A DNA stretch of 64,000 nt from a virus. The position numbers were made by a program, and so were the translations under genes. The stretch lies in IMG/VR virus record IMGVR_UViG_3300044644_000945, positions 1 through 64,000 of that record; one strand, given 5' to 3'. The notes beneath the pieces were generated by a model. The model had not been told where the DNA came from and did no database searches. It worked only from the letters and a program-made list of their open reading frames with translations. This document shows, in pieces, positions 1 through 64,000 of this stretch. Each line of letters opens with the position of its first letter. Position 1 is the first letter of the stretch.

Positions 1-1
1 T

Positions 2-2275
2 ATAAATGATTTAGTAGCAGATGTTTTTAGTGGATATACTTATAAAACTAGCAAACTTGGAATAAAAGATACTGAAATTCCAAAAGTAGCAAACATAAGA
101 TATATAGAAGGATTAACTAGTAAAAATGTATCTGAGGTTGTTGAAGATCTTAAAGTAAAAATTACTGAAATAGAAAATGATATTAAAACACCTTCTCCTA
201 GATTATTAAAAAAAGAATATAGAAGTACTAAAGTTTATATACCTTCTTTAGATGATAATTATACTATTTCTGGATCATATTATAATAATTACATTGGTGT
301 TACTTTTAGTTCATCTAAATACTCCATGTCTACTGCAAATGAAAATGCATTTTGGAAAGTAATGCCTGTTGTAATTAATACTATTGGTGAAATGTTTGCT
401 GATAAAAATTATGATGCTATATCTTTTACACCTATGGTGAATGCAGAAGATAAGAATAAAGATATGAGATTAAAAGGTTATAATCTTTTTGCTAAAAGAC
501 TTTTTGGTGATTCTTCAATAGTTGCTAAAAATGAAAACTTATCAGTAATTCCTATTCCTGAATTGTTTAAAAATAGAATTAAAGAAAACAAAAACTTTTA
601 TCAAAGAGAAAGAACAACTTCTGCAGTTGATGCATCTAAGAAATTTTTAGAAGCATTAAACTTTGATATAATGTTTAATGCAGAACAGTTTTTAAAAACA
701 CAAGCTGCTGGTAAGATTAAAAATTCTAACAGTCTTACATCAGCTGTAGATGTTATGCAAAAGTTTGTTGCTATTGCAAGTAATAAAGAAACAATAGAAC
801 TTCCTAAACAAGCTGCATATGTTATATATGAAATGCTAGGAAGAAAAAACAAGCTAAGTAAAGACTTATGGTTTAATATAGAACAATGGTCAGGATTTCA
901 AGCTATACATGATAAGTATAAATATGAAAACTTAGATGACAGTGTGCAAGATTATATGGATCTTACACCAGAAGAGATGGGTAAAGCTAATAATGAATTA
1001 GAAAGAGGTATCAATCCTTTTGCTAAGAAAATGGCAATTGTAGAATTTATACATCAAACATTAATAACATTTAATGATTTAGGAGTAACCCCTGGTACAA
1101 AAAGATTATCTGAAGATGTTACAAAAGAATACTTTGAGAAAAGAGGATTTAGAAATGTATATGAAAGAAACATATTAATCAGATTGATGAATCAAATATT
1201 AAACTGGCTCAATGAGAAAGTATTTAATAATGAAAGATTTGAAAAATATGACATGGATAAACTAAATGATCTTGTATTAGATATAGTTGATGATATATAC
1301 AAAGAAGACTATGTAAAGTTTACAAGAGGATTTAAAAAAGTAGGTGATAAGATTATTACACCTGCAGGTGAAGAGTTAGTACTAAAAGATTATGAAGAGT
1401 CTGTTAACTCAGATCCTGTAGCAATGTCTATTATGAATAATATATTAAACAATATATACTTCAATAAAGACAGAAGCATTGGTCCTAAGCTATCTGGTTC
1501 TGCAGCAACAAGAAAGTATGGTAAAACATATAGACCTGTAGATGAAGCATTTCATGATTTTGATATTGTAATACCAATGTCAATGCATGAAACAGAAGCC
1601 ACATACCAAGAAATATTAAGAATTGTTAATGCTAATGTTGATGCTTTAACTCCTGAACTTGTTAGAAAACAACTTTTACCACTTATACAACAACAGACAT
1701 GGTACAAAAACTTTAAAGCTTTGTATCCTACTTTTAAAATAACAAATGCATTTGTTGGTAGAGATCATAAAAAAGGTGAGTCAATTACAGTAGCAGGTGT
1801 TATAGATGGTAAGTTTAAAAATGGACAACATATTAAAGATACAGGATTTGTAGTAGACTTTTTTGTAAGAACAAAAGAATCAGAAGGTAATGTAGAAGAG
1901 TTTGATAACTACTGGAAAACTTGGAAAGGTATATATGAAGCTAAGTTAAAAATGGGAAGGTTAAAAGACCTTGTAGATTTTATATACTTTGATCCATTTA
2001 TCAAAGATGTGTTTAAGTTTACAAATAAAGGTTATAGATATTTTAGTTTTGCTGAACCAGCTGCTGAAGTTATGGAAGCAGAACAAGTAGACAGCTTAGA
2101 ATTAGACGTTAACAATTTGAATTTAACTCCAGAAGTTGTAAATTACTTATATAAGCAAAGTTCGCTTAGACTCAGCCAAGAAAACTTTGGTATACAAGCT
2201 AAAGAAATAATTAGTATATTGCAAGGTTCCAATCTTACAAATCAAGAGATTTTAGAAAAAATAAAATGTTTATAA
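2..2275 (+). CDS. C-terminal part of a giant virion-associated/polyvalent protein with a Pol-beta-superfamily nucleotidyltransferase domain (5' truncated by window)
   Basis: Frame is open from base 2 through the track ATG at 326. Motifs LSGS-x16-HDFDIV and KMGRLKDLVD. Lies in the virion block. Confidence 0.65.
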   Translation: MNDLVADVFSGYTYKTSKLGIKDTEIPKVANIRYIEGLTSKNVSEVVEDLKVKITEIENDIKTPSPRLLKKEYRSTKVYIPSLDDNYTISGSYYNNYIGVTFSSSKYSMSTANENAFWKVMPVVINTIGEMFADKNYDAISFTPMVNAEDKNKDMRLKGYNLFAKRLFGDSSIVAKNENLSVIPIPELFKNRIKENKNFYQRERTTSAVDASKKFLEALNFDIMFNAEQFLKTQAAGKIKNSNSLTSAVDVMQKFVAIASNKETIELPKQAAYVIYEMLGRKNKLSKDLWFNIEQWSGFQAIHDKYKYENLDDSVQDYMDLTPEEMGKANNELERGINPFAKKMAIVEFIHQTLITFNDLGVTPGTKRLSEDVTKEYFEKRGFRNVYERNILIRLMNQILNWLNEKVFNNERFEKYDMDKLNDLVLDIVDDIYKEDYVKFTRGFKKVGDKIITPAGEELVLKDYEESVNSDPVAMSIMNNILNNIYFNKDRSIGPKLSGSAATRKYGKTYRPVDEAFHDFDIVIPMSMHETEATYQEILRIVNANVDALTPELVRKQLLPLIQQQTWYKNFKALYPTFKITNAFVGRDHKKGESITVAGVIDGKFKNGQHIKDTGFVVDFFVRTKESEGNVEEFDNYWKTWKGIYEAKLKMGRLKDLVDFIYFDPFIKDVFKFTNKGYRYFSFAEPAAEVMEAEQVDSLELDVNNLNLTPEVVNYLYKQSSLRLSQENFGIQAKEIISILQGSNLTNQEILEKIKCL

Positions 2276-2276
2276 T

Positions 2277-5200
2277 ATGAGTTTATCATGTCCTATAGGT
2301 CCAGAGTTTGATGCATTAGTATCAGATTTAAAAAGTACTGCAGCTGCTAGAGCTGCTGTTGCTTTGAATAATGATGTCATACCTGATACTGCTACAGCAC
2401 AAGCACTTTTAGATGCTACACTTTTAGTAAATGAAGATGATAAAATTCGCAAATCTAATGATGCATTTACTTTAAAGAAGATGCAAGAAGAACAGATTAT
2501 GTTAGAAATTTTAAAATCTAATGTAAAAACTAAAGCACAAACTGCTGCTATTAAAGGACTTATTAATTCTAATAAAGAATTTCAAATTGCTTTAAATAAA
2601 AGTATAAAAGAAGGAATACCTGTAAACAAAAACTCTGTTACAAATCTTATAGGTTCTAACTTTGTTGGTGATGCATCTCAATTTGAAAAAACAAAAAGAT
2701 TTGGAATATTTGTACACAACTTTGCAGATAAAGTTATCAAGATAGCTAATGAAGATAATAGAAGAATTAGTGACATAGTTGGAGATTATAAATTCTTTGA
2801 AGATGAGTTAGCTACATTCTATAAAGAAAACTACTTTCAATTAGAAAATTTATCTGATAAAGAATTGTTTAACATGGTAAGAGATGTAGTTGAAAAAATA
2901 GCTGCATTAAAAGGTACAGAACATATTATTATACCAGAGCTTACTGTAATTGGAAAAGGTAGATCAGAAGATAGTTTTATCATAGGTAGAATTGACTTAC
3001 TTGCAATAGACACAAATGGTAAGTTTAAAGTTTATGATTTTAAAACTAAAAAAGTTAGTAATCTTATAGGTGACAAAGATCCTCTTATTGATGGTGTATT
3101 AGAATTAGACAATGTTACAAGAACATTGATGAGTATGACAAATAAAAACTTTCCTACTCTGACTAAAGCTGAAGACATTGTTGCTAAAAAAGCATCTATT
3201 AATATATTAAAAGCTAGTAATTATAAAAGAACTGTATATGACACATGGTCTTTACAGCTTATGTTATATGAAAACATTCTTAAACAATCTGGATTACAAA
3301 AAGGAGGAGACTCTTCTATTGTTGCTTTATTCTATGAGATGGATAAAACTAACACTAGAATGTTAGGAAGAGCTGTACACATGTTTGATACTGAAGATTA
3401 CTATGGTTATGTAGCAGGATTTCTTTCTATGGATAATGACAAGTTAGGTACACTACGTAATAAAGTTACTAAACTTAGAAATGCTGTTGAGTTTGAAATA
3501 CCTACTGGTGAAGAAATACAAGAGGAAGAAGAAAAGAAAGATGTAAAAATACTTGAGTTTTTACCTACTGCAGAACAGGATGAAAAAGTAATTCAAACAA
3601 TAAAAAACATGTTTGAATCACAAATACGTGATGTTCAGGTTAAACTACAGGATGCTAGAGATAAGAAAAAGAATCCAGCACTTATACGCGTGTTTGAAGA
3701 ACAAAAGAAAACACTAGAAGGGTTTTATGAAAACTATAATAAACCACATTCTATATCTGACAATCGTGTGATGCACAATTTTGCAGTAGTACATGAGATT
3801 ACCAGCAATGAAATAACTAAGTCTTTGACAGAAGCAACAGATGCTATTCTAAAATTTAGAAAATCTATATCTAATACACGTGAGTTTTTAAAACATTCTG
3901 AGGTAGTATCTCAAGTGTTTAAGAGAACAAAATCAATGTCTGAAGTTGTTACTTTATTAGATCAGGTAGTTAGAGATGCTATGCAAAATCCTGATAACAA
4001 ATTGGACCAAAATAGTGAGATTGTAAAAAAGATGAATGCTATAAAAACAAACATAGAAATTATAAACTCTATGTTTGCTGAAATAAGTTTAGAATCTACT
4101 GTTAAAATACTATCTTCATTAGGAGAAAAAAGTATGTCAAGAGTGCAAGAACTTTCTAAGGAACCTCTTGATATAGAAATCATGATGCTTGAAAGAAAGA
4201 TTCAAGATTTAAAAGATGGTAAAACTGCAGGATTTTTAAATAAGTTAAAACATGCAACATTAAGTATGTTAAGTAAAACATACAAAGATGGTTTCCAACA
4301 AAATCTTACACAACCTCAAAAAGATTTGATGACTCAAATTGAAGATTTAGAGTTTAAAATACTTACTCTTAGAGGAAGACAAAGTTTTAACTATGATGCA
4401 GACTCATTAAAAAAATATATAAATGCTGTTACAGATCCTACATCAGGATTATATATAGGAGCACAGGATATTATGAATCCAGATGGTGTTATGAGTGGTA
4501 TGATGTTAGATAATTTTATTGCATCTGCAGGTAACTCTGACATGATGATATCTGCATTTACAATGTTCTTAAAAAATGTAAAAAGCATTGCTGTAGAAAA
4601 TGTACAAGAAGATTTTGCTATCATGCAATTTGATAAAGTAAAAGGTGATCTGTTAAAAAAATACAGTTTACAACAGCTTAATGAAATGATGCATGAAGAT
4701 AGAACTACAAAAATCTTCAACTATGAAACAATGGAGGAGGAAGAAAAAACTGCAAGATATTTTGTAAAACCTACTTCTAATGAGTATGATAGAATCTATA
4801 AAGATTTCTCAAACCAGTATGCTAAAATTCAAAAAGAAATTAAGAGCTTAAAAGCTGCATTCTCTAGTAAAGAACCTGGTACACAGGAGTTTACAGATCT
4901 TGAAAAAGAATACTATGATAAGATAAATGAAAGAAATGTATTTACAGAAGCTAACATACAATGGCTTGTAGATAATACAAGTTTACCATACAAGGCAAAG
5001 TTTTATGAGTTCCAAAAGATGTTACCATTTGAAATCAGAAATGAACTTCAAAAGAAATATCATGAGATTGAAATTATAAAAGCAAGTCTTGATGTATCAT
5101 CAGAAGAGTTTTTAAGTGATGAAGATTTAGACAGATTAGAACAAATTGAGTATGAACTAAGACAGCTCAAACAGGAGGCTAAATTGCAAAATCCTAATTA

Positions 5201-8200
5201 TGAGAAGTATATAGATATGTTTAACCAGTTATATAAGTTTGTAGAAGACACAAACAAATATGAGTTAGCATATCAAAATGCAAAGATTAAATATGAGGTT
5301 GATGATCCAGAAAAATGGCAGAAATGGTTAGACAGAAATACTGTTATAAAACCTACTGATCAATGGTACAAAGATCTTAGTGATATATATGATGAAAGAA
5401 ATGCTATACTAAGTAAATACTATGGTGAAAATTTTGTATTACAAGGTTTATTTGAAGAAAGAAAAAACTTGTTAGCTCCACACAAAGTACTAGGTGAGCT
5501 TAAGATTAAAAACTTAGATGAAAATACTATTTTAAGACTAGATCAAATAGAAGTTGAAATCAATCGTGTTATTGAGTCAAGTGGTAAAACTAAAGTAAAA
5601 ATGGAAGCTGAAGATGCTGAAATGTTATCTGAGCTAAATATAATGTTAGATAGAATGTCTACCATGTCATTAGTAAAAGATTATGATCTGCAGTTTAAAA
5701 GTAAAACTAGAAACTTAGAAAACAAGTATGCTAATTATATTAATGCATCTGTTGCATATCAGTTAGAAAGAGATTCTGCAACACCAGAAAGATTAGCTGA
5801 GTTAGAATCTGACTATTTAAAATATGAAAATCAGTTTTTTACATATGAGGCAGAGTTTAAAACTTGGTATGAAAGTTTTCACAATATAACTTATAAGTCT
5901 ATTAGAGAAGATGAAAGTTATTTTAAAGATAACAGGATACCTAAAGATTTTAATTATCAAAGAACTGTATCTGATGAAATGAAGTCTGTATACATGGAAG
6001 AAAAACCAGGTGGTAGATATAGAATTAAAACTCTAAGAACAGATGAGTATTATGATACTAGAACAGGTGAACAACTTACAGATGAACAAATAGAAAACTT
6101 TACTGATGCAGAACTAAATGAATTAGTTGCAACAGGTGAACTTGAGTTTATTGAAGGTGCATACAACAAAGACTTTTTAAAGTCTGCAGATGGTATTCCT
6201 ATGCCTAAAAACATACAAAAAATAGATGGTGTATACACTGTTATACCAGGTATGGAAAACATGATGGTAACAGATCCATTAACAGGTCAATCATTTCCTG
6301 CAGTAAATCCTAAATACATGCAGTTGATGAATAATCCTGAAGTATTTAATTTTTACAATCAACTTATGGACATGTACTTTAAACTACAAAATAAAGTTGA
6401 TGGTAGAAGAACAGGGTACTTAGTACCAGGTATGGCAGCATCTACAATAGAAAACTTTTCTACATTAGGTATAAGTGATAGTATTAAAAAACAAATGGAT
6501 ACCTACATAGATAAAGAACTTAGAGTTAAAGGTAGTCAACAAGACTATATTGACAACAGTTATGGAGCTTTAGGTGATGTAATAAAACTGTCTGGAGCTA
6601 ATCAGTTACCTTTAACATTACAAACTACTGATAGTATAGGTGCATTAATGCAATATGCAGGTGAAGCACATTATAAAGCAGCAATGCAAGAAGCAGCACC
6701 AGTTGCTAATATGACAATAGAATATCTTGAGATGTTATCTGGAAATATTCAAAATAAAATAGATGCAAAAGATTTTACATATATAGATCCTATTACAAAT
6801 AAAAAATCTACAGTAGACTGGAACAAAAGACTTAAAGAGATCAATAAAGTTATTGAGATTTTAAAATATGAAAAAAGAAAATTTGTAAATGGGCAAGCTA
6901 ACAATCCTGAAGAAAAAAACAGACAGCTTACAAAAATTGTTAAACAAGTAATGTCATATACAAGTTTTGTAAGGATGGGATTTGATGTTGTAAACCAGAC
7001 TAAAAACTACATTTCTGGTAATGTACAATCATTTCTTGCAGCAGGAGGACTTGATGATAGTTCACACTACTCTAAGCAAAACTGGATGTGGGCACAAAAA
7101 CAATTTTATGGAACTTTTATACCTAATTACTTTTCTGACTGGGGTAAAGTAAATGATGTGAGTGAGTCTACAATGCTATATAGAAAATTTAATCCTTTAC
7201 AAAAAGAATTTAATAAATATACAAAAGAAACAGCTGGAAGTACAGAAAGAAGAGCTATAGGTAAATTTATGAATCCTTCAGAACTTGCATACATGATACA
7301 AGAAAAAGGTGATGGAGCTATAGGTATAGTTGTAATGTATTCCATTTTAGATAGTTATAAATATAAAGTATTTACAACAGATGCTGCAGGTAACAAAGTA
7401 TATACTAAAAATCCAGATGGTACTGATAAAACAGTAAGTGCACATGAGGTGTATTATCAAGATGCTAATAAGTTATTACAGATAAGAAAAGATGTAGAGT
7501 TTACTAAAGAAGATGAAAAGTTTCTTAGAAATATTATTTATTCTGAAATGCGTAGAACACAAGGTAACTATGCATCATGGGACCAAACTAAATTTGAAGA
7601 AAACATCATTGGTAAATTAGTATTCTACTACAGAAAATATATCATACCACAGTTTTTAAACAGATTTGGATATCTAAGACCTAACTGGGAAGGTTCTGAA
7701 GTAACAATAGGTTATTGGAGAGCTTTGGCAAAAGTATACAAAGCATATGGATTTGTAGAAACTACAAAATACTTTTTTAACTTTGGTAAACAAGGTACAA
7801 AAGCTATTAGTACAGCAGCTATAGGTAAGTTATATACTAGAAGTATATCACATGCAAGAAGAGATTTTGTAGCAATGGCTATATTAACCATGGTTTCAAT
7901 GGCTGCTTTACAATATGTTAAACGTAAAGATGATGATGATGAAGAATTAGGATTCTTAGAAGGTAATGCTATAAGATTGTTATGGGGTGTAAAAGGTGAA
8001 ACTACTGCAATGTTTCCTTTAGGAGGAGGCTCTTCTGAATATATTAGAAACTTTACAAGTTTAACTACATATACGCGAGAACTTAATGCAGCTAAAAAAT
8101 TATCAACTCATGCATTAAGTACACTTGCAGCATTAAGCATGAATGGTGGTGAAGAACCAGATCCAGAATATGATAGTGAACTTTACAATGCAATATGGAA

Positions 8201-8348
8201 AGAAGCATACTATAATAGAAAATCAGGTGCATATGAAAAAGGAGATATGAAACTTACAAAAGATTTTGTAGACCTTACAGGATGGAAAAACTTTAGAGAT
8301 ATGTTAGATCCTAATTATAGAATTGACATACTGAAGCGTAACCAATAA
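2277..8348 (+). CDS. Giant (2023 aa) probable ejected virion/cargo protein with N-terminal PD-(D/E)xK nuclease-like domain
   Basis: GRIDLL...YDFKTK...QLMLY motif; long helical body with hydrophobic C-terminal segment; size and position match crAss-like cargo proteins. Confidence 0.65.
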   Translation: MSLSCPIGPEFDALVSDLKSTAAARAAVALNNDVIPDTATAQALLDATLLVNEDDKIRKSNDAFTLKKMQEEQIMLEILKSNVKTKAQTAAIKGLINSNKEFQIALNKSIKEGIPVNKNSVTNLIGSNFVGDASQFEKTKRFGIFVHNFADKVIKIANEDNRRISDIVGDYKFFEDELATFYKENYFQLENLSDKELFNMVRDVVEKIAALKGTEHIIIPELTVIGKGRSEDSFIIGRIDLLAIDTNGKFKVYDFKTKKVSNLIGDKDPLIDGVLELDNVTRTLMSMTNKNFPTLTKAEDIVAKKASINILKASNYKRTVYDTWSLQLMLYENILKQSGLQKGGDSSIVALFYEMDKTNTRMLGRAVHMFDTEDYYGYVAGFLSMDNDKLGTLRNKVTKLRNAVEFEIPTGEEIQEEEEKKDVKILEFLPTAEQDEKVIQTIKNMFESQIRDVQVKLQDARDKKKNPALIRVFEEQKKTLEGFYENYNKPHSISDNRVMHNFAVVHEITSNEITKSLTEATDAILKFRKSISNTREFLKHSEVVSQVFKRTKSMSEVVTLLDQVVRDAMQNPDNKLDQNSEIVKKMNAIKTNIEIINSMFAEISLESTVKILSSLGEKSMSRVQELSKEPLDIEIMMLERKIQDLKDGKTAGFLNKLKHATLSMLSKTYKDGFQQNLTQPQKDLMTQIEDLEFKILTLRGRQSFNYDADSLKKYINAVTDPTSGLYIGAQDIMNPDGVMSGMMLDNFIASAGNSDMMISAFTMFLKNVKSIAVENVQEDFAIMQFDKVKGDLLKKYSLQQLNEMMHEDRTTKIFNYETMEEEEKTARYFVKPTSNEYDRIYKDFSNQYAKIQKEIKSLKAAFSSKEPGTQEFTDLEKEYYDKINERNVFTEANIQWLVDNTSLPYKAKFYEFQKMLPFEIRNELQKKYHEIEIIKASLDVSSEEFLSDEDLDRLEQIEYELRQLKQEAKLQNPNYEKYIDMFNQLYKFVEDTNKYELAYQNAKIKYEVDDPEKWQKWLDRNTVIKPTDQWYKDLSDIYDERNAILSKYYGENFVLQGLFEERKNLLAPHKVLGELKIKNLDENTILRLDQIEVEINRVIESSGKTKVKMEAEDAEMLSELNIMLDRMSTMSLVKDYDLQFKSKTRNLENKYANYINASVAYQLERDSATPERLAELESDYLKYENQFFTYEAEFKTWYESFHNITYKSIREDESYFKDNRIPKDFNYQRTVSDEMKSVYMEEKPGGRYRIKTLRTDEYYDTRTGEQLTDEQIENFTDAELNELVATGELEFIEGAYNKDFLKSADGIPMPKNIQKIDGVYTVIPGMENMMVTDPLTGQSFPAVNPKYMQLMNNPEVFNFYNQLMDMYFKLQNKVDGRRTGYLVPGMAASTIENFSTLGISDSIKKQMDTYIDKELRVKGSQQDYIDNSYGALGDVIKLSGANQLPLTLQTTDSIGALMQYAGEAHYKAAMQEAAPVANMTIEYLEMLSGNIQNKIDAKDFTYIDPITNKKSTVDWNKRLKEINKVIEILKYEKRKFVNGQANNPEEKNRQLTKIVKQVMSYTSFVRMGFDVVNQTKNYISGNVQSFLAAGGLDDSSHYSKQNWMWAQKQFYGTFIPNYFSDWGKVNDVSESTMLYRKFNPLQKEFNKYTKETAGSTERRAIGKFMNPSELAYMIQEKGDGAIGIVVMYSILDSYKYKVFTTDAAGNKVYTKNPDGTDKTVSAHEVYYQDANKLLQIRKDVEFTKEDEKFLRNIIYSEMRRTQGNYASWDQTKFEENIIGKLVFYYRKYIIPQFLNRFGYLRPNWEGSEVTIGYWRALAKVYKAYGFVETTKYFFNFGKQGTKAISTAAIGKLYTRSISHARRDFVAMAILTMVSMAALQYVKRKDDDDEELGFLEGNAIRLLWGVKGETTAMFPLGGGSSEYIRNFTSLTTYTRELNAAKKLSTHALSTLAALSMNGGEEPDPEYDSELYNAIWKEAYYNRKSGAYEKGDMKLTKDFVDLTGWKNFRDMLDPNYRIDILKRNQ

Positions 8349-8353
8349 TTTTG

Positions 8354-8368
8354 TATATTATAATGTAA
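8354..8368 (+). promoter_or_regulatory. Putative late promoter TATATTATAATGTAA
   Basis: 14/15 identical to 16299-16313; both precede late (+) operons. Confidence 0.45.
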
Positions 8369-8381
8369 TATCCTCTGTATC

Positions 8382-10766
8382 ATGTCAAAAATAATTGTAC
8401 CATTACATTTTGCAAAATTAAACTCTACGCCTGCAAATGTAGAAACAGGATTTAAAAAATTCTATCTGCGAGGTGAATGGTTTAAGTTATATAATGGTAT
8501 AACAGAAATTGATGTTGTACTGGACAGACCTTTAGATAACTATATACCAATTCCTGGTATTATTACAGCTAGTGATACTGTACTTACAGCAATTGAAAAA
8601 TTAGATTATGCTATAGGCAATATTAATCCAAATGTTCTTTGGGGTAGTATTACAGGTAACATCTTAGCACAAACAGATCTTATAGCATATATAGCAGCAC
8701 TTCCTGCAAGTCCACTTTCAGCATTACCATTTACAACAGATCATTTAGCTGCAACAAACAATCAATATGTAATAGGAGATCTTGTTTGGTATCTTGGAAA
8801 TGTATATAGATGCATTGCTAGTAATGATTCTATCATACCTACTAGCACATTATATTGGACTAGTTTAGGAGCAGGATATCCATTAGTTCAACAACCAGCA
8901 GATTGGAATTCAACAAGTGGTAATAATCAGATACTTAATAAACCTACAATACCAACTACTCCAAATTTACAACAAGTAACTACTGTAGGAGCAATAACTT
9001 CAGATGCAATAACAGTTGCAGGTATATATTCAGGAAACTTATATTCAGATGGATTTAGTTTTGGTATTAGTGATGGTTATGATGCTAATTATAATTTATT
9101 ATATACACCTTATAGTGGTTTACAAATAACTGATACAATAAATTCTGTTAGTATTTATCAAGATGCAAGTATAGGATTTCAAACTGCTGCAGGTTATGGA
9201 AATTTAAGATCAGATTTAGTAACAGGTTCTCAGGGTTGGCAATTACCTAATGCTTCTGGCACTTTAGCTTTATTTTCTGATATACCAACAGTTGGTACAT
9301 GGGGTGCATTAAACTATCCTACATGGACTGCAGGTACACCATTTGTAAAAATGACAGGTGTTGGAACATTTGCTTTAGACACAAATACATATTTAACTAC
9401 AACTGCTGCGGCTCTTACATACTTTCCTATACCTACAGGTACAATATCACAATATATTAGAGGAGATGGTTCATTAGCTACTTTCCCAAGTACAGCTATT
9501 CCAACGCTTCAACAAGTAGTTACTGCTGGAAACATTATAACAACTCCTTTTACTCACACAAGTACAGGTTTTGAAAATACATTTAATGCTTCTAGTATAA
9601 ACATAATAGATAAAAATATTCCTGGATTAAACTCTGGTATATTCTATCAAGTTAATGGACTATATCGTACTTATGCTGGTTTAACACAAAGCCTTGTTTT
9701 TGCTCCATTTGATGGACTTGCTCCTCCAAATAGAACTATAACAATACCAAATGCTACAGGCACAATGGCTTTGCTTTCTGATATTCCAAGTGGAGGAGTT
9801 ACTTCAGTAGGATTAACTATGCCATCTGCTTTTACTGTAACAAATAGTCCAATTACTTCAAGTGGTGATATAGCTGTAACAGGCGCAGGTACAGTTAATC
9901 AATATGTTAGAGGTGATGGTACACTTGCTAATTTCCCTAATTCAACAGGGGGTGGTTCATCAGTTAATTATTATCTTAATGGTAGTGTATCTCAAGGTAC
10001 ATTTGGTGGTGATACTTATTATCAATTAAGTAAAACACCAATACTTGGAGCAGGTACTAACTTTACAAGAACAAATGGTGCAGGTAATGGATATATCGCA
10101 TCGTTCATAACTGATGCAGGTGATCCTAGTCAATTAAATATACCTGGTGGAAATTGGAATGTAGAGTTTTATTTTAATGCAAGCAGTGGTGGTGGTTCAC
10201 CTAGTTTTTATGCTGAGCTTTATAAAGTGAGTGCAGCAAATGTTTTTACGCTTATTGCAAGTGACTCTCTTAATCCTGAAGGTATTACAAATGGTACAAC
10301 TGTTGATCAATACTTCACTTCAATTCCTGTTCCTCAAACTACATTACTTGTTACTGATAGATTGGCTGTTAGAATATTTGTAAATACAGGGGGTAGAACT
10401 ATTACACTACATACTGAAAATGGTAATTTATCAGAAGTATTAACTACATTTACAACAGGATTAACTGCATTAAATGGATTAACCCAACAAGTGCAATTTT
10501 TTAATGTTGGAACAGGAGCTACAAATTTTAATATATCATCAAGTGGTGATACACATACATTTAATCTATTATTTAATATAAGAAGGAATGCAAATAATTC
10601 TTCTAATAATAATATAAATTATTGTGGATATGCTCCAGATGGTTCAGCAGAATCATCAGCAGTATGGACTATAACAAGATTAACAATATCTGCAAGTGGA
10701 GCAATAACCATTGCAACTGCTACAAACGTAGCTTGGACAAATAGAGAATCAGCAACATATATTTAA
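8382..10766 (+). CDS. Tail fibre / receptor-binding protein
   Basis: G/T/S/N-rich 794 aa; CBM5/12-like segment YVIGDLVWYLGNVYRC; internal repeats. Confidence 0.7.
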   Translation: MSKIIVPLHFAKLNSTPANVETGFKKFYLRGEWFKLYNGITEIDVVLDRPLDNYIPIPGIITASDTVLTAIEKLDYAIGNINPNVLWGSITGNILAQTDLIAYIAALPASPLSALPFTTDHLAATNNQYVIGDLVWYLGNVYRCIASNDSIIPTSTLYWTSLGAGYPLVQQPADWNSTSGNNQILNKPTIPTTPNLQQVTTVGAITSDAITVAGIYSGNLYSDGFSFGISDGYDANYNLLYTPYSGLQITDTINSVSIYQDASIGFQTAAGYGNLRSDLVTGSQGWQLPNASGTLALFSDIPTVGTWGALNYPTWTAGTPFVKMTGVGTFALDTNTYLTTTAAALTYFPIPTGTISQYIRGDGSLATFPSTAIPTLQQVVTAGNIITTPFTHTSTGFENTFNASSINIIDKNIPGLNSGIFYQVNGLYRTYAGLTQSLVFAPFDGLAPPNRTITIPNATGTMALLSDIPSGGVTSVGLTMPSAFTVTNSPITSSGDIAVTGAGTVNQYVRGDGTLANFPNSTGGGSSVNYYLNGSVSQGTFGGDTYYQLSKTPILGAGTNFTRTNGAGNGYIASFITDAGDPSQLNIPGGNWNVEFYFNASSGGGSPSFYAELYKVSAANVFTLIASDSLNPEGITNGTTVDQYFTSIPVPQTTLLVTDRLAVRIFVNTGGRTITLHTENGNLSEVLTTFTTGLTALNGLTQQVQFFNVGTGATNFNISSSGDTHTFNLLFNIRRNANNSSNNNINYCGYAPDGSAESSAVWTITRLTISASGAITIATATNVAWTNRESATYI

Positions 10767-10778
10767 AAAATAGAAATT

Positions 10779-11069
10779 ATGCCAATTACAAGTACAAATC
10801 CAATAGAAGTAGATGGGAATGTTTACCCATATTTTATGGTTAATTTAGCAATATCACCATTAGTTAAACCAACTGATATAGGTGGTAGTGTAGCTATGAG
10901 ATTAACTCCTTATAGAGTGATAGAGGATGGGAGTTCAGTGAGTCTTCCTGACAATTCTATTCCTATAACATATATGGATGTTTTTGATAGTGGAGATTCA
11001 GATGCTATAAATGCAGCAGCAACAATTATGGGTGCATTGCAAACATTTATTAATGATAAAAATCTATAA
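10779..11069 (+). CDS. Small tail-associated protein (possible fibre chaperone)
   Basis: 96-aa ORF between fibre genes with A-rich leader. Confidence 0.45.
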   Translation: MPITSTNPIEVDGNVYPYFMVNLAISPLVKPTDIGGSVAMRLTPYRVIEDGSSVSLPDNSIPITYMDVFDSGDSDAINAAATIMGALQTFINDKNL

Positions 11070-11072
11070 TAG

Positions 11073-12806
11073 ATGGCTAATTATAGAGCAGTAGCATCAG
11101 GAAACTGGAGTAGTTTATCAACTTGGCAAGATGACAGTTTAGGTTATTTTGCTGCATCTACTGTTTTGCCTACAACAAATGATACTGTTTATTCAAATAA
11201 CTTTACAGTTACAATTGATGGAACAAGAGTAGCAAGTAGTATAAGAAATAGTACATTTACACCACCTACAACATTAGGAGCTGTTGCAACTGCAACAATG
11301 ACATCAAACACTACACCAAGTGGAATTGCTGCAGCAAGTGCTGCTCAATCTCCTGCTTGGCAAGCATTTGATAAAAATATTGCAACATTTTGGCAGACAC
11401 CTAGTTCAGGTCAAACAGGTTGGCTCTCATATCAATTTCCAACAGGAAAAATAATAAAAAAATATGGTTTTAATTCTGTAGCAACAATCACAATAAATCC
11501 AAAAACTTGGACTTTTGAAGGAAGCAATAATGGTTCAACTTGGACTGTATTAGATACACAAACAAATTTTCCTACACAAACAAATACCTTTTATTCGTTT
11601 GATATAAGTTCAAACACAACATCATATACATATTATAGAATAAATATAACTGCTACAACAGGAGGAGCATCAGGTATTGCACTTTATGAATTTGAAATGT
11701 CAGAGGTTACAAACCTTTATGGAAATGTAGTCGCAGGGGGTCAATTTATATTTGCTAATAATGGTGTATTAACTTGTAGTGCATCGCCTGCTATTGTTGT
11801 AGGAATAGCATCAGTTCCTGTTTTAGAAATGACTTTAGCAAACCCTAACACTGCTACTTTTAACGGAAGTGTTTTGACAGTGCCTAATAGTATTAACTTT
11901 AATGTTATTAGACATTCAGGTACAGGAACATTAAATCTAAATGGAAATTATAATTTAGATGGTAGTACTGCTAGAGTATTAATTCAAGTGTCACTTACAG
12001 GAACCCTAAATATTGTAGGAAATGTTACAGGTACTTATGGAGCAAATTTTGCAAATACTGTAGCTATGACTGCAGCTGGAACACTTAATATTACAGGAGA
12101 TGTTTCAGGTAATAATACAACTTTTACAAATGCATCAACAGTTTCTGCAACTTTAGGAAATGTCAATATTACAGGAAATACAACAGCAAGTGTATCACCT
12201 GCTGTCTATATGAGTTCAGCTATTAATTATACACAAATAGGAAACGTAAATGGTTCAACAACTCAAGCAGCTATTTTTAATATAAATGCACCAGCAACAA
12301 TTTCTGTAACAGGAATAATTACAGCAGGCACAGGAGCACCAGCAATATATTCTTCTATTGCTCTTACAACTGGGTATGGTTCTGGTACTTTTGTAAAGAT
12401 TAGTGGAAATGTAGTTAATTCATCTAATATAATGGCTATTGTAGCACCAAGAGTAACAATAGACACAAATACTTCAAGTTGGTTATTTCAGATAAGTACG
12501 GGTGGTAACAGAACATTATATGCAGCAGGTGTAGCTTTAGGAAATCCTGCAATAGGAGATGTTAGACTTGGAACAGTATATGGAGCATCAAGTGAGCTTA
12601 CAGGTACATTAGCTATGCCTATACCTGCAACAGTGCTATTAGGTGTATTGACTGATGCTACAACTGGAACTTTACTTATGACACCAGCAGACTTTTGGAA
12701 CTATTTAATTTCAAGTGGATTTACTGCTAATAGTATTGGAGATAGGTTGCAAAACGCTGCAACAGTAGCAACAACAGGAGGACAAATAGCAAGTTATAAT
12801 ATATAA
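11073..12806 (+). CDS. Tail spike/fibre paralog A with inserted discoidin (F5/8 type C)-like domain
   Basis: Beta-helix-like NITG repeats; AFD...W...PKTWTFEGSNNG..W...YYRINIT discoidin pattern. Confidence 0.65.
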   Translation: MANYRAVASGNWSSLSTWQDDSLGYFAASTVLPTTNDTVYSNNFTVTIDGTRVASSIRNSTFTPPTTLGAVATATMTSNTTPSGIAAASAAQSPAWQAFDKNIATFWQTPSSGQTGWLSYQFPTGKIIKKYGFNSVATITINPKTWTFEGSNNGSTWTVLDTQTNFPTQTNTFYSFDISSNTTSYTYYRINITATTGGASGIALYEFEMSEVTNLYGNVVAGGQFIFANNGVLTCSASPAIVVGIASVPVLEMTLANPNTATFNGSVLTVPNSINFNVIRHSGTGTLNLNGNYNLDGSTARVLIQVSLTGTLNIVGNVTGTYGANFANTVAMTAAGTLNITGDVSGNNTTFTNASTVSATLGNVNITGNTTASVSPAVYMSSAINYTQIGNVNGSTTQAAIFNINAPATISVTGIITAGTGAPAIYSSIALTTGYGSGTFVKISGNVVNSSNIMAIVAPRVTIDTNTSSWLFQISTGGNRTLYAAGVALGNPAIGDVRLGTVYGASSELTGTLAMPIPATVLLGVLTDATTGTLLMTPADFWNYLISSGFTANSIGDRLQNAATVATTGGQIASYNI

Positions 12807-12818
12807 AAATATTTAATT

Positions 12819-14087
12819 ATGGCAGTAAGATATGCAGTAGCAAATGGTAACTGGAGTAATCCAGCAACTTGGGATGGTGGGACATTGCCAACAAGTGCTG
12901 ACGATGTGTTTGCAAATAACTTTACAGTAACTATTAATGGAACTTTTACTGTACTTACAATAAGAAATGTAAGCAATACTACACCTCCTGTTGCTAATGG
13001 TGGTGGATTTACATTTGCTAATGGTGCTGATTTAACTTGTACTGCGTCAAATGGTTTTGTTGTTAGAGACATATCAAATTTATATCTTTTAACTTTTGAT
13101 TTACCAAGTGGGCAAAGTGCTACATTAAGAGCAAATGCTCTTACTGCTTCTGTAGCTGCAAGTGGTAGAAATATTTTAGTACAGAATACTGGTACTTTTA
13201 ATATGGTTGGGGATTATAGTATGCAACAAGCTGCTTCTTCTAGTAGAGCCACAATTTTTGTAAATGGTTCAACAACTATAAATATAATTGGGAATATAAC
13301 TTGTTCACAAACTGGTTTAAACACAAGTGCAACTTTATGGGTAACTGCTGGGACACCTACAATAAACATAACTGGAAATGTAACTGGTGGTTTAACAAAT
13401 AATGTTAGTTTTGGCAATGGTATTTTTACACAATCTGCTTCTACTATAAATATAACTGGTGATGTAACTACAAATTTAACAGCCTCTATTTTAGTTGGCG
13501 CTGGTGCAATAAATGTAATAGGAAATGTAACTGGTGGGAACGCCTTTCCTGCTATTAATAATACTACAACTGCTGTAACAATTTCTGTAACAGGAATAAT
13601 AACTGCTGGAACAGGAGCTCCTGCTATTTATTCTGCATTTGCTTTAACAAGTGGATATGGCTCTGGAACATTTGTTAAAGTAAGTGGTAATGTAGTTAAT
13701 TCAACTAATAATATTGCAATAGTTGCACCAAGAGTTACTATTGATACAAACACGTCAAGCTGGCTATTTCAAATATCAACAGGTGGAGATAGGATTTTGT
13801 ATGCAGCTGGAGTACCATTAGGTAATCCTGTAGTAAGTAATGTTAGATTTGGAACTATTTATGGTGCATCAAATGAGTTAACAGGAACAATGAGAGTTCC
13901 TACTGCAGCAAATGTATTACAGGGAGTTTTAGTAGATAATACTGTAGGTACATTATTAATGACACCTGCTCAATGTTGGAATTATTTAATATCATCAGGG
14001 TTTGTAGCAAATAGTATTGGTGAGAGATTACAAAATGCTAGTACAGTATCTACAACTGGTGCACAGTTAGCATCATATAACATTTAA
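12819..14087 (+). CDS. Tail spike/fibre paralog B
   Basis: Shares N-terminus and highly similar C-terminal ~170 aa with 11073-12806. Confidence 0.65.
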   Translation: MAVRYAVANGNWSNPATWDGGTLPTSADDVFANNFTVTINGTFTVLTIRNVSNTTPPVANGGGFTFANGADLTCTASNGFVVRDISNLYLLTFDLPSGQSATLRANALTASVAASGRNILVQNTGTFNMVGDYSMQQAASSSRATIFVNGSTTINIIGNITCSQTGLNTSATLWVTAGTPTINITGNVTGGLTNNVSFGNGIFTQSASTINITGDVTTNLTASILVGAGAINVIGNVTGGNAFPAINNTTTAVTISVTGIITAGTGAPAIYSAFALTSGYGSGTFVKVSGNVVNSTNNIAIVAPRVTIDTNTSSWLFQISTGGDRILYAAGVPLGNPVVSNVRFGTIYGASNELTGTMRVPTAANVLQGVLVDNTVGTLLMTPAQCWNYLISSGFVANSIGERLQNASTVSTTGAQLASYNI

Positions 14088-14102
14088 TAACAAATAAAAA
14101 TT

Positions 14103-14465
14103 ATGAAAACAATAAGAGAATTTTTAGTTAGAAACTTTGTACTTGACTACACAGTTAATCTGTTTGGAAAAATGTACAATGCTCCTAGAGCAAGTAGGAT
14201 TATATATCCTTTAATGGTTATAACAGGATGGTTTGCTGTAACTAATCCTGATTATCCAACACCTACATTTTTTATATGGGTGTTGTATGCATTGTTAGCA
14301 ACAGCTTTGTTTTTTGGATTTGTATATTTTAGATACTATCCTGCAAAATGGGAAGAGCTTGATAAGTTTCAAAAGTTCCAATATGGATTTTTCCCATACG
14401 CAAACTTAGATAGAGGTCAATATAGAGAATGGAAATTAATATGTAAAGAAATACAAAATAAATAA
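14103..14465 (+). CDS. Membrane protein
   Basis: Two hydrophobic helices. Confidence 0.55.
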   Translation: MKTIREFLVRNFVLDYTVNLFGKMYNAPRASRIIYPLMVITGWFAVTNPDYPTPTFFIWVLYALLATALFFGFVYFRYYPAKWEELDKFQKFQYGFFPYANLDRGQYREWKLICKEIQNK

Positions 14466-14471
14466 AAAACT

Positions 14472-14837
14472 ATGGAAACACTTATCAGCTTATTGAAAAC
14501 TATGTCAACCTTTTTTACAAGTTTTTCAGACATATTCTTTAAAAACTTTATTAAAGAACGCAGATACCTACATTTCTTTTTATCAGTAGCTATTGTATTA
14601 GCTTCTTTTATATTTGCATACTATTTTATGTACTTTGATGGTGGACCTGTTTGGGTTTACCTAGTAATAGGATGGTTTCAAGGATATGGTATTAACTGGG
14701 CAAGAGAATGGTATTACAATTACAAATCTAAATATGAAATAGAATTTGATTATTTAGATGTATATGCAGGAGCATATGGAGGAATAACAGCGTCTATACT
14801 TTACTTAATAATTATATATCAACAATGGCTAAACTAA
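14472..14837 (+). CDS. Membrane protein
   Basis: About 3 hydrophobic helices. Confidence 0.55.
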   Translation: METLISLLKTMSTFFTSFSDIFFKNFIKERRYLHFFLSVAIVLASFIFAYYFMYFDGGPVWVYLVIGWFQGYGINWAREWYYNYKSKYEIEFDYLDVYAGAYGGITASILYLIIIYQQWLN

Positions 14838-14962
14838 CTAACACAAGCAACTTTATTGCAAGACCAAGAGTTAAAAGACCTGGTGTACATTCTAAAAAAA
14901 GTACATCATCTTTAAAATCTTCTAAAAACTATAAAAAGTTATACAGAGGTCAAGGTAATTAA
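14825..14962 (+). CDS. Small basic protein (45 aa, MAKLT...KKLYRGQGN), below ORF-track cutoff
   Basis: ATG overlaps previous gene; K/R/S-rich; ends just before terminator. Confidence 0.55.
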   Translation: MAKLTNTSNFIARPRVKRPGVHSKKSTSSLKSSKNYKKLYRGQGN

Positions 14963-14964
14963 AG

Positions 14965-14993
14965 AAAAAGGGAGCTAAATGCTCCCTCTTTTT
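14965..14993. terminator. Bidirectional intrinsic terminator
   Basis: AAAAGGGAGC-TAAAT-GCTCCCTCTTTTT between convergent genes. Confidence 0.75.
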
Positions 14994-15615
14994 ATGGTCC
15001 AAAATAATAGGTTCCTGTAGATATATCTTCATTATTACCTTCTGCAATATTATAACAGTGTGTAGAAAGAGTAGATGTAGTTACTTTGTTCTTATCATCT
15101 TTCTTTATAAAGTATTTTGAAGTCTGCATGTATGTATAATCACAAGCTTCTTCAAATACTTTTATGTATTTTTCAGTAGCATTTAATACCATATCCCAAT
15201 CATATTCAGGATACTCCTGAAAAAACCATTTGAACTTTTCATATAGCTCTTTAGGATTAGTTCTAAAAGAAACACTGCTACCTTCTTTCTTACCTTTAGG
15301 AAATAATTCATTGTATTGTTTGATCTTTTCTTCCCAGTCTTCAAATTTTACTTTGCTAACTTTCTTTATTGTTTTAATGTTGCAAATATACACTTCAGAC
15401 TCATGCACAACATGTATAGCTTTTTGTGTAATGGTATAAAATATACCTTGGACTTCTGACTTGTGTTCTTCTAGAAAACCATTCAGTGATAGTTTATATT
15501 GTTCTGATGCATATGGTATACCTTTGATAGGTAAATTATACACCATAGAATACAAAATATAATGAGCATTTGGTGTAAGCTCATTGTTACTTAAAAAATC
15601 ATAAAACTCCTTCAT
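14992..15615 (-). CDS. Hypothetical phage protein (possible replication/DNA-binding)
   Basis: 207-aa ORF overlapping upstream gene. Confidence 0.5.
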   Translation of the reverse strand: MKEFYDFLSNNELTPNAHYILYSMVYNLPIKGIPYASEQYKLSLNGFLEEHKSEVQGIFYTITQKAIHVVHESEVYICNIKTIKKVSKVKFEDWEEKIKQYNELFPKGKKEGSSVSFRTNPKELYEKFKWFFQEYPEYDWDMVLNATEKYIKVFEEACDYTYMQTSKYFIKKDDKNKVTTSTLSTHCYNIAEGNNEDISTGTYYFGP

Positions 15616-16045
15616 ATTCTGGTTGGTTATAGGTTAATTTTAATTTTTCTACACCTTGCATAAACTTCATTCTTTCTATAATGTCTAAGCTACATATAAA
15701 ATCAACAATGTTTACTATATCTTTTGTATTTCTAGTTTTTATTAAATATTCTTTTAAATACATAGGATACTCTGCCATAAAATCATCATACACCTGTCTA
15801 AAATTTTTATCATAATCATATGCAATTTTAAATTTTTTAAGTGTGTATATCACAGTAGAATGATTTCTATTAACAGTTTTTGCTATAGCTGTAGTTGTCA
15901 TTGTAGAATCAAGAATTTTACAAATATGATAGTATACAGCACGTGCATACACTTCATCATTTTCTCTTGATTTTTTTGTTATGTCTACCTTAAAGAATGC
16001 ATTAACTCTTTCTCTAAGTAGGTTTATTTTATCAATTTTTGTCAT
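15599..16045 (-). CDS. DnaA domain-IV-like HTH protein
   Basis: ARAVYYHI...TTAIAKTVNRNHSTVIY resembles the DnaA C-terminal RDHTTV signature. Confidence 0.65.
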   Translation of the reverse strand: MTKIDKINLLRERVNAFFKVDITKKSRENDEVYARAVYYHICKILDSTMTTTAIAKTVNRNHSTVIYTLKKFKIAYDYDKNFRQVYDDFMAEYPMYLKEYLIKTRNTKDIVNIVDFICSLDIIERMKFMQGVEKLKLTYNQPEYEGVL

Positions 16046-16199
16046 TTTGTTGTAATTTAAGTTGAAAATATTCTTTTAAAAGTGCTCTTTTTTTATTAAC
16101 CAAGTGTTCATCATTAGAACCTTTACATTGTAATAAAAAAAGTTTGTGGTCTATCTTACTTATTTTCAAGACCAATTCATCAAGAAGTTCTGTGTTCAT
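16032..16199 (-). CDS. Hypothetical protein
   Basis: ATG at 16199 with A-rich leader; overlaps next gene. Confidence 0.4.
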   Translation of the reverse strand: MNTELLDELVLKISKIDHKLFLLQCKGSNDEHLVNKKRALLKEYFQLKLQQNDKN

Positions 16200-16298
16200 T
16201 TGTTTATAATTTTTAAAGTGACAACTGCAAAATTGGTGATAACTTGTCAATTATGCAATTTTTAAGAGTTAAAGTTTAAATTATTATTGAAAAAATAC

Positions 16299-16313
16299 TA
16301 TATTATAGTGTAA
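16299..16313 (+). promoter_or_regulatory. Putative late promoter TATATTATAGTGTAA (lysis cassette)
   Basis: Near-identical to 8354-8368. Confidence 0.45.
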
Positions 16314-16347
16314 AGATGTCTTATACTAATTTTTATTTTTTATTGCC

Positions 16348-16554
16348 ATGCTCCACCAAGTTGACCTAAAAGTACAATTGTTAGCAGGATTTGCTATAAT
16401 TGTGGCTTCAATTGCAGAAGTTGAAACTTTCTTGAGATTTTTGTTACTAATTGTTTCTATCATTTATACAATCTACAAGATTGTAGATAGATTCAAAGAA
16501 AAAGAAAAAGAGAAAAAAGGTATAATAACTAAAAATGATGATGATGATGAATAA
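16348..16554 (+). CDS. Holin-like membrane protein
   Basis: Two TM segments and charged C-tail; first gene of lysis cassette. Confidence 0.6.
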   Translation: MLHQVDLKVQLLAGFAIIVASIAEVETFLRFLLLIVSIIYTIYKIVDRFKEKEKEKKGIITKNDDDDE

Positions 16555-16762
16555 TTTAAAAAACAAAAAAACTACAATTACAGGATTAATTCTTGCTATA
16601 TTAGTAGGTATTCAACCTCTTACTACTGTAGAAGGATTTGATATTAAAAAAGACTGGTTTCAATTGATACTAGCAGGTGCAATTGCTGTATTTGGATGGT
16701 TAGCACAAGATTCAGAAATAAACAGTATAGCTGAAAAAAATAAAAAACTTAAAGGTGAATAA
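16535..16762 (+). CDS. Holin/antiholin-like membrane protein
   Basis: KTTITGLILA...two TM segments; exact start among tandem ATGs uncertain. Confidence 0.55.
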   Translation: MMMMMNNLKNKKTTITGLILAILVGIQPLTTVEGFDIKKDWFQLILAGAIAVFGWLAQDSEINSIAEKNKKLKGE

Positions 16763-17378
16763 CTTTAAAAAACACAGTACACTAATTATTGTTGGCATAT
16801 TGCTATTAATAATTCTATTACAAAGATCTTGTACAGGTGATGTAGTAGTTCAAGAACCTACTACTGTAGTTAAGATTGATACAGTATGGAAAATAAAACA
16901 TGATACTGTTATCAAAAAAATCAGAGTTACAGATATAAAATATGTTAAACCTGATGGTCCTGAATATACTTCAGGAGAACACATAGATACATGTAGAGCA
17001 AGATTTAATTACTTGCTGAAACAGCATAGTGCAAGAAGAGTATATAAAGACACAATTAAACTAGATAGTTTAGGTACAATTACAGTTATTGATACTGTAT
17101 GGTTGAACAAACTAAAAAATAGAAGTTACATTAATAATTACAAAATACCTCTTGTCACTAAGACAATTACAATTATAAAACAAGCTGATCCTAAAAGACA
17201 ATTGTATATAGGAGGTAATTTGTTTGGTGACAAGACAACTTTACAATCAATTACTCCTGGTCTTATATATAAAGACAGAAAGGACAGAGTGTATCAAGCT
17301 AATGTTGGTGTAAACTTTGATGGTACATTGACATTTGGTGTTGGTACATATTGGAAAATTAATCTAAACAAAAAATAA
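16755..17378 (+). CDS. Spanin-like / membrane-anchored lysis accessory protein
   Basis: N-terminal TM followed by RSC; DTV repeats; beta-rich C-terminus ending in aromatic residue; precedes endolysin. Confidence 0.5.
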   Translation: MNNFKKHSTLIIVGILLLIILLQRSCTGDVVVQEPTTVVKIDTVWKIKHDTVIKKIRVTDIKYVKPDGPEYTSGEHIDTCRARFNYLLKQHSARRVYKDTIKLDSLGTITVIDTVWLNKLKNRSYINNYKIPLVTKTITIIKQADPKRQLYIGGNLFGDKTTLQSITPGLIYKDRKDRVYQANVGVNFDGTLTFGVGTYWKINLNKK

Positions 17379-17384
17379 TAACCA

Positions 17385-17801
17385 ATGGTAACAAGTGCAC
17401 AATGTTTAAAAAAATATGGTGATCCTACTAAAGAGTCTAATATGACTCTATGGGATATACCAGCTGAATTAGAAGTAGGAGTAATACCAAAAAGACTTTA
17501 TTGTAATAAAGATATGGTAGCACCTCTTACACAAGCATTCAAAAATCTTATAGCAACAGGTTTTGTAAAAGAACTAAAGACATGGGATGGATGCTTTAAC
17601 ATAAGAAAGAAGAGAGGATTAACTAGTATGTCATTACATTCATGGGGAATTGCCATAGATGTTAATGCAGCATGGAATGGTCTTGGTAAAACACCAGTAT
17701 TATCTGCAGGATTTGTAAAATGTTTTACAGATGCTGGTTTTGACTGGGGAGGTACGTGGACACGCAAGGATGGAATGCACTTCCAACTTGCAAAAATATA
17801 A
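17385..17801 (+). CDS. Endolysin, M15-family Zn peptidase
   Basis: R...SLHSWGIAID...DWGG.W...DGMHFQ motifs. Confidence 0.85.
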   Translation: MVTSAQCLKKYGDPTKESNMTLWDIPAELEVGVIPKRLYCNKDMVAPLTQAFKNLIATGFVKELKTWDGCFNIRKKRGLTSMSLHSWGIAIDVNAAWNGLGKTPVLSAGFVKCFTDAGFDWGGTWTRKDGMHFQLAKI

Positions 17802-17845
17802 AACAACTGTTCTTTAATGTTAGTTGGTTTCTTCTCTCTTCTGTT

Positions 17846-17873
17846 GAAAGACCCCCATTCCTGGGGGTTTTTC
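17846..17873. terminator. Bidirectional terminator
   Basis: GAAAGACCCCCA-TTCC-TGGGGGTTTTTC between convergent genes. Confidence 0.75.
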
Positions 17874-17877
17874 TATT

Positions 17878-18069
17878 TTACCATAAGTCATCTTTACCAG
17901 GATATCTCATCACTTCTGCATTTCTGTTATGCCTCAGTGCTTCACGTAAAGAATCAAATTCTTCAAAAGGTTCATGAGGTTCTATACCACAACCATCTTC
18001 ATACAGATATATGTATGGACAGCCTCTATCTTCTTCTTGCTTGTGTACAAGAGTTACTATTATTCTCAT
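17878..18069 (-). CDS. Hypothetical protein
   Basis: ATGA-coupled to upstream ORF. Confidence 0.5.
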   Translation of the reverse strand: MRIIVTLVHKQEEDRGCPYIYLYEDGCGIEPHEPFEEFDSLREALRHNRNAEVMRYPGKDDLW

Positions 18070-18341
18070 AAAGATTCTTTAGTACCTATTTCATATACTG
18101 GACCAGAATTTATAATTCTTAAAAGTATTTCAAGTTTTTCTGCTTCAGCATAATCTATATTATTTTTTTTAAATGGTGTTTGTATTGATAAGCCATCACC
18201 ATCATCTTTTATTTTAAAAGCTGTTTCACCTCTTAAATGACTACTCCAAAAGTCTATATTAGGATATAACAATGTGTGTATCATACCATTTTTTTCATAA
18301 TCATACTGGTATTCACCATCTATAAATATTTGTTGCTTCAT
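18066..18341 (-). CDS. Hypothetical protein
   Basis: ORF within operon. Confidence 0.55.
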   Translation of the reverse strand: MKQQIFIDGEYQYDYEKNGMIHTLLYPNIDFWSSHLRGETAFKIKDDGDGLSIQTPFKKNNIDYAEAEKLEILLRIINSGPVYEIGTKESL

Positions 18342-18357
18342 TGTGTTTTTTGTTATG

Positions 18358-19209
18358 TTAAAAAATATATCTAATGTTTTTTAGATCAAAGTAGCTGCCA
18401 TACAACTCTTTAAACTCTTCAATCATTTTTGCTTTTAGCTGATACTTATATCTAATGTTGTCAGCAGCATATTGTGAATCTTTTGATTCTTGTATTTCTG
18501 GTTTCCAGCACAATGTATTTACATCATCACCAGCATTTTTGTAAGATGTGTTATTATAAGTTAGAAATATGCATTCACAAGGTAGATTTATACCTAAATA
18601 AGCAAGTTTTTCAAATAATAACTTATATTCTTCAAGCCATCCTTCTTCATATATGATAGGACTAAAGTTGATATGTACTTCCATCTTCTCTTGCAGCTTA
18701 GGAATCATTGCAATTCTATCAGCAATACTATCAGTGTTTGGTTCTAGTATATCTGCATACTTTTGAGGCATAAGACTTACTCTTATCCTGTGTTTTCCAG
18801 CTGTCAAGTTATACTTGACTATTGGAAACTTAGTAGGATACTTAGTAGCAAATGTTGATTTAAGCTTAGGATGTGCATTAAAGAAATCAAATACACTTTG
18901 CCAGTTGTAATGTTTACTATGTAAAGGTATATCAGTACTACATCCTATATCTATGCAGTAATATTTGTCATCAACCTGATTAGGTATTTTTGGCATTGGT
19001 AATGCTTCTGACCATTTGTGTATTGAAGAAAGTATATCATCTGTATTCTCATTAATGTACACTTTGTCATTATTAAATCTACCTACATAGCAATAACTTT
19101 TCATGCAGCCACCTAAACAACCATAAATAAAATTGGGAGAAATAGCATCACTACTCCTCCCATTAAATCTGGTAACTAAAGTTTTTGTTTTTTGTTTTAT
19201 TATTTTCAT
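18358..19209 (-). CDS. Spore photoproduct lyase-like radical SAM protein
   Basis: SSD.ISPNF..GC...C....CY, DIGCSTD, FATK, RIRVSL.P, NFSPII, YKY motifs typical of SplB family. Confidence 0.75.
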   Translation of the reverse strand: MKIIKQKTKTLVTRFNGRSSDAISPNFIYGCLGGCMKSYCYVGRFNNDKVYINENTDDILSSIHKWSEALPMPKIPNQVDDKYYCIDIGCSTDIPLHSKHYNWQSVFDFFNAHPKLKSTFATKYPTKFPIVKYNLTAGKHRIRVSLMPQKYADILEPNTDSIADRIAMIPKLQEKMEVHINFSPIIYEEGWLEEYKLLFEKLAYLGINLPCECIFLTYNNTSYKNAGDDVNTLCWKPEIQESKDSQYAADNIRYKYQLKAKMIEEFKELYGSYFDLKNIRYIF

Positions 19210-19757
19210 TCATTCAAATTTGCTCTGTTCTGATGTACTTCTTTATCCATCTGATCATAATAATCTTTAATCTGATCATCAAGTACTACAGTAACTTTTT
19301 TAGTTTTACAGCTCATCTTATGGATACCAGCTGGTTGATTACAATAGGCACACTTCTCTGTAATGATTTTCATTCCTGTATCAGTCTTTTGGAAATCTTT
19401 AACTACATAATCTTTGAATCCAAAGCTACCTAATGACATGCCTCTAGTAATATAGGGACCACCAGATGGATCAATCATGTCAATCTCATTTTCCAGTGAG
19501 TCAACCATCCTTACATACTCAGGATAATCATATGTAAGAGTTTCATCATCATAATCATGAACAGCATTTTTAAATTGATTTAATGTCATAAGTGATTGCT
19601 TACCATCATTATCTTTTAAATAAGCTGCATATGCTCTTGTATAGTCATTAGGCATACCAATTCTGCAAAAATCAAAATTACCTTCCCACAAGATGTCATG
19701 ATTATCATCTTCAGTAAATGTAAACACATCACCATATCTGTTTTTATATTCTCTCAT
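19206..19757 (-). CDS. Hypothetical protein
   Basis: 183-aa ORF, DPSGGPY motif, C-terminal CxxC/HxxxC. Confidence 0.55.
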   Translation of the reverse strand: MREYKNRYGDVFTFTEDDNHDILWEGNFDFCRIGMPNDYTRAYAAYLKDNDGKQSLMTLNQFKNAVHDYDDETLTYDYPEYVRMVDSLENEIDMIDPSGGPYITRGMSLGSFGFKDYVVKDFQKTDTGMKIITEKCAYCNQPAGIHKMSCKTKKVTVVLDDQIKDYYDQMDKEVHQNRANLNE

Positions 19758-20434
19758 ATAATCTTTTCTTTAGTTAATATTTCTCTAACTTTTTCTATAA
19801 GATCTTCTATAGTTCCATCATTGATAATTTCATAATCAAATTCTGCATCATCAAGAGCTGTCTCACTAGGATGTGTTCCAGTTGAGGTTCCAGGTCTCAC
19901 CACTCTAATAGTAATACCTTTTCTTTTTACAACAGCTTCCATTTCATTAGGAAATCTCATGTCTGTTATACACCAGTTAGGTAATATATCTGCTCCTTTT
20001 AAACGTGCAACAGGATTGTAATCAGCAAACAAAGCATTAACCCACACATTTGTATGTAAGCCATCACGCATTGCTTCAGTTCCTAATTTTTGTAGTAACT
20101 GTCTAACAGACATACAAACCATTACAGGTTCACCATCATCATAATACTCATCAGGATATGCATAACTCCACTCTTTACCTAGATCAGTTTTCTTAAACTC
20201 TTGGTCTTCAAAGTTCTTTACAGGAATACCTGTAAGTAATGATGCAATAGTTTTTAACTTTTCTGCAAACTTTTTAATTTTCCAATTACTAAAAGGTTCA
20301 GATCCATTGTCTAATTCTTCTAAACTAGAATATTGCATGTTTTTTGGTAATTTTTTATTTGCAACTAAGTATTGAATAATACTACCAATAGTATCTTTAC
20401 CAGATCCTATTTTTCCATTTATGCCTATAATCAT
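19754..20434 (-). CDS. Deoxynucleoside monophosphate kinase
   Basis: GKIGSGKDT P-loop; R.LLQ.LGTE..R; ITDMRFPNE; H.SE. Confidence 0.9.
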   Translation of the reverse strand: MIIGINGKIGSGKDTIGSIIQYLVANKKLPKNMQYSSLEELDNGSEPFSNWKIKKFAEKLKTIASLLTGIPVKNFEDQEFKKTDLGKEWSYAYPDEYYDDGEPVMVCMSVRQLLQKLGTEAMRDGLHTNVWVNALFADYNPVARLKGADILPNWCITDMRFPNEMEAVVKRKGITIRVVRPGTSTGTHPSETALDDAEFDYEIINDGTIEDLIEKVREILTKEKII

Positions 20435-20538
20435 TTTATTGTTTTGTTTTTAGTGTTACATGTTTTACATTTAAGTGTTTCAGGATCAAAGTTTTTCTCT
20501 GTCTTACACTTATCACAATATTTATATAATGCTATCAT
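20431..20538 (-). CDS. 35-aa zinc-ribbon peptide
   Basis: MIALYKYCDKC...CKTC; ATGA overlaps at both ends. Confidence 0.5.
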   Translation of the reverse strand: MIALYKYCDKCKTEKNFDPETLKCKTCNTKNKTIK

Positions 20539-20684
20539 GATATTCTAGAGTTAATACATTCTCTACTAATGTCTATACTTTGATAGCGTTTGAGATATCT
20601 TCTAAGTATCTCTTTTTTGTCAAGTTCTGAGTTGCTAAATCTAACCTTGATTTGAGCATAAGTAACTTTTATAAAATCTTTCAT
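20535..20684 (-). CDS. 49-aa hypothetical protein
   Basis: MKDFIKVTY...; fills gap; coupled to next ORF. Confidence 0.45.
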   Translation of the reverse strand: MKDFIKVTYAQIKVRFSNSELDKKEILRRYLKRYQSIDISRECINSRIS

Positions 20685-20698
20685 AGTTGTACAATTAT

Positions 20699-20720
20699 GA
20701 GGGAGCTTTTACACTCCCTC
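20699..20720 (-). terminator. Hairpin after polB (GTAA-loop family)
   Basis: GAGGGAGT-GTAAAA-GCTCCCTC on minus strand. Confidence 0.55.
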
Positions 20721-20723
20721 TAA

Positions 20724-22703
20724 TTAAAATAATTCTAACTGTTGTCCATAACTACCAGAAGATGGTAGCACTGTAGACAATCTTTCTATCTTGTGTATCT
20801 CATCATATATCTTATCAAGATAATATGCATCATTTACACCATACTCTTCCCATGATTTATACTCAGCTTTGTTAAAAATAGTTTGTTGAATCTTACTACT
20901 TTCTAGCTGAAGTTCTCTACCATCAGGATTACACTTAATAAGCTTTGTACCTCTATCTGACATAAAATATCTGATGAGTTTCTGCAGTCTGTTTTCTACA
21001 AAGACTCCTTCAACTACTCCACGCTCAACAAAATACCAATCACCTTTAAGTTTGGCTCCTGCACAATAATCAAAGATGTTTCTGTTATCTTGAAGAAATT
21101 GTTTAGGATCTATACCATCTATAAAATAAGCATAGAGTGCTTTAGGTACTATTAAGAAAGATTTGTTTTTGTGAAAAGGTAAATCTTTAAATTCAAATCT
21201 ACCTTTACATTTTACCTCACCAGTATCATACACTGCAATGTAGTTATTTACATCACCAATGATCATCTTGTCATATTTTACATATTCTAACTGCAGATTA
21301 GTTAAGGCTTCCCATTCTTTACAGATTTCAAAGAATAAATCTTCAAACTGTTCATCTAATAAAAATTCTAAACCATCTGTATTTTGCATAAGAGGTTGAG
21401 CACCAGGAATTCTGGTAGCTAACATCTCATACAACATAGCTAGTTGTAATTGACCATTAACTGTAATTCTAAAAGTGAGTTCAGGATCATATAAGAAAGA
21501 GTTTCTTTCTTTACTTAAACCATATGTAGAATTTAATATAATCTTAAACAAATAGTTCAGTGGATCTTTTTTGCTATACTTCTTTCTTTCTTCAAAGAAC
21601 CATTCATACAGCTCACAAAAATCCTTTTTAGGAAATTGTGCAGGACCCCACTGATTTCTAATTGCAAGATTTGGATAAAAAGATGTTACATCTGCAGATA
21701 AGATAATCTTACCATTACCAGATTTGTATATCCCAGGTTTAATACAACCATGCAAACCACCTAGACCAAAGTCTGTAGGTACACCTTTGTACATCATTCT
21801 ATATCTAGGTCCTTTTACTTTGTCATCTCTGTCATCATATAATTTAGTATCTACAACCAGATTCTTAAACCAGTTGTGTACACCTTTGAATTCAGGATTA
21901 TCAAAATTGACCATAGGTAAAATAATATCTCTAATGTTTACATAATCTCTGTAAGTGCGCATTGCTCTAATATCTTTTTTACTCTTACCTAATTTCTTAG
22001 ACAAGAAGTACAAAAAGATTTCTTTACTGATACGTGGCTCACTTGCAGAAAACAATGGAACATCATAAGTTTTGCTAAGTTCAGCTCTCAGATTAATCTG
22101 TGCTGCCATAGGTCTTTCACCCTTACCATTTTTATGTACAAAGATTTGCTTGGTAGAATTCACATCATTGACACAATATTTAATTATTGTATCTAATGTT
22201 GCATCATCCATTACAGGTTCAGCATGATGATGAGGCATTTCCTCAACATTGTACCAGTCCATGGAATACTGAATCCATTTAAGAGAACTTCTTTTAGCCA
22301 TGTTATCCCAGTGATTGAGTTTGAATATGTCAATACACTTGATACTTAGCTTAAATTCTGGATAGTCTAAAAACTCTCCTGCATTTGATTTTCTTATTAC
22401 TTCTGCAGCATACTGTGCAATAGAAGCAGTTATCTCATCTGAGTCTAATTCAAGAAGGTCTTTCTCAAAATGTAATATAAACTCAGTAATTTGAGAATCA
22501 AATGCAAGGTTGTTATATCCTAGATGCCAATCATCATGTTGCTTGTTATCTTTCAAGAAAGCTATAAACTTTTTCAAGTCATTTCTACCTCTATTGATTA
22601 CAAATGTATGTGTTTCATTATTGTCATATGCTATGAAACAACCTACAAAACAATTAACAATTGTTTCTAGATCCATAACCCAAAATCTTTTTTTTCTAGT
22701 CAT
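20724..22703 (-). CDS. polB: Family B DNA polymerase
   Basis: ExoI DLET, ExoII YNNLAFD, ExoIII YCVND, motif A DVTSFYP, motif B KIILNSTYG, motif C NTDG. Confidence 0.93.
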   Translation of the reverse strand: MTRKKRFWVMDLETIVNCFVGCFIAYDNNETHTFVINRGRNDLKKFIAFLKDNKQHDDWHLGYNNLAFDSQITEFILHFEKDLLELDSDEITASIAQYAAEVIRKSNAGEFLDYPEFKLSIKCIDIFKLNHWDNMAKRSSLKWIQYSMDWYNVEEMPHHHAEPVMDDATLDTIIKYCVNDVNSTKQIFVHKNGKGERPMAAQINLRAELSKTYDVPLFSASEPRISKEIFLYFLSKKLGKSKKDIRAMRTYRDYVNIRDIILPMVNFDNPEFKGVHNWFKNLVVDTKLYDDRDDKVKGPRYRMMYKGVPTDFGLGGLHGCIKPGIYKSGNGKIILSADVTSFYPNLAIRNQWGPAQFPKKDFCELYEWFFEERKKYSKKDPLNYLFKIILNSTYGLSKERNSFLYDPELTFRITVNGQLQLAMLYEMLATRIPGAQPLMQNTDGLEFLLDEQFEDLFFEICKEWEALTNLQLEYVKYDKMIIGDVNNYIAVYDTGEVKCKGRFEFKDLPFHKNKSFLIVPKALYAYFIDGIDPKQFLQDNRNIFDYCAGAKLKGDWYFVERGVVEGVFVENRLQKLIRYFMSDRGTKLIKCNPDGRELQLESSKIQQTIFNKAEYKSWEEYGVNDAYYLDKIYDEIHKIERLSTVLPSSGSYGQQLELF

Positions 22704-23253
22704 GTTTTTTTAAATAATTTATAGCAGAAATTAATATAGATTCTGATTCTTTTAAATATCCAATAGCTCTATTACAAGCATCGCATAATAATCCTCTTAC
22801 TATACCTGTAGAATGATTATGATCAACTGCTAAATTTCTTTTTAAATCATCAGTATGTGTTAAACAAATAGCACATTTGTTATTTTGATTTTCTAATAAT
22901 TCAATATATTTATCATATGTCATATCTAAGATTCCTGCTTGTTTCCAGGCAGCCTCACGACTTTTTTGTTGATAGTGAGTTAAATTTTTTATTCTGGTAT
23001 TTTTTGCATTTAATCTGTATTTTTCAGGATTTAATGTTCTTAATTCCTTTCTTCTTTGACTAATTGCTTCTTTACGTTTTTGATAACTGTTAACAGCATG
23101 CATTTTAGCTTTATCATTGTTATTAATTAGCCAATTTGCATGCATAATATCAGCACATGTTTTACAAACATGCTTTAAACCATCTTTTCTAGATAAATCT
23201 TTAGTAAAGTTATCTAAAGTTTTTAATTCTTTACACTTGTTACACTTTTTCAT
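22696..23253 (-). CDS. Endonuclease VII-type (HNH) probable homing endonuclease
   Basis: CAIC...LAVDHNH.TG.VRGLLC..CN..IG; N-terminal CxxC...CxxC. Confidence 0.85.
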   Translation of the reverse strand: MKKCNKCKELKTLDNFTKDLSRKDGLKHVCKTCADIMHANWLINNNDKAKMHAVNSYQKRKEAISQRRKELRTLNPEKYRLNAKNTRIKNLTHYQQKSREAAWKQAGILDMTYDKYIELLENQNNKCAICLTHTDDLKRNLAVDHNHSTGIVRGLLCDACNRAIGYLKESESILISAINYLKKHD

Positions 23254-23304
23254 ATCATTTATTGTTTATATAAACAATGTAATAAATAAAAATGTATTGT
23301 GCAA

Positions 23305-23364
23305 CTATAAATTATTAAAAATAATGGTTTCATAATCCATTATCCAGAACTTCTTATCTCTCAT
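23305..23364 (-). pseudogene. Orphan 5' stub of polB (MRDKKFWIMDYETIIFNNL*)
   Basis: Aligns to PolB N-terminus MTRKKRFWVMDLETIV including the ExoI DxE motif. Confidence 0.75.
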
Positions 23365-23365
23365 C

Positions 23366-23734
23366 TTATTTATCTAATACTTTTAATGAAGGATGTTTAC
23401 TATTATTTGCAAAATAATCTACAAATTCTCTGATATCTTCAGGTGTATCAATGTAATACTCATAGTAAGTATCCATGATTACACGCTGTTCAGCAAGAGG
23501 TGGTTTACCATCTTCAGTAGCTGGTACACCTTTCTTAATAATTACACTTCCTTTTTCATCAAGTCTAGGAAACATATGAGGCTTATCTTTACTCTCTTTA
23601 CTAACAATAGCTAATACTTTTGTTGTAGGATCATAGATTACCTCATTAAATGGACATTTTAAATCAATTGGTAACATTCTAAATGTTTTGTTACCATGCC
23701 AGTCTGTGTTATAGACAAACATACTTTGTTGCAT
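23366..23734 (-). CDS. Hypothetical replication-block protein
   Basis: 122-aa ORF in operon. Confidence 0.6.
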   Translation of the reverse strand: MQQSMFVYNTDWHGNKTFRMLPIDLKCPFNEVIYDPTTKVLAIVSKESKDKPHMFPRLDEKGSVIIKKGVPATEDGKPPLAEQRVIMDTYYEYYIDTPEDIREFVDYFANNSKHPSLKVLDK

Positions 23735-23746
23735 ACTTTTTGGTTT

Positions 23747-24298
23747 TTATATTAAATTAATTTCTGGATGAATTAAGTAACATGTTTCCTTTTCAGGATC
23801 ATATTTATCACATAATTCTCCAACTTTTATTAGTTCTTTTACATCTATTTCTAATATCTCAGCATACTTATCAAAATAAGCTTCAGGAAAGACATAAGAC
23901 TCCACAAAAACCCATTCTGGTGTATGTATACCATAATAGTCAGTTAATAGCTGTTTAGAGCGTGTAGACATCTTTGAATATTTACCATTTATAAAATGAT
24001 CATAATCATCTTTAAAAATGTTAAAATCAAAAACATATAGTACACTGTCTTTGTCAATTGGTAAACAATAATCTAACATGTAGTGTGTTACCAAATGTTC
24101 TCTTTCAAATGTTTTCCATTCTTCAGAATCATCTCTCTTATATACACAAACAAGCTTTCTAGAATCTTTATCAAACACACCTTCCCACATAACATATGTT
24201 TGTATAGGTTTGTGCTTATTTCTCTTCTTAAATCCTAGTAAAGGATATAGAAAAGTAAAAGACTTTTGAAAGTATTTGCGATACAAATCATTCATCAT
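23747..24298 (-). CDS. Hypothetical replication-block protein
   Basis: 183-aa ORF in operon. Confidence 0.6.
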   Translation of the reverse strand: MMNDLYRKYFQKSFTFLYPLLGFKKRNKHKPIQTYVMWEGVFDKDSRKLVCVYKRDDSEEWKTFEREHLVTHYMLDYCLPIDKDSVLYVFDFNIFKDDYDHFINGKYSKMSTRSKQLLTDYYGIHTPEWVFVESYVFPEAYFDKYAEILEIDVKELIKVGELCDKYDPEKETCYLIHPEINLI

Positions 24299-25335
24299 AT
24301 TACAAGTTCATTGTGAATTAAAAATGGGTATGGTAAATCAAAATTTCTATTCTCAAAATGATAGATTGCTTCATGAAGTTTAGAGTTTGTATCTCTAATC
24401 CACATTTTTAGAGTATCAGCAGATATTTTGATTGCTCCAACTTGCATGTATTGATCTATAACAATGAATCTAAATTCAAAATCATAGTCAGCATATTTTG
24501 GACTATCCAAATATACACTTTTTACTAATATATAATACATTGAAGCTTGAATCCAGTATCTATAATACTCAATTGTGTCTTGAAAAGAATTAATATCTTT
24601 ACTAGTTTTCTTTAAGTCATTGACTCTGATTACTTTATTAGTATGATCAAACACAAGATTGTCAATAAAACCTCTTAAACCAAATGGTAATTTCTCTGGA
24701 AAAGCAGCAAGCTCAACCTCATTAAACATCTCAACTTCATCAGTAATTTTATCTTTGGTGTAACCCATAATCTTCATTACATGGTCAGAAGCTTTAATAA
24801 TTTCTACTACATCTTTAGCATTGTCATACATTGCATGATCAACCTTAGTTTTACCTTCACAGTTTTGCATATATTCCCAATAACTTCTATGGTCATCAGT
24901 AAGTATTTTATCAATACGCTGTTGATCAGTCTTTAAAGTCTGATACAAGTTCATGTCTACTAAAATATCTAATATAGCATGTTCAAAATGCTCTAGTAGA
25001 TATCTAGGATCACCCATTGCTTTAAGTTCTGAGTAATGAACAAAAAGTCTTTCTAGTACTTCTTTTGGATTTGCACTAGGAACACTAGTTGCCATTAGCA
25101 CAAACTCTTTATCAAAGTCATCAGGATTTAAGAATAAGCAGTGTATCAGCTTACCTTCAATCATGTTCTTGTCAGATGTGTCATCTTTTTGCCCTAATAT
25201 ATAGTGCAAATAAAATAGTTTAGGACTGTACAATAACTTATTCAAACCTGAATAAGACATCATAAATGTTTTGTCAAAAAATTCTTCTTGTTTTTGCAGC
25301 ATTTCTGCTTGCGTTGGCATTTTAAATACTTTCAT
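24295..25335 (-). CDS. PD-(D/E)xK exonuclease (RecB/ExoVIII-like)
   Basis: SYSGL, G.LIH, RGFIDNL...NDLKKT, Y.Y.IQA.MY. Confidence 0.8.
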   Translation of the reverse strand: MKVFKMPTQAEMLQKQEEFFDKTFMMSYSGLNKLLYSPKLFYLHYILGQKDDTSDKNMIEGKLIHCLFLNPDDFDKEFVLMATSVPSANPKEVLERLFVHYSELKAMGDPRYLLEHFEHAILDILVDMNLYQTLKTDQQRIDKILTDDHRSYWEYMQNCEGKTKVDHAMYDNAKDVVEIIKASDHVMKIMGYTKDKITDEVEMFNEVELAAFPEKLPFGLRGFIDNLVFDHTNKVIRVNDLKKTSKDINSFQDTIEYYRYWIQASMYYILVKSVYLDSPKYADYDFEFRFIVIDQYMQVGAIKISADTLKMWIRDTNSKLHEAIYHFENRNFDLPYPFLIHNELVI

Positions 25336-25789
25336 TTTTACAATTTTGCATATCTCTTAGAAAATATCTTCCTAATATATTACCATTATAACTATTGCTG
25401 GTCAGCACATCAGCTTTAATTTGATGTGCCAACTCACAATAGTTGAGGTATTTTTTAGTACAACATAATTCTAAAATCTCTCTTTTATACATTAATTTTC
25501 CTTCTGTTTTAATCTCTGCAGTAAGTTCTTTACAACTACCATAGTAATCTAACCAGTTGGACTCTTTAGAAACTCTTTTGATTTTCTTTCTAGTACCTGT
25601 TTCTAACTTTTCTTTTTTTGTAACTGCAGTCTTTTTGGTAAACTGCAAACTTTTTTTGCCAATGTAAAATTTACCTGTTTTAATGTGGGTAATTCTGTAT
25701 ACAAAACCTATAAGGTTCTGATAATCAGGCAGATCTTCAATTTGTGTAATTACTTTGTTCTTACATGAAGGTAGTATCCAATTGCTCAT
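25322..25789 (-). CDS. GIY-YIG endonuclease
   Basis: GFVYRIT...GKFYIGKK...YYGS...YN. Confidence 0.8.
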   Translation of the reverse strand: MSNWILPSCKNKVITQIEDLPDYQNLIGFVYRITHIKTGKFYIGKKSLQFTKKTAVTKKEKLETGTRKKIKRVSKESNWLDYYGSCKELTAEIKTEGKLMYKREILELCCTKKYLNYCELAHQIKADVLTSNSYNGNILGRYFLRDMQNCKNESI

Positions 25790-25810
25790 AATGAAATGTT
25801 TGTAACAAAA

Positions 25811-26821
25811 CTACAAAATAATTTCATTTAAAACATTATACTTTGCAACTGCTTTATCTAAAACAGGAATAAAAATATATGCAGCTTTTTTTATACCATG
25901 GTCTTTTACCATATCACTAAAATCTTTACTTAGTGGTATGTAACAGAATGGTATATTAAACCTATCTAAATAGTACTGCATGCTATCAATACCTGCTTTG
26001 TCACTGTCCATATAAGTAACAACAGCTTTATACTCTAATTTGAATCTATTGATTATCTTATCAGAAAGTTTTGTATTCTCACTATCAGGAGCTATTACAT
26101 CTACATCTAGTCCAGGAATACTTTTGATTGCCATACAATCTTTTAAAGAAGATGTGATTATTAAAAACTTTTTACCTTCTATTTGGTCAATACCTTGAAC
26201 ATGTTGTCCAAGTTTCAAAAACTTCTTTTTGCTATTTATTGGCTGATACAGTTTATACAGTTCATTATTACTATTAAAGTAACCATATACATTCTCTTTT
26301 GCTACAGTAAATAATTCATCAACAAGATCATCATCTATTTTTTTACACATAGTGTAACTAGCAATAGGAACAACATTGTACTTGTTTAGTAAATCACTTC
26401 CTATATTATACTGTAACCAATATTTAGCATCATTTGTGTTCCATTCTCTTGTTATGTAATCTGATACAATCCATTGAGATATTTGAAAATCTTTTTTAGG
26501 AATAGTTTTGCCACCATTTAAGTAATCACTATAATCTTTCATTATAGTATTTATGGTATATGCATAATCTTTTTTCCATATGTGCATCATTAACTCAATA
26601 GCTGAACCACCTTTACCTGTAGAAAAACACTTGTACTTATACTGACCACCTTCTTCATAATAATATATATACATAGAAGGAGTTTTTTCATCAGGATTAA
26701 ATACACTATGAATTCTTACTCTTTGACCTCTAAGAGGTTCTGGTAATTGCAAATAGTTTTCAAATATCCAGTCACTTGGAACTTCTTTGATATCACATAC
26801 AAAATTCTTTAAACTAAACAT
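25811..26821 (-). CDS. DNA primase
   Basis: S.F..DEKTPS N-terminal domain; TOPRIM-like ITSSLKD and YMDSD.AG. Confidence 0.8.
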   Translation of the reverse strand: MFSLKNFVCDIKEVPSDWIFENYLQLPEPLRGQRVRIHSVFNPDEKTPSMYIYYYEEGGQYKYKCFSTGKGGSAIELMMHIWKKDYAYTINTIMKDYSDYLNGGKTIPKKDFQISQWIVSDYITREWNTNDAKYWLQYNIGSDLLNKYNVVPIASYTMCKKIDDDLVDELFTVAKENVYGYFNSNNELYKLYQPINSKKKFLKLGQHVQGIDQIEGKKFLIITSSLKDCMAIKSIPGLDVDVIAPDSENTKLSDKIINRFKLEYKAVVTYMDSDKAGIDSMQYYLDRFNIPFCYIPLSKDFSDMVKDHGIKKAAYIFIPVLDKAVAKYNVLNEIIL

Positions 26822-26842
26822 AACTTGTTGGTTTTAAATGAA

Positions 26843-26867
26843 AAGGGTAGACATTACATCTACCCTT
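26843..26867 (-). terminator. Terminator hairpin (GTAA-loop family)
   Basis: AAGGGTAGAT-GTAAT-GTCTACCCTT followed by T run on minus strand. Confidence 0.65.
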
Positions 26868-26893
26868 ATCTTAAAAAATAAAACACATTTTAA

Positions 26894-27625
26894 TTATGGA
26901 AGCTGTAAGTCATTTATATTATTTTCAAATACAGGAGCTGAAAATACTTCAGAAGCTGGAGCAAAACCTGCTGTTAATGATTCATTACCATCTGTTTGAG
27001 GAGTTTCTGCTGTCTTTTTAAGAACAATATGCGCATCTTCATTGAATGGAATTAACTTAGCATCATCTGCAGTGTTTGCATATGCAAATTTACCCTCAGT
27101 TCTTTTTGGTAAATATAATGCATAACTTGGATATTCAGAACCTTCTTTGAAATATTTTTGTGCAGCAATTGTAAAATAGATTTTATAACCACCTTTAATA
27201 AGAAAAGCTCTTACCTCAGCTACAAGATCTTCAATAGTTGGTGCATCAATGTTCATACCTTGAAATTGATCTAACAAGTTCAATTGTTTTAAGAATGTAC
27301 CTAAGAAATTTGTAATTGACTCATCTCTTGTGATAGTCTTACCTTTGTATTCCCAGTCTTTAAAGCCATATTGATTAGCTTTTACATTACTAGTTTGACC
27401 TTTATAGTTACCTTTAGAAGGATCTAATCTATTGATTTGAAAACCTTCAAAATCATCACCTAACTCAGGACCCATTAAGCTAAATATCAAGTTGTATTGA
27501 TTTGCATCATAAGGAGGTCTTTCTAATTTCAGATCTAATACTGTACATTGGTGTGTACCTGGTTGTAAACCTTTTTGAACATATGTACTTTCTGCTGCTG
27601 TAAAATTGTTTAAACTAAAACTCAT
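26894..27625 (-). CDS. Probable single-stranded DNA-binding protein
   Basis: Follows AAA ATPase; PG.H N-terminus; disordered tail ending DLQLP. Confidence 0.5.
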   Translation of the reverse strand: MSFSLNNFTAAESTYVQKGLQPGTHQCTVLDLKLERPPYDANQYNLIFSLMGPELGDDFEGFQINRLDPSKGNYKGQTSNVKANQYGFKDWEYKGKTITRDESITNFLGTFLKQLNLLDQFQGMNIDAPTIEDLVAEVRAFLIKGGYKIYFTIAAQKYFKEGSEYPSYALYLPKRTEGKFAYANTADDAKLIPFNEDAHIVLKKTAETPQTDGNESLTAGFAPASEVFSAPVFENNINDLQLP

Positions 27626-27650
27626 TTTTTCTAATTTTTAATGTTATTAA

Positions 27651-28442
27651 TTAATCTATAAATACTTGATCCCAGTGTGTTGTTACTGTTCCATCTTCTG
27701 CAATTTCAGAGATAACAATCTCTTTATTTCTCAGATGTTCTGGTCTTGCACCACATAGGATATCATCTTGTGTCTTAAAACTCAAGATATTTTTGTTACC
27801 TTTTCTCACTAAGTATCCAATAGCATCTGCTTTGGATGTAGTGAATATTTTTAACTTGCCTGTAAGATTTAAATCTAAAGCTTCAAAGCTGTTACCATTT
27901 TTCTCTAACATAGTGTCTTTTACGTGACCTAGTAAGATTAAATGAGGTGTAAGTGCTTTAAATCTTTTGATAATATCTTCAAAAGCTTGTCTTAACCATG
28001 GATATCCAGCACCATTTGCCATATTAAGGATGGTTCCATGTTTAGCTTTACCACCTGTTGTGGCTGTAAACCAGTTTGCACCCATAGGAGATTTTGAATA
28101 CAAAAACTCTGCATAAGATACACACATGTTTTCTAAAGCTGATATTGTGTCAATAGCAATATACTTGTATGGCTTACCAGCATTTATAATTGCCTGTTCA
28201 AGATTGAACAAATCTTGTATAGTAGTAATTTTAATCTTTACTGCTGATACATAGTCAGAACCATCTTCTAAGTCAATCAATAAACTATCTTTCAGTTGTG
28301 ACAACAATGTTGTTTTACCTACTTTAGGTTTACTAAAGATTACAAGATTTTTAGGACTTTTTGTAACTGCTCCTACTATACCAGTAGGTAATGAAATACC
28401 TGGTACTACAGCTGTCTCTGCTGTCTTTTTTACTTCTGCCAT
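27651..28442 (-). CDS. AAA_24 / Sak4-like P-loop ATPase
   Basis: SKPKVGKTT, IDLEDGS, IAIDTI, LLGH. Confidence 0.8.
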   Translation of the reverse strand: MAEVKKTAETAVVPGISLPTGIVGAVTKSPKNLVIFSKPKVGKTTLLSQLKDSLLIDLEDGSDYVSAVKIKITTIQDLFNLEQAIINAGKPYKYIAIDTISALENMCVSYAEFLYSKSPMGANWFTATTGGKAKHGTILNMANGAGYPWLRQAFEDIIKRFKALTPHLILLGHVKDTMLEKNGNSFEALDLNLTGKLKIFTTSKADAIGYLVRKGNKNILSFKTQDDILCGARPEHLRNKEIVISEIAEDGTVTTHWDQVFID

Positions 28443-29077
28443 TTTTTACCTTCTTCAATTAAAGTATTTAACCATTTTTTATTTGATAAGGGCACTTTGT
28501 TCACAATACAATAGATATCTCTAATTGTCATTTGTGCATAGTGATTATCTTCTTTTTCTGTAAAAGGTTCTTCTTCTAAAGAATCAAAATCAACTGTATC
28601 AAGGTTTAAGTCTAAACTTTGTTGTGGTGTTGATGTTTTTGTCATTTCTGGATAAGCTGTCTCAATCTTATTTCTACTAATTAGCTCTAATTCTGTCAAT
28701 CTTACAGAGTATGTAGGTGCAGGTAAAGGAGTGCCATCATTTCTATGTGTTACTTCTACACTGAAGTTAGGAATACTTCTCCAATCAGGTCTGTTTTTCA
28801 TTTTGTATAGGTTTCTATAACCTTCTTCATAAGGTTTATCAAACCAATCAAATAGTTCAACAAATACATCCTGATTTTTTGAAATTTCACTTGCATAAAA
28901 TCTAATACACTCTGATTTTTTACCATCAACTCCTTCAAACTCACTACCTTGGTAGCATAGTTTAGCATAGAATAATGGATTCTCAATTCCTGAATCTGCA
29001 AATAGTTGTTCCCAGTAAGGTTTAAACTCTGCTGTAATTACATTAATGTGCTTCTTTTTTCTTAATAGTTCTGCCAT
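28430..29077 (-). CDS. Hypothetical protein
   Basis: 215-aa ORF in operon. Confidence 0.6.
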   Translation of the reverse strand: MAELLRKKKHINVITAEFKPYWEQLFADSGIENPLFYAKLCYQGSEFEGVDGKKSECIRFYASEISKNQDVFVELFDWFDKPYEEGYRNLYKMKNRPDWRSIPNFSVEVTHRNDGTPLPAPTYSVRLTELELISRNKIETAYPEMTKTSTPQQSLDLNLDTVDFDSLEEEPFTEKEDNHYAQMTIRDIYCIVNKVPLSNKKWLNTLIEEGKKWQK

Positions 29078-29094
29078 CTTTAACTAATTTAAAT

Positions 29095-30078
29095 TTATAT
29101 TACTTTTCTAATTATTCTACAGGTTGGTTCTATAGCTTCTTCAACAAGCATTTGAGCATAGTTTGCTCTATACCATTGAATGCCTACTTCACCATACCTG
29201 TTTTTTAATACATGCATTGCCAAAAGATATTTATCACTTGGTCCAATTACATACTGTGTTGGTCCATAGTACATCAGATTATACTTTGCAGGTCTGTTAT
29301 AAGCAATCATAACATCAGCACATTGTAATAAACTGTCACTACCATAAACATCTTTTTCTGTAGGGTAATTTCCTTGTTGCCCTGGTTTTTGTCTTTCAGC
29401 ATCATCTATCTCTCTATTCAACTGAGTCAGTATAAGAAATACAACAGGTAACTTATTTTTCATCTCTGCTAACATAACAGCAAGATTATTTAAAGTTTCT
29501 TGTTTGTTTTTCTCACTACCACTTTGTTTTATCAAAAGAGTGTGATCTAGTGTTACAACAAATGGTTTCCCAACCTTTTTGTAAAACTGCATTAATGCTG
29601 ATTGCATTTCATTAACAGTAAGAGCTTTGTCAATAATGAACTCTTCTCTGCCTTTGTTTGCGTGTGCATACGCTTTCAACTTGTCAAAATCTGATTTAGA
29701 CAATGGAGGCATTCCATCATCTTTAGCAGATTGAAGGTATCTAATATTCATGTTGTTTGCAGATGAGAACTCACGTAGTGCCATGTTCCTACCTAGCATC
29801 TCAAACTGAAAATGTAAAGTTGCAAAATCCTGCTCAGGATTTAAGTTCTGTAGCTCTCTTGTTAAGGAGCTTGCTATCAATGTTTTACCAACACCAGGTC
29901 TTGCACCAATTACATACAAAGAATTCCATTCTATACCATTAAGTCCAATAGCATTAAACTGTTTCCATTGAGTCTTTAATGATTTAGAATGCCCTGTTGC
30001 TCTATTATGAATATAGACCAAACCTTCATTCATTACGTCATAGTAATGTTTCCATAAATCTGTGCTAGTTGCACTCAT
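29095..30078 (-). CDS. dnaB: DnaB-like replicative helicase
   Basis: GARPGVGKT, FEM, LDH, LTQLNR, GS..LLQCAD, KNRYG. Confidence 0.9.
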   Translation of the reverse strand: MSATSTDLWKHYYDVMNEGLVYIHNRATGHSKSLKTQWKQFNAIGLNGIEWNSLYVIGARPGVGKTLIASSLTRELQNLNPEQDFATLHFQFEMLGRNMALREFSSANNMNIRYLQSAKDDGMPPLSKSDFDKLKAYAHANKGREEFIIDKALTVNEMQSALMQFYKKVGKPFVVTLDHTLLIKQSGSEKNKQETLNNLAVMLAEMKNKLPVVFLILTQLNREIDDAERQKPGQQGNYPTEKDVYGSDSLLQCADVMIAYNRPAKYNLMYYGPTQYVIGPSDKYLLAMHVLKNRYGEVGIQWYRANYAQMLVEEAIEPTCRIIRKVI

Positions 30079-30134
30079 AAATGTTTGCGATTTAGATTGT
30101 AAAAATACTAAACTTTTGAGAGTTAAACAAATTT

Positions 30135-30872
30135 TTACCAGATTATTTCAGGTAATTTTTTTTGTTCTTTAAGATGTTGATTTACAGCATTGAATATATT
30201 ATTACAATCCCAACTAGCAGATTTTGCATATGCTGCTGAGGCAGGATGTGAACACTGGAGAAGTAAAGTGTTATTTAATATACCATCTACTAAATCTTCA
30301 TAATGTTGTGCTTTTTTACCCATGAACACCCACACATAGTCGTTGTAGGAAGCATTCAACATGTCTACTAAATATGCAATAAAAGGTTGCCAAATGTCAA
30401 GATGTTTGCCAATCTTATTGATTTCAGTAGTAAGTGCAGTGTTGAGTAATAAAACACCTTGATTTGACCAGCGTCTCAAATCTGGATCAAATGTCTTTAC
30501 ATCTTTTTTGCCTTGGTACACTGTGTCATTAACAGCATGTAACATATAGCGCAAAGATAATTCTGGTTTTTTTGTATTTCCACAAGAAAATGCTATACCA
30601 TCAGCTACACCTAATTGAGGATAAGGATCTTGTCCTAGCATTATTACTCTTGTTTTATCATATGGACATTCCATAAATGCATTAAACACTTGTTTAAGAG
30701 GTGGTGTAAATCTTTGATTTTCAGCCACACACTTTTCTAGTGTTGTCATTATTGTCACAAAATCTTCTGATAAAAGAAAACCTTTTAATACATCATGCCA
30801 ACCAGATGGCTTGAGCATCTCATATAATTTTCTTGCATATTCTTCTGATGTAGTTTTTTGTATGTTAGACAT
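30135..30872 (-). CDS. ung: Uracil-DNA glycosylase (family 1)
   Basis: GQDPY, G.AFS, QGVLLLN.ALT, HPAS. Confidence 0.92.
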   Translation of the reverse strand: MSNIQKTTSEEYARKLYEMLKPSGWHDVLKGFLLSEDFVTIMTTLEKCVAENQRFTPPLKQVFNAFMECPYDKTRVIMLGQDPYPQLGVADGIAFSCGNTKKPELSLRYMLHAVNDTVYQGKKDVKTFDPDLRRWSNQGVLLLNTALTTEINKIGKHLDIWQPFIAYLVDMLNASYNDYVWVFMGKKAQHYEDLVDGILNNTLLLQCSHPASAAYAKSASWDCNNIFNAVNQHLKEQKKLPEIIW

Positions 30873-30887
30873 TTTGTTATATATTTG
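30857..30887 (+). promoter_or_regulatory. Bacteroidetes-type primary sigma promoter
   Basis: TTTG (30857)-19 nt-TATATTTG (30880) upstream of isolated + ORF. Confidence 0.6.
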
Positions 30888-30906
30888 TTACTTAAAAATA
30901 TTAATT

Positions 30907-31233
30907 ATGGAAAACACAGAACCTAAATTAGATCCTAACTTCAAGTTTAAAGTTTTAAAAAGTGATGCATTAACTACTATCAAAATTAGTACTGCTTTTT
31001 ATTTAAATATTAAAGAAGCACTTTATTTTTTAGTAAAAGATAAATCTAAAAAAGAAGTAGATGATGCAATTAAACAAATCAATGAACAAAAAATCACTGA
31101 AGAATGGGTATATCACTATAAAACTTTATTTATTCTTTCTGCTGAAATTGAAAAGAAAGCAGATGAAGCTGGTGATATGGAAGAAAAAACTAAAGAAGAA
31201 GTTGAAGAATATCTTAAAAAGTTTGCTGGTTAA
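30907..31233 (+). CDS. Hypothetical helical protein on opposite strand to replication block
   Basis: ATG at 30907 after own promoter; fills gap between minus genes. Confidence 0.6.
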   Translation: MENTEPKLDPNFKFKVLKSDALTTIKISTAFYLNIKEALYFLVKDKSKKEVDDAIKQINEQKITEEWVYHYKTLFILSAEIEKKADEAGDMEEKTKEEVEEYLKKFAG

Positions 31234-31607
31234 AAATAATAACCTATTATAGCACCAAGCTCTACACAATTTTGTATAGCATCAGATAACTCTTTTTTAT
31301 TACAATCAGCAAAACTCTTATACTCTTTAGAAGCAGGATCATAAAGTCCTGCTTTTTCTTTTACAATCTCTTTCATTTCTTCAAATGTATGTCCTGTTTC
31401 TCTAGCCAATTCTCTTATACATGCATGTACTTTAGCTAATTGTCCAGAGGTTTTGTCATCTTCATCAACTATTTTAGTGATATATACTTCAACAATTTCT
31501 TCTTCAGCTAAATCTTTTTCAAATTGAAAGTATTTTGCTGCATCTTCACTTGTTAATAGTTTTAATTTACCACCATGTTTACCAAATCTAACTGTTATAT
31601 TTTGCAT
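31230..31607 (-). CDS. NinB/Orf-like recombination accessory protein
   Basis: Q...H..IRELA..TG.T.EEMK...KSFAD....ELS pattern. Confidence 0.5.
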   Translation of the reverse strand: MQNITVRFGKHGGKLKLLTSEDAAKYFQFEKDLAEEEIVEVYITKIVDEDDKTSGQLAKVHACIRELARETGHTFEEMKEIVKEKAGLYDPASKEYKSFADCNKKELSDAIQNCVELGAIIGYYF

Positions 31608-32697
31608 CTTGCCAGGTTATTTTTGATTGATCTAAATCACTTAATGCACTGATTACCCATTCTGTATCTACAGTATCTGCATATGCAAGAATATGTATTA
31701 CAGATTGTTCTTCAGGACTTAATCTAAGTAATCTACCAATGCGTTGGTTACTTTTTCTCTCATTACTGTATGCATGAAGTATGATACCATACTTTAAATT
31801 TGGAATATTTACACCTTCATTAAGTTGCTGCACTGCAGATAGACATTTAAATACTCCTTGTTTAAATGCTTCAAGGTTATCTTCACTATTTGGATTTTTA
31901 CTATGATAGCTGTTTTTACATACTCTATCAGCCTGATCAGTATTATTACAAAAGATTATACACTTATCATCTACATTCTTGAGTAAGACGTTTTTAGCAT
32001 AGTTTTCTTTTGTTTTATACTGCATTAAACCTTGCATGCGCATAATACGCATCTTCTGTTTATTACCTAAAGAGAATGTTTTCTCTATCTGATTAGTCCA
32101 ATATGCATAATGTTCTCTTTCAGAAGTCACAAAGCCACCAGTTTTTGTAGCAACTTTATGTGTCCTGTAATTGTTAAGAGGTAACAGGTGCACTATTATT
32201 CTATAGTCATTAAGAATCTTATCATCAACAGCATCATCTGTAATGTACTCATATACTATAGGACAAAATCTATCTACCATAATACCTTTTTCTGATGTAG
32301 CATGGCGTGGTGGTGTACCAGAAAGTCCTAGTATGTCACCATGGTAAAACAATAAGTAGTTCTCATGTGTATACAACAAGTTATGACACTCATCAAGGTA
32401 TATACAATCATATTCTACATGCTGTTTTGTAATAGATAAATAAGTTGTAAAAGTTACATGCTCTAGTAAATGTTCAAGTTTAAACTTTGCAGCTTCTTCT
32501 TTCCAAGATGTAAATATAGAAAGTTTAGGAGCTACTACTAGAAATTTGCGATCACCATTGAGATATCTTTCTTGCATATGGCGTAAGCCAATGAGAGTTT
32601 TACCAACTCCCATGCTTACACCTAGACTACATCTAGTCTTGTTTTTTGTTGATTGTAGAGCTAGGTTTTGTATTTCTTCTCTCTTTGACTGCTCCAT
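31588..32697 (-). CDS. Superfamily 2 DNA helicase
   Basis: MGVGKT, DECH, LSGTP, EGVNIP, QRIGRLLR. Confidence 0.88.
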   Translation of the reverse strand: MEQSKREEIQNLALQSTKNKTRCSLGVSMGVGKTLIGLRHMQERYLNGDRKFLVVAPKLSIFTSWKEEAAKFKLEHLLEHVTFTTYLSITKQHVEYDCIYLDECHNLLYTHENYLLFYHGDILGLSGTPPRHATSEKGIMVDRFCPIVYEYITDDAVDDKILNDYRIIVHLLPLNNYRTHKVATKTGGFVTSEREHYAYWTNQIEKTFSLGNKQKMRIMRMQGLMQYKTKENYAKNVLLKNVDDKCIIFCNNTDQADRVCKNSYHSKNPNSEDNLEAFKQGVFKCLSAVQQLNEGVNIPNLKYGIILHAYSNERKSNQRIGRLLRLSPEEQSVIHILAYADTVDTEWVISALSDLDQSKITWQDAKYNS

Positions 32698-32959
32698 CTG
32701 TTTTCTTTTTATAAGATCTTTGTTTAGGCATTTCTACTTTAGTAGTTTCTTCTTCTTCTTTGAATTTTGCATCTATTTTAGCAAAATCATAGTCAATTTT
32801 ATCTACCCATCTAATACCTAATAACAATTTGTTACAAAATCTAATAAATAATGTTGGCTTTTTTTGCATCCACAGCATCAAGCCTTTACCTAATACTGCT
32901 TCTTCTTGTGTCTTTGTTCCTATTATCAGGAACCCAATAAACTTACTGTTACTGCTCAT
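32633..32959 (-). CDS. Hypothetical protein
   Basis: ORF in operon. Confidence 0.5.
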   Translation of the reverse strand: MSSNSKFIGFLIIGTKTQEEAVLGKGLMLWMQKKPTLFIRFCNKLLLGIRWVDKIDYDFAKIDAKFKEEEETTKVEMPKQRSYKKKTDGAVKERRNTKPSSTINKKQD

Positions 32960-33365
32960 TTTCTAATCTGTTAAGTGAAAAATTTAATTCTTTAGCTTCT
33001 TTAGGATGAAGCTCAATCCATGTATGGCAGGATCTACATACTGACAACCATGTAGGTTTGTCAAGATAATGTAATCCTCTGCCTTTTTTGTGATGTACAT
33101 CTGTACTTTGAAGTGTACAATCTTTTAACCTAGCTTGACATCCAGGATGTAAAGATAAGAAATCTTTTCTCATTATAAAATATAATTTATCAAGAGGATC
33201 CTGTTTATCTGCTTTAGGTTTTATTGGCTTTGGAAGTTTTTTTGGAAGTGGAGTTGAGTTATCCTTTAACCAACATTGTTTGCAATACTTATTGCCATTG
33301 TGGTTTTTCCATATAAGTTGTTCACTCTCACAACCATTGCAAATTTTCTTTTTTGCTTGTATCAT
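32949..33365 (-). CDS. HNH-like Zn-binding protein
   Basis: CxxC..CxxC; DVHHKKGR...VCRSCH. Confidence 0.65.
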   Translation of the reverse strand: MIQAKKKICNGCESEQLIWKNHNGNKYCKQCWLKDNSTPLPKKLPKPIKPKADKQDPLDKLYFIMRKDFLSLHPGCQARLKDCTLQSTDVHHKKGRGLHYLDKPTWLSVCRSCHTWIELHPKEAKELNFSLNRLENEQ

Positions 33366-34027
33366 AAAATTTTTATTGCATGTGGTAATAAGTAATCATT
33401 AAATATAGTCTCAAGTGTACCATCTAAAAGTATTCCTTCACCTTGATATTTTTCATGACCTTTTTTTAGATTTTTTAAAGAAAAGTTTTCTCTTTTATAA
33501 TGTAACAGGTTAAAAACATCATCTGAAAATACAGGATTAGGTAAAGGATTTGCTACATGTGCACCAGCTAAATAATTTATTTCACTTATGCTTTTATTTT
33601 TAAACATCACTAATTTGCTGTAACCTTCTGAAGGAGCACCATATGTTAATTGTTCAATTGGTAAATCATCATGTGTAACATCAATCATGTTATAACCTTG
33701 TGTTTTAATAACATTTACATCTTCTTGTAAACTTAGTAAATCAGTCATTGATATGTCAAGTAATTCATCAATATCACAAACAATAATCCAATCTGCATCA
33801 GAGTTTTTCCAAATGTTGTTCTTCCAATCTTTTAACAATTCTTCTGTATATACTGGAAAAATACCAATATTGCAACTAGCATCTTTACAAATTTGTATAC
33901 TGTTGTCTGTAGAACCATTGTCATAAACATTAATTGTACAATCAGAAAATCTATCTTGATAGTGTTTTAAATAAAAAGGAAGCATTAGTTCCTCATTTTT
34001 CATTATGCTAAATATTTCAACTTTCAT
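33362..34027 (-). CDS. GT2-like glycosyltransferase
   Basis: KNEE..LP...HY, YDNGSTD.S, WIIVCDIDE, LLHY. Confidence 0.8.
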   Translation of the reverse strand: MKVEIFSIMKNEELMLPFYLKHYQDRFSDCTINVYDNGSTDNSIQICKDASCNIGIFPVYTEELLKDWKNNIWKNSDADWIIVCDIDELLDISMTDLLSLQEDVNVIKTQGYNMIDVTHDDLPIEQLTYGAPSEGYSKLVMFKNKSISEINYLAGAHVANPLPNPVFSDDVFNLLHYKRENFSLKNLKKGHEKYQGEGILLDGTLETIFNDYLLPHAIKIL

Positions 34028-34613
34028 TTTTTTTAAATATCAATAGTGTATGTTTAAAGTAATCAATTTCTCCAAAAGAACAGTTTCTTATATCTTCTGT
34101 TAAATCTTTTTGATATACAAAATCTTTTTCTTCAAACAGTTTAATGACTTCATCATTGTTTTTACAATTTACATGTCCAATTCCCATTTGACCTACTATT
34201 GCCCAGGAAAGTATTAGATAACTATCACAAAGTTTAGTTATATTATCAACAAATGCATCTTGATATTTTTGTGGAATATGTTCACCTACTTCAAGTGATA
34301 TGACAATACCTTTTTTTGTTAAAGGTAAATCAAATGCAAGATTATGAGGTAGTATTTGAAAAGGTGTGTTTTTTACAGGACATTCTGGTTCAATACCTAT
34401 TAGATTTTTAAAATCATTGTCATGTAGTTTTTGTAAGTAGTAAGCATTACCACAACCAAAATCATAGATAATATGTTCTTTATGTTGTGATAAAAAGGTG
34501 ACAAACCATCTTGCTAAATCTGGAAAGTCTAGATGAACTGGCAATGCTGTTGTAAATGATGAATACCAATAACCAGTTTCATGAACTGTGTTTTCTATGA
34601 TATCATTATTCAT
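34017..34613 (-). CDS. Class I SAM-dependent methyltransferase
   Basis: YDFGCGNA, ISLEVGEHIP, GQ.G.GHVN. Confidence 0.82.
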   Translation of the reverse strand: MNNDIIENTVHETGYWYSSFTTALPVHLDFPDLARWFVTFLSQHKEHIIYDFGCGNAYYLQKLHDNDFKNLIGIEPECPVKNTPFQILPHNLAFDLPLTKKGIVISLEVGEHIPQKYQDAFVDNITKLCDSYLILSWAIVGQMGIGHVNCKNNDEVIKLFEEKDFVYQKDLTEDIRNCSFGEIDYFKHTLLIFKKNES

Positions 34614-34897
34614 TACTGCTCTAAATTGTCATAATCAATATAGTCATCATCAAAGATTTTATCTTCTGGAGCAACATCTAATAGATCTTCTATGTCTTCT
34701 TCTGTAAAGTCATCTTCTAAATCATCTTCTATGTCTTCACGTGCTGGACCATGTCTAAGCACACTGTGTATAAAAGGGTCATTAAATTCTTCACCATGGT
34801 TGTAAGCTAAAAGATTTTTTAGATCTTGATCAGTCATCTTTAGAAACTGTTCTATTGACATTTCAATACATTTACCATTTGGTAACTGATAGATCAT
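34613..34897 (-). CDS. Hypothetical protein with very acidic tail
   Basis: MIYQLPNGK...; D/E-rich C-terminus. Confidence 0.6.
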   Translation of the reverse strand: MIYQLPNGKCIEMSIEQFLKMTDQDLKNLLAYNHGEEFNDPFIHSVLRHGPAREDIEDDLEDDFTEEDIEDLLDVAPEDKIFDDDYIDYDNLEQ

Positions 34898-34993
34898 TTT
34901 GTTATAATTTATAAAATATGTACTAAAGTACTACATATTTTTCACTATAATCAGCAATGTATTGAGGTTACTAAAATATTTTACACTATAACG

Positions 34994-35371
34994 CTATAAG
35001 TTAGCTCCATTTGTAAAGTTTTCTATAAACTTATCAAACTCATAATGTAAACTTCTACCATAAGCACCATCCATTTCAAAGTTTGTAATGATTATTCTTT
35101 TTGACACTGTGTCTATAGTTATCAAAAGTTTAATATCATAGTACATTTGTGTACCTATTCCAAACCCTTTGTCAGAATTCCAAGATTCTGGTGGTACAAG
35201 TTTACAAAATAACATTCTTGCAAGATAATCAGGATCTTCCCACTTAACTTTTCTATTAAGCACATCATATACTATGTGAAGTATGTTATGTGCTAAGTCA
35301 TGTGTATATAAAAACACACTACCATAAGGACCTCTAATTTCTATTTGACCACTGTTGACGTTTGTTTCCAT
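34994..35371 (-). CDS. Hypothetical protein
   Basis: VFLYTH...DPDYLAR. Confidence 0.55.
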   Translation of the reverse strand: METNVNSGQIEIRGPYGSVFLYTHDLAHNILHIVYDVLNRKVKWEDPDYLARMLFCKLVPPESWNSDKGFGIGTQMYYDIKLLITIDTVSKRIIITNFEMDGAYGRSLHYEFDKFIENFTNGANL

Positions 35372-35547
35372 AAGCTACTTTTATTCCAAACTTAAACCAT
35401 AACAGCTTTAAATACAAAGAATAATTCCATGAAGAAAGAGTAGATTCTTTTTTTACAAATACGCCTGCTCCAAATTCCTTACTGTTGACTATTGCTATTA
35501 CTTGAACTTTCATATATTTTTGTGTTAATTTACAATATTACAAAAAA

Positions 35548-36114
35548 TTATTTATTATCTTTGTTTTCTTGTCTTTTTTCCATGTAAGTTTTAAAAATAT
35601 TTCCAAATCTACCTTGTACTGTACCATCAGCCATATTTAGCTCTGGATCTTTTTCAAGAGATATACAATCAATTAAGTCACCATCTTCATCTGCCATTTT
35701 ACCTTCTCTTTTGATAACATGTATATCCATAACAGAAGAGTCTTTAGTTTCAAATGTAGTCATAAGTACTTCAATCTTTGGAAGATCTTGCCAATCAACA
35801 GGAATACCTTCATCTTTATTACCTTTTCTTAACCATGCTTCTGAAGACCATGAATAACAAAGAGGTTCTAGATCATTCTTAAACATTTCATCAAATAACA
35901 TTGGAATTATTTCTGCAAAAGCTTCTTTGTTACCAACATTTTTTAATGCATCTCCAGGTATTGGCACTATAATAACAGTAAATTCTTTTTCTACTGTATT
36001 TTTTGCAAGAACATTTATCATAGGATCTACCCCACCATTTCTTGCTAAAGACATTGTCATGTTATGAATTACATCTGATTTAAATGCATCAATAAATTCT
36101 GAATCACTTTTCAT
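35548..36114 (-). CDS. Hypothetical protein
   Basis: 188 aa, SEAW motif. Confidence 0.55.
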   Translation of the reverse strand: MKSDSEFIDAFKSDVIHNMTMSLARNGGVDPMINVLAKNTVEKEFTVIIVPIPGDALKNVGNKEAFAEIIPMLFDEMFKNDLEPLCYSWSSEAWLRKGNKDEGIPVDWQDLPKIEVLMTTFETKDSSVMDIHVIKREGKMADEDGDLIDCISLEKDPELNMADGTVQGRFGNIFKTYMEKRQENKDNK

Positions 36115-36126
36115 ATTTTCTATTTT

Positions 36127-36609
36127 TTAAAATGGTAATGTGTCATCTTCTTCTTCAACTACTTCATACTCTTCAACTAGAATGTCTTCAGGTAAAACTG
36201 TTACTGGACCAGCTGTAACTGATAAATCATTTAACATCATGTTTTTTACATGTTCTGTAAGTTGAACACTTAACCAGTCTTTAGGTAATTCTACAGACGC
36301 TGCAGGCTCTACTTCAACCACATCAGTTAATTGTTCTATCCACCATGCAGCAGGCATTAAAGTCATTTTAGCAAATTTGTCTGGAGAATTAGTAGGACAC
36401 CATTTTAGTGTCTTACCTACTTTAGAAATAAAATAATTAACTCTAAAAGGTCTTTTGTCAGAGTAAGCAGCTAGTTTATCTCTTGTAGAACCAGATACTT
36501 GCATTCCTGCATCTTCCATTAGCCGATGAATTCTAATCATTTGACTAACATTGCCATCATATTGTAAGCCATAGTAATGACCAAATATTTTACTATAATC
36601 TTTTTTCAT
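36127..36609 (-). CDS. Hypothetical protein with DDTLPF tail
   Basis: SSB-like acidic C-terminal tip. Confidence 0.5.
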   Translation of the reverse strand: MKKDYSKIFGHYYGLQYDGNVSQMIRIHRLMEDAGMQVSGSTRDKLAAYSDKRPFRVNYFISKVGKTLKWCPTNSPDKFAKMTLMPAAWWIEQLTDVVEVEPAASVELPKDWLSVQLTEHVKNMMLNDLSVTAGPVTVLPEDILVEEYEVVEEEDDTLPF

Positions 36610-36611
36610 AG

Positions 36612-36815
36612 TTATTCTTCTTTAGGTTTTAATATTTGTAATTTGTCTTTAGATGCACCTAGTCTTAGGATTGTTATATCTCTAAGTCTAGCTGCTTCTC
36701 GTGGATCATCAGATAATCCACATTCATGTGTAACATTTTTATATGTAAAGGTAGCTCTGAATTTTTTATACCTTTTATTATAGTGTACACCTTGATACTC
36801 ATTTTTATTGTTCAT
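36612..36815 (-). CDS. Stand-alone AP2-like DNA-binding protein
   Basis: YQGVHY.K...FRA......G....EAA..RD. Confidence 0.6.
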   Translation of the reverse strand: MNNKNEYQGVHYNKRYKKFRATFTYKNVTHECGLSDDPREAARLRDITILRLGASKDKLQILKPKEE

Positions 36816-37530
36816 TTTCTTTTACTTTTAACTCTTCCTCCCATTCATTAGACAAGACATCTAACATGTTTTGAACTTTTTTAGCAAGTCCTTCCATGGT
36901 AAGATGTTTAAGATGAGTTTTAATTTCTTCTAACTCATCTATTATTTCTTGTTTACTTAATGTTTTTAGTTCTCTGAATTGTTTCATTAATGTATCCATT
37001 TCTTCATCTGAACATTCATGTATACCCATTGCATCTATAAAAGCTTGTGATGAACTATAGTTTTCTAAACAATTTTCATCATATAGATATTCTTCTATTA
37101 AAGCATCCATACCTCCCTCATCATATACATGTTGAGAATATGATTGGTCAAGTCTATCTATACATTCACCATTTTCCCATATACGCTTACCTGCAAAGTC
37201 CATCCCACTTTCTGCAAATGTTATTTCACATTTAACCTCATAGTGTTCTGATATCATTCTTATAAGTTCTTCAGGTGGTCCCCATGCACTATCACCAGAT
37301 ATCTGTAATGTTTCATCAGATATCATGGTGCAGTCAAATTCCCACCATCTAGTACCATAAAAAAGATATTCACTTCCATTGGTTGGTAAACCTTCTTTAT
37401 TAGGAAAGAAGCTGTTACCCCAGTCTACAAAATAATTATGATTTTCATAGTTATTAAATAGTACTTGTAGTTTTGCCAGTACATCTGGTTTACCTTCTAT
37501 TGTTACATTATTCCAACAATGATTTGCCAT
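36805..37530 (-). CDS. YubB/DUF1281-like ferredoxin-fold protein
   Basis: MANHC.N...I.G, YGTRW, SAWGPP, ESG.DF.G. Confidence 0.6.
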   Translation of the reverse strand: MANHCWNNVTIEGKPDVLAKLQVLFNNYENHNYFVDWGNSFFPNKEGLPTNGSEYLFYGTRWWEFDCTMISDETLQISGDSAWGPPEELIRMISEHYEVKCEITFAESGMDFAGKRIWENGECIDRLDQSYSQHVYDEGGMDALIEEYLYDENCLENYSSSQAFIDAMGIHECSDEEMDTLMKQFRELKTLSKQEIIDELEEIKTHLKHLTMEGLAKKVQNMLDVLSNEWEEELKVKENEQ

Positions 37531-37649
37531 ATACTTTTATTTTAAGATTTCTGCTATTATAATTGCTGCAGCAAATAGTATTACTATACCTATTGCAACT
37601 TTAAATAGTGTTTCTATCACAAAGTCTAATTCCTTTTTTTCTTGTGGTG

Positions 37650-37856
37650 TCATAGTTTCTCTAATTCTTGTTTAACTAGTTTATAATCCTCAATAATGTG
37701 TCTGTTTTGCCACTGATGTTCTTCTAATGCTTCAATTGTGTTATTAACATCTATCAAAGCACATTCTTTAGCTCTTATTAAACAGTCTTCTTGCCCCATC
37801 TTCCATCTAACATGGGGCATATAACTATCTATTAATTTTTGTGCTGTTATACCCAT
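37650..37856 (-). CDS. Hypothetical protein
   Basis: AKECALI.V...VKQELEKL. Confidence 0.55.
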   Translation of the reverse strand: MGITAQKLIDSYMPHVRWKMGQEDCLIRAKECALIDVNNTIEALEEHQWQNRHIIEDYKLVKQELEKL

Positions 37857-38452
37857 TTCTTTTTTAGAATTAAGTTGTAGTAATCTGTAGTTTCTTTTTT
37901 ACCTTCACTATGGCTAATCCAAGTGCATGGTGCTTTTTTTCTACATTGTGCAATTCTATCTGCTATTGGTGCAGATTTATCTGTTTCTCTTGTATAATAC
38001 AACCAGCTTTCCCAATAATGATCAGCATATGGTGCTACAAATGTTACAGCTATTTGCCATTTAAAGAATACAAAAGAAATCATGGGACTCCATTCATATC
38101 TGTATGAGTCCCATTTAGTCTTCCATCCTAATGATACAAAGTCAAATCCTATCTTTTTAGGTACTGCATGTAGATGTTTCATTTTTTCATCATACAATTC
38201 TCTAAATGGTTTTTCTCTTCTTGCATAGGTAGGATTATTTTTGTTCCATTGTCTTGTTTCTCTTATACCTTTAACAGCTGATTTTATAGCTAATGCAGGT
38301 GTTGCTTTAACCCATTTTCTAGGAAAGAAGTATGGTGTACCTAATGCAACCTTGCCACAGTAAAACTGTAACTTCAAAGGTTTGAATGGAGAGTTATATG
38401 CTCTTAAGAAATTAAGGTCATTTATGAAATACTTAATTTTATTTTTTATCAT
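37847..38452 (-). CDS. Hypothetical protein
   Basis: 201-aa ORF. Confidence 0.55.
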   Translation of the reverse strand: MIKNKIKYFINDLNFLRAYNSPFKPLKLQFYCGKVALGTPYFFPRKWVKATPALAIKSAVKGIRETRQWNKNNPTYARREKPFRELYDEKMKHLHAVPKKIGFDFVSLGWKTKWDSYRYEWSPMISFVFFKWQIAVTFVAPYADHYWESWLYYTRETDKSAPIADRIAQCRKKAPCTWISHSEGKKETTDYYNLILKKKWV

Positions 38453-38453
38453 A

Positions 38454-38834
38454 CTAATTTTTATGAAATTCTACATAATAACCTTTAGCAATAATCACTC
38501 TAAGACAGGTGTCATCTTCAAATAATTGAATAGCTACTCTATCTCCTGATTCATCTAAACATTCTATAATTTGATATGCGTCACCATTGGTTGTAACATC
38601 TTTGGTCATACCTACAATTTGATGGAATGTTCTTATATTTCCATTTGGATAATAGAATACAATATCTCTAACACCATTTGCATTAAATACAACAGTGATA
38701 TCTGCACTTTGCCATTCACCTTTAACATTATTGCTTACAGGAATTAATGATGTATATTTTTTAACAAATGTGTCTTGTGCAATGCACACAAAGCTGCTCA
38801 ATAATAGTAGAGCTGCTAATAATAGTTTTTTCAT
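38454..38834 (-). CDS. Secreted/periplasmic protein
   Basis: MKKLLLAALLLL..CIAQ Bacteroidetes-style signal peptide. Confidence 0.6.
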   Translation of the reverse strand: MKKLLLAALLLLSSFVCIAQDTFVKKYTSLIPVSNNVKGEWQSADITVVFNANGVRDIVFYYPNGNIRTFHQIVGMTKDVTTNGDAYQIIECLDESGDRVAIQLFEDDTCLRVIIAKGYYVEFHKN

Positions 38835-39048
38835 TTTTTTACAGGTTTAGGATTACACGTATGACCATCACTCCATTTAATTCCTGGAGGTGGTGTTGTT
38901 TCTGGTGAGCTGTATATTGTACCACACTCATTACATACAAATTTGTTCATTAGCTTATTTCTTCTTAAATATAAGGTATAAACCTATTATAAATCCAGCT
39001 ATTACAAAACTAGCTGCTATTATTCCAACTATAAAATGTATCATAATG

Positions 39049-39438
39049 TTATTTCTTTTTAAATTTGTTAAACAATTCTAACAATTCATGAAGATTGTAA
39101 TATCTTCTTGTAAGAGCTGTATGTTTATCTTCATTATAATAAAGACTGTTATACGTATTGCGTGCATAATACAAACCACGATTTTTATTACCATGATATA
39201 TACTAAAATGATTTTGTCTCCATTCAAGAAATTCTATAACATGTTTGTTTAAATCTTCCTCACTATACATTCTTTCTGATTGCCATTTAGCACCTTCAAT
39301 AAATGATTTTTCTGAATCATCTCTTATAGTTTGATTGCTGTGATTTTTAGCAGCATCTATAAGCGCTTGGTTTGGTTCAGCAGGATTTACTATACCATCA
39401 ATAAAGATTTCAATGTCTTGTTTAGGTTCTTGTTTCAT
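39049..39438 (-). CDS. Hypothetical protein
   Basis: FIEGAKWQSERMYSEED motif. Confidence 0.55.
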   Translation of the reverse strand: MKQEPKQDIEIFIDGIVNPAEPNQALIDAAKNHSNQTIRDDSEKSFIEGAKWQSERMYSEEDLNKHVIEFLEWRQNHFSIYHGNKNRGLYYARNTYNSLYYNEDKHTALTRRYYNLHELLELFNKFKKK

Positions 39439-39622
39439 AATAAAAATTTGGTGTATAATTAGTATTAGTTATTTCACTAACACTTGTTATTCTTTTTAAA
39501 ATTCTTTTTCCTTTTGTAAAGTTTCTAACAGCTTCCATAATATTGGTAGCTTCTACAATTTCTTCAAGGTCTGTGGCTTCATCATTACGTTCTGCCCAGT
39601 AACATACTAAATATTTTTTCAT
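39422..39622 (-). CDS. Hypothetical protein
   Basis: 66-aa ORF. Confidence 0.5.
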   Translation of the reverse strand: MKKYLVCYWAERNDEATDLEEIVEATNIMEAVRNFTKGKRILKRITSVSEITNTNYTPNFYYETRT

Positions 39623-39639
39623 TGTTTTTTTGTATTAAT

Positions 39640-39822
39640 AACACATGCTAACTCATACCAAGGAATTCAACCTTGAGTCTTACTACTTCTGTCTTGGTCA
39701 TTGTCCTCGTATCTTGCTAATACTAAAATATCATAGATATTGTTCTTAGTGTCGTTCCTGTCCTAGCGCGTTGCAGGCAAGCGATGTTTTAGCAACCTAA
39801 ACTATATGAGTCAGCATGTGTT
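39640..39822 (-). ncRNA. Candidate structured ncRNA with tRNA-like arms
   Basis: 18-bp terminal stem with a G-U pair on minus strand; D-arm-like and T-arm-like hairpins; no ORF. Confidence 0.5.
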
Positions 39823-39827
39823 TAATT

Positions 39828-41657
39828 TTACATAATTGTCTTTGATTTTATAAGCTTATCTACTCTTTTAGATACATAAGCTATAATATCATTTGGAAGA
39901 TTTTTGATATCAGTCATCTTAATGTGATAATCAAACATTTCTTCACAAGGAACATGTTCTTCTATGGCAATCTGAATTACTTGAAAACCAAGTGATTGCG
40001 CCATAGTAACTTTCTTTCTGGTATCATCAATGGCTTTTTGACCATCATAACCACTTGCATATGGAGCACCATCAGAGATAACAAACAACAAACAAGGATC
40101 TTGATTCATAGATCTTATCTTTTTAGCAACAGCATATATGGCATGACCATCTCTGTTGTTATGTCTTGCAGATATATCACCTAGTGTATAACCATTGATA
40201 CCTTTACCATGTTCTACATATGTACGTATCATGGTATCACCATATGATCCTCCACCACCTCCATCTGCAGTATGACCATATACATATATTCTTGCATCTG
40301 GTACTTTTCTAAATACCTCATACAAGAATATAGCAGCTTGTCTTGCTTTCTTGATTTTGTGACCATCCATAGAACCAGACTCATCTACTAACACACCTAT
40401 GTTAAGCTTGTTAGTCTTAACTTCACCAAATCTTTCATAGATGGTAGGTACATTTTGCTTAGCTTCTGCAATCTTGTTAGTATCAAGTCTACCAGAACGC
40501 ATAGATTTCATAGCAAACTGATAATCTTTACATTTTCTAGCAAACAATTGTGCTAACACAGATGCTTTACATGTATCTATTTCTTTAAGTTCTCTTTGAT
40601 ATCTAGCTTTATCTACTTCTGGCTTAATAAACTTAATAGTACTATCGTCTGAATTACCATCAGAATCATAGTTATGTTTCTTAGGTGGAGCATTTTTCTC
40701 ATCCATGTCTTCAGTAAAATCCTGAAATTCTTTCATAGACTCTTCATCTTCTTCTACTGGAGCACCACTCATCATCTGTTCCATCAAAGATTTAGCAAGG
40801 TCATTCATATCATCAGCTGTAGGACCAGGATTTGGACAAGAACCATCTGGTTCAGGTTCTTCTTCATTATCTTTGATGTACTTTTTAACTACACCATGCA
40901 TGTAAGAAGCTTGTTGTTCACATTCTTGAGAAGTACTAGGAAAACCATGTTTTTTTACATAGCTTTCAATTTGTTTGATAGGTTTCTCAAACTCTTGCAT
41001 CTCTTCTTCAGTAATATGTGCAGGATATCTTAGAAACTTAGTAATAAGCTCTAACAATCTTTTACCTTCATGTTCTTCAGAAGACAATGGTTCATATGTT
41101 TCATCAAACTTATGTTGCTTATACTTTTGCACAAACTTACTATATCCTGGAAATCTTTCTGCAAGCTTTTTATTTACACGCTCTGTGTTTAAGATTGTAA
41201 ATAACAAATCTTTAGGTGTAGTCCTAGTATCAGGAGACATAGCATTCATAGTACGTACATAATCACCTTTACCTTGCATTGTTGCAAGAGCTGCATTTTG
41301 TATAGCTGCACCATAAAATGCATCTAGCAATTTTGTGTCATGATTTTTATACTTTCCATCTTCACCTTTTAGCATAGTAAGTGGTACATGTATAGTTGGT
41401 GCAGTAGTAGCTCTTACATCTTGTCTTTGCAACTTAGATGTAAGTTTCATGTCTTTTGTGACATTCATAACTTTAAACATACTACCAATCATGTTAGCAG
41501 CTGTTTTAAGATTTTGTGTATCTCTTACAAAATATGAAGAGTAACCACTTCTAGGTGCATCATCCCAGTCAAACAACTCATTTCTTTTGTCATAAAAAGA
41601 ATATGCATCTTCTTCTTTTCTTCTAAACCAATCTCTATTAAAACCTATTTTACTCAT
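39828..41657 (-). CDS. VWA-domain (CobT-like) partner protein
   Basis: SGRLD, LVDESGSM (MIDAS), N.DG.AI, VISDGAP. Confidence 0.85.
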   Translation of the reverse strand: MSKIGFNRDWFRRKEEDAYSFYDKRNELFDWDDAPRSGYSSYFVRDTQNLKTAANMIGSMFKVMNVTKDMKLTSKLQRQDVRATTAPTIHVPLTMLKGEDGKYKNHDTKLLDAFYGAAIQNAALATMQGKGDYVRTMNAMSPDTRTTPKDLLFTILNTERVNKKLAERFPGYSKFVQKYKQHKFDETYEPLSSEEHEGKRLLELITKFLRYPAHITEEEMQEFEKPIKQIESYVKKHGFPSTSQECEQQASYMHGVVKKYIKDNEEEPEPDGSCPNPGPTADDMNDLAKSLMEQMMSGAPVEEDEESMKEFQDFTEDMDEKNAPPKKHNYDSDGNSDDSTIKFIKPEVDKARYQRELKEIDTCKASVLAQLFARKCKDYQFAMKSMRSGRLDTNKIAEAKQNVPTIYERFGEVKTNKLNIGVLVDESGSMDGHKIKKARQAAIFLYEVFRKVPDARIYVYGHTADGGGGGSYGDTMIRTYVEHGKGINGYTLGDISARHNNRDGHAIYAVAKKIRSMNQDPCLLFVISDGAPYASGYDGQKAIDDTRKKVTMAQSLGFQVIQIAIEEHVPCEEMFDYHIKMTDIKNLPNDIIAYVSKRVDKLIKSKTIM

Positions 41658-41678
41658 AGTGTTTTTGTATTATAAAAA

Positions 41679-41700
41679 AGGGAGACTGTTACATCTCCCT
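41679..41700 (-). terminator. Terminator hairpin (GTAA-loop family)
   Basis: AGGGAGAT-GTAACA-GTCTCCCT followed by T run. Confidence 0.65.
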
Positions 41701-41714
41701 GTTTTAGGTTATTA

Positions 41715-42998
41715 TTAAAATGCAGAAATTATAGATTTAACCTTAGCACGCTCAGATGCACCTATGCTATCCTCAAATAGAGGCATAACAACACATTCTA
41801 TAGCATTGATCAAGTCAAATCCATCTACTACTAAACCAGCAGTTTGAAGAGTATGTCTAACAGATATGCTAGTAGACAACTCTTGGTCTTTGTATTGCTT
41901 TCTAACCTCATTAGCTACTTTTACAATAGCTTTTGCAGGTTTCTCTTCAATACCAGTTCTAATCATAAGAACTTTAATTTCGTCTTTCTCCTGTGGATAC
42001 TGTGTCTCAATAGGGAAAAATCTATCTAGTAATGCTCTATCTAATGCATTAGTACCTGAATACTCAGAACCAATATTAGCAGTTGCAATAAACACAGTAT
42101 CAGGATGAACTTCAATCTTTTGATCTGCTTCATCATGAGCCACATCTACAGGCAAATATCTTCTACCATCTAAACATGGGAACAAGATATTATTAGCTGC
42201 CAGTGGAGCTCTAGAAAGCTCGTCTAAGAGCACAATTCCACCTGACTGGATATGAGATACAAATGGAGCTGTTTTGAACTCAGAAATGCCTTCTTTATTA
42301 AGTGTATGAACACCTAGTAAAGCAGACTGAGCATCTTGAACAGTACCCATATCTTGTATAAACATTTCTTTACCCAAAGCTTTAGCCAAGTGTTTAACAA
42401 TTTCTGTTTTACCAGTACCAGTGTCGCCTATTAACATGATATTTTCACCACGTAATACATTGCGTACAAGTAAATACCACATGTCAGGTTCAATATGGAA
42501 ACCTATGTCTTCTCTTGTAGGTACAGGATACTTAGCTGCAATAGTTCTTTTAAGACTTGCACCTGATGATGCTGTAGCACCTGCTGCAGGCATGGCAAAC
42601 TTAGCATCCCAGTCAATTGTATATCCATAAGGAGTAAACAACTCAGACATCTTTTTGGCATTTTCTATACCACACCACTCAATGGTTGGATTATCAATCA
42701 TATAGTCCATTAGATAATCAATAATAGGATTAGCTTCTGGACACTGTTGCTTGTATGCAGTGTTATTATATGTCAATGCAACAATATCTTCTTTGCGAAA
42801 GTGCAAGTGATCAGCTTCTGGGAAGTCATATTTATGTGCTGCAAACACAGTACCTAAAGGAAATGCTACAATCTCAGCAATAGGAGCAGTTATTTTGATG
42901 TCCTGTACTGCAATTGGTAATGTTTTCTCAAAGGATTGACCTGGCAATGTTTCAATTTGAAAACTTGTTCCTTCTAAAAATGCTCTAAATAAAATCAT
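41715..42998 (-). CDS. MoxR/CobS-like AAA+ ATPase
   Basis: GDTGTGKT, LLDELSR, IATAN.G..Y.GT..LDRALLDRF. Confidence 0.88.
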   Translation of the reverse strand: MILFRAFLEGTSFQIETLPGQSFEKTLPIAVQDIKITAPIAEIVAFPLGTVFAAHKYDFPEADHLHFRKEDIVALTYNNTAYKQQCPEANPIIDYLMDYMIDNPTIEWCGIENAKKMSELFTPYGYTIDWDAKFAMPAAGATASSGASLKRTIAAKYPVPTREDIGFHIEPDMWYLLVRNVLRGENIMLIGDTGTGKTEIVKHLAKALGKEMFIQDMGTVQDAQSALLGVHTLNKEGISEFKTAPFVSHIQSGGIVLLDELSRAPLAANNILFPCLDGRRYLPVDVAHDEADQKIEVHPDTVFIATANIGSEYSGTNALDRALLDRFFPIETQYPQEKDEIKVLMIRTGIEEKPAKAIVKVANEVRKQYKDQELSTSISVRHTLQTAGLVVDGFDLINAIECVVMPLFEDSIGASERAKVKSIISAF

Positions 42999-43081
42999 AA
43001 TTTGATGTATAAATAATTAATAATGTTTGAATTTTTCTTAAAAAAGTAAATACTTTTAATTTGTCATATATAAAAAAAGTA

Positions 43082-43107
43082 AAAAGGTGCCATTTTTGAC
43101 ACCTTTT
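43082..43107 (-). terminator. Terminator hairpin
   Basis: AAAAGGTG-CCATTTTTGA-CACCTTTT. Confidence 0.55.
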
Positions 43108-43111
43108 ATTA

Positions 43112-43591
43112 TTATGCTAAACCTCCCTTGAAGTCTGTGATGTTGAAATTACTATCATCATCATCACTATCAGGTCCTAGTTCATCAAGCTTAAGTTGTT
43201 CAAGTTCAATTCTAATTTTAGCTATTGATTCTTCATCTTGTTCTTCAAAAGCTTTGTCTAATCTTCTCTTGATGTCAATCACTTTATCTTTGATATGTTT
43301 AGGTAAACTATTTAAAGCATTTTCAATTTGATTAGAAATTTTACTGATTGTTTTTGTATTGTTCTTTTGTGACAACTCTGAAACAATTTCTTCTTTAGTA
43401 TCTTGAAGATTCTGAATAAGAATATCAATCATACCTATAGTCTCAAAGGGTTTACCTTTTGATATCATCATAGATGCATGAGGTACACCATCTTCAGTTA
43501 CATCAACACCTACAAGGAAATGAGAGTTAAATCCTGGTTGATCAATTTCTTTTTTAAAATCTTGCAATTTGTCTAATACACTTTTTTTCAT
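43112..43591 (-). CDS. Hypothetical protein
   Basis: 159-aa ORF. Confidence 0.55.
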   Translation of the reverse strand: MKKSVLDKLQDFKKEIDQPGFNSHFLVGVDVTEDGVPHASMMISKGKPFETIGMIDILIQNLQDTKEEIVSELSQKNNTKTISKISNQIENALNSLPKHIKDKVIDIKRRLDKAFEEQDEESIAKIRIELEQLKLDELGPDSDDDDSNFNITDFKGGLA

Positions 43592-43600
43592 GTTTTTTAT

Positions 43601-43921
43601 TTATTTGAATTGTTCTAATAATTTTGTCACTGAGTCATCACATTGTTCTATAATGTTTACTACAGGTGTTAATTTATCAATTATATCACATGCAGTTTTG
43701 TAGTATTCTGTCTCTTTGAACTTTGCTACATACTCTGGTTTAACTTCTTTAATAGCTGTTGCTATTCCCAATGGTGTTTCTACTTGTTTACTCACCACAT
43801 TCTTGTCAAGGTTCTTATCAAGAACTGTTTTATAGTTTTTAAGTCTATAATACATGAATATTATCTCTGCATTATTTAGACCTGCAAATCTATTTTCTTC
43901 TGAAACTTTTTTCTTAGCCAT
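43601..43921 (-). CDS. Hypothetical protein
   Basis: 106-aa ORF. Confidence 0.55.
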   Translation of the reverse strand: MAKKKVSEENRFAGLNNAEIIFMYYRLKNYKTVLDKNLDKNVVSKQVETPLGIATAIKEVKPEYVAKFKETEYYKTACDIIDKLTPVVNIIEQCDDSVTKLLEQFK

Positions 43922-44441
43922 TTAAATCAATGTTTTCAGGTGTAATAAATAAAAAGTTTTTTGGTAATAACCTTCTCTTAATGAACTCATTAACTATATC
44001 TACAGTAGATATACCTAATTTTTTAAGAGTTGCATTTTTAGGTAATGTCATTAACCAATCAAAATCTCTTTCTCCAATTTTAGCATGTGGAAAAATAGAC
44101 TTAACAAGATTTGTTTCATTTCTATAAAAGACTTTTGCTTTCATAACATGTAAAATCTTTGATGCTTTTTGATAGTCATTTACCACCTGTGTAATAGTAC
44201 TAGGTGTCATAGCAGCAATCTGCTCTGGACTATACTCTTTTAAACCATACATCAATCTTCTGTACATTTGTCTTTGTACTAAGTTAAGATGCAAGTTATC
44301 AGCAGTTTTTTGAACATTTTTGTTCTTATACTCTGATTTTGCCTGATAAGTATCTGCATATTTTAGCAAATTTGTTTTACCAGCTTTGTCATACACAATA
44401 ATTCCTTGAGAATTAGCTGTAATAATTGTTTTATTTTTCAT
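43914..44441 (-). CDS. Hypothetical protein
   Basis: 175-aa ORF. Confidence 0.55.
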   Translation of the reverse strand: MKNKTIITANSQGIIVYDKAGKTNLLKYADTYQAKSEYKNKNVQKTADNLHLNLVQRQMYRRLMYGLKEYSPEQIAAMTPSTITQVVNDYQKASKILHVMKAKVFYRNETNLVKSIFPHAKIGERDFDWLMTLPKNATLKKLGISTVDIVNEFIKRRLLPKNFLFITPENIDLNG

Positions 44442-44663
44442 TTTATAAAACTTTTAGTTAATAATACTTTAACTTCAACAGATTTAACTCTGTTATATTT
44501 GACATTTATTCTTATTCTAAGCTTTTCATAATAGCTTTTATCTGCTCGCTTAAAGGTTCTTGTACTGATTGAATTGCTTCAACCCATATACATTTAGCCA
44601 CTGATTCAGTTACACCAGCTAAAGTATATAAATCTTTGTTCTTAGACCACCATGTTTCAAAAC

Positions 44664-44951
44664 TCATAATATATCTGTATAATCATCTGTTTCTTTAACT
44701 ATCTTGATAAATCTTGCATCTAAAAACTCTGTGAGTACTATTTTGTCAAGACTTGTATCTGGTACATTTTCATCATACAATGATAAATCAATAGTTTCTA
44801 AATACTCATCTGTATCTGTATTAAAGATATCTACAGACAGACTGTCTAAATTATACTCTAGCATGAGAGCATTAATAGCAGCAGGTTCTACATAGTACAT
44901 TTTTTGTACCTTGTTACCTAGGTTAATAACTTCTGTTAAGGTTGCTTCCAT
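44664..44951 (-). CDS. Hypothetical acidic protein
   Basis: 95-aa ORF. Confidence 0.5.
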   Translation of the reverse strand: MEATLTEVINLGNKVQKMYYVEPAAINALMLEYNLDSLSVDIFNTDTDEYLETIDLSLYDENVPDTSLDKIVLTEFLDARFIKIVKETDDYTDIL

Positions 44952-44953
44952 AA

Positions 44954-45757
44954 TTACATGATAGATTTAATAAGTTTGTTATATTCTTCAGGATCTTGTG
45001 TAACCATTTTAAACTTGTCTTTATTAAGTTTAAGATTTGCTATAAATTTAGCATGACCATATGAATTACAAGTATTAATAAAATTAACATATGATGCAAT
45101 AAAGAGTTTATTACTCATTCTATCCATTCTTTTAACAACTTTTAAAGCATCTGTAATACAATCAAGTAAAAATACACCTCTAGATTCATCATTAATTCTA
45201 AATTCTCCTTTTTTAATACAAGATGAAATTGAACTACCACCTGAACTAAATCTACATTGTTGATTCATAAGTACATCAGCAACTTGAGATAATTCAATAT
45301 CATAAATATTAAAATACTTGTTTAACTTGATGTAATCTTTTTCAACACATGCCCATACTTTGATATAATCACGCATTGACCATGATTTAGAACTATTGTT
45401 TAACAATGCTAATTTTTCAGCAAGATCTACTGAATCTGCTATATCAATTTCTACATAAGGTACATCATAACCTAATCTCATGCACGCATGATATAAATGT
45501 TGACCATCAATGATATAATTTTCTGGTGTACCACAAATAAAGTCTAATTGAGATATTACAATAGGTCTTATTATACCCATCTTTTCAATTGATTCTGCCA
45601 TTTTAGTAACATGTTGTGGAATCACTGATCTATTAACTGCTGCTAATAATGCAAATCCTTTACTACCTGAAAGACTTAAATGTTTAATTTCTAATTTTTT
45701 GTGTTTCATAATTACTTGTTTTGTGAAGATGACACATTTTCGTGCTTTAATCTTCAA
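44954..45757 (-). CDS. ParB/Srx-fold (DGQH) protein; true start possibly ATG at 45709
   Basis: NR......V..M..SI...G...PI...YIIDGQH. Confidence 0.7.
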   Translation of the reverse strand: MKIKARKCVIFTKQVIMKHKKLEIKHLSLSGSKGFALLAAVNRSVIPQHVTKMAESIEKMGIIRPIVISQLDFICGTPENYIIDGQHLYHACMRLGYDVPYVEIDIADSVDLAEKLALLNNSSKSWSMRDYIKVWACVEKDYIKLNKYFNIYDIELSQVADVLMNQQCRFSSGGSSISSCIKKGEFRINDESRGVFLLDCITDALKVVKRMDRMSNKLFIASYVNFINTCNSYGHAKFIANLKLNKDKFKMVTQDPEEYNKLIKSIM

Positions 45758-45938
45758 TTAATGTTTTTGTATTGTATTTGAGTAACAATATCTTTTCTAC
45801 TTTGCCAAATCTTACTTTGATAGCCTCGCCAGGTATAACATTGATGACTTCACCTGTACCAAACTTGGTATGTTTGATAAAATCACCAATATTATATGCT
45901 CTTTCACCATTCTCTGGTGTACTTTTACTTTTCGCCAT
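45747..45938 (-). CDS. Small Tudor/SH3-like protein
   Basis: GD.IKH.KFG.G.V.....I.V.F....K.L, like the PcrA/UvrD C-terminal Tudor domain. Confidence 0.55.
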   Translation of the reverse strand: MAKSKSTPENGERAYNIGDFIKHTKFGTGEVINVIPGEAIKVRFGKVEKILLLKYNTKTLIED

Positions 45939-46248
45939 TTTCTTTTTTTATTAAATCTATTGCTCTTTGATGTCCTTCAAGAGCATCTTCATAAGATGAG
46001 TATCTCTCCTGATATTGGTCATTTATTCCTCCAAATATCATGGTTTCCCATAATATAAGACCTTTGTTATCCCAAGAATGATCTAATCCAAGAAATACTG
46101 TTGATACACTTATTTCATTGCCATTTTCATCTTCTAAGATATCAAATCCAATTTGTTTTTTAGTTGGATTTTCTTCTATCCATTTTGATGCTTCTCTTAC
46201 AGATACAGCAACAGGCTGATTATCAGCAGTTAATATATACCAGCTCAT
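45925..46248 (-). CDS. Conserved phage hypothetical protein
   Basis: VSTVFLGLDH...ETMIFGG...RY...A..GH. Confidence 0.6.
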   Translation of the reverse strand: MSWYILTADNQPVAVSVREASKWIEENPTKKQIGFDILEDENGNEISVSTVFLGLDHSWDNKGLILWETMIFGGINDQYQERYSSYEDALEGHQRAIDLIKKENGEK

Positions 46249-46604
46249 GATTTTTCTTTATTATGTTTATGTACTTTCTTAGCTACACCTATCATAGACT
46301 TCTGATCTATAAAATATGCATCTATTAAATCTTTGACATTTTGCATTTCCCACAAAGGAACCTGTGCCATTACATGTACGTATGCATCAAATGTTTCATA
46401 CAAATTAACAGTTTCTTCTTCTTTCTGGTCAAAATATAAATCAAAGAACTTACTTTCTAACTTCTTAAATTGTAATAAAAAGTTATTTACAAAGTTTTTA
46501 AAAACTCCTGTAAACCAATTTTCTGCTTTCATATCTACTATGTAGTTCTGAAGCACCTGTGCAGCTATAGCTGTGTGTAATACTTTTAGTTCTCTAGGTA
46601 TCAT
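46245..46604 (-). CDS. Hypothetical protein
   Basis: ATGA-coupled ORF. Confidence 0.55.
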   Translation of the reverse strand: MIPRELKVLHTAIAAQVLQNYIVDMKAENWFTGVFKNFVNNFLLQFKKLESKFFDLYFDQKEEETVNLYETFDAYVHVMAQVPLWEMQNVKDLIDAYFIDQKSMIGVAKKVHKHNKEKS

Positions 46605-46906
46605 CTCTTAATTTTTTGTTTAGATGTATGTAATATTTTAAAGCATGAAGGGTCAAAATTTACATGATATCTATTATTTTCAATAGTTACTGCAAATTCA
46701 AAGCCTTCTCCTTCTTTTAAAACAGGTATGTTGTCTATAATATTATATTGCCATGGTCTTATTCTACACCAAGTTACTGCACCTACAGGTACATCATCAC
46801 ACCAAACACAATTTTTTACATTATTATGCCAATGCAGAGGTTTAATAACTTCTAAGAACAAAATATCTTTAGTATCTTCAGGTATTGGATTATACTTATA
46901 GCTCAT
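46601..46906 (-). CDS. Hypothetical protein
   Basis: ORF in operon. Confidence 0.55.
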   Translation of the reverse strand: MSYKYNPIPEDTKDILFLEVIKPLHWHNNVKNCVWCDDVPVGAVTWCRIRPWQYNIIDNIPVLKEGEGFEFAVTIENNRYHVNFDPSCFKILHTSKQKIKR

Positions 46907-46908
46907 GA

Positions 46909-47532
46909 TTATCTTGTTAAATTTAAACTATTTAAACCTCCTGCTAGACATTTAATATCTTCTATCAACACTTGTTTATTAGGCTTGCCTAATTGTTGCC
47001 ACTTGTTACAACTAATAGTAACATACTTGTGGTCCATGGCAATAATCTTGTACATACCTTCAAATGTTTTTAAGTGTATTCTATTACCTATCTTGTACTG
47101 ATATCTGTTTTTCAACAGCATGTACAGTCCTATCAATTTATGATATGAGTAATCATCATTTGATGCAAGATATAACAGCTGAATGTTGTTTATTTTATTG
47201 ATAGAATACTGTTCAGCTTTATAGTCATCACAAATTGTGACATCTTGTGCTACTGTAATAGGTAATATGTGCTCTTGTATTTTTATAAGAACACAACCAT
47301 TTGGATCTAACTTCTTAGAGTGTTGAACAGTTGATAAGTTGATTGCAGAAACATTTTCTTCTTTTAAGAATTCATTTCTATAATCTCTTAGCTTTTTAAG
47401 AACACTTGCTATGTTATCTAGTTCTTTATGAACTAAATCTATAGCAAATGTTCTATCATCAATCTGTTTACAGCTAAGAATGCACTTATATAAAGATGTC
47501 CTTAACTGCTTTGGAAACTCCAGATTCACCAT
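46909..47532 (-). CDS. Hypothetical protein
   Basis: 207-aa ORF. Confidence 0.55.
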   Translation of the reverse strand: MVNLEFPKQLRTSLYKCILSCKQIDDRTFAIDLVHKELDNIASVLKKLRDYRNEFLKEENVSAINLSTVQHSKKLDPNGCVLIKIQEHILPITVAQDVTICDDYKAEQYSINKINNIQLLYLASNDDYSYHKLIGLYMLLKNRYQYKIGNRIHLKTFEGMYKIIAMDHKYVTISCNKWQQLGKPNKQVLIEDIKCLAGGLNSLNLTR

Positions 47533-47680
47533 ATTTTTCCATTATTTCTATATACTGAGCTTCTTGCTCATAATAGTTTTGCAAGTCTGATTTCTCTTCT
47601 TGTGTAAGACGATCATAACTTTTGTTGTACATCACTTCTGCGTAATGTTGTTTTTCTTCAGGACTAATTTCTAGTGCCAT
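47486..47680 (-). CDS. Hypothetical protein
   Basis: 64-aa ORF. Confidence 0.5.
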   Translation of the reverse strand: MALEISPEEKQHYAEVMYNKSYDRLTQEEKSDLQNYYEQEAQYIEIMEKYGESGVSKAVKDIFI

Positions 47681-48128
47681 AATCTTAATTTTGTTTGAGT
47701 TGGTTAATAATCTTTTTTTTGCACATATCTTGCAATTCTTTTACAGTTTCTACATCTGTACTTGTGTATTATTGTCAATACTTTAATGCAACTATACTGA
47801 ACAGGGTCAGTTGATGCAACTAACAAACCTTCAGAGGTCTGTAATCTTCTACGTTTTTCTTTACGCGCCATGTTATAAAGAGATTAGAGTTAATAACAGA
47901 AACACCTTCATAGAATTTTCTCTACAAAGGTGTTCTGTTACATAAAACATTATGACAAATTGCAGTCTTTCCTGCTGTCACCTATATACAAATTATACTT
48001 AAATGAAATAATATTTGAATGTAAGTTAAGTATTTAACTAATTAAAGCATTTGTACGACCAACATTTCAAGGTTTGAAAGGATTAATATCACCTACATTC
48101 ATAAGTACTCTTCCGTCAAAGAGCAATA

Positions 48129-48386
48129 CTAAAATGATATAGCACTTTTAAGATGCAAAGCATCTTTTTGCAGTATATCATAAGCTTTTGCCATGTCTAT
48201 CATGTCTTTATCTCTAAGATCTGCTAGTTTTTTAGTGATAGACTGGATAATTTCATTTTGTTCTGTAGTAGTAAAATCTCTTCTAAGAAGAAATACAACT
48301 TTATCTACATACTCATTTTTAATTTCTGGCTCTGGAGTAAGAAAAGCTAACAGCTTTACTCTCCAATTTTGTACTAGTTTTTTCAT
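48129..48386 (-). CDS. Hypothetical protein (start revised to ATG 48386)
   Basis: MKKLVQNW with A-rich leader. Confidence 0.5.
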   Translation of the reverse strand: MKKLVQNWRVKLLAFLTPEPEIKNEYVDKVVFLLRRDFTTTEQNEIIQSITKKLADLRDKDMIDMAKAYDILQKDALHLKSAISF

Positions 48387-48981
48387 AATATTTAATGATT
48401 TGTTTGTTAATTTTTTATTAGCACCCTCTTTCTTACACTGGGAAGTGATAGCAGCCTCACTGTTCGTATTCACTGTTCTGAAATAAGAGTAGGGTCAAGC
48501 TGAGAACTCATTTGTGTTGCTTTTTGGAAACCTCAGAGTATTTCATCATCATGGGTAATATTTACAAGCTTCTTAACCTATTCCTTTCTCAAGGGAACAA
48601 CACATCTACCATTACTGATAGTATCTTTATGTAAAACCACGCCAATTTGGCTAACTTTTTACAAAGGTTTCAATGTTTAACCTGTTTTGTACACTATATT
48701 ATACAAATATGCAAAAAAGCATGTAAAATGTATAATATAATGTACAGTTATTGTTACTAAAAGCGTGCTTTACAGGATGTCGCTTTTTGCCTGTGAAAAT
48801 ATAACAATATTATTACTTAGCTACTTCAAAGTAACCACAGAAGTAGCCATTTATTAATGTTTTATAAAACCTGACTGTTCTGTACCTGTTTTTTAGCAAT
48901 GTGTATGCTACAATGATTTCTTGATAAGTTCTTCTGATAAAATTGATAATTTTTGTTTTCATTTGATTTGTATAAGAGTTA

Positions 48982-49200
48982 TTAAAGTTCAGTTACTACA
49001 TCATTTACATATGCTGATGCTCCAAACCAACCTATTATTGTTACTATCCAAAAAGGAATGCTGGTGGTGCAATCTACAAAAGTCGCAGGTGTTAATATGC
49101 TAATAAAAACACTAATAATAAGAGGTATAAATATACCTAAGCATACTATGCTAAAAAGTATAACCATTGTATGCAATATTTTGTTTACTAAATTTTTCAT
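48982..49200 (-). CDS. Small membrane protein
   Basis: Two TM segments. Confidence 0.55.
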   Translation of the reverse strand: MKNLVNKILHTMVILFSIVCLGIFIPLIISVFISILTPATFVDCTTSIPFWIVTIIGWFGASAYVNDVVTEL

Positions 49201-49870
49201 TTGTTTGTTATTTGAGATTAAAAAATATGTGTTGCTCTCTTAGGTAAATTTTAACGTGCCAAACCTACATATAAGGCACAGGTGATTTTTCATCTATCAG
49301 TCTTAGAGCATTGACTGGTGACTACTTTCTTTCATAAAAAGCGGGTGGAAATAAAAATCATCATACTACATATAGTAATGATAATAGAGAATAAACATAT
49401 ATACTTACATACATAGTTTATGATAAAAGAACTAATTTTATGTTCTATTTACTGACTATCAGCTGTGTAGCTATATAGTCGCTGAATTTTTGTTGTTTTT
49501 GAGAAGATTTTTTGAGAGTTATAATAGTAGGAGAGTGGTTTTGTCATCATCTTAACCACTCTCTTGAACTATCATCTCAAACAAATAATGTTTCTCTTAA
49601 CTATCTCAGCTACAGAGAGTTAACTACTTATCAGTTGTGTTATTTATAGTAGTTACCATTGAAAAGAACTCTCACTGTTCTGTTGCATTATTCGCAATTG
49701 ACCCTCGTGCTGAGACAAAATTCTTTGCAGTATCTCTAACACATTCTACATATTACTGAGAATAGTGCAAGAAACAGTGTTGTTATCTTGTGAAAGAATT
49801 GTTTTTGTCTTATGTTGGAAAGAACTACACCCTTTTTCAGGGTGTGTTCTAACCTAATCAACTCAACTTA

Positions 49871-50425
49871 CTATGATGGTAAGTTGGCTGTTAACTGCTC
49901 TTGGGCAATTCTAAACGCATTCACTTCTTCAACATTGTTGTATTGCAACAATTTGTCTTTAGCTACACCTGTTGGGTCGTAGCTTGTGAAGCGCAGAATT
50001 CTGTTACCATTGTGTCTAAGCTCAATGCCTTCAGCACCTGTACGTTTAACAAACTTGGCAATAGCTGTTTCATATTCAGCTACTTCTTCAGCTGTATAAT
50101 CACTAACAGGAATTGCTTTCAATTCCTTTTTAATGTTCAGCCTGTTTTTAAGTTCAGGTCTGTTGTCAATATCAGCCTCAGAGATTTCTTCAATGTGAAG
50201 ACAACCCTGCATTTGATATTTCATTTTTGCAAGACTTGTTTCAAGCTTGCTAATCTCGCCACTAAACAACATAGATTTAGTGTTAGTGACGTGAAGACCA
50301 TTTGCTGTGAAACTTTCAGAAGTTTCTTCAACACGAAAATAACCACGTGGCTTGCTTGCGTCACGTTGAGTTTTGCTTGGTGTTACGTAGTCAACACCAT
50401 TCTTTGATTTACATACTGTAATCAT
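49871..50425 (-). CDS. Early hypothetical protein
   Basis: 184 aa; preceded by conserved leader; followed by hairpin at 49821-49850. Confidence 0.65.
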   Translation of the reverse strand: MITVCKSKNGVDYVTPSKTQRDASKPRGYFRVEETSESFTANGLHVTNTKSMLFSGEISKLETSLAKMKYQMQGCLHIEEISEADIDNRPELKNRLNIKKELKAIPVSDYTAEEVAEYETAIAKFVKRTGAEGIELRHNGNRILRFTSYDPTGVAKDKLLQYNNVEEVNAFRIAQEQLTANLPS

Positions 50426-50561
50426 AATAAGGATTTGTTTTAAAGTTATACTGAGCCTTTTGGGGGTGTGGTGGTGGTGTGTTGTTTTGCGCTCTGTTTG
50501 GTGGCGGTGTGGTGGTGTTTGTCTTTAAAAAGAGTGCTGTTGTTACACAGCACTCTTATTA

Positions 50562-50885
50562 TTACCATACAACAAGTACATCATTTTCAATTAGAAAATG
50601 TACTGTGTGACTTGGTACATAGTGATGGTTCTTTTTACCACGTACTGTAAATGTACCTCTGTCTACATCAAACCATTTGATTAGAGTTGTAAAATCTAAT
50701 AGTTTGATATCAAACAGTATTTGCCAAGAGTCATTTATCTTTCTTGTGGTAACTGTTTCAGATTGTTTGTTAAGTCTATCATGTAAGATAGATGCACCTT
50801 GTGAGCAACTTCCTGTTCTCACAAAGTTTACATTTTCAAAAGGGTTGATGATTTCTTTTGTACCAATGTTAAAATGCTGTGTCAT
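50562..50885 (-). CDS. Early hypothetical protein
   Basis: Conserved leader plus downstream hairpin. Confidence 0.6.
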   Translation of the reverse strand: MTQHFNIGTKEIINPFENVNFVRTGSCSQGASILHDRLNKQSETVTTRKINDSWQILFDIKLLDFTTLIKWFDVDRGTFTVRGKKNHHYVPSHTVHFLIENDVLVVW

Positions 50886-50973
50886 AATGATTATTTATTT
50901 AAAGTTATATATGTTGGGTGTTTGGTGGTTTGTGTTTAAAAATAAAGAGATGCTTTTACACATCTCTTTATCA

Positions 50974-51330
50974 TTACTCAGCTAATGCATAAGCTTTACT
51001 ATTCTCAGAATACTGTTCCCACTCATGTATGTTATATCCATTCATTATAAAGCGACTGAACTCAGCAATATTATATTCTTCATCAGATTTATATTTAAAA
51101 TCAGTTCTTGCTTCATTGTAGTATCTAAACTCAGCTGTTTTTACATTAACAATTTTATCCCAATGATTGTAAGATACAAACTTATACAGTTTGTCTTTGA
51201 TTACAGCTTCTTGGGATATTGCAGGTTCTGTATAAGTTCCATACAATACTTGCAAAGCAAGTTCAGGATTACCTGTTTGGTTAACTACTTGTAATAGTCC
51301 ATTTAAGTTTACTTCAATTGTTGTTTTCAT
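50974..51330 (-). CDS. Early hypothetical protein (start revised to ATG 51330)
   Basis: Conserved leader sits 12 nt upstream of 51330. Confidence 0.6.
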   Translation of the reverse strand: MKTTIEVNLNGLLQVVNQTGNPELALQVLYGTYTEPAISQEAVIKDKLYKFVSYNHWDKIVNVKTAEFRYYNEARTDFKYKSDEEYNIAEFSRFIMNGYNIHEWEQYSENSKAYALAE

Positions 51331-51397
51331 AATATTATTTGTTTTAAAGTTATACATATTGGTGGTGAGGAGGTTGTTGTGTACAATAAAAGTGTTG

Positions 51398-51628
51398 TTA
51401 AACAACACCTTTATGTACTACATTTTCTATTATACTAATGTTTAATAAATCAATGTTTTCTGATAGTAACCAATTGTTACCTGCAATTAGTTTTCCTACA
51501 ACAATTCTATGTTGTGCAATTAACCCATATATTTGTTCTTCTTCATTGATTATATCAATGATTACAAATTCTACTTTTACAATACCAAAAGGGGTGTTTT
51601 TTTCAATAATGACTGTTTCGTGTAACAT
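51398..51628 (-). CDS. Early hypothetical protein
   Basis: Conserved leader. Confidence 0.55.
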   Translation of the reverse strand: MLHETVIIEKNTPFGIVKVEFVIIDIINEEEQIYGLIAQHRIVVGKLIAGNNWLLSENIDLLNISIIENVVHKGVV

Positions 51629-51714
51629 AATTTATTTATTTAAGAGTTATATACTTTGGTGGTGTTGGGGTGCTGTCTTTAATGAAAAAGCAGGTTGTTA
51701 CACCTGCTGTTTTA

Positions 51715-52008
51715 TTAACAACCATAATGAGGATGTTCATCAAATGTTGGTTCATGTTCTTCAGGTTCTTCTAATTTTTGAAAACCTATGCCACAAACCA
51801 TGTAGAAGTCTTCATCATCTTGAATGACATCACCTACACATGTTGAACGAACTTCATTCATTGCCCAATCTACATGGTCATTTTGAGCATATTCAAACGC
51901 TTTCTCTAATGATGAAGCATTTACAAAACCTGCATAAACTCTTGGTTGACATTCAACTTCTTCAAATTTGTTGATACCTGTTGAATGAAAAATGTGATAC
52001 TGTTTCAT
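51715..52008 (-). CDS. YodL-like early protein
   Basis: LE.AF...Q...RSTCVGDVI...Y.V...GF. Confidence 0.55.
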   Translation of the reverse strand: MKQYHIFHSTGINKFEEVECQPRVYAGFVNASSLEKAFEYAQNDHVDWAMNEVRSTCVGDVIQDDEDFYMVCGIGFQKLEEPEEHEPTFDEHPHYGC

Positions 52009-52683
52009 GATAATATTTGTTTAAAGTTATTTTTAATGGTGGTGTTGTGGTTGTTGTAATAACAATAAAGCACACCTGAGGGTACAGTGTGCTTTATGTT
52101 ATAATAAATGATAATGCTTTGCTAAAGCTCCTTTTTGGTATTACATGTCAAAGCAATAAGACAACACCTTTAGTTAGTTAAGTACAATGCTCTTCAGCTA
52201 CATGTTAAATAATACTACACACTACAAGCACAGTCTGGGGGGAGCGACTATGCCTATAGTATATAATATTCTGCATTGCATCTGTACACAATACAATGGA
52301 ACAATGAAGCAGATTATTTTCTACTAAGCTATATTACTTAGTGTACTAACTCTCACCTGAGAAAGTTGGCTTCATAACATAATAACATTCTATACAGAAA
52401 CTTTTCCCAAAGTTATTCTATATTTTATATTATCATGCTGTATCAAGTGGGGGTATGGTGGTGCTTGTCTTTTGGCGTGGGGTGGTTTTGGTATACAGTA
52501 CTCACTTTCTCTTCCTCAGAAGTCCTGAAAAATACCAAAAATTTTTTTTGAAACACCAAGTAAAAAAACCCCAGCAGCACTGCCAGGGTTTCAAAGTCAC
52601 TGAGAGATTCAAACTCTCATCCATCAACTTTAGTTGACATGTTTATCTACTGTGGTATTTATTCCCACTTACACCAAATGACT

Positions 52684-52893
52684 TTAGTTATTCATTGTTA
52701 GCATTATGTCTTTCTCTTCTGTTATTTCACATTCATAGTGCCAGCTTGCATCGCCATCTATGGTAAGTTTTATAAGCATCCCACCATCAGCTGTACCTTG
52801 TACTCCTATGACTTGTCTTGGATCTTGATTTATATCTGTTTTAACATAGACTACTTGCCCATAGTTAAACTTGCATCTTACTAATATTCCCAT
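52684..52893 (-). CDS. Small SH3-like hypothetical protein
   Basis: F..GQ.VY.KTD..Q..R...WHYE.EI. Confidence 0.55.
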   Translation of the reverse strand: MGILVRCKFNYGQVVYVKTDINQDPRQVIGVQGTADGGMLIKLTIDGDASWHYECEITEEKDIMLTMNN

Positions 52894-53198
52894 TATTCTT
52901 CTGTATCAGGTTTTACAATTTCTGCTGTAACTTCTATGTTGTCTACATCTTTTTCATCACTGATCTCATTTAGTATAAGGTTGTACTCATAGTTTGTTAT
53001 AAGACCTGTAGTTCTATGAACTTCAACCCCATCTTTTAAAAAGACAAGAACAGGAATTGTTCTTACTCTATACTTAACAGCTGTTTCATGATCTTTGTCT
53101 ACATTGATCTCTATTAATTTTTCACCTTCTAATCTTTGAGAAAGTGCTCTACATGGTCCACACCAATCAGCGTAGAATTTTAAAACTTCTATTTTCAT
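52893..53198 (-). CDS. trxA: Thioredoxin
   Basis: FYADWCGPC, VRTIP. Confidence 0.9.
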   Translation of the reverse strand: MKIEVLKFYADWCGPCRALSQRLEGEKLIEINVDKDHETAVKYRVRTIPVLVFLKDGVEVHRTTGLITNYEYNLILNEISDEKDVDNIEVTAEIVKPDTEE

Positions 53199-53358
53199 AA
53201 TGTTGTATTTAATGCTTGTGTTAATGTATAAGTGTTTGATGTAGTTGTGCCACCATAAAGTCTGTCATCTATAGTACTACCTGAACTGCTGTGCCCAAAA
53301 ATACTTCCTTTATTACGAGTAGTAGGATACTTACTTGTATTGGACAACAAAGGAAGAT

Positions 53359-53559
53359 TTAAAAATTTCTTACTACAATTTCTATGTTATCTGGATTCTC
53401 AGCGTGTGCATCAGGAATGTCTCTTGTGATTTTAAAGATTAGATCTTTCTCAGATTTAGCTAATGCTGTTGATACAGGGATGATTAGTTTACTATCCTCA
53501 TACTTACCTTCTTTGTCATATGTGTGTAGCAACACAGCATATTGAAATAACTTCTTCAT
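53359..53559 (-). CDS. Hypothetical protein; possible -1 frameshift extension to 53195
   Basis: Ends AGA AAT TTT TAA. Confidence 0.6.
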   Translation of the reverse strand: MKKLFQYAVLLHTYDKEGKYEDSKLIIPVSTALAKSEKDLIFKITRDIPDAHAENPDNIEIVVRNF

Positions 53560-53585
53560 GTGTTTTTTGTTTTAAAATTATTTTA

Positions 53586-53633
53586 CAAATATATAATAAA
53601 TTTGTAAAAGTTAAACTTTTCTTTATATATTTG
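53586..53633. promoter_or_regulatory. Divergent Bacteroidetes-type sigma promoters at the strand switch
   Basis: + strand TTTG (53601)-21 nt-TATATTTG (53626); minus strand TATATTTG at 53586-53593. Confidence 0.7.
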
Positions 53634-53660
53634 TAGTGTTAATTTAAATAAACAAAAAAC

Positions 53661-54065
53661 ATGAGCACACAAACAGAAGAAAAAAAGACACCTACTAAAG
53701 CAGAGGTGTTAAATTTTTACAAAGAACAAATTGAAGTTGCAAAACTTAGAAGAGATCTTGCAGAGATTGTATGTATAACTGCTGAGTTTGATGCAAGAAG
53801 AGTTGAAGCTATTGCTAAGCAAGCACACTTTTCTAGACCAGCACAACAACAACCACCACAACAAGAAGGTATGCCAGAGGGAGTGATTCCTCATACTGTA
53901 ACACAAGAGGACTTGGATGCAAATCCTGAGTTAGCAGAACAAGGCATTAAGGTGGGTGATGTAGTTGGTATTTCAGAAAGACCACAACCTGAAGAACAAA
54001 TGATGTCTGAAATTGATCCAGCTGCAGAAGATGAAGCTCCAGTAAGAAAACTAAAAAAAGACTAA
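53661..54065 (+). CDS. Hypothetical protein
   Basis: Coiled-coil N-terminus; HTVTQEDLDANPEL..QG.KVGD motif. Confidence 0.6.
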   Translation: MSTQTEEKKTPTKAEVLNFYKEQIEVAKLRRDLAEIVCITAEFDARRVEAIAKQAHFSRPAQQQPPQQEGMPEGVIPHTVTQEDLDANPELAEQGIKVGDVVGISERPQPEEQMMSEIDPAAEDEAPVRKLKKD

Positions 54066-54359
54066 ATGCAACCATTTGAAGAATTAACAGGAAGAAGAGT
54101 ATTACTTACTAAACCTGTAAGAAAAGAAAGTTCTATTGAATTATCTGATGAGACTAAAGCTGCTCTAGATGCTGAAGCTATGAAAGATTGGACTGCATTA
54201 GAAGTGTATGCAATAGGAACAGATGTTACTAAACCTAATTTAGTACCAGGTAAAAAAGTATATGTTCCTACATATAGTTTACAATCATCAGAAATTCTTG
54301 AAGTTGAAGGAGCTTTAAGAATGATGATAAATGAAGGTGATGTAGCAATCATCTGGTAA
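54066..54359 (+). CDS. GroES-like co-chaperonin
   Basis: L.G.RVL...I.L...V.AIG......G.KV...I.E.DV pattern; 97 aa. Confidence 0.6.
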   Translation: MQPFEELTGRRVLLTKPVRKESSIELSDETKAALDAEAMKDWTALEVYAIGTDVTKPNLVPGKKVYVPTYSLQSSEILEVEGALRMMINEGDVAIIW

Positions 54360-54470
54360 TAATCCATGCTATAAAAAACAAGTGAAATCCTGTCGCTACT
54401 GGGGTGTCCCCAAGTAGTTCTGAGTCACAAGGGCGTTTAGGTACAGGTGCATATAGCTAAAAACAACAAC

Positions 54471-55121
54471 ATGCAAGAACCAAATAGAACAAGAAAGAAT
54501 GACATTAAATATAATGTTACTCTCAACGAAGAACAAAAGCTTGCCAAACAATTAATACTAGATAATCAGATTACTATTATAACAGGTAGAGCTGGTTCAG
54601 GAAAAAGTTTAGTAGGTGTTGTTACTGCATTAGATTTTTTAAATAAGAAACAAATCAGTAAGATACTTGTAACAAGAAGTGCAATTGAGGTTGGTAAATC
54701 TTTAGGGTTCTTGCCAGGATCATTAGATGAAAAGTTCAATCCTTACATGGAAGCTCTAATAGAAAATGCATACAAGTGTATGGATAAATCTAAGGTTGAT
54801 ATGTTTGTAAAGGATGATAAAATTTCAGCTACTCCTGTACAGTTTATTAGAGGTAAAACTATAGATGATGTACTTATTGTAGAAGAAGCACAAAACTTAA
54901 CCAAAGCTGAGATGCTTGCTTTATTAACAAGACTAGGTAAAACTGGTAAGATTATTATCAATGGTGATAATGAACAAAAAGATATTAGAGATGAGTACAA
55001 TGGCTTATCATATGTTATTGAACTCTCTAAAAAGATTAAAGAAATACAATGGATTAAGCTTAAAGAAAATCATAGATCTGACTTAGTAGGTAAGATACTT
55101 GATTATGAGTATTCAAAATAA
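54471..55121 (+). CDS. phoH: PhoH-family ATPase
   Basis: GRAGSGKS, LGFLPG, FIRG.T, EEAQN, TRLG, GD..Q.D, HRS. Confidence 0.92.
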   Translation: MQEPNRTRKNDIKYNVTLNEEQKLAKQLILDNQITIITGRAGSGKSLVGVVTALDFLNKKQISKILVTRSAIEVGKSLGFLPGSLDEKFNPYMEALIENAYKCMDKSKVDMFVKDDKISATPVQFIRGKTIDDVLIVEEAQNLTKAEMLALLTRLGKTGKIIINGDNEQKDIRDEYNGLSYVIELSKKIKEIQWIKLKENHRSDLVGKILDYEYSK

Positions 55122-55298
55122 AAAGACCTCTGCTGGTGCACCAGTAAGTATCGAAGACAGGAATTACAGATCATAATGTCAAACATAATGATGTTGGCGT
55201 GGAGGTCCTCTAAATCGTAGGTTAGCACAGTTGTAACTCTGGGGGTATTCAAAAGTTACTGAAGGCTTAGTCAGTTGTGCCATAAACAACTGTTTTAT

Positions 55299-55369
55299 AG
55301 TGTGGTAGAGTAATGGTAACTTGCTGGACTCATATTCCAGAGCTGAGGGTTCGACTCCCTCCCACGCAA
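55299..55369 (+). tRNA. tRNA with CAT anticodon (Met; identity uncertain), CCA not encoded
   Basis: Cloverleaf: AGTGTGG/CCACGCA, GAGT/ACTT, CTGGA-CTCATAT-TCCAG, GAGGG-TTCGACT-CCCTC. Confidence 0.88.
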
Positions 55370-55383
55370 CTAAAGATAAAAGT

Positions 55384-55578
55384 ATGATGTTACAATTAGA
55401 ACCAATGATACCTATTAAAAGAGTATCTGACAACATGGAAGGTTATGCTTTTTTAGTTATTGATTATAGCCAAGAGCATGACTTGTTGTTTACATGTGCA
55501 ATGGATGATGGTGAGATTTGGACATTGAATAATAAAGAAATAAGATTTTGCAAAAACATATCATTAGATAGAAAATAA
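55384..55578 (+). CDS. Hypothetical protein (start revised; track ORF overlaps the tRNA)
   Basis: MMLQLEP.IP...IDYSQEHDL...GEIW. Confidence 0.6.
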   Translation: MMLQLEPMIPIKRVSDNMEGYAFLVIDYSQEHDLLFTCAMDDGEIWTLNNKEIRFCKNISLDRK

Positions 55579-55583
55579 ATACT

Positions 55584-55902
55584 GGGGGTGACTGGTTTTG
55601 ACAGGTCATTAGTAGGTAGTACAATCAGCCAGAGAGATAACTGTAAACTAAGGTGAATTTAATAAATGGCAAAAACACAATCAGTGTAGTATCTCTAGGA
55701 GACAACGCACAAGTAGAAGCTAACATGAACAAAGTATTCTCTTTATTAGGAGAAGAAGTTGCTGTAGCAGCCTAGATTAAAAAGATTTCTCTGTTAGATT
55801 AAACAGAGTGGTGGATTGCTCAAGCCAAGCTTGACCCTATAAGCTGTATAAATTGTATTATTGATCATGGTTTGGACAGGGGTTCGACTCCCCTCACCTC
55901 CA
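55584..55902 (+). ncRNA. ssrA: tmRNA
   Basis: 5' GGGGGTGACTGGTTTTGAC; 3' GGACAGGGGTTCGACTCCCCTCACCTCCA; G3-U70 pair; internal ORF ending VAVAA*. Confidence 0.9.
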
Positions 55903-55968
55903 CAAAATGTACAGTATTCTGTACAAAATTGCACATTATGTGTGAAATAACCAACATTGAGAGAAGAA

Positions 55969-56364
55969 ATGGAAGTAAAAAAAGTAAATAAAAAACTAAG
56001 ATTATCTACACAAGACATAGTGAGATATCAACTTATAACAGAAGTATCATTCTTTAGAAAAGAATATTTGATACCTTCTGATTTAGAGATACTTACACTA
56101 CTTGTAATGTGGGGACCTATTGACTTAGGAGGATTTTGTGCATCTGCTGCTAGAGTTATATATCCAGAATCTTTACCAGAAGAGTTATCTACACGCGCGC
56201 AGAACATTAGAAACAGAATTGTTAAGCTTGAAAAAAGAAAGATAATTGTAAAATCAAAAACAGGTAGAAAAGTAATTGTACTTAATCCTGATATTGATAT
56301 ACAATCTAAAGGTAATATATTGTTAGACTATAATTATTTAGCAGTTGAATCCAATAAAGCGTAA
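55969..56364 (+). CDS. Probable winged-helix DNA-binding protein
   Basis: Q.IRN.I.KLEKRK.I.K pattern. Confidence 0.5.
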   Translation: MEVKKVNKKLRLSTQDIVRYQLITEVSFFRKEYLIPSDLEILTLLVMWGPIDLGGFCASAARVIYPESLPEELSTRAQNIRNRIVKLEKRKIIVKSKTGRKVIVLNPDIDIQSKGNILLDYNYLAVESNKA

Positions 56365-56737
56365 AAGCATAGTAGAAATGACTGCAAAAGATTTAGATTT
56401 TGCAGTGGATATGGTAGATGATATTGTATCACATTATTATCTAACACTACAAAGAAAGTTATCTAGTGCAGATCATCCATATATTGCAGTTCCCAGATTG
56501 GGAACTTTTGTAGTTAAAAAGAAATCTTTAGTAGACATGATAACAAAGCATCAAAACTTTGTAAACAAGATTGAAAAAGATGAGCATATAACAGTGCATA
56601 CATATGAGTTAATCATAAAGAAACGCGCTGAAATACAAAGACTTACAAAACTACAAGAAAGAATGCAACAAGAACAAGAAAGAAGAGAAGAAGTTAAACT
56701 TAAAAAACAAATATACAAAGATGGAAAATCTAATTAA
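56345..56737 (+). CDS. HU/IHF-like DNA-binding protein
   Basis: Helical N-terminus then I.VPRLGTF.VK. Confidence 0.6.
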   Translation: MNPIKRKSIVEMTAKDLDFAVDMVDDIVSHYYLTLQRKLSSADHPYIAVPRLGTFVVKKKSLVDMITKHQNFVNKIEKDEHITVHTYELIIKKRAEIQRLTKLQERMQQEQERREEVKLKKQIYKDGKSN

Positions 56738-57032
56738 AATTTGGAAATCACGCAATCAAATTGCAGAAGGTGTAAAGAATAATATCTTTAAAACTAAACA
56801 TGTAGAAGACATTGCATTTTTTAGAAATGAAATATGTAGGTCTTGTGAGTTTATAGACACAAAAGGTTCTAAGTGTGCAGTACCTGGTACACAACCATGT
56901 TGTGGAGAGTGTGGATGTTCTTTAAAATTAAAGACTAGATCTTTATCTTCTGATTGTCCAAGAGGTTTTTGGAAAGCAGAACTTACTGAAGAAGAAGAAG
57001 CTATTGTAAATCAGCAACTAAAAATTAACTAA
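56721..57032 (+). CDS. Cys-rich Zn-binding protein
   Basis: R..IC..C...C..CGC.L..K.....CP...W. Confidence 0.6.
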   Translation: MENLIKIWKSRNQIAEGVKNNIFKTKHVEDIAFFRNEICRSCEFIDTKGSKCAVPGTQPCCGECGCSLKLKTRSLSSDCPRGFWKAELTEEEEAIVNQQLKIN

Positions 57033-57034
57033 TC

Positions 57035-57880
57035 ATGGCAATAGTATTTGAAGCACAAACACATTCTTATATATCAGTAGATCCACAAGATAAAACTAAA
57101 TGGGTGTCAGTAACAACATTACTTGGTGCTTTGAAACAACCATTTGATTCTGAAGCAATTGCACTTAAATGTTCTCAAAATCAAAAGAAAACAAATAAGT
57201 GGCGTGGTATGTCACCAGCAATGATTCAAGCTACTTGGAAAAAAGAATCAGAAAGAGCATGTACATTAGGTAACTGGTATCATGATCAAAGAGAACAAGA
57301 CATTGTAGGTTGCAATACTATTGTAAGACATGAGGTAGAACTCCCAGTTATCAAACCTCTTTTAGATGGTACAGGAAAAAAGTTAGCTCCTTTACAGAAG
57401 TTAATCAATGGTATATACCCTGAGCATATGGTGTATCTAAAGTCTGCAGGTATATGTGGACAATCTGACTTAGTTGAGGTTGTAAATGATACTGTGCATA
57501 TAACTGATTATAAGACTAATAAAAAGATTGACAAAACTTCTTTTGTTAATTGGGAAGGTGTTTCTAAAAAAATGTTAGGTCCTGTAGCACACTTAGATGA
57601 CTGTAATTTAAATCATTATAATCTACAGTTAAGTATTTATATGTATATTATACTGAAGCATAATCCTAATTTAAAAGCAGGTAAGCTTATTATTCATCAT
57701 ATTACTTTTGAAGAGGAAGAACAAACAGATGAGTTTGGTTATCCAATAACAAAGTTATCTGATCAAGGTGAGCCAATAATCAGAGATATAGAAATATATG
57801 AACTGCCATATCTTAAAAGTGAAGTTATTGCATTGCTTAAATGGTATGAGAATAATAAAGACAAAGTAAAAAAGAAATAA
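57035..57880 (+). CDS. PD-(D/E)xK nuclease
   Basis: F....H.Y, SVTT, CGQSDL...DYKTN, Y.LQLSIY. Confidence 0.8.
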   Translation: MAIVFEAQTHSYISVDPQDKTKWVSVTTLLGALKQPFDSEAIALKCSQNQKKTNKWRGMSPAMIQATWKKESERACTLGNWYHDQREQDIVGCNTIVRHEVELPVIKPLLDGTGKKLAPLQKLINGIYPEHMVYLKSAGICGQSDLVEVVNDTVHITDYKTNKKIDKTSFVNWEGVSKKMLGPVAHLDDCNLNHYNLQLSIYMYIILKHNPNLKAGKLIIHHITFEEEEQTDEFGYPITKLSDQGEPIIRDIEIYELPYLKSEVIALLKWYENNKDKVKKK

Positions 57881-58503
57881 TGCTAAACTCAAATATACCA
57901 TCATTTAAATGTCTTGTTAGACTTTCTCATTTTACAAAAGATGAAAAAGATAAGAATACATATCATAATGGGTATGCTTTTGCAATACAATCTGTAGAAG
58001 GCAAGATATTAACATTTCACATAATGACAGATTATGGGATGCTTAGAAGTAGAGTTCCTATATCAGAAATATTTTTAAAGGTTCCTACTAAAGATATACC
58101 TTCACATTATAAACAACTGTGGGATTGTTTTTCTCAAAATGTAACAGCTACAAAGTTTGATTACTTAAATGGAAAAAGATGCCAAGTAGTTTTAAAGAAT
58201 AATGAAAAGGTTTGGGCAACATATATGTTTACTATAGATTGGTTTAACAATCCATATAGTGATGAACCAAGTGATTATAAATGTGGACATATATTAGTTT
58301 CTGATGATGGATATTTATTGTGTCAACCAAATAATAGAATATACTGGAAAGACAGTAACTGGGTAACACAAGATTTTCCTATAGAAAAGAAAAATATAAA
58401 AGTAGATAATAATCTTGAATCTGTAGAATCTTACTCAGATAGATGGGTAAGTGAAGATGGAGATTCTTTTTATTATAACATAAATTTAGAAAAGAATGAT
58501 TAG
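57880..58503 (+). CDS. Conserved phage hypothetical protein
   Basis: LN.NIP...QLWDCFS...Y.FTIDW...QPNNRI. Confidence 0.6.
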   Translation: MLNSNIPSFKCLVRLSHFTKDEKDKNTYHNGYAFAIQSVEGKILTFHIMTDYGMLRSRVPISEIFLKVPTKDIPSHYKQLWDCFSQNVTATKFDYLNGKRCQVVLKNNEKVWATYMFTIDWFNNPYSDEPSDYKCGHILVSDDGYLLCQPNNRIYWKDSNWVTQDFPIEKKNIKVDNNLESVESYSDRWVSEDGDSFYYNINLEKND

Positions 58504-59011
58504 ATTATTTGACATAAATAATGGACAAGTTGTACCATCAGAACATTGCTACACATTAAGAGATTTAAGGACAATCATGGATGAATATCCTGATGACTAT
58601 CATAATGTATATGCATATCTGTTTTATATGACATGTCCTAACCCAGATTTAAATCCATATTTTGATACACCAGAACATGAAAAAGAAGAACTTATACTTT
58701 CGCAGCTTACTGTTAATTTTAGTTTGGAAGATGACACTATCATTACTGCTAGACAGTTTTGTGAAAAGCTTTACCAAACACCTACGTTTCGTGCGTACAT
58801 GGGTATCAAAACTATGTTAGATAAACTAGCTACTTACATGGAAACAAGTGAAATTACTGCTGGTAGAGATGGTAATATAAACTCTATTGTAAATGCAGCA
58901 GCAAAATTTGAACAAATAAGACTCTCATTTAGAGGAGCTTATAAAGATTTAATGGAAGAACAAAAAAGCTCTGTAAGAGGAGGGCAAAACTTAGGATACG
59001 ATCAAATGTAA
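58496..59011 (+). CDS. Hypothetical protein, candidate terminase small subunit
   Basis: Helical, upstream of terL, ends VRGG...YD. Confidence 0.4.
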   Translation: MIRLFDINNGQVVPSEHCYTLRDLRTIMDEYPDDYHNVYAYLFYMTCPNPDLNPYFDTPEHEKEELILSQLTVNFSLEDDTIITARQFCEKLYQTPTFRAYMGIKTMLDKLATYMETSEITAGRDGNINSIVNAAAKFEQIRLSFRGAYKDLMEEQKSSVRGGQNLGYDQM

Positions 59012-59016
59012 ACATT

Positions 59017-59208
59017 ATGGAAAAACAAAAATTATACAACTGGTTATTTCATTATAACCATCATGAAGAACTTTGGACAGCTTTTCATAGAGAAGATCAT
59101 TCAGCATATTGGAATGGTACTCAACCAACACACAGAATATATAGAGACCCTTCTTTTGAAAGTCTATTGATACAACTTTTTGATTTTGAATTTCCAAACA
59201 AATCATAA
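59017..59208 (+). CDS. Hypothetical protein
   Basis: 63-aa ORF abutting terL. Confidence 0.5.
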   Translation: MEKQKLYNWLFHYNHHEELWTAFHREDHSAYWNGTQPTHRIYRDPSFESLLIQLFDFEFPNKS

Positions 59209-59210
59209 GA

Positions 59211-61412
59211 ATGTATATATCTGTACCAACATATGATGATACAACTGATGTATGGTCACACACAGATTTTGAAACAAAAGAAGAATTTGTAAAGTTTATG
59301 TGGTCCTTGTTTAAGGAACCAGGTAAATATGCATTTGATGAAACATCATATAAGTTTAATGAGCAGGCAAAAAACTTTGAAAAAAATAACAAGGTATATT
59401 GTTATGCACCTATGCGTTCAAAGGACTATATTAACTATTGGGAAACTGAAAAAGATAAATGTAGAAATGGTGTAATATTTAAGAATGCAAAAAACACATG
59501 GTATCTTACTAGAGATTATTACATGTGGTTAAACTTTCTACCTATATATAACAAAGAGATATCTAAGTTTGGATTTGCTAGTGTCAGAGATGCTCAGTAT
59601 CATATGGCAATGTATGAAGAGATTGGCAGACATAGTTCTAAGCATGCTGTTATATTAAAGAAACGTCAGATAGCATCTAGTTATTATCATGGTGCAAAAA
59701 TGATAAACTACTTTTGGTTTGAAGAAGGTTCTATCAATAAGATAGCAGGATCTTTAAAAGACTATATTGGTGAGAAAGGTACATGGCGTTTTCTTGAAGA
59801 ATACAGAAACTTTCTTAATACATATACAGGTTGGTATAGACCTTGTACTCCAGATAAGATATTTAACTGGGAACAAAAGATTGAAATAAATCAAGGTGGT
59901 AGAAAAAGAGATATAGGTTTAAAATCTGTATTATTAGGACTTATATTAGACAAAGATCCTACAAATGGTGTAGGAGGTCCTTGTACTTTTTTCTTTCACG
60001 AGGAGGCAGGTATTGCCCCTAAAATGAATCAAACCTTAGAGTACTTACTTCCTGCAATGAAGTCTGGTATGGTATATACTGGACAATTTGTAGCTGCAGG
60101 ATCTGTTGGAGATTTAGATCAATGTGAACCTTTAAGAGAAATATTAATGATGCCAAACAGTAAAGATGTACTTGCTGTTGAAACTGATTTACTAGATGAT
60201 AAAGGTACAAAAGGTCAGTGTGCTTTATTCATACCTCAGCAATGGTCAATGATTCCATGTATAGATGAGTATGGTAACTCTCTAGTAGAGAAGGCATTAG
60301 ACATGATTAAGGAAGAAAGATTGCAATGGAAGAAAGATCTTAAACCTGATGATTATCAACTACGTATATCTCAGCATCCTATAACTATTGAAGAAGCATT
60401 TGCAAGTAGAAAAGCTGCTAAGTTTAATCCTTCATTAGTTGTATCACAGATAAGAAGAATTGAAGATGGTGAATATTATAAAGAGTTTCTAGAATTATCT
60501 AGAGGTGAAAATAATGTTATCACTGCAAAAGAATCTAAAAAGATTCCTATATCAGAATTTCCTATATCAGCAAAAACAGAAAACAAAGAAGGTGTACTTG
60601 TTGTATGGGAAAGACCTGCAAAAGATCCAACCTTTGGAATGTACTACGCATCTATTGACCCTGTTGCAGAAGGAAAGACAACTACCTCAGACTCATTGTG
60701 TTCTATATTTGTATATAAGACATCACAAGAAATTACCAAACATAAGGCTGATGGTACAATAGATTCATACATAGAAAGAGACAAGATTGTTGCAGCATGG
60801 TGTGGCAGGTTTGATGACCTTAACAAAACACATGAAAGACTAGAGCTTATTATTGAATGGTATAATGCCTGGACAATAGTAGAAAATAACATATCTTTGT
60901 TTATTCAGTATATGATTGCTAAAAGAAAACAAAAGTATCTAGTGCCTAAAAGTCAAATATTATTCTTGAAAGAATTGCAAAGTAATACAAATGTGTTTCA
61001 AGAATATGGCTGGAGAAATGTTAGCACATTATTCAAGACTAATCTTGTATCATATGCACAACAATTTATTGAAGAAGAGTTAGATCATGAAACAAAACCT
61101 GATGGTACAATTGTAAAAACAACATATGGTATTGAAAGAATACCTGATATAATGTTGTTGAAAGAAATGCAAGCATACAGAGATGGACTAAACGTGGATA
61201 GATTGGTTGCATTTTGTGCTATGGTTGCATTTGCACAAGTACAACAATCCAACAGAGGATATGTAAAACGCACTGAAAGAGAGGATGATAATTTGCAAAA
61301 GTCAAATAATTATGCTAAATTACAAGTGAGTCCTTTTCGTCATATAGGAAAAAATAAAAGCATAAATAGTGGTATGACAAAACCACGCAATCCATTTAGA
61401 AATTTTAAATAA
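59211..61412 (+). CDS. terL: Terminase large subunit
   Basis: LKKRQ..SS Walker A, FHEEAG Walker B, YASIDP nuclease, VENN, N.DR. Confidence 0.9.
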   Translation: MYISVPTYDDTTDVWSHTDFETKEEFVKFMWSLFKEPGKYAFDETSYKFNEQAKNFEKNNKVYCYAPMRSKDYINYWETEKDKCRNGVIFKNAKNTWYLTRDYYMWLNFLPIYNKEISKFGFASVRDAQYHMAMYEEIGRHSSKHAVILKKRQIASSYYHGAKMINYFWFEEGSINKIAGSLKDYIGEKGTWRFLEEYRNFLNTYTGWYRPCTPDKIFNWEQKIEINQGGRKRDIGLKSVLLGLILDKDPTNGVGGPCTFFFHEEAGIAPKMNQTLEYLLPAMKSGMVYTGQFVAAGSVGDLDQCEPLREILMMPNSKDVLAVETDLLDDKGTKGQCALFIPQQWSMIPCIDEYGNSLVEKALDMIKEERLQWKKDLKPDDYQLRISQHPITIEEAFASRKAAKFNPSLVVSQIRRIEDGEYYKEFLELSRGENNVITAKESKKIPISEFPISAKTENKEGVLVVWERPAKDPTFGMYYASIDPVAEGKTTTSDSLCSIFVYKTSQEITKHKADGTIDSYIERDKIVAAWCGRFDDLNKTHERLELIIEWYNAWTIVENNISLFIQYMIAKRKQKYLVPKSQILFLKELQSNTNVFQEYGWRNVSTLFKTNLVSYAQQFIEEELDHETKPDGTIVKTTYGIERIPDIMLLKEMQAYRDGLNVDRLVAFCAMVAFAQVQQSNRGYVKRTEREDDNLQKSNNYAKLQVSPFRHIGKNKSINSGMTKPRNPFRNFK

Positions 61413-61420
61413 CATACAAC

Positions 61421-64000
61421 ATGCCAAAATTATATAATGCTCTTCAGCTTAAAGGAGGTGCTACTACAGAATATAATAGAATGGGTACACTTACCCAGCC
61501 TATTCAGTTTTTGCTTGCTTCACAAAAAAATGAGCAATGGGCAGCATGGAATCTAGATTGGTTAGAAATGCAAGGTCTTAAACAGTTAAGACGTAATGCA
61601 AGACGCTTGTTAAAAAATTATAAACTTGCAAATGGTATCATAGATAAAACAGACTATATAGTAGAAGAAGATAATGAGTATGCAGAACTAATAGATACTC
61701 TTACAAAAGAAGATTTATCTGCATTTGAATTAAAGTTCTTTCCTATTATACCTAATGTAATCAATGTACTTACTGGTGAATTTGCTAAAAGAAATGATAA
61801 GATTACATACAGAGCTGTAGATGATACTTCTTTTAATGAGATGCTTGATGCTAAAAGAGGAATGATTGAAGAAACTCTTATGGCATATGGTGAGCAAAAA
61901 ATGCAAGAGAACATTGCTAAGATGGGATTAGACCCAAACAATCAAGAGCAAGCTCAACAAGCTCAACAGATGATGTCTCCAGAAAGCATTAAGACTTTAC
62001 CAGAAATAGAACAGTTCTTTAAAAAAGATTATAGATCTATGGTAGAACAATGGGCAGCTCACCAGCACTCAGTAGATACTGAAAGATTCTATATGAAAGA
62101 ATTAGAGAACATGGCTTTCAGAGATATGCTTATTACTGATAGAGAGTTTTGGCATTTTAAATTGAATGAAGATGATTATGATATTGAGATATGGAACCCT
62201 GTTCTTACATTCTATCATAAATCACCTGAAGCAAGATACATATCACAATCTAACTGGGTAGGAAGAGTAGACTTAATGACCATATCTGATATCATAGATA
62301 GATATGGATACATGATGACTAAAGATCAAATGCAACAGTTAGAAGCTATATATCCTGTTAAATCTGCAGGATATGCATTACCAGGCGTACAAAATGATGG
62401 TTCATTCTATGACTCTACAAGATCACATGACTGGAATGTTGAGGGTCCATCATTAGGTATGCGTCAGTTCTTAGCACATAGAGATGCAGTACTTAATACT
62501 GGTGATGACATTATATATAGAATACTTAATGAGTCTGAAGATTTAATGGACTTTAGTAATTACTCTTTGTTACGTGTTACTACAGCATATTGGAAATCTC
62601 AAAGAATGTTAGGACATCTTACAAGAATGGATGATGAAGGAATAATGCATCAAATGATTGTAGATGAAAACTTTAAAGTAACAGAAAAACCTATATATGA
62701 CAATTCTGTTATAAAAGGTAAATCAAGAGACACTCTTATATTTGGAGATCATGTTGATTGGATATGGATTAACCAAGTATGGGGTGGTGTAAAGATAGGT
62801 CCTAACAGACCATCATTCTATGGTAACAATGATAACATGGGATTCAAACCTTTGTATCTAAATTGTCATCCATTGAAGTTTCAGTTTAAAGGTGATAACA
62901 GTTTATATGGTTGCAAGTTACCTGTTGAAGGTTCTGTATTCCATGATAGAAACTCACGCTCGCGCGCGCTTGTAGACAAGATGAAACCATTTCAAATTGG
63001 ATATAATCTTACTAATAATCAGATTGCAGATATCTTAGTAGATGAGTTAGGTACAGTTATTATGCTTGATCAGAATGCATTACCACGTCACTCAATGGGT
63101 GAAGACTGGGGTAAGAACAATTTGGCTAAAGCATATGTAGCAATGAAAGATTTTCAAATGTTACCTTTAGATACATCTATTACAAATACTGAGAATGGAT
63201 TAAACTTCCAACATTATCAAGTACTTAACCTTGAACAAACTCAAAGGTTAATGTCTAGAATACAGTTATCTAATTACTTTAAGCAACAAGCATTTGAAGT
63301 TATTGGTCTTACACCTCAGCGTATGGGTGCAGTAAATGCACAAGAAACTGCTACAGGTATAGAGCAAGCTATCAACATGAGTTACTCACAAACAGAAATG
63401 TACTTTGTAAATCACTCAGAATACTTAATGCCAAGAGTACATCAGATGCGTACAGACTTAGCTCAATACTATCATAGTACAAAACCTAGTATAAGATTAC
63501 AATATGTAACATCTCTTGATGAAAAAATAAACTTCCAAATTAATGGTACAGATTTATTAGCAAGAGAGTTGAACATATTTACATCTACAAAAGTAAATCA
63601 AAAACAAATCACAGAACAAATTAGATCATTAGCATTATCTAACAATACTGCTGGTGCATCTATATATGATTTAGGTAATCTTATCAAAGCTGATTCACTT
63701 GCTGAAATTGATCATACTCTTAAAAACATTGAAGAGAAAGTTAATGCTCAACGTCAACAAGATCAACAAGCACAACAAGAACAAATTCAAATGCAAGAAC
63801 AAGCTGCTGCTGAAAGACAAGAATCTCAACAAAGATTTATAGCAGAACAAAATCAACTTAATAGAGAATCTAATGAGCGTGTTGCTGAAGTTAGAGCATC
63901 TGTTAATACTGCAACACAAGATCTTAATGCAAATGAACAATCAGATTATATAGATACATTAGAATATCTTGATAAGAAAAATGCAAAACAAGTTGACCAA
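61421..64000 (+). CDS. Portal protein (3' truncated; absent from ORF track)
   Basis: Open frame MPKLYNALQLKGG...; FFPIIPNVINVLTGEF; follows terL; Q-rich coiled tail. Confidence 0.85.
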   Translation, partial: MPKLYNALQLKGGATTEYNRMGTLTQPIQFLLASQKNEQWAAWNLDWLEMQGLKQLRRNARRLLKNYKLANGIIDKTDYIVEEDNEYAELIDTLTKEDLSAFELKFFPIIPNVINVLTGEFAKRNDKITYRAVDDTSFNEMLDAKRGMIEETLMAYGEQKMQENIAKMGLDPNNQEQAQQAQQMMSPESIKTLPEIEQFFKKDYRSMVEQWAAHQHSVDTERFYMKELENMAFRDMLITDREFWHFKLNEDDYDIEIWNPVLTFYHKSPEARYISQSNWVGRVDLMTISDIIDRYGYMMTKDQMQQLEAIYPVKSAGYALPGVQNDGSFYDSTRSHDWNVEGPSLGMRQFLAHRDAVLNTGDDIIYRILNESEDLMDFSNYSLLRVTTAYWKSQRMLGHLTRMDDEGIMHQMIVDENFKVTEKPIYDNSVIKGKSRDTLIFGDHVDWIWINQVWGGVKIGPNRPSFYGNNDNMGFKPLYLNCHPLKFQFKGDNSLYGCKLPVEGSVFHDRNSRSRALVDKMKPFQIGYNLTNNQIADILVDELGTVIMLDQNALPRHSMGEDWGKNNLAKAYVAMKDFQMLPLDTSITNTENGLNFQHYQVLNLEQTQRLMSRIQLSNYFKQQAFEVIGLTPQRMGAVNAQETATGIEQAINMSYSQTEMYFVNHSEYLMPRVHQMRTDLAQYYHSTKPSIRLQYVTSLDEKINFQINGTDLLARELNIFTSTKVNQKQITEQIRSLALSNNTAGASIYDLGNLIKADSLAEIDHTLKNIEEKVNAQRQQDQQAQQEQIQMQEQAAAERQESQQRFIAEQNQLNRESNERVAEVRASVNTATQDLNANEQSDYIDTLEYLDKKNAKQVDQ

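Follow-up and report, generated by a model that had tools for sequence, protein, structure and literature searches.

The window analysed here is a 64,000-nucleotide stretch of viral DNA, positions 1-64,000 of the IMG/VR record IMGVR_UViG_3300044644_000945, an uncultured, roughly 70%-complete contig. All parts of the locus lie on the minus strand, in the order upstream gene, stub, spacer, nuclease gene and polB (Table 1). The stub, the AT-rich spacer, the endonuclease VII gene and the overlapping polB start had been described in an initial annotation, and each of them was confirmed in its place. For comparison, 80 related IMG/VR loci were used, about 70 of them nuclease-free and about 10 carrying the nuclease. 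Among isolated phages, no close relative of the window was found by DNA search, and the best polB protein identity is only ~34%.

Table 1. Features of the locus, in window coordinates.
Feature	Position	Strand	Description
Upstream gene	23366..23734	(-)	122 aa; would supply the left homology arm
Stub	23305..23364	(-)	19-codon ORF, 1 base past the upstream gene; reads MRDKKFWIMDYETIIFNNL, then stop
Spacer	23254..23304	(-)	51 nt, AT-rich, ~20% G+C; perfect 16-nt palindrome at 23277-23262
20-nt inverted repeat	right arm 22705..22724, left arm 23324-23305	(-)	arms 18/20 complementary
Nuclease gene	22696..23253	(-)	185 aa; PF02945 Endonuclease_7, E 1.2e-22, residues 110-183
polB	20724..22703	(-)	659 aa, uninterrupted ORF; starts MTRKKRFWVMDLETIV; ATG overlaps nuclease stop by 8 nt
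Replacement polB 5' end	22618..22703	(-)	cassette-borne, codons 1 to ~29; ATG overlaps nuclease stop
Mobile block	22618..23323	(-)	706 nt: spacer, nuclease gene, replacement polB codons 1 to ~29; delimited by comparison

Synteny of the upstream gene extends to nearly all 80 loci, and neither Pfam nor PHROG matches were found for its product. The gene at the other end of the locus matches PHROG 1252 'DNA polymerase' (E 5e-128). Searches of Pfam and of PDB sequences gave nothing, or a weak Pol II motif-B match (E 0.26), and the family-B assignment therefore rests on the fold search: the AlphaFold model (pLDDT 82.7) matches family-B polymerases (5mdn, E 1.9e-14, probability 1.0), to which all the top Foldseek matches belong. 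Furthermore, the motifs DVTSFYPN, KIILNSTYG and NTDG are readable in the ORF, and the ExoI residues D11 and E13 are invariant in 14 polB relatives, so that by its fold and by these two residues the gene deserves the label polB that it had first been given.

The nuclease is matched in PHROG by 'endonuclease VII' families, while its N-terminal part (residues 1-106), with CxxC...CxxC zinc-ribbon-like motifs, matches zinc-ribbon/Lar-like PHROGs. The C-terminal part holds the Endo VII catalytic motif (CxxC, DHNH, R, CxxC-N), in which C127/C130, D144 H145 H147, R153, C157/C160 and N161 are invariant across an alignment of three nuclease lineages, and which agrees with the F-CphI-type motif CX2-4C ... 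D-H-x-H ... R ... CX2C-N (PMC6083498). In the predicted layout the catalytic domain is C-terminal, behind a separate DNA-binding part, unlike that of T4 Endo VII. The gene is intact and under purifying selection (dN/dS = 0.24 against the nuclease of locus L010; for distant nuclease pairs the ratio is unreliable because dS is near saturation), and no second copy was found in the phage's own genome. Altogether, these features make the 185-aa protein a homing-endonuclease candidate.

The stub consists of the resident polB codons 1-15 followed by four cassette codons and a TAG stop, and it still adjoins the upstream gene through the native junction TAAGATG. Its bases 23364-23324 are identical (41/41) to the polB start of L001, the closest nuclease-free locus, and a scan for upstream copies of a downstream gene's N-terminus gave z = 9 against shuffles; the resemblance of the stub to a polB start is more than chance. 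Since it retains the native coupled start, the stub might be taken for a working exon joined to polB by an intron, an intein, trans-splicing or ribosomal bypass, a reading which the inverted repeat could also favour: its arms bracket exactly the spacer plus nuclease gene in two lineages (the repeat is kept in L010), and 18/20 complementarity was reached by shuffles in 0.25% of trials. Such joining is nevertheless hardly tenable. polB opens with an ATG of its own, and its N-terminus is complete and collinear with that of all relatives, so that a joined stub would bring in the ExoI motif a second time; the reading frame of the nuclease differs from that of polB, with stops between the two, which makes an intein impossible; the Rfam group I and group II intron families remain unmatched at E up to 10, a scan of 22300-23800 giving chance-level matches only; and the repeat itself is absent from the related locus L007. 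In the RNA libraries X15 and X16, short contigs cover parts of the nuclease and upstream genes, and none crosses a junction, so that they bear on neither transcription nor splicing. With no intron model matching and an intein impossible, the splicing-free interpretation first proposed for the locus is supported.

In about 70 nuclease-free loci, polB comes directly after the upstream gene, with a gap of -4 to +1 nt in most of them, starting at or inside the stop codon of that gene, and it carries the version of the N-terminus found in the stub, MRDKKFW[IV]MDYETIV or close variants. This is the arrangement that the initial annotation had predicted for relatives lacking the endonuclease, in the form of an MRDKKFW start right after the upstream gene. 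The contrary outcome, in which such relatives would begin polB with the MTRKKRFW version, was not encountered, since the cassette start MTRKKRFWVMDLETIV occurs in no nuclease-free locus (~70 loci).

The comparison with close relatives delimits the block that differs. L001, whose 1-kb flanks are 98.2% (left) and 99.0% (right) identical to those of the window, lacks 23323-22618. Conversely, the same block is 705/706 identical in L002, a nuclease-bearing locus whose flanks are only 82% (left) and 90% (right) identical to the window; the left crossover lies somewhere in 23338-23324 and the right one in 22617-22610. Within polB the two ancestries change over inside the gene: over the 72 nt that begin at the Trp codon, identity is 100% with L002, 68% with L001 and at most 76% with any nuclease-free locus, whereas the body of the gene is 99% identical to L001 and 89% to L002. 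polB is thus a chimera, with ~29 codons from the cassette and the rest resident. The diverged 5' end that the annotation had attributed to the cassette is confirmed, as a foreign stretch of ~29 codons discordant with the gene body; the insertion had been placed just after the D-x-E-T codons, and it does lie in the ExoI region, but the break in homology comes after E-T-I-V (codon 15). A gene replacement at 19760-20530 also separates the window from L001, mosaic exchange being common in these genomes. Tight recombination boundaries could, in principle, be the product of ordinary recombination followed by selection.

Both alleles coexist in the DNA run X5 of one lake metagenome, as seen in Logan contigs. 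One contig of 766 nt spans both junctions of the filled allele with zero differences, and a second one represents the empty allele, in which 22617 is joined to 23324 with 42 other letters between. Presence/absence polymorphism and lateral transfer between diverged genomes indicate that the block moves between genomes. The same X5 contigs bear on the suspicion, natural for an uncultured and incomplete IMG/VR contig, that the arrangement is an assembly chimera or a duplication artefact: this is practically negligible, as these contigs are independent of the record and cross both junctions without differences, and at least nine other contigs from different metagenomes show the same stub-nuclease-polB architecture.

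Four cassette lineages occupy the same site, represented by the window with L002-5, by L010/11, by L007/8 and by L116, with nucleases that are 100%, 85%, 50% and 45% identical, respectively, to that of the window. All four have in common a polB start that lies inside the nuclease stop and a stub whose end falls, to within 3 nt, at one and the same position. When the surroundings of 55 more distant Endo VII-like genes were searched, this stub design was found only upstream of this polB family; in a nuclease-alignment scan of metagenome contigs, the relatives among the matches listed were at most 36% identical, and no new cassette lineage appeared among them.

Every replacement start differs from the resident one at positions whose conservation in the set of 43 unique nuclease-free alleles is 95% or more. 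The changed codons are those of a near-invariant Met or Tyr beside the ExoI Asp and Glu, which are themselves kept: the changes are Tyr to Leu, Met to Tyr in two lineages, and Tyr to Phe. At codon 12 (22670-22668) the window reads CTA (Leu), against TAT (Tyr) in nuclease-free alleles. Because Met-to-Tyr is common to L010 and L007, no more than three independent substitutions can be counted over the four lineages. Nor is this change exclusive to cassettes: the nuclease-free lineages of L074 and L067 carry it as well, perhaps as donors, as survivors after the nuclease was lost, or as variants without any such relation. The 'immunising' role suggested earlier for the replacement start would agree with this sequence pattern.

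The Endonuclease_7 family is also a family of Holliday-junction resolvases. Together with the frequent mosaic exchange in these genomes, exemplified by 19760-20530 against L001, the placement of the catalytic domain by Pfam in this family leaves room for a different account, namely that the block is a fixed relic of one illegitimate recombination, spreading by ordinary homologous recombination in which the nuclease, maybe a phage resolvase, takes no part. We regard this as improbable. An essential resolvase would not be expected in only ~10 of 80 related loci, and the C-terminal catalytic domain behind an N-terminal zinc ribbon is the layout of free-standing genes of the homing-endonuclease type. 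Moreover, a single block is 705/706 identical across backgrounds of 82-90% identity, with crossovers falling within 15 and 8 nt, and the same site has been kept by four diverged nucleases.

Set on the anatomy of the locus, the polymorphism with exact boundaries, the lateral transfer and the four lineages at one site, the most probable explanation, to which we give a probability of roughly 85%, is a splicing-free homing element that replaces the end of its target gene. The mobile unit would comprise the Endo VII-motif endonuclease gene and, immediately after it, polB codons 1 to ~29 in a diverged copy. During co-infection, the nuclease would cut a nuclease-free polB near codons 9-16, in the sequence coding for the ExoI motif, and the break would then be repaired from the nuclease-bearing genome, with the upstream gene and the stub as left homology and polB beyond codon ~30 as right homology. 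In the recipient, codons 1-15 of the original gene would be left behind as a stub, followed by the nuclease gene and by a polB that is chimeric yet complete and starts at the cassette's ATG, which overlaps the nuclease stop. Re-cutting would be escaped in two ways, by the loss of the right half of the site from the stub and by the change, in the replacement start, of a Met or Tyr codon adjoining those of the catalytic Asp/Glu. Cleavage, its position and the immunity are steps that we infer. The order observed is that of gene-end replacement, with the working target and its replaced end on one side of the nuclease and the displaced resident end on the other; the replaced end is discordant with the rest of polB, and filled and empty alleles with exact boundaries exist in close relatives.

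The initial annotation implied that such a design lacked precedent; in fact, it mirrors the WHO elements of yeasts (PMC7282813) and the mORFs of fungal mitochondria (PMC3630166). WHO elements of Torulaspora/Lachancea yeasts home into FBA1, and for them the logic of end replacement has been demonstrated by experiment (Coughlan et al. 2020, PMC7282813). As in those elements, an endonuclease gene is accompanied here by a replacement end of the target, which confers resistance in WHO and is a candidate for doing so in the window (PMC7282813). The displaced resident end acts as a homology arm in WHO (where it is non-expressed) and would do so here; in both, the target gene is chimeric with discordant ends, and splicing is unneeded. 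WHO elements, however, replace the 3' end of a nuclear gene in a meiotic setting, whereas here it is the 5' end of a phage gene; their nuclease is intein-like, of the LAGLIDADG-zinc-finger type, instead of bearing an Endo VII motif; and they build clusters of relics, while here there is a single stub and the new polB start overlaps the nuclease stop. No homology of the nuclease to WHO/HO/VDE proteins was found, its sole Pfam match being PF02945 Endonuclease_7, and, judged by its sequence, the element acts like a WHO element without being a member of the WHO protein family.

The mORFs give rise to hybrid genes, such as Allomyces atp6 and Glomus atp6/atp9/cox2/nad3 (PMC3630166). They resemble the cassette in that an endonuclease ORF lies in a conserved gene with a foreign gene end, the native end being duplicated beyond the ORF; unlike it, they concern C-terminal ends, encode LAGLIDADG or GIY-YIG enzymes, are often in-frame fusions and reside in organelle genomes.

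Among phages, the T4 MobA / gene 39-gene 60 cassette is likewise of the HNH type and inserted inside an essential replication-related gene (bioRxiv 10.1101/2022.08.31.505936; PMC2988022), whose downstream part receives from it a new start, along with a self-protecting change, the latter only a candidate in our case. MobA, in contrast, leaves two working subunits with novel extensions and a 50-nt ribosomal bypass. In the window nothing functional is split off: the 15-codon piece is duplicated in the replacement start, there is no bypass, and polB is one ORF. The free-standing nuclease gene also recalls the intronless homing of Seg/Mob enzymes in T-even phages, in which the repair of double-strand breaks during mixed infection spreads the gene and co-converts flanking markers, and target polymorphism provides immunity (PMC2988022). 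Those genes are intergenic, and their products cut at distances of hundreds to thousands of bp, while here the insert lies inside an ORF and the co-conversion tracts measure only ~15 and ~90 nt. Lastly, F-CphI of cyanophage S-PM2, from the 'DHHRN' family, shares with the nuclease the Cys pairs and the D/H/H/R/N residues of an Endo VII motif placed at the C-terminus, but lies beside psbA and cooperates with an intron (PMC6083498). This likeness is drawn from motif and layout, both being free-standing phage genes next to their target. No published phage example of 5'-end replacement was found in the literature.

In the textbook view, homing endonucleases enter essential genes only inside an intron or an intein, and otherwise stay intergenic. 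The locus would represent a third route in a bacteriophage, the replacement of a gene's start, of which it appears a clean natural case, the comparative evidence for it being unusually complete; the end-replacement principle would thus extend to phages, to 5' ends and to Endo VII-motif nucleases. A candidate target is offered as well, 30-40 bp in and about the ExoI codons, for which nature provides three candidate escape substitutions. The locus is also relevant to the influence of selfish nucleases on the proofreading motif of a replicative polymerase, and to the discovery of new sequence-specific nucleases. As for annotation, stubs and chimeric starts account for 'orphan' mini-ORFs and discordant gene ends.

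A further idea, which we consider rather unlikely, is that the cassette is wired into polB expression and not just tolerated. As polB starts inside the nuclease stop in the four lineages, its translation would depend on ribosomes finishing the nuclease; decay of the nuclease would then be penalised through polB, in a kind of addiction. For the window/L010 lineage one may add that the stub, if still translated, ends within a 20-nt arm pairing with the 20 nt before the polB ATG, so that stub translation could unmask the polB start and keep it coupled to the upstream gene, as it was originally. Under this idea, repeated invasions would also push amino-acid change next to the proofreading active site. 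The inverted repeat was also considered as an RNA stem and rejected as such, its duplex energy being ordinary (-13.8, random pairs averaging -13.5) and the repeat missing from L007. A sigma-70 promoter scan gave 9 promoter-like sites versus 9.0 expected, and no terminator was found. The start of the nuclease gene is itself enclosed by a hairpin, with fold z-scores of -2.9 in the window, -2.5 in L010, -2.6 in L116 and -0.4 in L007.

The polB start considered here lies on the IMG/VR record of an uncultured virus, 88 kb long and about 70% complete, with a single copy of the nuclease gene; lake and freshwater metagenomes account for most of the sequencing runs in which the stretch occurs. All genes of the region lie on the minus strand, and the arrangement described in the initial annotation, a stub of polB followed by a spacer, an endonuclease gene and a second polB start, is confirmed at the locus. 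Apart from its Pfam match, the nuclease has hits to PHROG 'endonuclease VII' families, while zinc-ribbon/Lar-like PHROG families are matched by residues 1 to ~100.

Features around the polB start of the window
Feature	Position	Strand	Remarks
SegE-type GIY-YIG gene, homing-endonuclease-like	25322-25789	minus	PF19835, E 6e-27
122-aa gene, function not assigned	TAA stop 23368-23366	minus	ORF
Stub, 19-codon ORF	23364-23305	minus	ATG one base past the 122-aa gene stop; reads MRDKKFWIMDYETIIFNNL, then stop
Spacer, 51 nt	between stub and nuclease gene	minus	~20% G+C
16-nt palindrome	23262-23277		in spacer; TTGTTTATATAAACAA
Nuclease, 185-aa ORF	23253-22696	minus	Pfam Endonuclease_7 PF02945, E 1.2e-22, residues 110-183
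Polymerase, 659-aa ORF	22703-20724	minus	begins MTRKKRFWVMDLETIV
20-nt inverted repeat	23305-23324 and 22705-22724		18/20

Sequence searches are nearly blind to the polymerase: neither Pfam nor phmmer against the PDB returned a match, and a 14-sequence profile reached at best E 0.26, a weak match with E. coli Pol II around motif B. An AlphaFold model built from the 14-sequence alignment (mean pLDDT 82.7) has family-B polymerases as all its top structure matches (5mdn, E 1.9e-14, probability 1.0), and the ExoI D-x-E residues D11 and E13 are invariant among relatives. On this predicted fold, the polB label stands.

Scanning IMG/VR with the polymerase gave 80 loci at 51-97% identity, nearly all of which show the 183-aa gene, the 122-aa gene and polB in this sequence. 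About 70 lack the nuclease, and there, as had been anticipated, polB begins with MRDKKFW[IV]MDYETIV or near variants directly after the upstream gene, in most cases within -4 to +1 nt of its stop; the cassette-type start (MTRKKRFWVMDLETIV), whose presence there would have spoken against the earlier proposal, was found in none of these ~70 loci. In the nearest one, L001, the 122-aa protein is identical, polB is 97% identical at the protein level and begins MRDKKFWIMDYETIVNCF, and, since its first 41 nt are identical to the stub, the latter represents the resident polB start. Leaving immunity apart, the earlier proposal that the element splits polB at its ExoI motif and supplies a replacement gene start is thus supported. 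That splicing or bypass would instead join stub and polB is very improbable, given that the polB N-terminus is complete and collinear, that no intron model matched at the locus, and given the frame arrangement.

The limits of the block can be drawn closely. The window and L001 are 98.2% identical over the left 1 kb and 99.0% over the right 1 kb, and 23323-22618 is without counterpart in L001, save 44 diverged positions of the polB start. With the nuclease-bearing contig L002, identity falls to 82% and 90% in these flanks, and the 706-nt block shows one difference, synonymous, at 23209. Three stub polymorphisms side with L001 and not with L002, so that the left crossover must lie within 23338-23324; a shared octamer, 22617-22610, contains the right one. 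The 706 nt have thus been transferred very recently between genomes differing by 10-18%, the co-converted stretch being ~15 nt at one end and, at the other, a fixed polB head of ~29 codons. Independent support for these boundaries comes from X5, a lake metagenome run, where one contig covers 22588-23353 with zero differences and in another, the empty allele, 22617 and 23324 are linked by 42 other letters. An assembly artefact is practically excluded by the many independent contigs.

Unlike the Endo VII cassette, the SegE-type gene, three genes upstream, is shared by the window and L001 (99-100% identical over its length). At ~19760-20530 a gene replacement distinguishes the otherwise ~99% identical genomes of the window and L001: the former carries a 35-aa ORF and a 226-aa P-loop kinase-like gene, the latter (5132-5332) a 66-aa gene; L002 has the kinase-like gene and lacks the 49-aa gene beside polB.

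Nuclease-bearing loci form four lineages: the window with L002-L005 (identical nuclease), L010/L011 (85% identical to the window's), L007/L008 (50%) and L116 (45%), the last found by a nuclease-alignment search. In every lineage the local polB start recurs as a stub that ends past E-T-I-V (E-T-L in L116), with a spacer and the nuclease behind it; polB then restarts at an ATG whose overlap with the nuclease stop is 4 or 8 nt (8 nt in the window). The nuclease ORF is intact in all four, with C127/C130, D144, H145, H147, R153, C157/C160 and N161 invariant; these residues define the Endo VII catalytic motif and have proved indispensable to the homing endonuclease F-CphI (PMC6083498). Nuclease dN/dS is 0.24 for the pair of window and L010.

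Homing by gene-end replacement is the best reading of these data (probability about 0.85). In a mixed infection, the nuclease would cut the empty allele, repair would then copy the nuclease together with a resistant polB head, and the displaced resident head would stay behind as left homology arm. A one-off relic spreading by ordinary recombination, its nuclease acting as a resolvase, is unlikely: the nuclease is patchily distributed, its domain layout resembles that of HEGs, the crossovers are confined very tightly, and four diverged nucleases occupy one site. The homing model has been proposed, and partly demonstrated, for WHO elements at yeast FBA1 by Coughlan et al., where the 3' end of the target is replaced (PMC7282813) rather than, as here, its start; it also matches fungal mitochondrial mORFs, which carry foreign C-termini (PMC3630166). 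The nearest phage relative in logic is the T4 MobA/gene 60 cassette, which, unlike the present locus, divides its gene between two functional products and depends on ribosomal bypass. In a review of T4 mobile elements (PMC2988022) and in literature searches, no published example turned up of a phage gene whose start is duplicated and replaced. The end-replacement principle is already published for eukaryotic elements; for phages, this locus documents it unusually well and offers a target ready for experiments.

In a set of 43 unique nuclease-free alleles, TGG-nnn-ATG-GAy-TAT-GAA-AC is conserved at >=95% at most positions, and all replacement starts are altered within it: TAT to CTA (Tyr to Leu) in the window, ATG to TAC (Met to Tyr) in L010 and L007, and Tyr to Phe in L116, always retaining the catalytic Asp and Glu. 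Such changes are absent from nuclease-free loci such as L001, L012, L023, L035, L072 and L076; among nuclease-free loci, Met-to-Tyr occurs only in L074 and L067. As L074 (IMGVR_UViG_3300031952_000005, 3995-4060) equals the L010 replacement allele over the ExoI codons, these alleles may derive from a donor lineage or be resistant ones that persisted after the nuclease was lost. Of the presumed site, the stub retains the left half and lacks the right. This pattern would be expected if the nuclease recognized ~30 bp around codons 8-17, and from it we infer a putative target site and the immunity of the filled allele.

Full-length relatives of the nuclease, ~33-36% identical, occur commonly as optional genes in phages, T7-like ones among them. 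Many of 55 more distant IMG/VR homologues extend into the start of the gene downstream, a conserved one; the stub design was seen only with the polB-associated ones. In many Endo VII-like homologues (30-35% identity), the stop overlaps or adjoins the beginning of either of two conserved genes, of 418 aa (MAELNF..LLKWQ) and 377-384 aa (MTAHALLSAS..), at L120, L128, L131, L134, L145, L159-L163, and L124, L125, L141-L154, so that stop-on-start placement looks like a recurrent habit of the family. In L177, a distant Endo VII-like gene (2501-2911, 27% identical) runs into the start of another, different polymerase-like gene (ORF from 2904, beginning MSRTLVFDIETD) and the stub is absent, a layout that could picture the free-standing ancestral arrangement.

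The overlap of nuclease stop and polB start couples both genes structurally in 4/4 lineages; any consequence of it is speculation. In three of the four, the nuclease start lies within a hairpin (z -2.5 to -2.9; window -2.9), which recalls the translational restraint of T4 homing endonucleases (PMC2988022); in the window its core is the perfect palindrome, which is identical in the L010 cassette. The inverted repeat starts at the insertion point and ends with the stub's TAG, its other arm stopping 1 nt short of the polB ATG. It brackets spacer and nuclease exactly in the window and L010 (17/20), is equalled by 0.25% and 0.75% of shuffles respectively, has an ordinary pairing energy and is absent from L007. 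Both are weak candidates for expression features. In L116 (~2350-2400), a G+C-rich terminator-like hairpin (GGGAGAC...GTCTCCC and a T run) stands between the upstream gene and the stub, and polB and stub are therefore uncoupled from that gene in this lineage.

Follow-up and report, generated by a model that had tools for sequence, protein, structure and literature searches.

A repeated control unit links five small ORFans at the start of the probable early block in an uncultured freshwater crAss-like phage

Introduction

The early promoters of coliphage N4 (P1-P3) are read by the virion RNA polymerase that the phage injects. These promoters are small hairpins, with a 5-7 bp stem, a 3-nt loop and a conserved template-strand sequence, located near the start site. 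In phage phi14:2, a virion polymerase transcribes the early genes; abundant early non-coding RNAs are found among its first genes, and the mapped early 5' ends show no common upstream motif (10.1101/2020.03.07.982082). Repeated intergenic elements are known from the hyperplastic regions of T4-type phages, where they are termed promoter-early stem-loop (PeSL) cassettes (Arbiol et al. 2010, PMC2839356; Comeau et al. 2014, PMC4122927).

For the Bacteroidetes/Bacteroidota, Baez et al. (2019, PMC6847099) describe translation starts that lack a Shine-Dalgarno (SD) sequence and are enriched in adenine at -14 to -11 and at -3. The -7 element of the sigma-A promoters of these bacteria is TAHHTTTG, in which T-12, A-11, T-8, T-7, T-6 and G-5 are nearly invariant; in F. 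johnsoniae the -33 element is weak, and 87% of the leaders exceed 10 nt (PMC6847099). In the leader of T7 gene 10, the epsilon translational enhancer is UUAACUUUAA, as cited in PMC9590205.

The window analyzed here, i.e., the whole stretch of 64,000 nt (positions 1 to 64,000 of IMG/VR record IMGVR_UViG_3300044644_000945), belongs to an uncultured freshwater crAss-like phage and is contained in an 88-kb contig (G000). It was compared with related phages, including the metagenome contigs L102 and L104.

Results

Organization of the array

A single type of control unit, repeated, links five small ORFans at the head of a block that, judging from synteny with phi14:2, is probably early. The five genes follow one another on the minus strand (ATGs at 52008, 51628, 51330, 50885 and 50425), each behind one type of unit, at all of the positions claimed in the preliminary description. 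From 5' to 3', the unit comprises stop codons, often in tandem, a hairpin followed by a U-run, a CA-rich box ending in CACC or ACCC (C-box), a spacer of 8 nt (13 for the last gene), the word TAACT(T/C)T(A/T)AA (box 2), and 10-13 nt leading to the ATG.

52006..52095, minus strand: unit U1; hairpin 52067-52095, CA-rich C-box 52038-52057, 8-nt spacer 52030-52037, box 2 TAACTTTAAA 52020-52029, ATG 52006-52008
51715..52008, minus strand: cassette gene A; 97 aa, ORFan
51626..51720, minus strand: unit U2; stops TAATAA, hairpin 51689-51708 and a run of five U, C-box 51658-51676, spacer 51650-51657, box 2 TAACTCTTAA 51640-51649, ATG 51626-51628
51398..51628, minus strand: cassette gene B; 76 aa, ORFan; L102 copy 93% identical, gene absent from G001
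51328..51412, minus strand: unit U3; hairpin 51389-51412 with the stop codon of B in its loop, C-box 51361-51380, spacer 51353-51360, box 2 51343-51352, ATG 51328-51330
50974..51330, minus strand: cassette gene C; 118 aa, 27-30% identity to the X genes
50883..50980, minus strand: unit U4; stops TAATGATAA, hairpin 50944-50969, C-box 50916-50937 (CCAAACACCC), spacer 50908-50915, box 2 50898-50907, ATG 50883-50885
50562..50885, minus strand: cassette gene D; 107 aa, ORFan; L102 has genes Y and W instead
50423..50568, minus strand: unit U5; stops TAATAATAA, hairpin 50531-50556 and a run of five U, long C-rich tract 50462-50522, 13-nt spacer with TCAGTA, box 2 50439-50448, ATG 50423-50425
49871..50425, minus strand: gene E; 184 aa, ORFan, conserved anchor ending the array

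Tandem stops such as TAATAATAA or TAATGATAA close most of the upstream ORFs, and in an alignment of eight units the consensus runs from the stop codons to the ATG. The stem sequences vary from unit to unit with their pairing kept, every unit having a perfect hairpin and a U-run, which makes the hairpins candidate terminators or attenuators. The minimum free energy of the whole units ranges from -13.8 to -24.8 kcal/mol, and the stretch from the C-box to the AUG is predicted to be unpaired (P 0.79-0.87). The distance from the end of the C-box to TAAC is exactly 8 nt in U1-U4 and 13 nt in U5. More generally, CACC-N8-nAACTYTWAA is common to 10 units, and the spacer is strictly 8 nt in all 10 of the non-E units, its sequence being only 56% identical.

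Searches of PHROG and Pfam with the products of genes A-E yielded no family, an ESM Atlas search with gene E gave no match, and a gene-by-gene search of IMG/VR returned no relatives of genes B, C and D. An anti-host role, as put forward in the preliminary description, is hypothetical for these ORFans. Gene A is 97% identical in L102, and a 45%-identical copy is located elsewhere in G001; the three homologs of A from the gene-by-gene search (L097-L099) lack the unit. The X genes, distant homologs of gene C, occupy its slot in G001, L102 and L104. Gene E occurs in relatives down to ∼30% identity, sometimes in two copies, and is always preceded by a C-rich leader.

Occurrence of the motif and neighbouring sites

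Within the window, ATAACTYTWAA occurs in 7 copies versus 1.34 expected, a number reached in 0 of 100 shuffles, and 5 of the 7 copies are the units themselves. Over the 88-kb contig, TAACTYTWA with an ATG at the right distance was found 9 times (1.6 expected). Of the 12 strongly CA-rich 20-mers of the contig, 8 fall at 50492-52494 on the minus strand. A blastn search of the array against the phage collection gave no match. Among 80 terminase-linked loci, the exact motif was confined to the G001 contig, and the more distant relatives carry their own versions. In IMG/VR, exact CACCACC-N8-TAACTYTWAA produced 121 matches, nearly all of them chance occurrences in coding DNA; the true units among these were in G001 contigs only. 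The matches also led to another phage group, described below, in which a terminator precedes a motif of this kind.

The preliminary description also listed weaker copies at ∼48972 and ∼52409. Both sites exist, but neither is a full unit.

48960..48981, minus strand: box 2 only (TAACTCTTA, 48973-48981), hairpin and C-box absent
52408..52494, minus strand: ORF-free copy rather than a true unit; C-rich tract 52449-52494 followed by TTGATACAGCA and TAACTTTG
52565..52592, minus strand: strong intrinsic terminator; 12 pairs and a T-run

The box 2 at 48973-48981 lies in a 19-nt gap between two genes, before a 49-aa ORF. At the other site, TAACTTTG (52408-52415) is a perfect Bacteroidota -7 box (TAHHTTTG), situated 33 nt from its C-tract, and the site heads an ORF-free region at ∼52100-52400. 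The C-rich head of this region, with yTGAtTCAGCA, is conserved across the family; an Rfam search of the ORF-free regions gave no match. Upstream of the array, both the o66-Trx-o69 unit and a tRNA-like stretch end at the terminator at 52565..52592, and a divergent pair of perfect -7 boxes is present at 53593 and 53626.

Exchange of genes among related phages

The proposal of a recombinational cassette array was supported when gene content between the repeats was compared. Gene order varies among G000, G001, L102, L104 and one RNA-library contig, and in four natural relatives, 80-92% identical in their shared DNA, different ORFs stand between the same conserved units and homology breaks at the unit edges. 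The homology blocks versus G001 end at 52010, 51708/51626 and 50568, and those versus L102 at 50977/50882 and 50557. In G001 (order nc-a'-X-E), U2 is an 83-nt island of 90% identity with unrelated genes on either side. L102 (Z1-A-B-X-Y-W-E) contains seven units, and its flanks are 87-92% identical, with C and D replaced. L104 has the order X-W-E, in which W stands behind a hairpin without a C-box. In total, the cassette genes form at least nine families, and the gene content of 48-52.6 kb differs from that of G001, L102 and L104.

Exchange at the joints would proceed by homologous recombination, although the longest identical stretch that any two joints of the same genome share (∼11-14 nt) is short for this mechanism. 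Integron-like capture was set aside, as no attC-type structure was seen.

The start-site signal

The sequence ATAACTTTAAA had been put forward as a promoter. This assignment was not supported: the sequence coincides with the genome-wide, SD-less signature of translation starts. Further copies stand in tight operon junctions and ahead of the major capsid gene, and another phage group has the sequence directly after a terminator. The proposed promoter motif thus looks to be mainly a ribosome start signal. A Shine-Dalgarno sequence precedes 0 of the 113 genes of this genome, and genome-wide A reaches a frequency of 0.58-0.69 across positions -14 to -11 and of 0.61 at -3. In 19 of 108 genes the word TTAAA begins between -18 and -14; 14 of these genes are outside the array, some of them at tight operon junctions. 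Variants of the form TAAC(C)TT(T)AA are found in 22-33-nt junctions of the late operon and ahead of the gene for the major head protein. A perfect -7 box at 79228 is immediately 5' of TAACTCTAAA, which places the motif inside the leader at that site. Genes g002-g004 of phi14:2 carry TAACAAYTAAAAC at the position of box 2, and in the other phage group, one member of which has tail genes in common with this phage, the T-run of a terminator leads straight into AACTTTAAA-N11-ATG. Within the array, UAACUUUAA is identical in U1, U3, U4 and U5. Box 2 may enhance translation.

The further claim that the motif does not match the host sigma consensus was correct in that TAHHTTTG is absent from all five units, which carry TAACTTTA (G-5 replaced by A) or TAACTCTT instead; it was too strong in that TAACTTTA is only one base off the consensus and the 52409 copy is perfect. 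No sigma-70 -35/-10 pair was detected in the units, apart from one low-scoring match overlapping U1, and for the region the total number of sigma-70-type pairs was 36 versus 38 expected.

The C-box and the injected polymerase

In most of the ∼20 units examined (G000, L102 and G003), a distance of 27-30 nt separates the end of the C-box from the ATG. It is confined to the array and the head of the non-coding RNA, and the same holds in G003, a distant relative, whose box is identical to that of U4. Its geometry is conserved in G003, where TAACTAA floats, and the G003 motif occurs in 8 copies within 3.3 kb, with one elsewhere in 112 kb and none in the reversed controls. The C-box is the unusual part of the unit and a candidate element of early promoters that the injected polymerase would read.

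The underlying premise was supported: this phage belongs to a crAss-like family, which probably has a giant injected RNA polymerase of the phi14:2 gp66 type. All five relatives checked have a single copy of DFD[IV]D. The G001 copy reads AGSDFDID and is part of a 3208-aa ORF, and the giant protein bearing the motif adjoins other giant proteins and tail genes. The motif is not found in the G000 contig, which is truncated at its start; the G001 ORF lies just upstream of the homolog of the first ORF of the window, which indicates that the start of the contig cuts the polymerase off. The candidate polymerase had no sequence match in PDB or PHROG, alone or as a profile. Its AF2 model was poor (pLDDT 46.6), with Foldseek ranking 6vr4_A, of two-barrel fold, sixth (E 0.26), and coiled coils filled the results of a second look with VIA. 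No sigma-70 region 2 is encoded.

RNA-library contigs

The RNA evidence consists of assembled Logan contigs, in which transcript starts, ends, strand and levels are not readable and DNA carry-over is possible. These contigs include the motif and span several units; one of them spans four units, C-boxes included, and another begins 6 nt after the C-box of U1. The piece covering ORF-free 52133-52372 is deeper than those of A and D, a depth unfit to rank genes. Positions 52422-52622 and most of E are outside the contigs, which is not a sign of silence.

Discussion

The five repeats are best explained, with a probability of roughly 0.55, as composite joints between the genes of an ORFan region that is hyperplastic and probably early, and as the PeSL counterpart in a crAss-like phage of a Bacteroidota host. 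The joint would first end the upstream gene, by stops in several reading frames and by a hairpin serving as an intrinsic terminator or attenuator. It would then provide the next gene with a ready-made, unstructured leader, containing the CA-rich box that ends ∼29 nt before the AUG and UAACUUUAAA, which sets adenines at -14 to -11, the Bacteroidota SD-independent start signal, and is a near copy of T7 epsilon. Finally, because it is repeated, the joint would offer short homology through which related phages could exchange, gain and lose whole genes. In our working view, the array would be read mainly from upstream, from the host-type promoter at 52408-52415 and/or by the injected polymerase, with the hairpins attenuating.

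Several observations fit this account poorly. Five to seven terminator-like hairpins stand in series upstream of the conserved gene E and the replication block, so that expression downstream should be weak unless transcription is re-initiated, and true PeSL joints each hold a promoter. Moreover, the C-box is dispensable for the other well-expressed genes of this phage, and its strict 8-nt spacing from box 2 looks like a two-part protein-binding site.

The same features favour the alternative that each unit carries an early promoter of an injected two-barrel virion RNA polymerase, recognised through the C-box and the A/T-rich spacer, i.e., the earlier promoter proposal with the promoter shifted to the C-box. 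The C-box would be CACCACC, or AAACACCC in G003, transcription would start ∼6 nt downstream, and UAACUUUAAA would open a leader of 21-25 nt while continuing to serve as the translation start signal. The spacing kept over a variable spacer sequence, the constant distance from C-box to ATG with a floating TAACTAA in G003, and the clustering of the G003 motif are all in line with this proposal, as are the C-rich heads kept before the non-coding RNA and gene E across the family. An encoded sigma-70 region 2 is lacking, the DFD[IV]D giant protein is present in 5 of the 5 relatives checked, and the early non-coding RNAs of phi14:2 are among its first genes, an arrangement as found here (10.1101/2020.03.07.982082). 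Terminators in series imply re-initiation, and the RNA-library contig that starts 6 nt after the C-box of U1 suits the promoter better than the composite joint. Conversely, the early 5' ends of phi14:2 have no common upstream motif, another contig runs through four units together with their C-boxes, every unit comes with an ATG and no non-coding RNA stands behind any of them, gene W of L104 manages with a hairpin and no C-box, and the polymerase assignment consists of a motif and gene context. On balance, we regard this alternative as unlikely. Slightly more doubtful still is the specific proposal that the C-box (CACCACC here; AAACACCC or CTAAACCCC in relatives) and the A/T-rich spacer constitute the two-barrel RNAP core promoter, with a start ∼6 nt downstream. 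If true, each cassette would be a self-contained promoter-leader-gene-terminator module, and a concrete consensus would be available for a class of polymerases whose promoters are still undefined.

The C-box might alternatively act at the RNA level, as a control site common to the array mRNAs: a landing platform for ribosomal protein S1, or the site where a nuclease, a repressor or a small RNA of the phage shuts down the early ORFans together. RegB, which acts at GGAG in T4 early mRNAs, would be a parallel. Such a role would be compatible with the composite joint and would refine it. The fixed distance of 27-30 nt to the AUG, the predicted unpaired state of the C-tract and its limitation to one co-regulated gene set would all be expected, and long, conserved ORF-free regions that could encode regulatory RNAs flank the array. 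No candidate binding protein or complementary RNA was found, however, the sole complementarity in the ORF-free region being AGGTGTTGT at ∼52170, 8 nt long and possibly due to chance; we consider this role improbable. Rho rut sites were set aside, as the U1-U4 tracts (∼20 nt) are too short; so were Chi-like GGTGGTG recombination hotspots, and a template-strand G-quadruplex would be purely speculative.

Least probable is a weak host promoter in box 2, with TAACTTTA as a variant of TAHHTTTG and the host polymerase starting 4-5 nt downstream: it would draw on agreement at 7 of 8 positions, the weak -33 element normal in F. johnsoniae promoters (PMC6847099) and the use of this promoter type by the phage implied by the perfect -7 boxes at 52408-52415, 53593 and 53626, but G-5 is missing in all five units and T-7 also in U2, the resulting leaders of ∼9 nt would drop the adenines at -14 to -11 and depart from the 87% of F. 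johnsoniae leaders that exceed 10 nt, the whole motif is inside an RNA-library contig, and box 2 variants occur within tight operons.

For Bacteroidota phages in general, a conserved A/T-rich word ∼12 nt before the ATG would be first of all a translation signal, which corrects a tempting misreading. The C-box with its fixed spacing is isolated as a precise candidate for the early promoter of crAss-like virion polymerases. In addition, the array is a natural catalogue of exchangeable early ORFans (at least nine families in four close relatives) for function screens.

Comparison with known systems

The units resemble the N4 promoters in that a few repeated signals head the probable first-expressed genes of a polymerase-injecting phage, with a hairpin nearby. 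They fall outside the definition of an N4-type hairpin promoter by stem (7-13 bp), loop (3-11 nt), conservation (their sequences differ) and U-runs; long, variable hairpins with U-runs, located 60-110 nt before the ATG, have the anatomy of terminators.

As in the SD-independent starts of the Bacteroidota, SD sequences are lacking, adenines are found at -14 to -11 and at -3, and the leader is predicted to be unstructured; the cassette leaders differ in adding the TAACTYTWAA word and the C-rich box to the described signature (PMC6847099). Box 2, (A)UAACUUUAA(A), agrees at 9 of 10 bases with T7 epsilon as cited in PMC9590205, likewise lies in a leader upstream of phage start codons, and in variant form precedes the phage's own major capsid gene. 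The T7 copy is directly 5' of a strong SD sequence, whereas box 2 is located at -22 to -12 without one, and the proposed pairing with E. coli 16S rRNA is not assumable for Bacteroidota.

In contrast to PeSL cassettes, the joints contain no recognisable promoter of the sigma-70 or Bacteroidota type, so that the strong host-type early promoter inside the repeat has no recognisable equivalent here. An epsilon-like A/U-rich start element takes the place of the SD sequence, nothing in PeSL corresponds to the CA-rich box and its fixed spacing, and the phage is crAss-like with a probable injected polymerase rather than a T4-type myovirus. In common with PeSL, a composite intergenic element of ∼60-100 nt is repeated, combining a terminator-like stem-loop with the signals for expressing the following gene. 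The ORFans that it flanks lie in a hypervariable region, where whole ORFs are inserted, deleted or replaced among relatives with breakpoints in the repeats (PMC2839356, PMC4122927). The array would carry modular gene shuffling of the PeSL type beyond the T4-type phages, into a crAss-like lineage whose host lacks Shine-Dalgarno recognition and in which the portable joint would combine a terminator with a CA-rich box and an A/U-rich start element resembling epsilon.

Anatomy of the repeated units

Five small ORFs in a row, designated A to E, are each preceded by one common intergenic unit (U1 to U5). A hairpin had been described ahead of each gene, and all five were located there, on the minus strand.

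51715-52008, minus strand: cassette gene A
51398-51628, minus strand: cassette gene B
50974-51330, minus strand: cassette gene C
50562-50885, minus strand: cassette gene D
49871-50425, minus strand: gene E
52067-52095, minus strand: hairpin of U1, followed by a U-run
51689-51708, minus strand: hairpin of U2, followed by a U-run
51389-51412, minus strand: hairpin of U3, followed by a U-run
50944-50969, minus strand: hairpin of U4, followed by a U-run
50531-50556, minus strand: hairpin of U5, followed by a U-run

When the units of this phage and one relative were aligned, the consensus began with the stop codons and reached as far as the ATG, most of the upstream ORFs being terminated by tandem stops (e.g., TAATAATAA or TAATGATAA). 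The unusual element of the units is a CA-rich tract, the C-box; 8 of the 12 strongly CA-rich 20-mers of the 88-kb contig fall within 50492-52494 on the minus strand. It is followed by box 2, an A/T-rich TAACTYTWAA word located 10-13 nt from the ATG; ATAACTYTWAA occurs in 7 copies in the window versus 1.34 expected. The distance from the end of the C-box to TAAC is exactly 8 nt in U1-U4 and 13 nt in U5. Minimum free energies of whole units ranged from -13.8 to -24.8 kcal/mol, and the stretch from the C-rich tract through the AUG was predicted to be entirely unpaired.

Cassette exchange among relatives

Both this anatomy and the swapping of genes between units can be observed directly. The proposal of a recombinational cassette array was supported by comparing gene content between repeats in relatives, the check that the preliminary description had named: differing genes occur between units, in varying order, and the breakpoints coincide with unit edges. 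At least nine cassette families were found. The cassette genes are ORFans, for which the preliminary description had put forward an anti-host role as a possibility.

Gene arrangement of the array (nc, ORF-free region; a', X, Y, W and Z1, cassette genes of relatives)
Window phage (G000): nc-A-B-C-D-E
Close relative G001 (contigs L008, L103, L105): nc-a'(33 aa)-X-E
Metagenome contig L102: Z1-A-B-X-Y-W-E, seven units
Metagenome contig L104: X-W-E, W without a C-box
RNA-library contig, 2214 nt: ORF-free region, unknown gene, A, X-like gene, U4, unknown gene

These arrangements, like the breaks in homology, show that the genes have no fixed order. The flanks of G001 are ∼85% identical to the window; homology ends at the ATG of A, returns over U2 only (83 nt, 90%) and again from the stops before U5, and an A-like gene is found at another G001 location, between o49 and o114. 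L102, with 87-92% identity in shared DNA, carries a 30%-identical homolog in place of C and two unrelated genes in place of D, homology breaking at 50977/50882 and 50557. Changes of order with breakpoints at repeat edges have been described for PeSLs, the promoter-early stem-loop cassettes of T4-type phages, by Arbiol et al. (PMC2839356) and Comeau et al. (PMC4122927).

Several local differences were also recorded. At L102 1592-1640, GCTTCATTGCTGTAATAA (a gene end plus stops) is directly duplicated at the joint before U4, a duplication that recombination or slippage at the boundary of a cassette may have left. A second hypervariable spot lies at window 48410-48747 (L008 8113-9181), where G001 has four small genes, an A-like one included, versus ∼340 nt of ORF-free DNA in the window. 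An element of ∼55 nt (48579-48635) recurs in many different RNA-library contigs, whose sequences on either side of it are unrelated, and looks like a small element common to many phages. Downstream of E, a 227-nt piece of ORF-free region (49209-49436) is missing in L102 and in metagenome contig L106, between flanks of 87-92% identity.

Box 2 as a probable translation signal

Box 2 looks primarily like a signal for translation. It had been proposed as a virion-polymerase promoter, which was not sustained, since it coincides with a start signature lacking Shine-Dalgarno (SD) sequences and occurs also in tight junctions and leaders. SD-like sequences precede none of the 113 predicted genes, in which the frequency of A reaches 0.61 at -3 and 0.58-0.69 over positions -14 to -11. 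The Bacteroidetes start signature has the same pattern, and adenines at -12, -13, -3 and -6 boost translation there (PMC6847099). Of 108 genes, 19 have a TTAAA starting between -18 and -14, and 14 of these genes do not belong to the array; variants of TAAC(C)TT(T)AA occupy late-operon junctions of 22-33 nt and also precede the gene of the major head protein. The motif lies inside the leader at 79228, where TAACTCTAAA is abutted on its 5' side by a perfect host -7 box. Two weaker copies had been listed: that at 48973-48981 is indeed a box 2 of the kind seen in these junctions, in a 19-nt gap, whereas that at 52408-52415 is a perfect host -7 box without an ORF.

Similar words occur in other phages. 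In the crAss-like phage phi14:2, TAACAAYTAAAAC is found at the equivalent place in g002-g004, once in an 18-nt junction. In another phage group the T-run of the terminator leads directly into AACTTTAAA-N11-ATG, and one member of this group has tail genes 62-93% identical to window 10779-14087. The tail protein genes common to this segment and L131 9657-11361, a contig of a phage group other than that of the window (62-93% amino-acid identity), suggest that phages infecting a single host trade host-recognition genes.

Virion polymerase and the early block

The IMG/VR contig measures 88,324 bp, of which the window takes up the first 64 kb; it is rated 70% complete, and its terminase, portal and major head proteins yield phage-family matches. 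Among annotated phages, the top terminase matches were crAss-like phages of Bacteroides, Flavobacterium and Cellulophaga, at ∼25% identity. The DFDxD motif is absent from the whole contig, while GAYTTYGAYRTNGAY occurs once per genome in 5 of 5 relatives. The G001 copy lies inside a 3208-aa ORF with AGSDFDID (L096 335-9961, minus strand), immediately upstream of the ORF homologous to the first, truncated one of the window; the polymerase gene of the window phage was therefore probably lost to the contig start. Judged by its motif and gene context, the G001 ORF likely encodes a virion RNA polymerase, exceeding phi14:2 gp66 in length by ∼1000 residues. Sequence comparison with gp66 detected no similarity, and in a fold search with a low-confidence structure model (pLDDT 46.6) the two-barrel structure 6VR4 came only sixth (E 0.26). 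Sigma-70 region 2 was encoded in none of four genomes of the family.

The array is located near the start of a long leftward block, interspersed with long ORF-free regions, that runs on into replication genes. The corresponding phi14:2 block is of the early class, is read by the virion polymerase and includes two abundant non-coding RNAs (10.1101/2020.03.07.982082). By this synteny, the array genes would be expressed early. In the giant-protein block, a PD-(D/E)XK nuclease domain (Pfam E 5e-6), spanning residues 135-259, is the sole recognisable feature of the 2023-aa product of window 2277-8348.

Promoter candidates within the units

All 10 non-E units (G000, L102, G001) have exactly 8 nt between C-box and box 2, although between-unit identity is only 56% in the spacer versus 78% in box 2. 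In the distant relative G003 (72% terminase identity), CCAAACACCC and then TAACTAA precede each of eight consecutive small genes, a pattern matched 8 times in 3.3 kb, once in the rest of the 112 kb and never in reversed controls; U4 of the window shares the identical CCAAACACCC. The position of TAACTAA there varies (3-8 nt after the box) and the box-to-ATG distance is steady near 27, compared with 28-30 in the window's lineage. Gene E has a C-rich leader in all relatives examined.

Relatives were present in three metatranscriptome runs from two studies, both runs of one study being labelled freshwater. These libraries were examined as contigs only, from which transcript starts are not readable. 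One contig spans four units; another begins with TATAACTTTA of U1, 6 nt past the C-box, and continues through U2 into an X-like gene. Motif-containing sequences thus occur in RNA libraries, with DNA carry-over possible.

That the C-box is a virion-polymerase promoter appears unlikely. The terminators stacked in series, the strict N8 geometry, the limitation of the C-box to the array's gene set and the contig end in U1 would all suit such a promoter, but the contig bridging four units, the invariable coupling of units to an ATG, the mapped phi14:2 early 5' ends, which lack any motif, and gene W, which has no C-box, argue against it.

In Bacteroidota promoters the -7 element reads TAHHTTTG; its G-5 hardly varies, and transcription starts 4-5 nt further on (PMC6847099). 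A host promoter at box 2 is very improbable, since the units carry TAACTTTA or TAACTCTT, only a near miss, and a start there would leave a leader of ∼9 nt without the -14 to -11 adenines. The earlier statement that the motif does not match the host consensus thus holds for the units, but not for the copy at 52408-52415. Perfect -7 boxes in intergenic DNA, in sense orientation, occur at 53593 (minus), 53626 (plus), 8346, 67634, 79228 and 52408-52415, the first two forming a divergent pair that heads the leftward and rightward blocks. In this control region (53560-53660) both boxes are TATATTTG, in a nearly palindromic layout, each ∼30 nt from its ATG.

The neighbouring ORF-free region

Window 52100-52400 (minus strand) is ORF-free and ∼85% conserved with G001, with its head at 52408-52520. 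Family-wide, the head consists of GAGAGTGAGTAC, ∼45 nt of C-rich sequence, TACCCCCA and then yTGAtTCAGCA; the -7 box at 52408-52415, TAACTTTG, lies at this head, 33 nt from the C-tract. In the relatives L011 and L015 a 336-aa ORF follows the same conserved head, replacing the ORF-free region. No Rfam family matched 52100-52400; in phi14:2, abundant non-coding RNAs of the early class occupy a similar position. At 52600-52680 (minus strand), between the o69 stop and a strong terminator (52565-52592), a tRNA-like stretch has a T-arm look-alike, GAGAG-TTTGAAT-CTCTC; it received no ARAGORN or Rfam call.

Comparison with known systems

Each joint between cassettes would act as a terminator or attenuator of the upstream gene and as a portable, unstructured, SD-independent leader for the next, and may also supply homology for cassette exchange. 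The leader has a counterpart in the T7 gene 10 epsilon enhancer, which is identical to UAACUUUAA of the window at 9 of 10 bases (PMC9590205). Past the window, at contig position 65551 (L100 1551-3200), a relative of box 2, TAACCTTAATTAA, occupies -25 to -13 before the major head protein gene, recalling the T7 element, likewise positioned before a capsid gene. The array works like a PeSL array, but the PeSL repeat contains a recognisable host promoter, which the units lack; to the PeSL plan they add the C-box and an epsilon-like start element.
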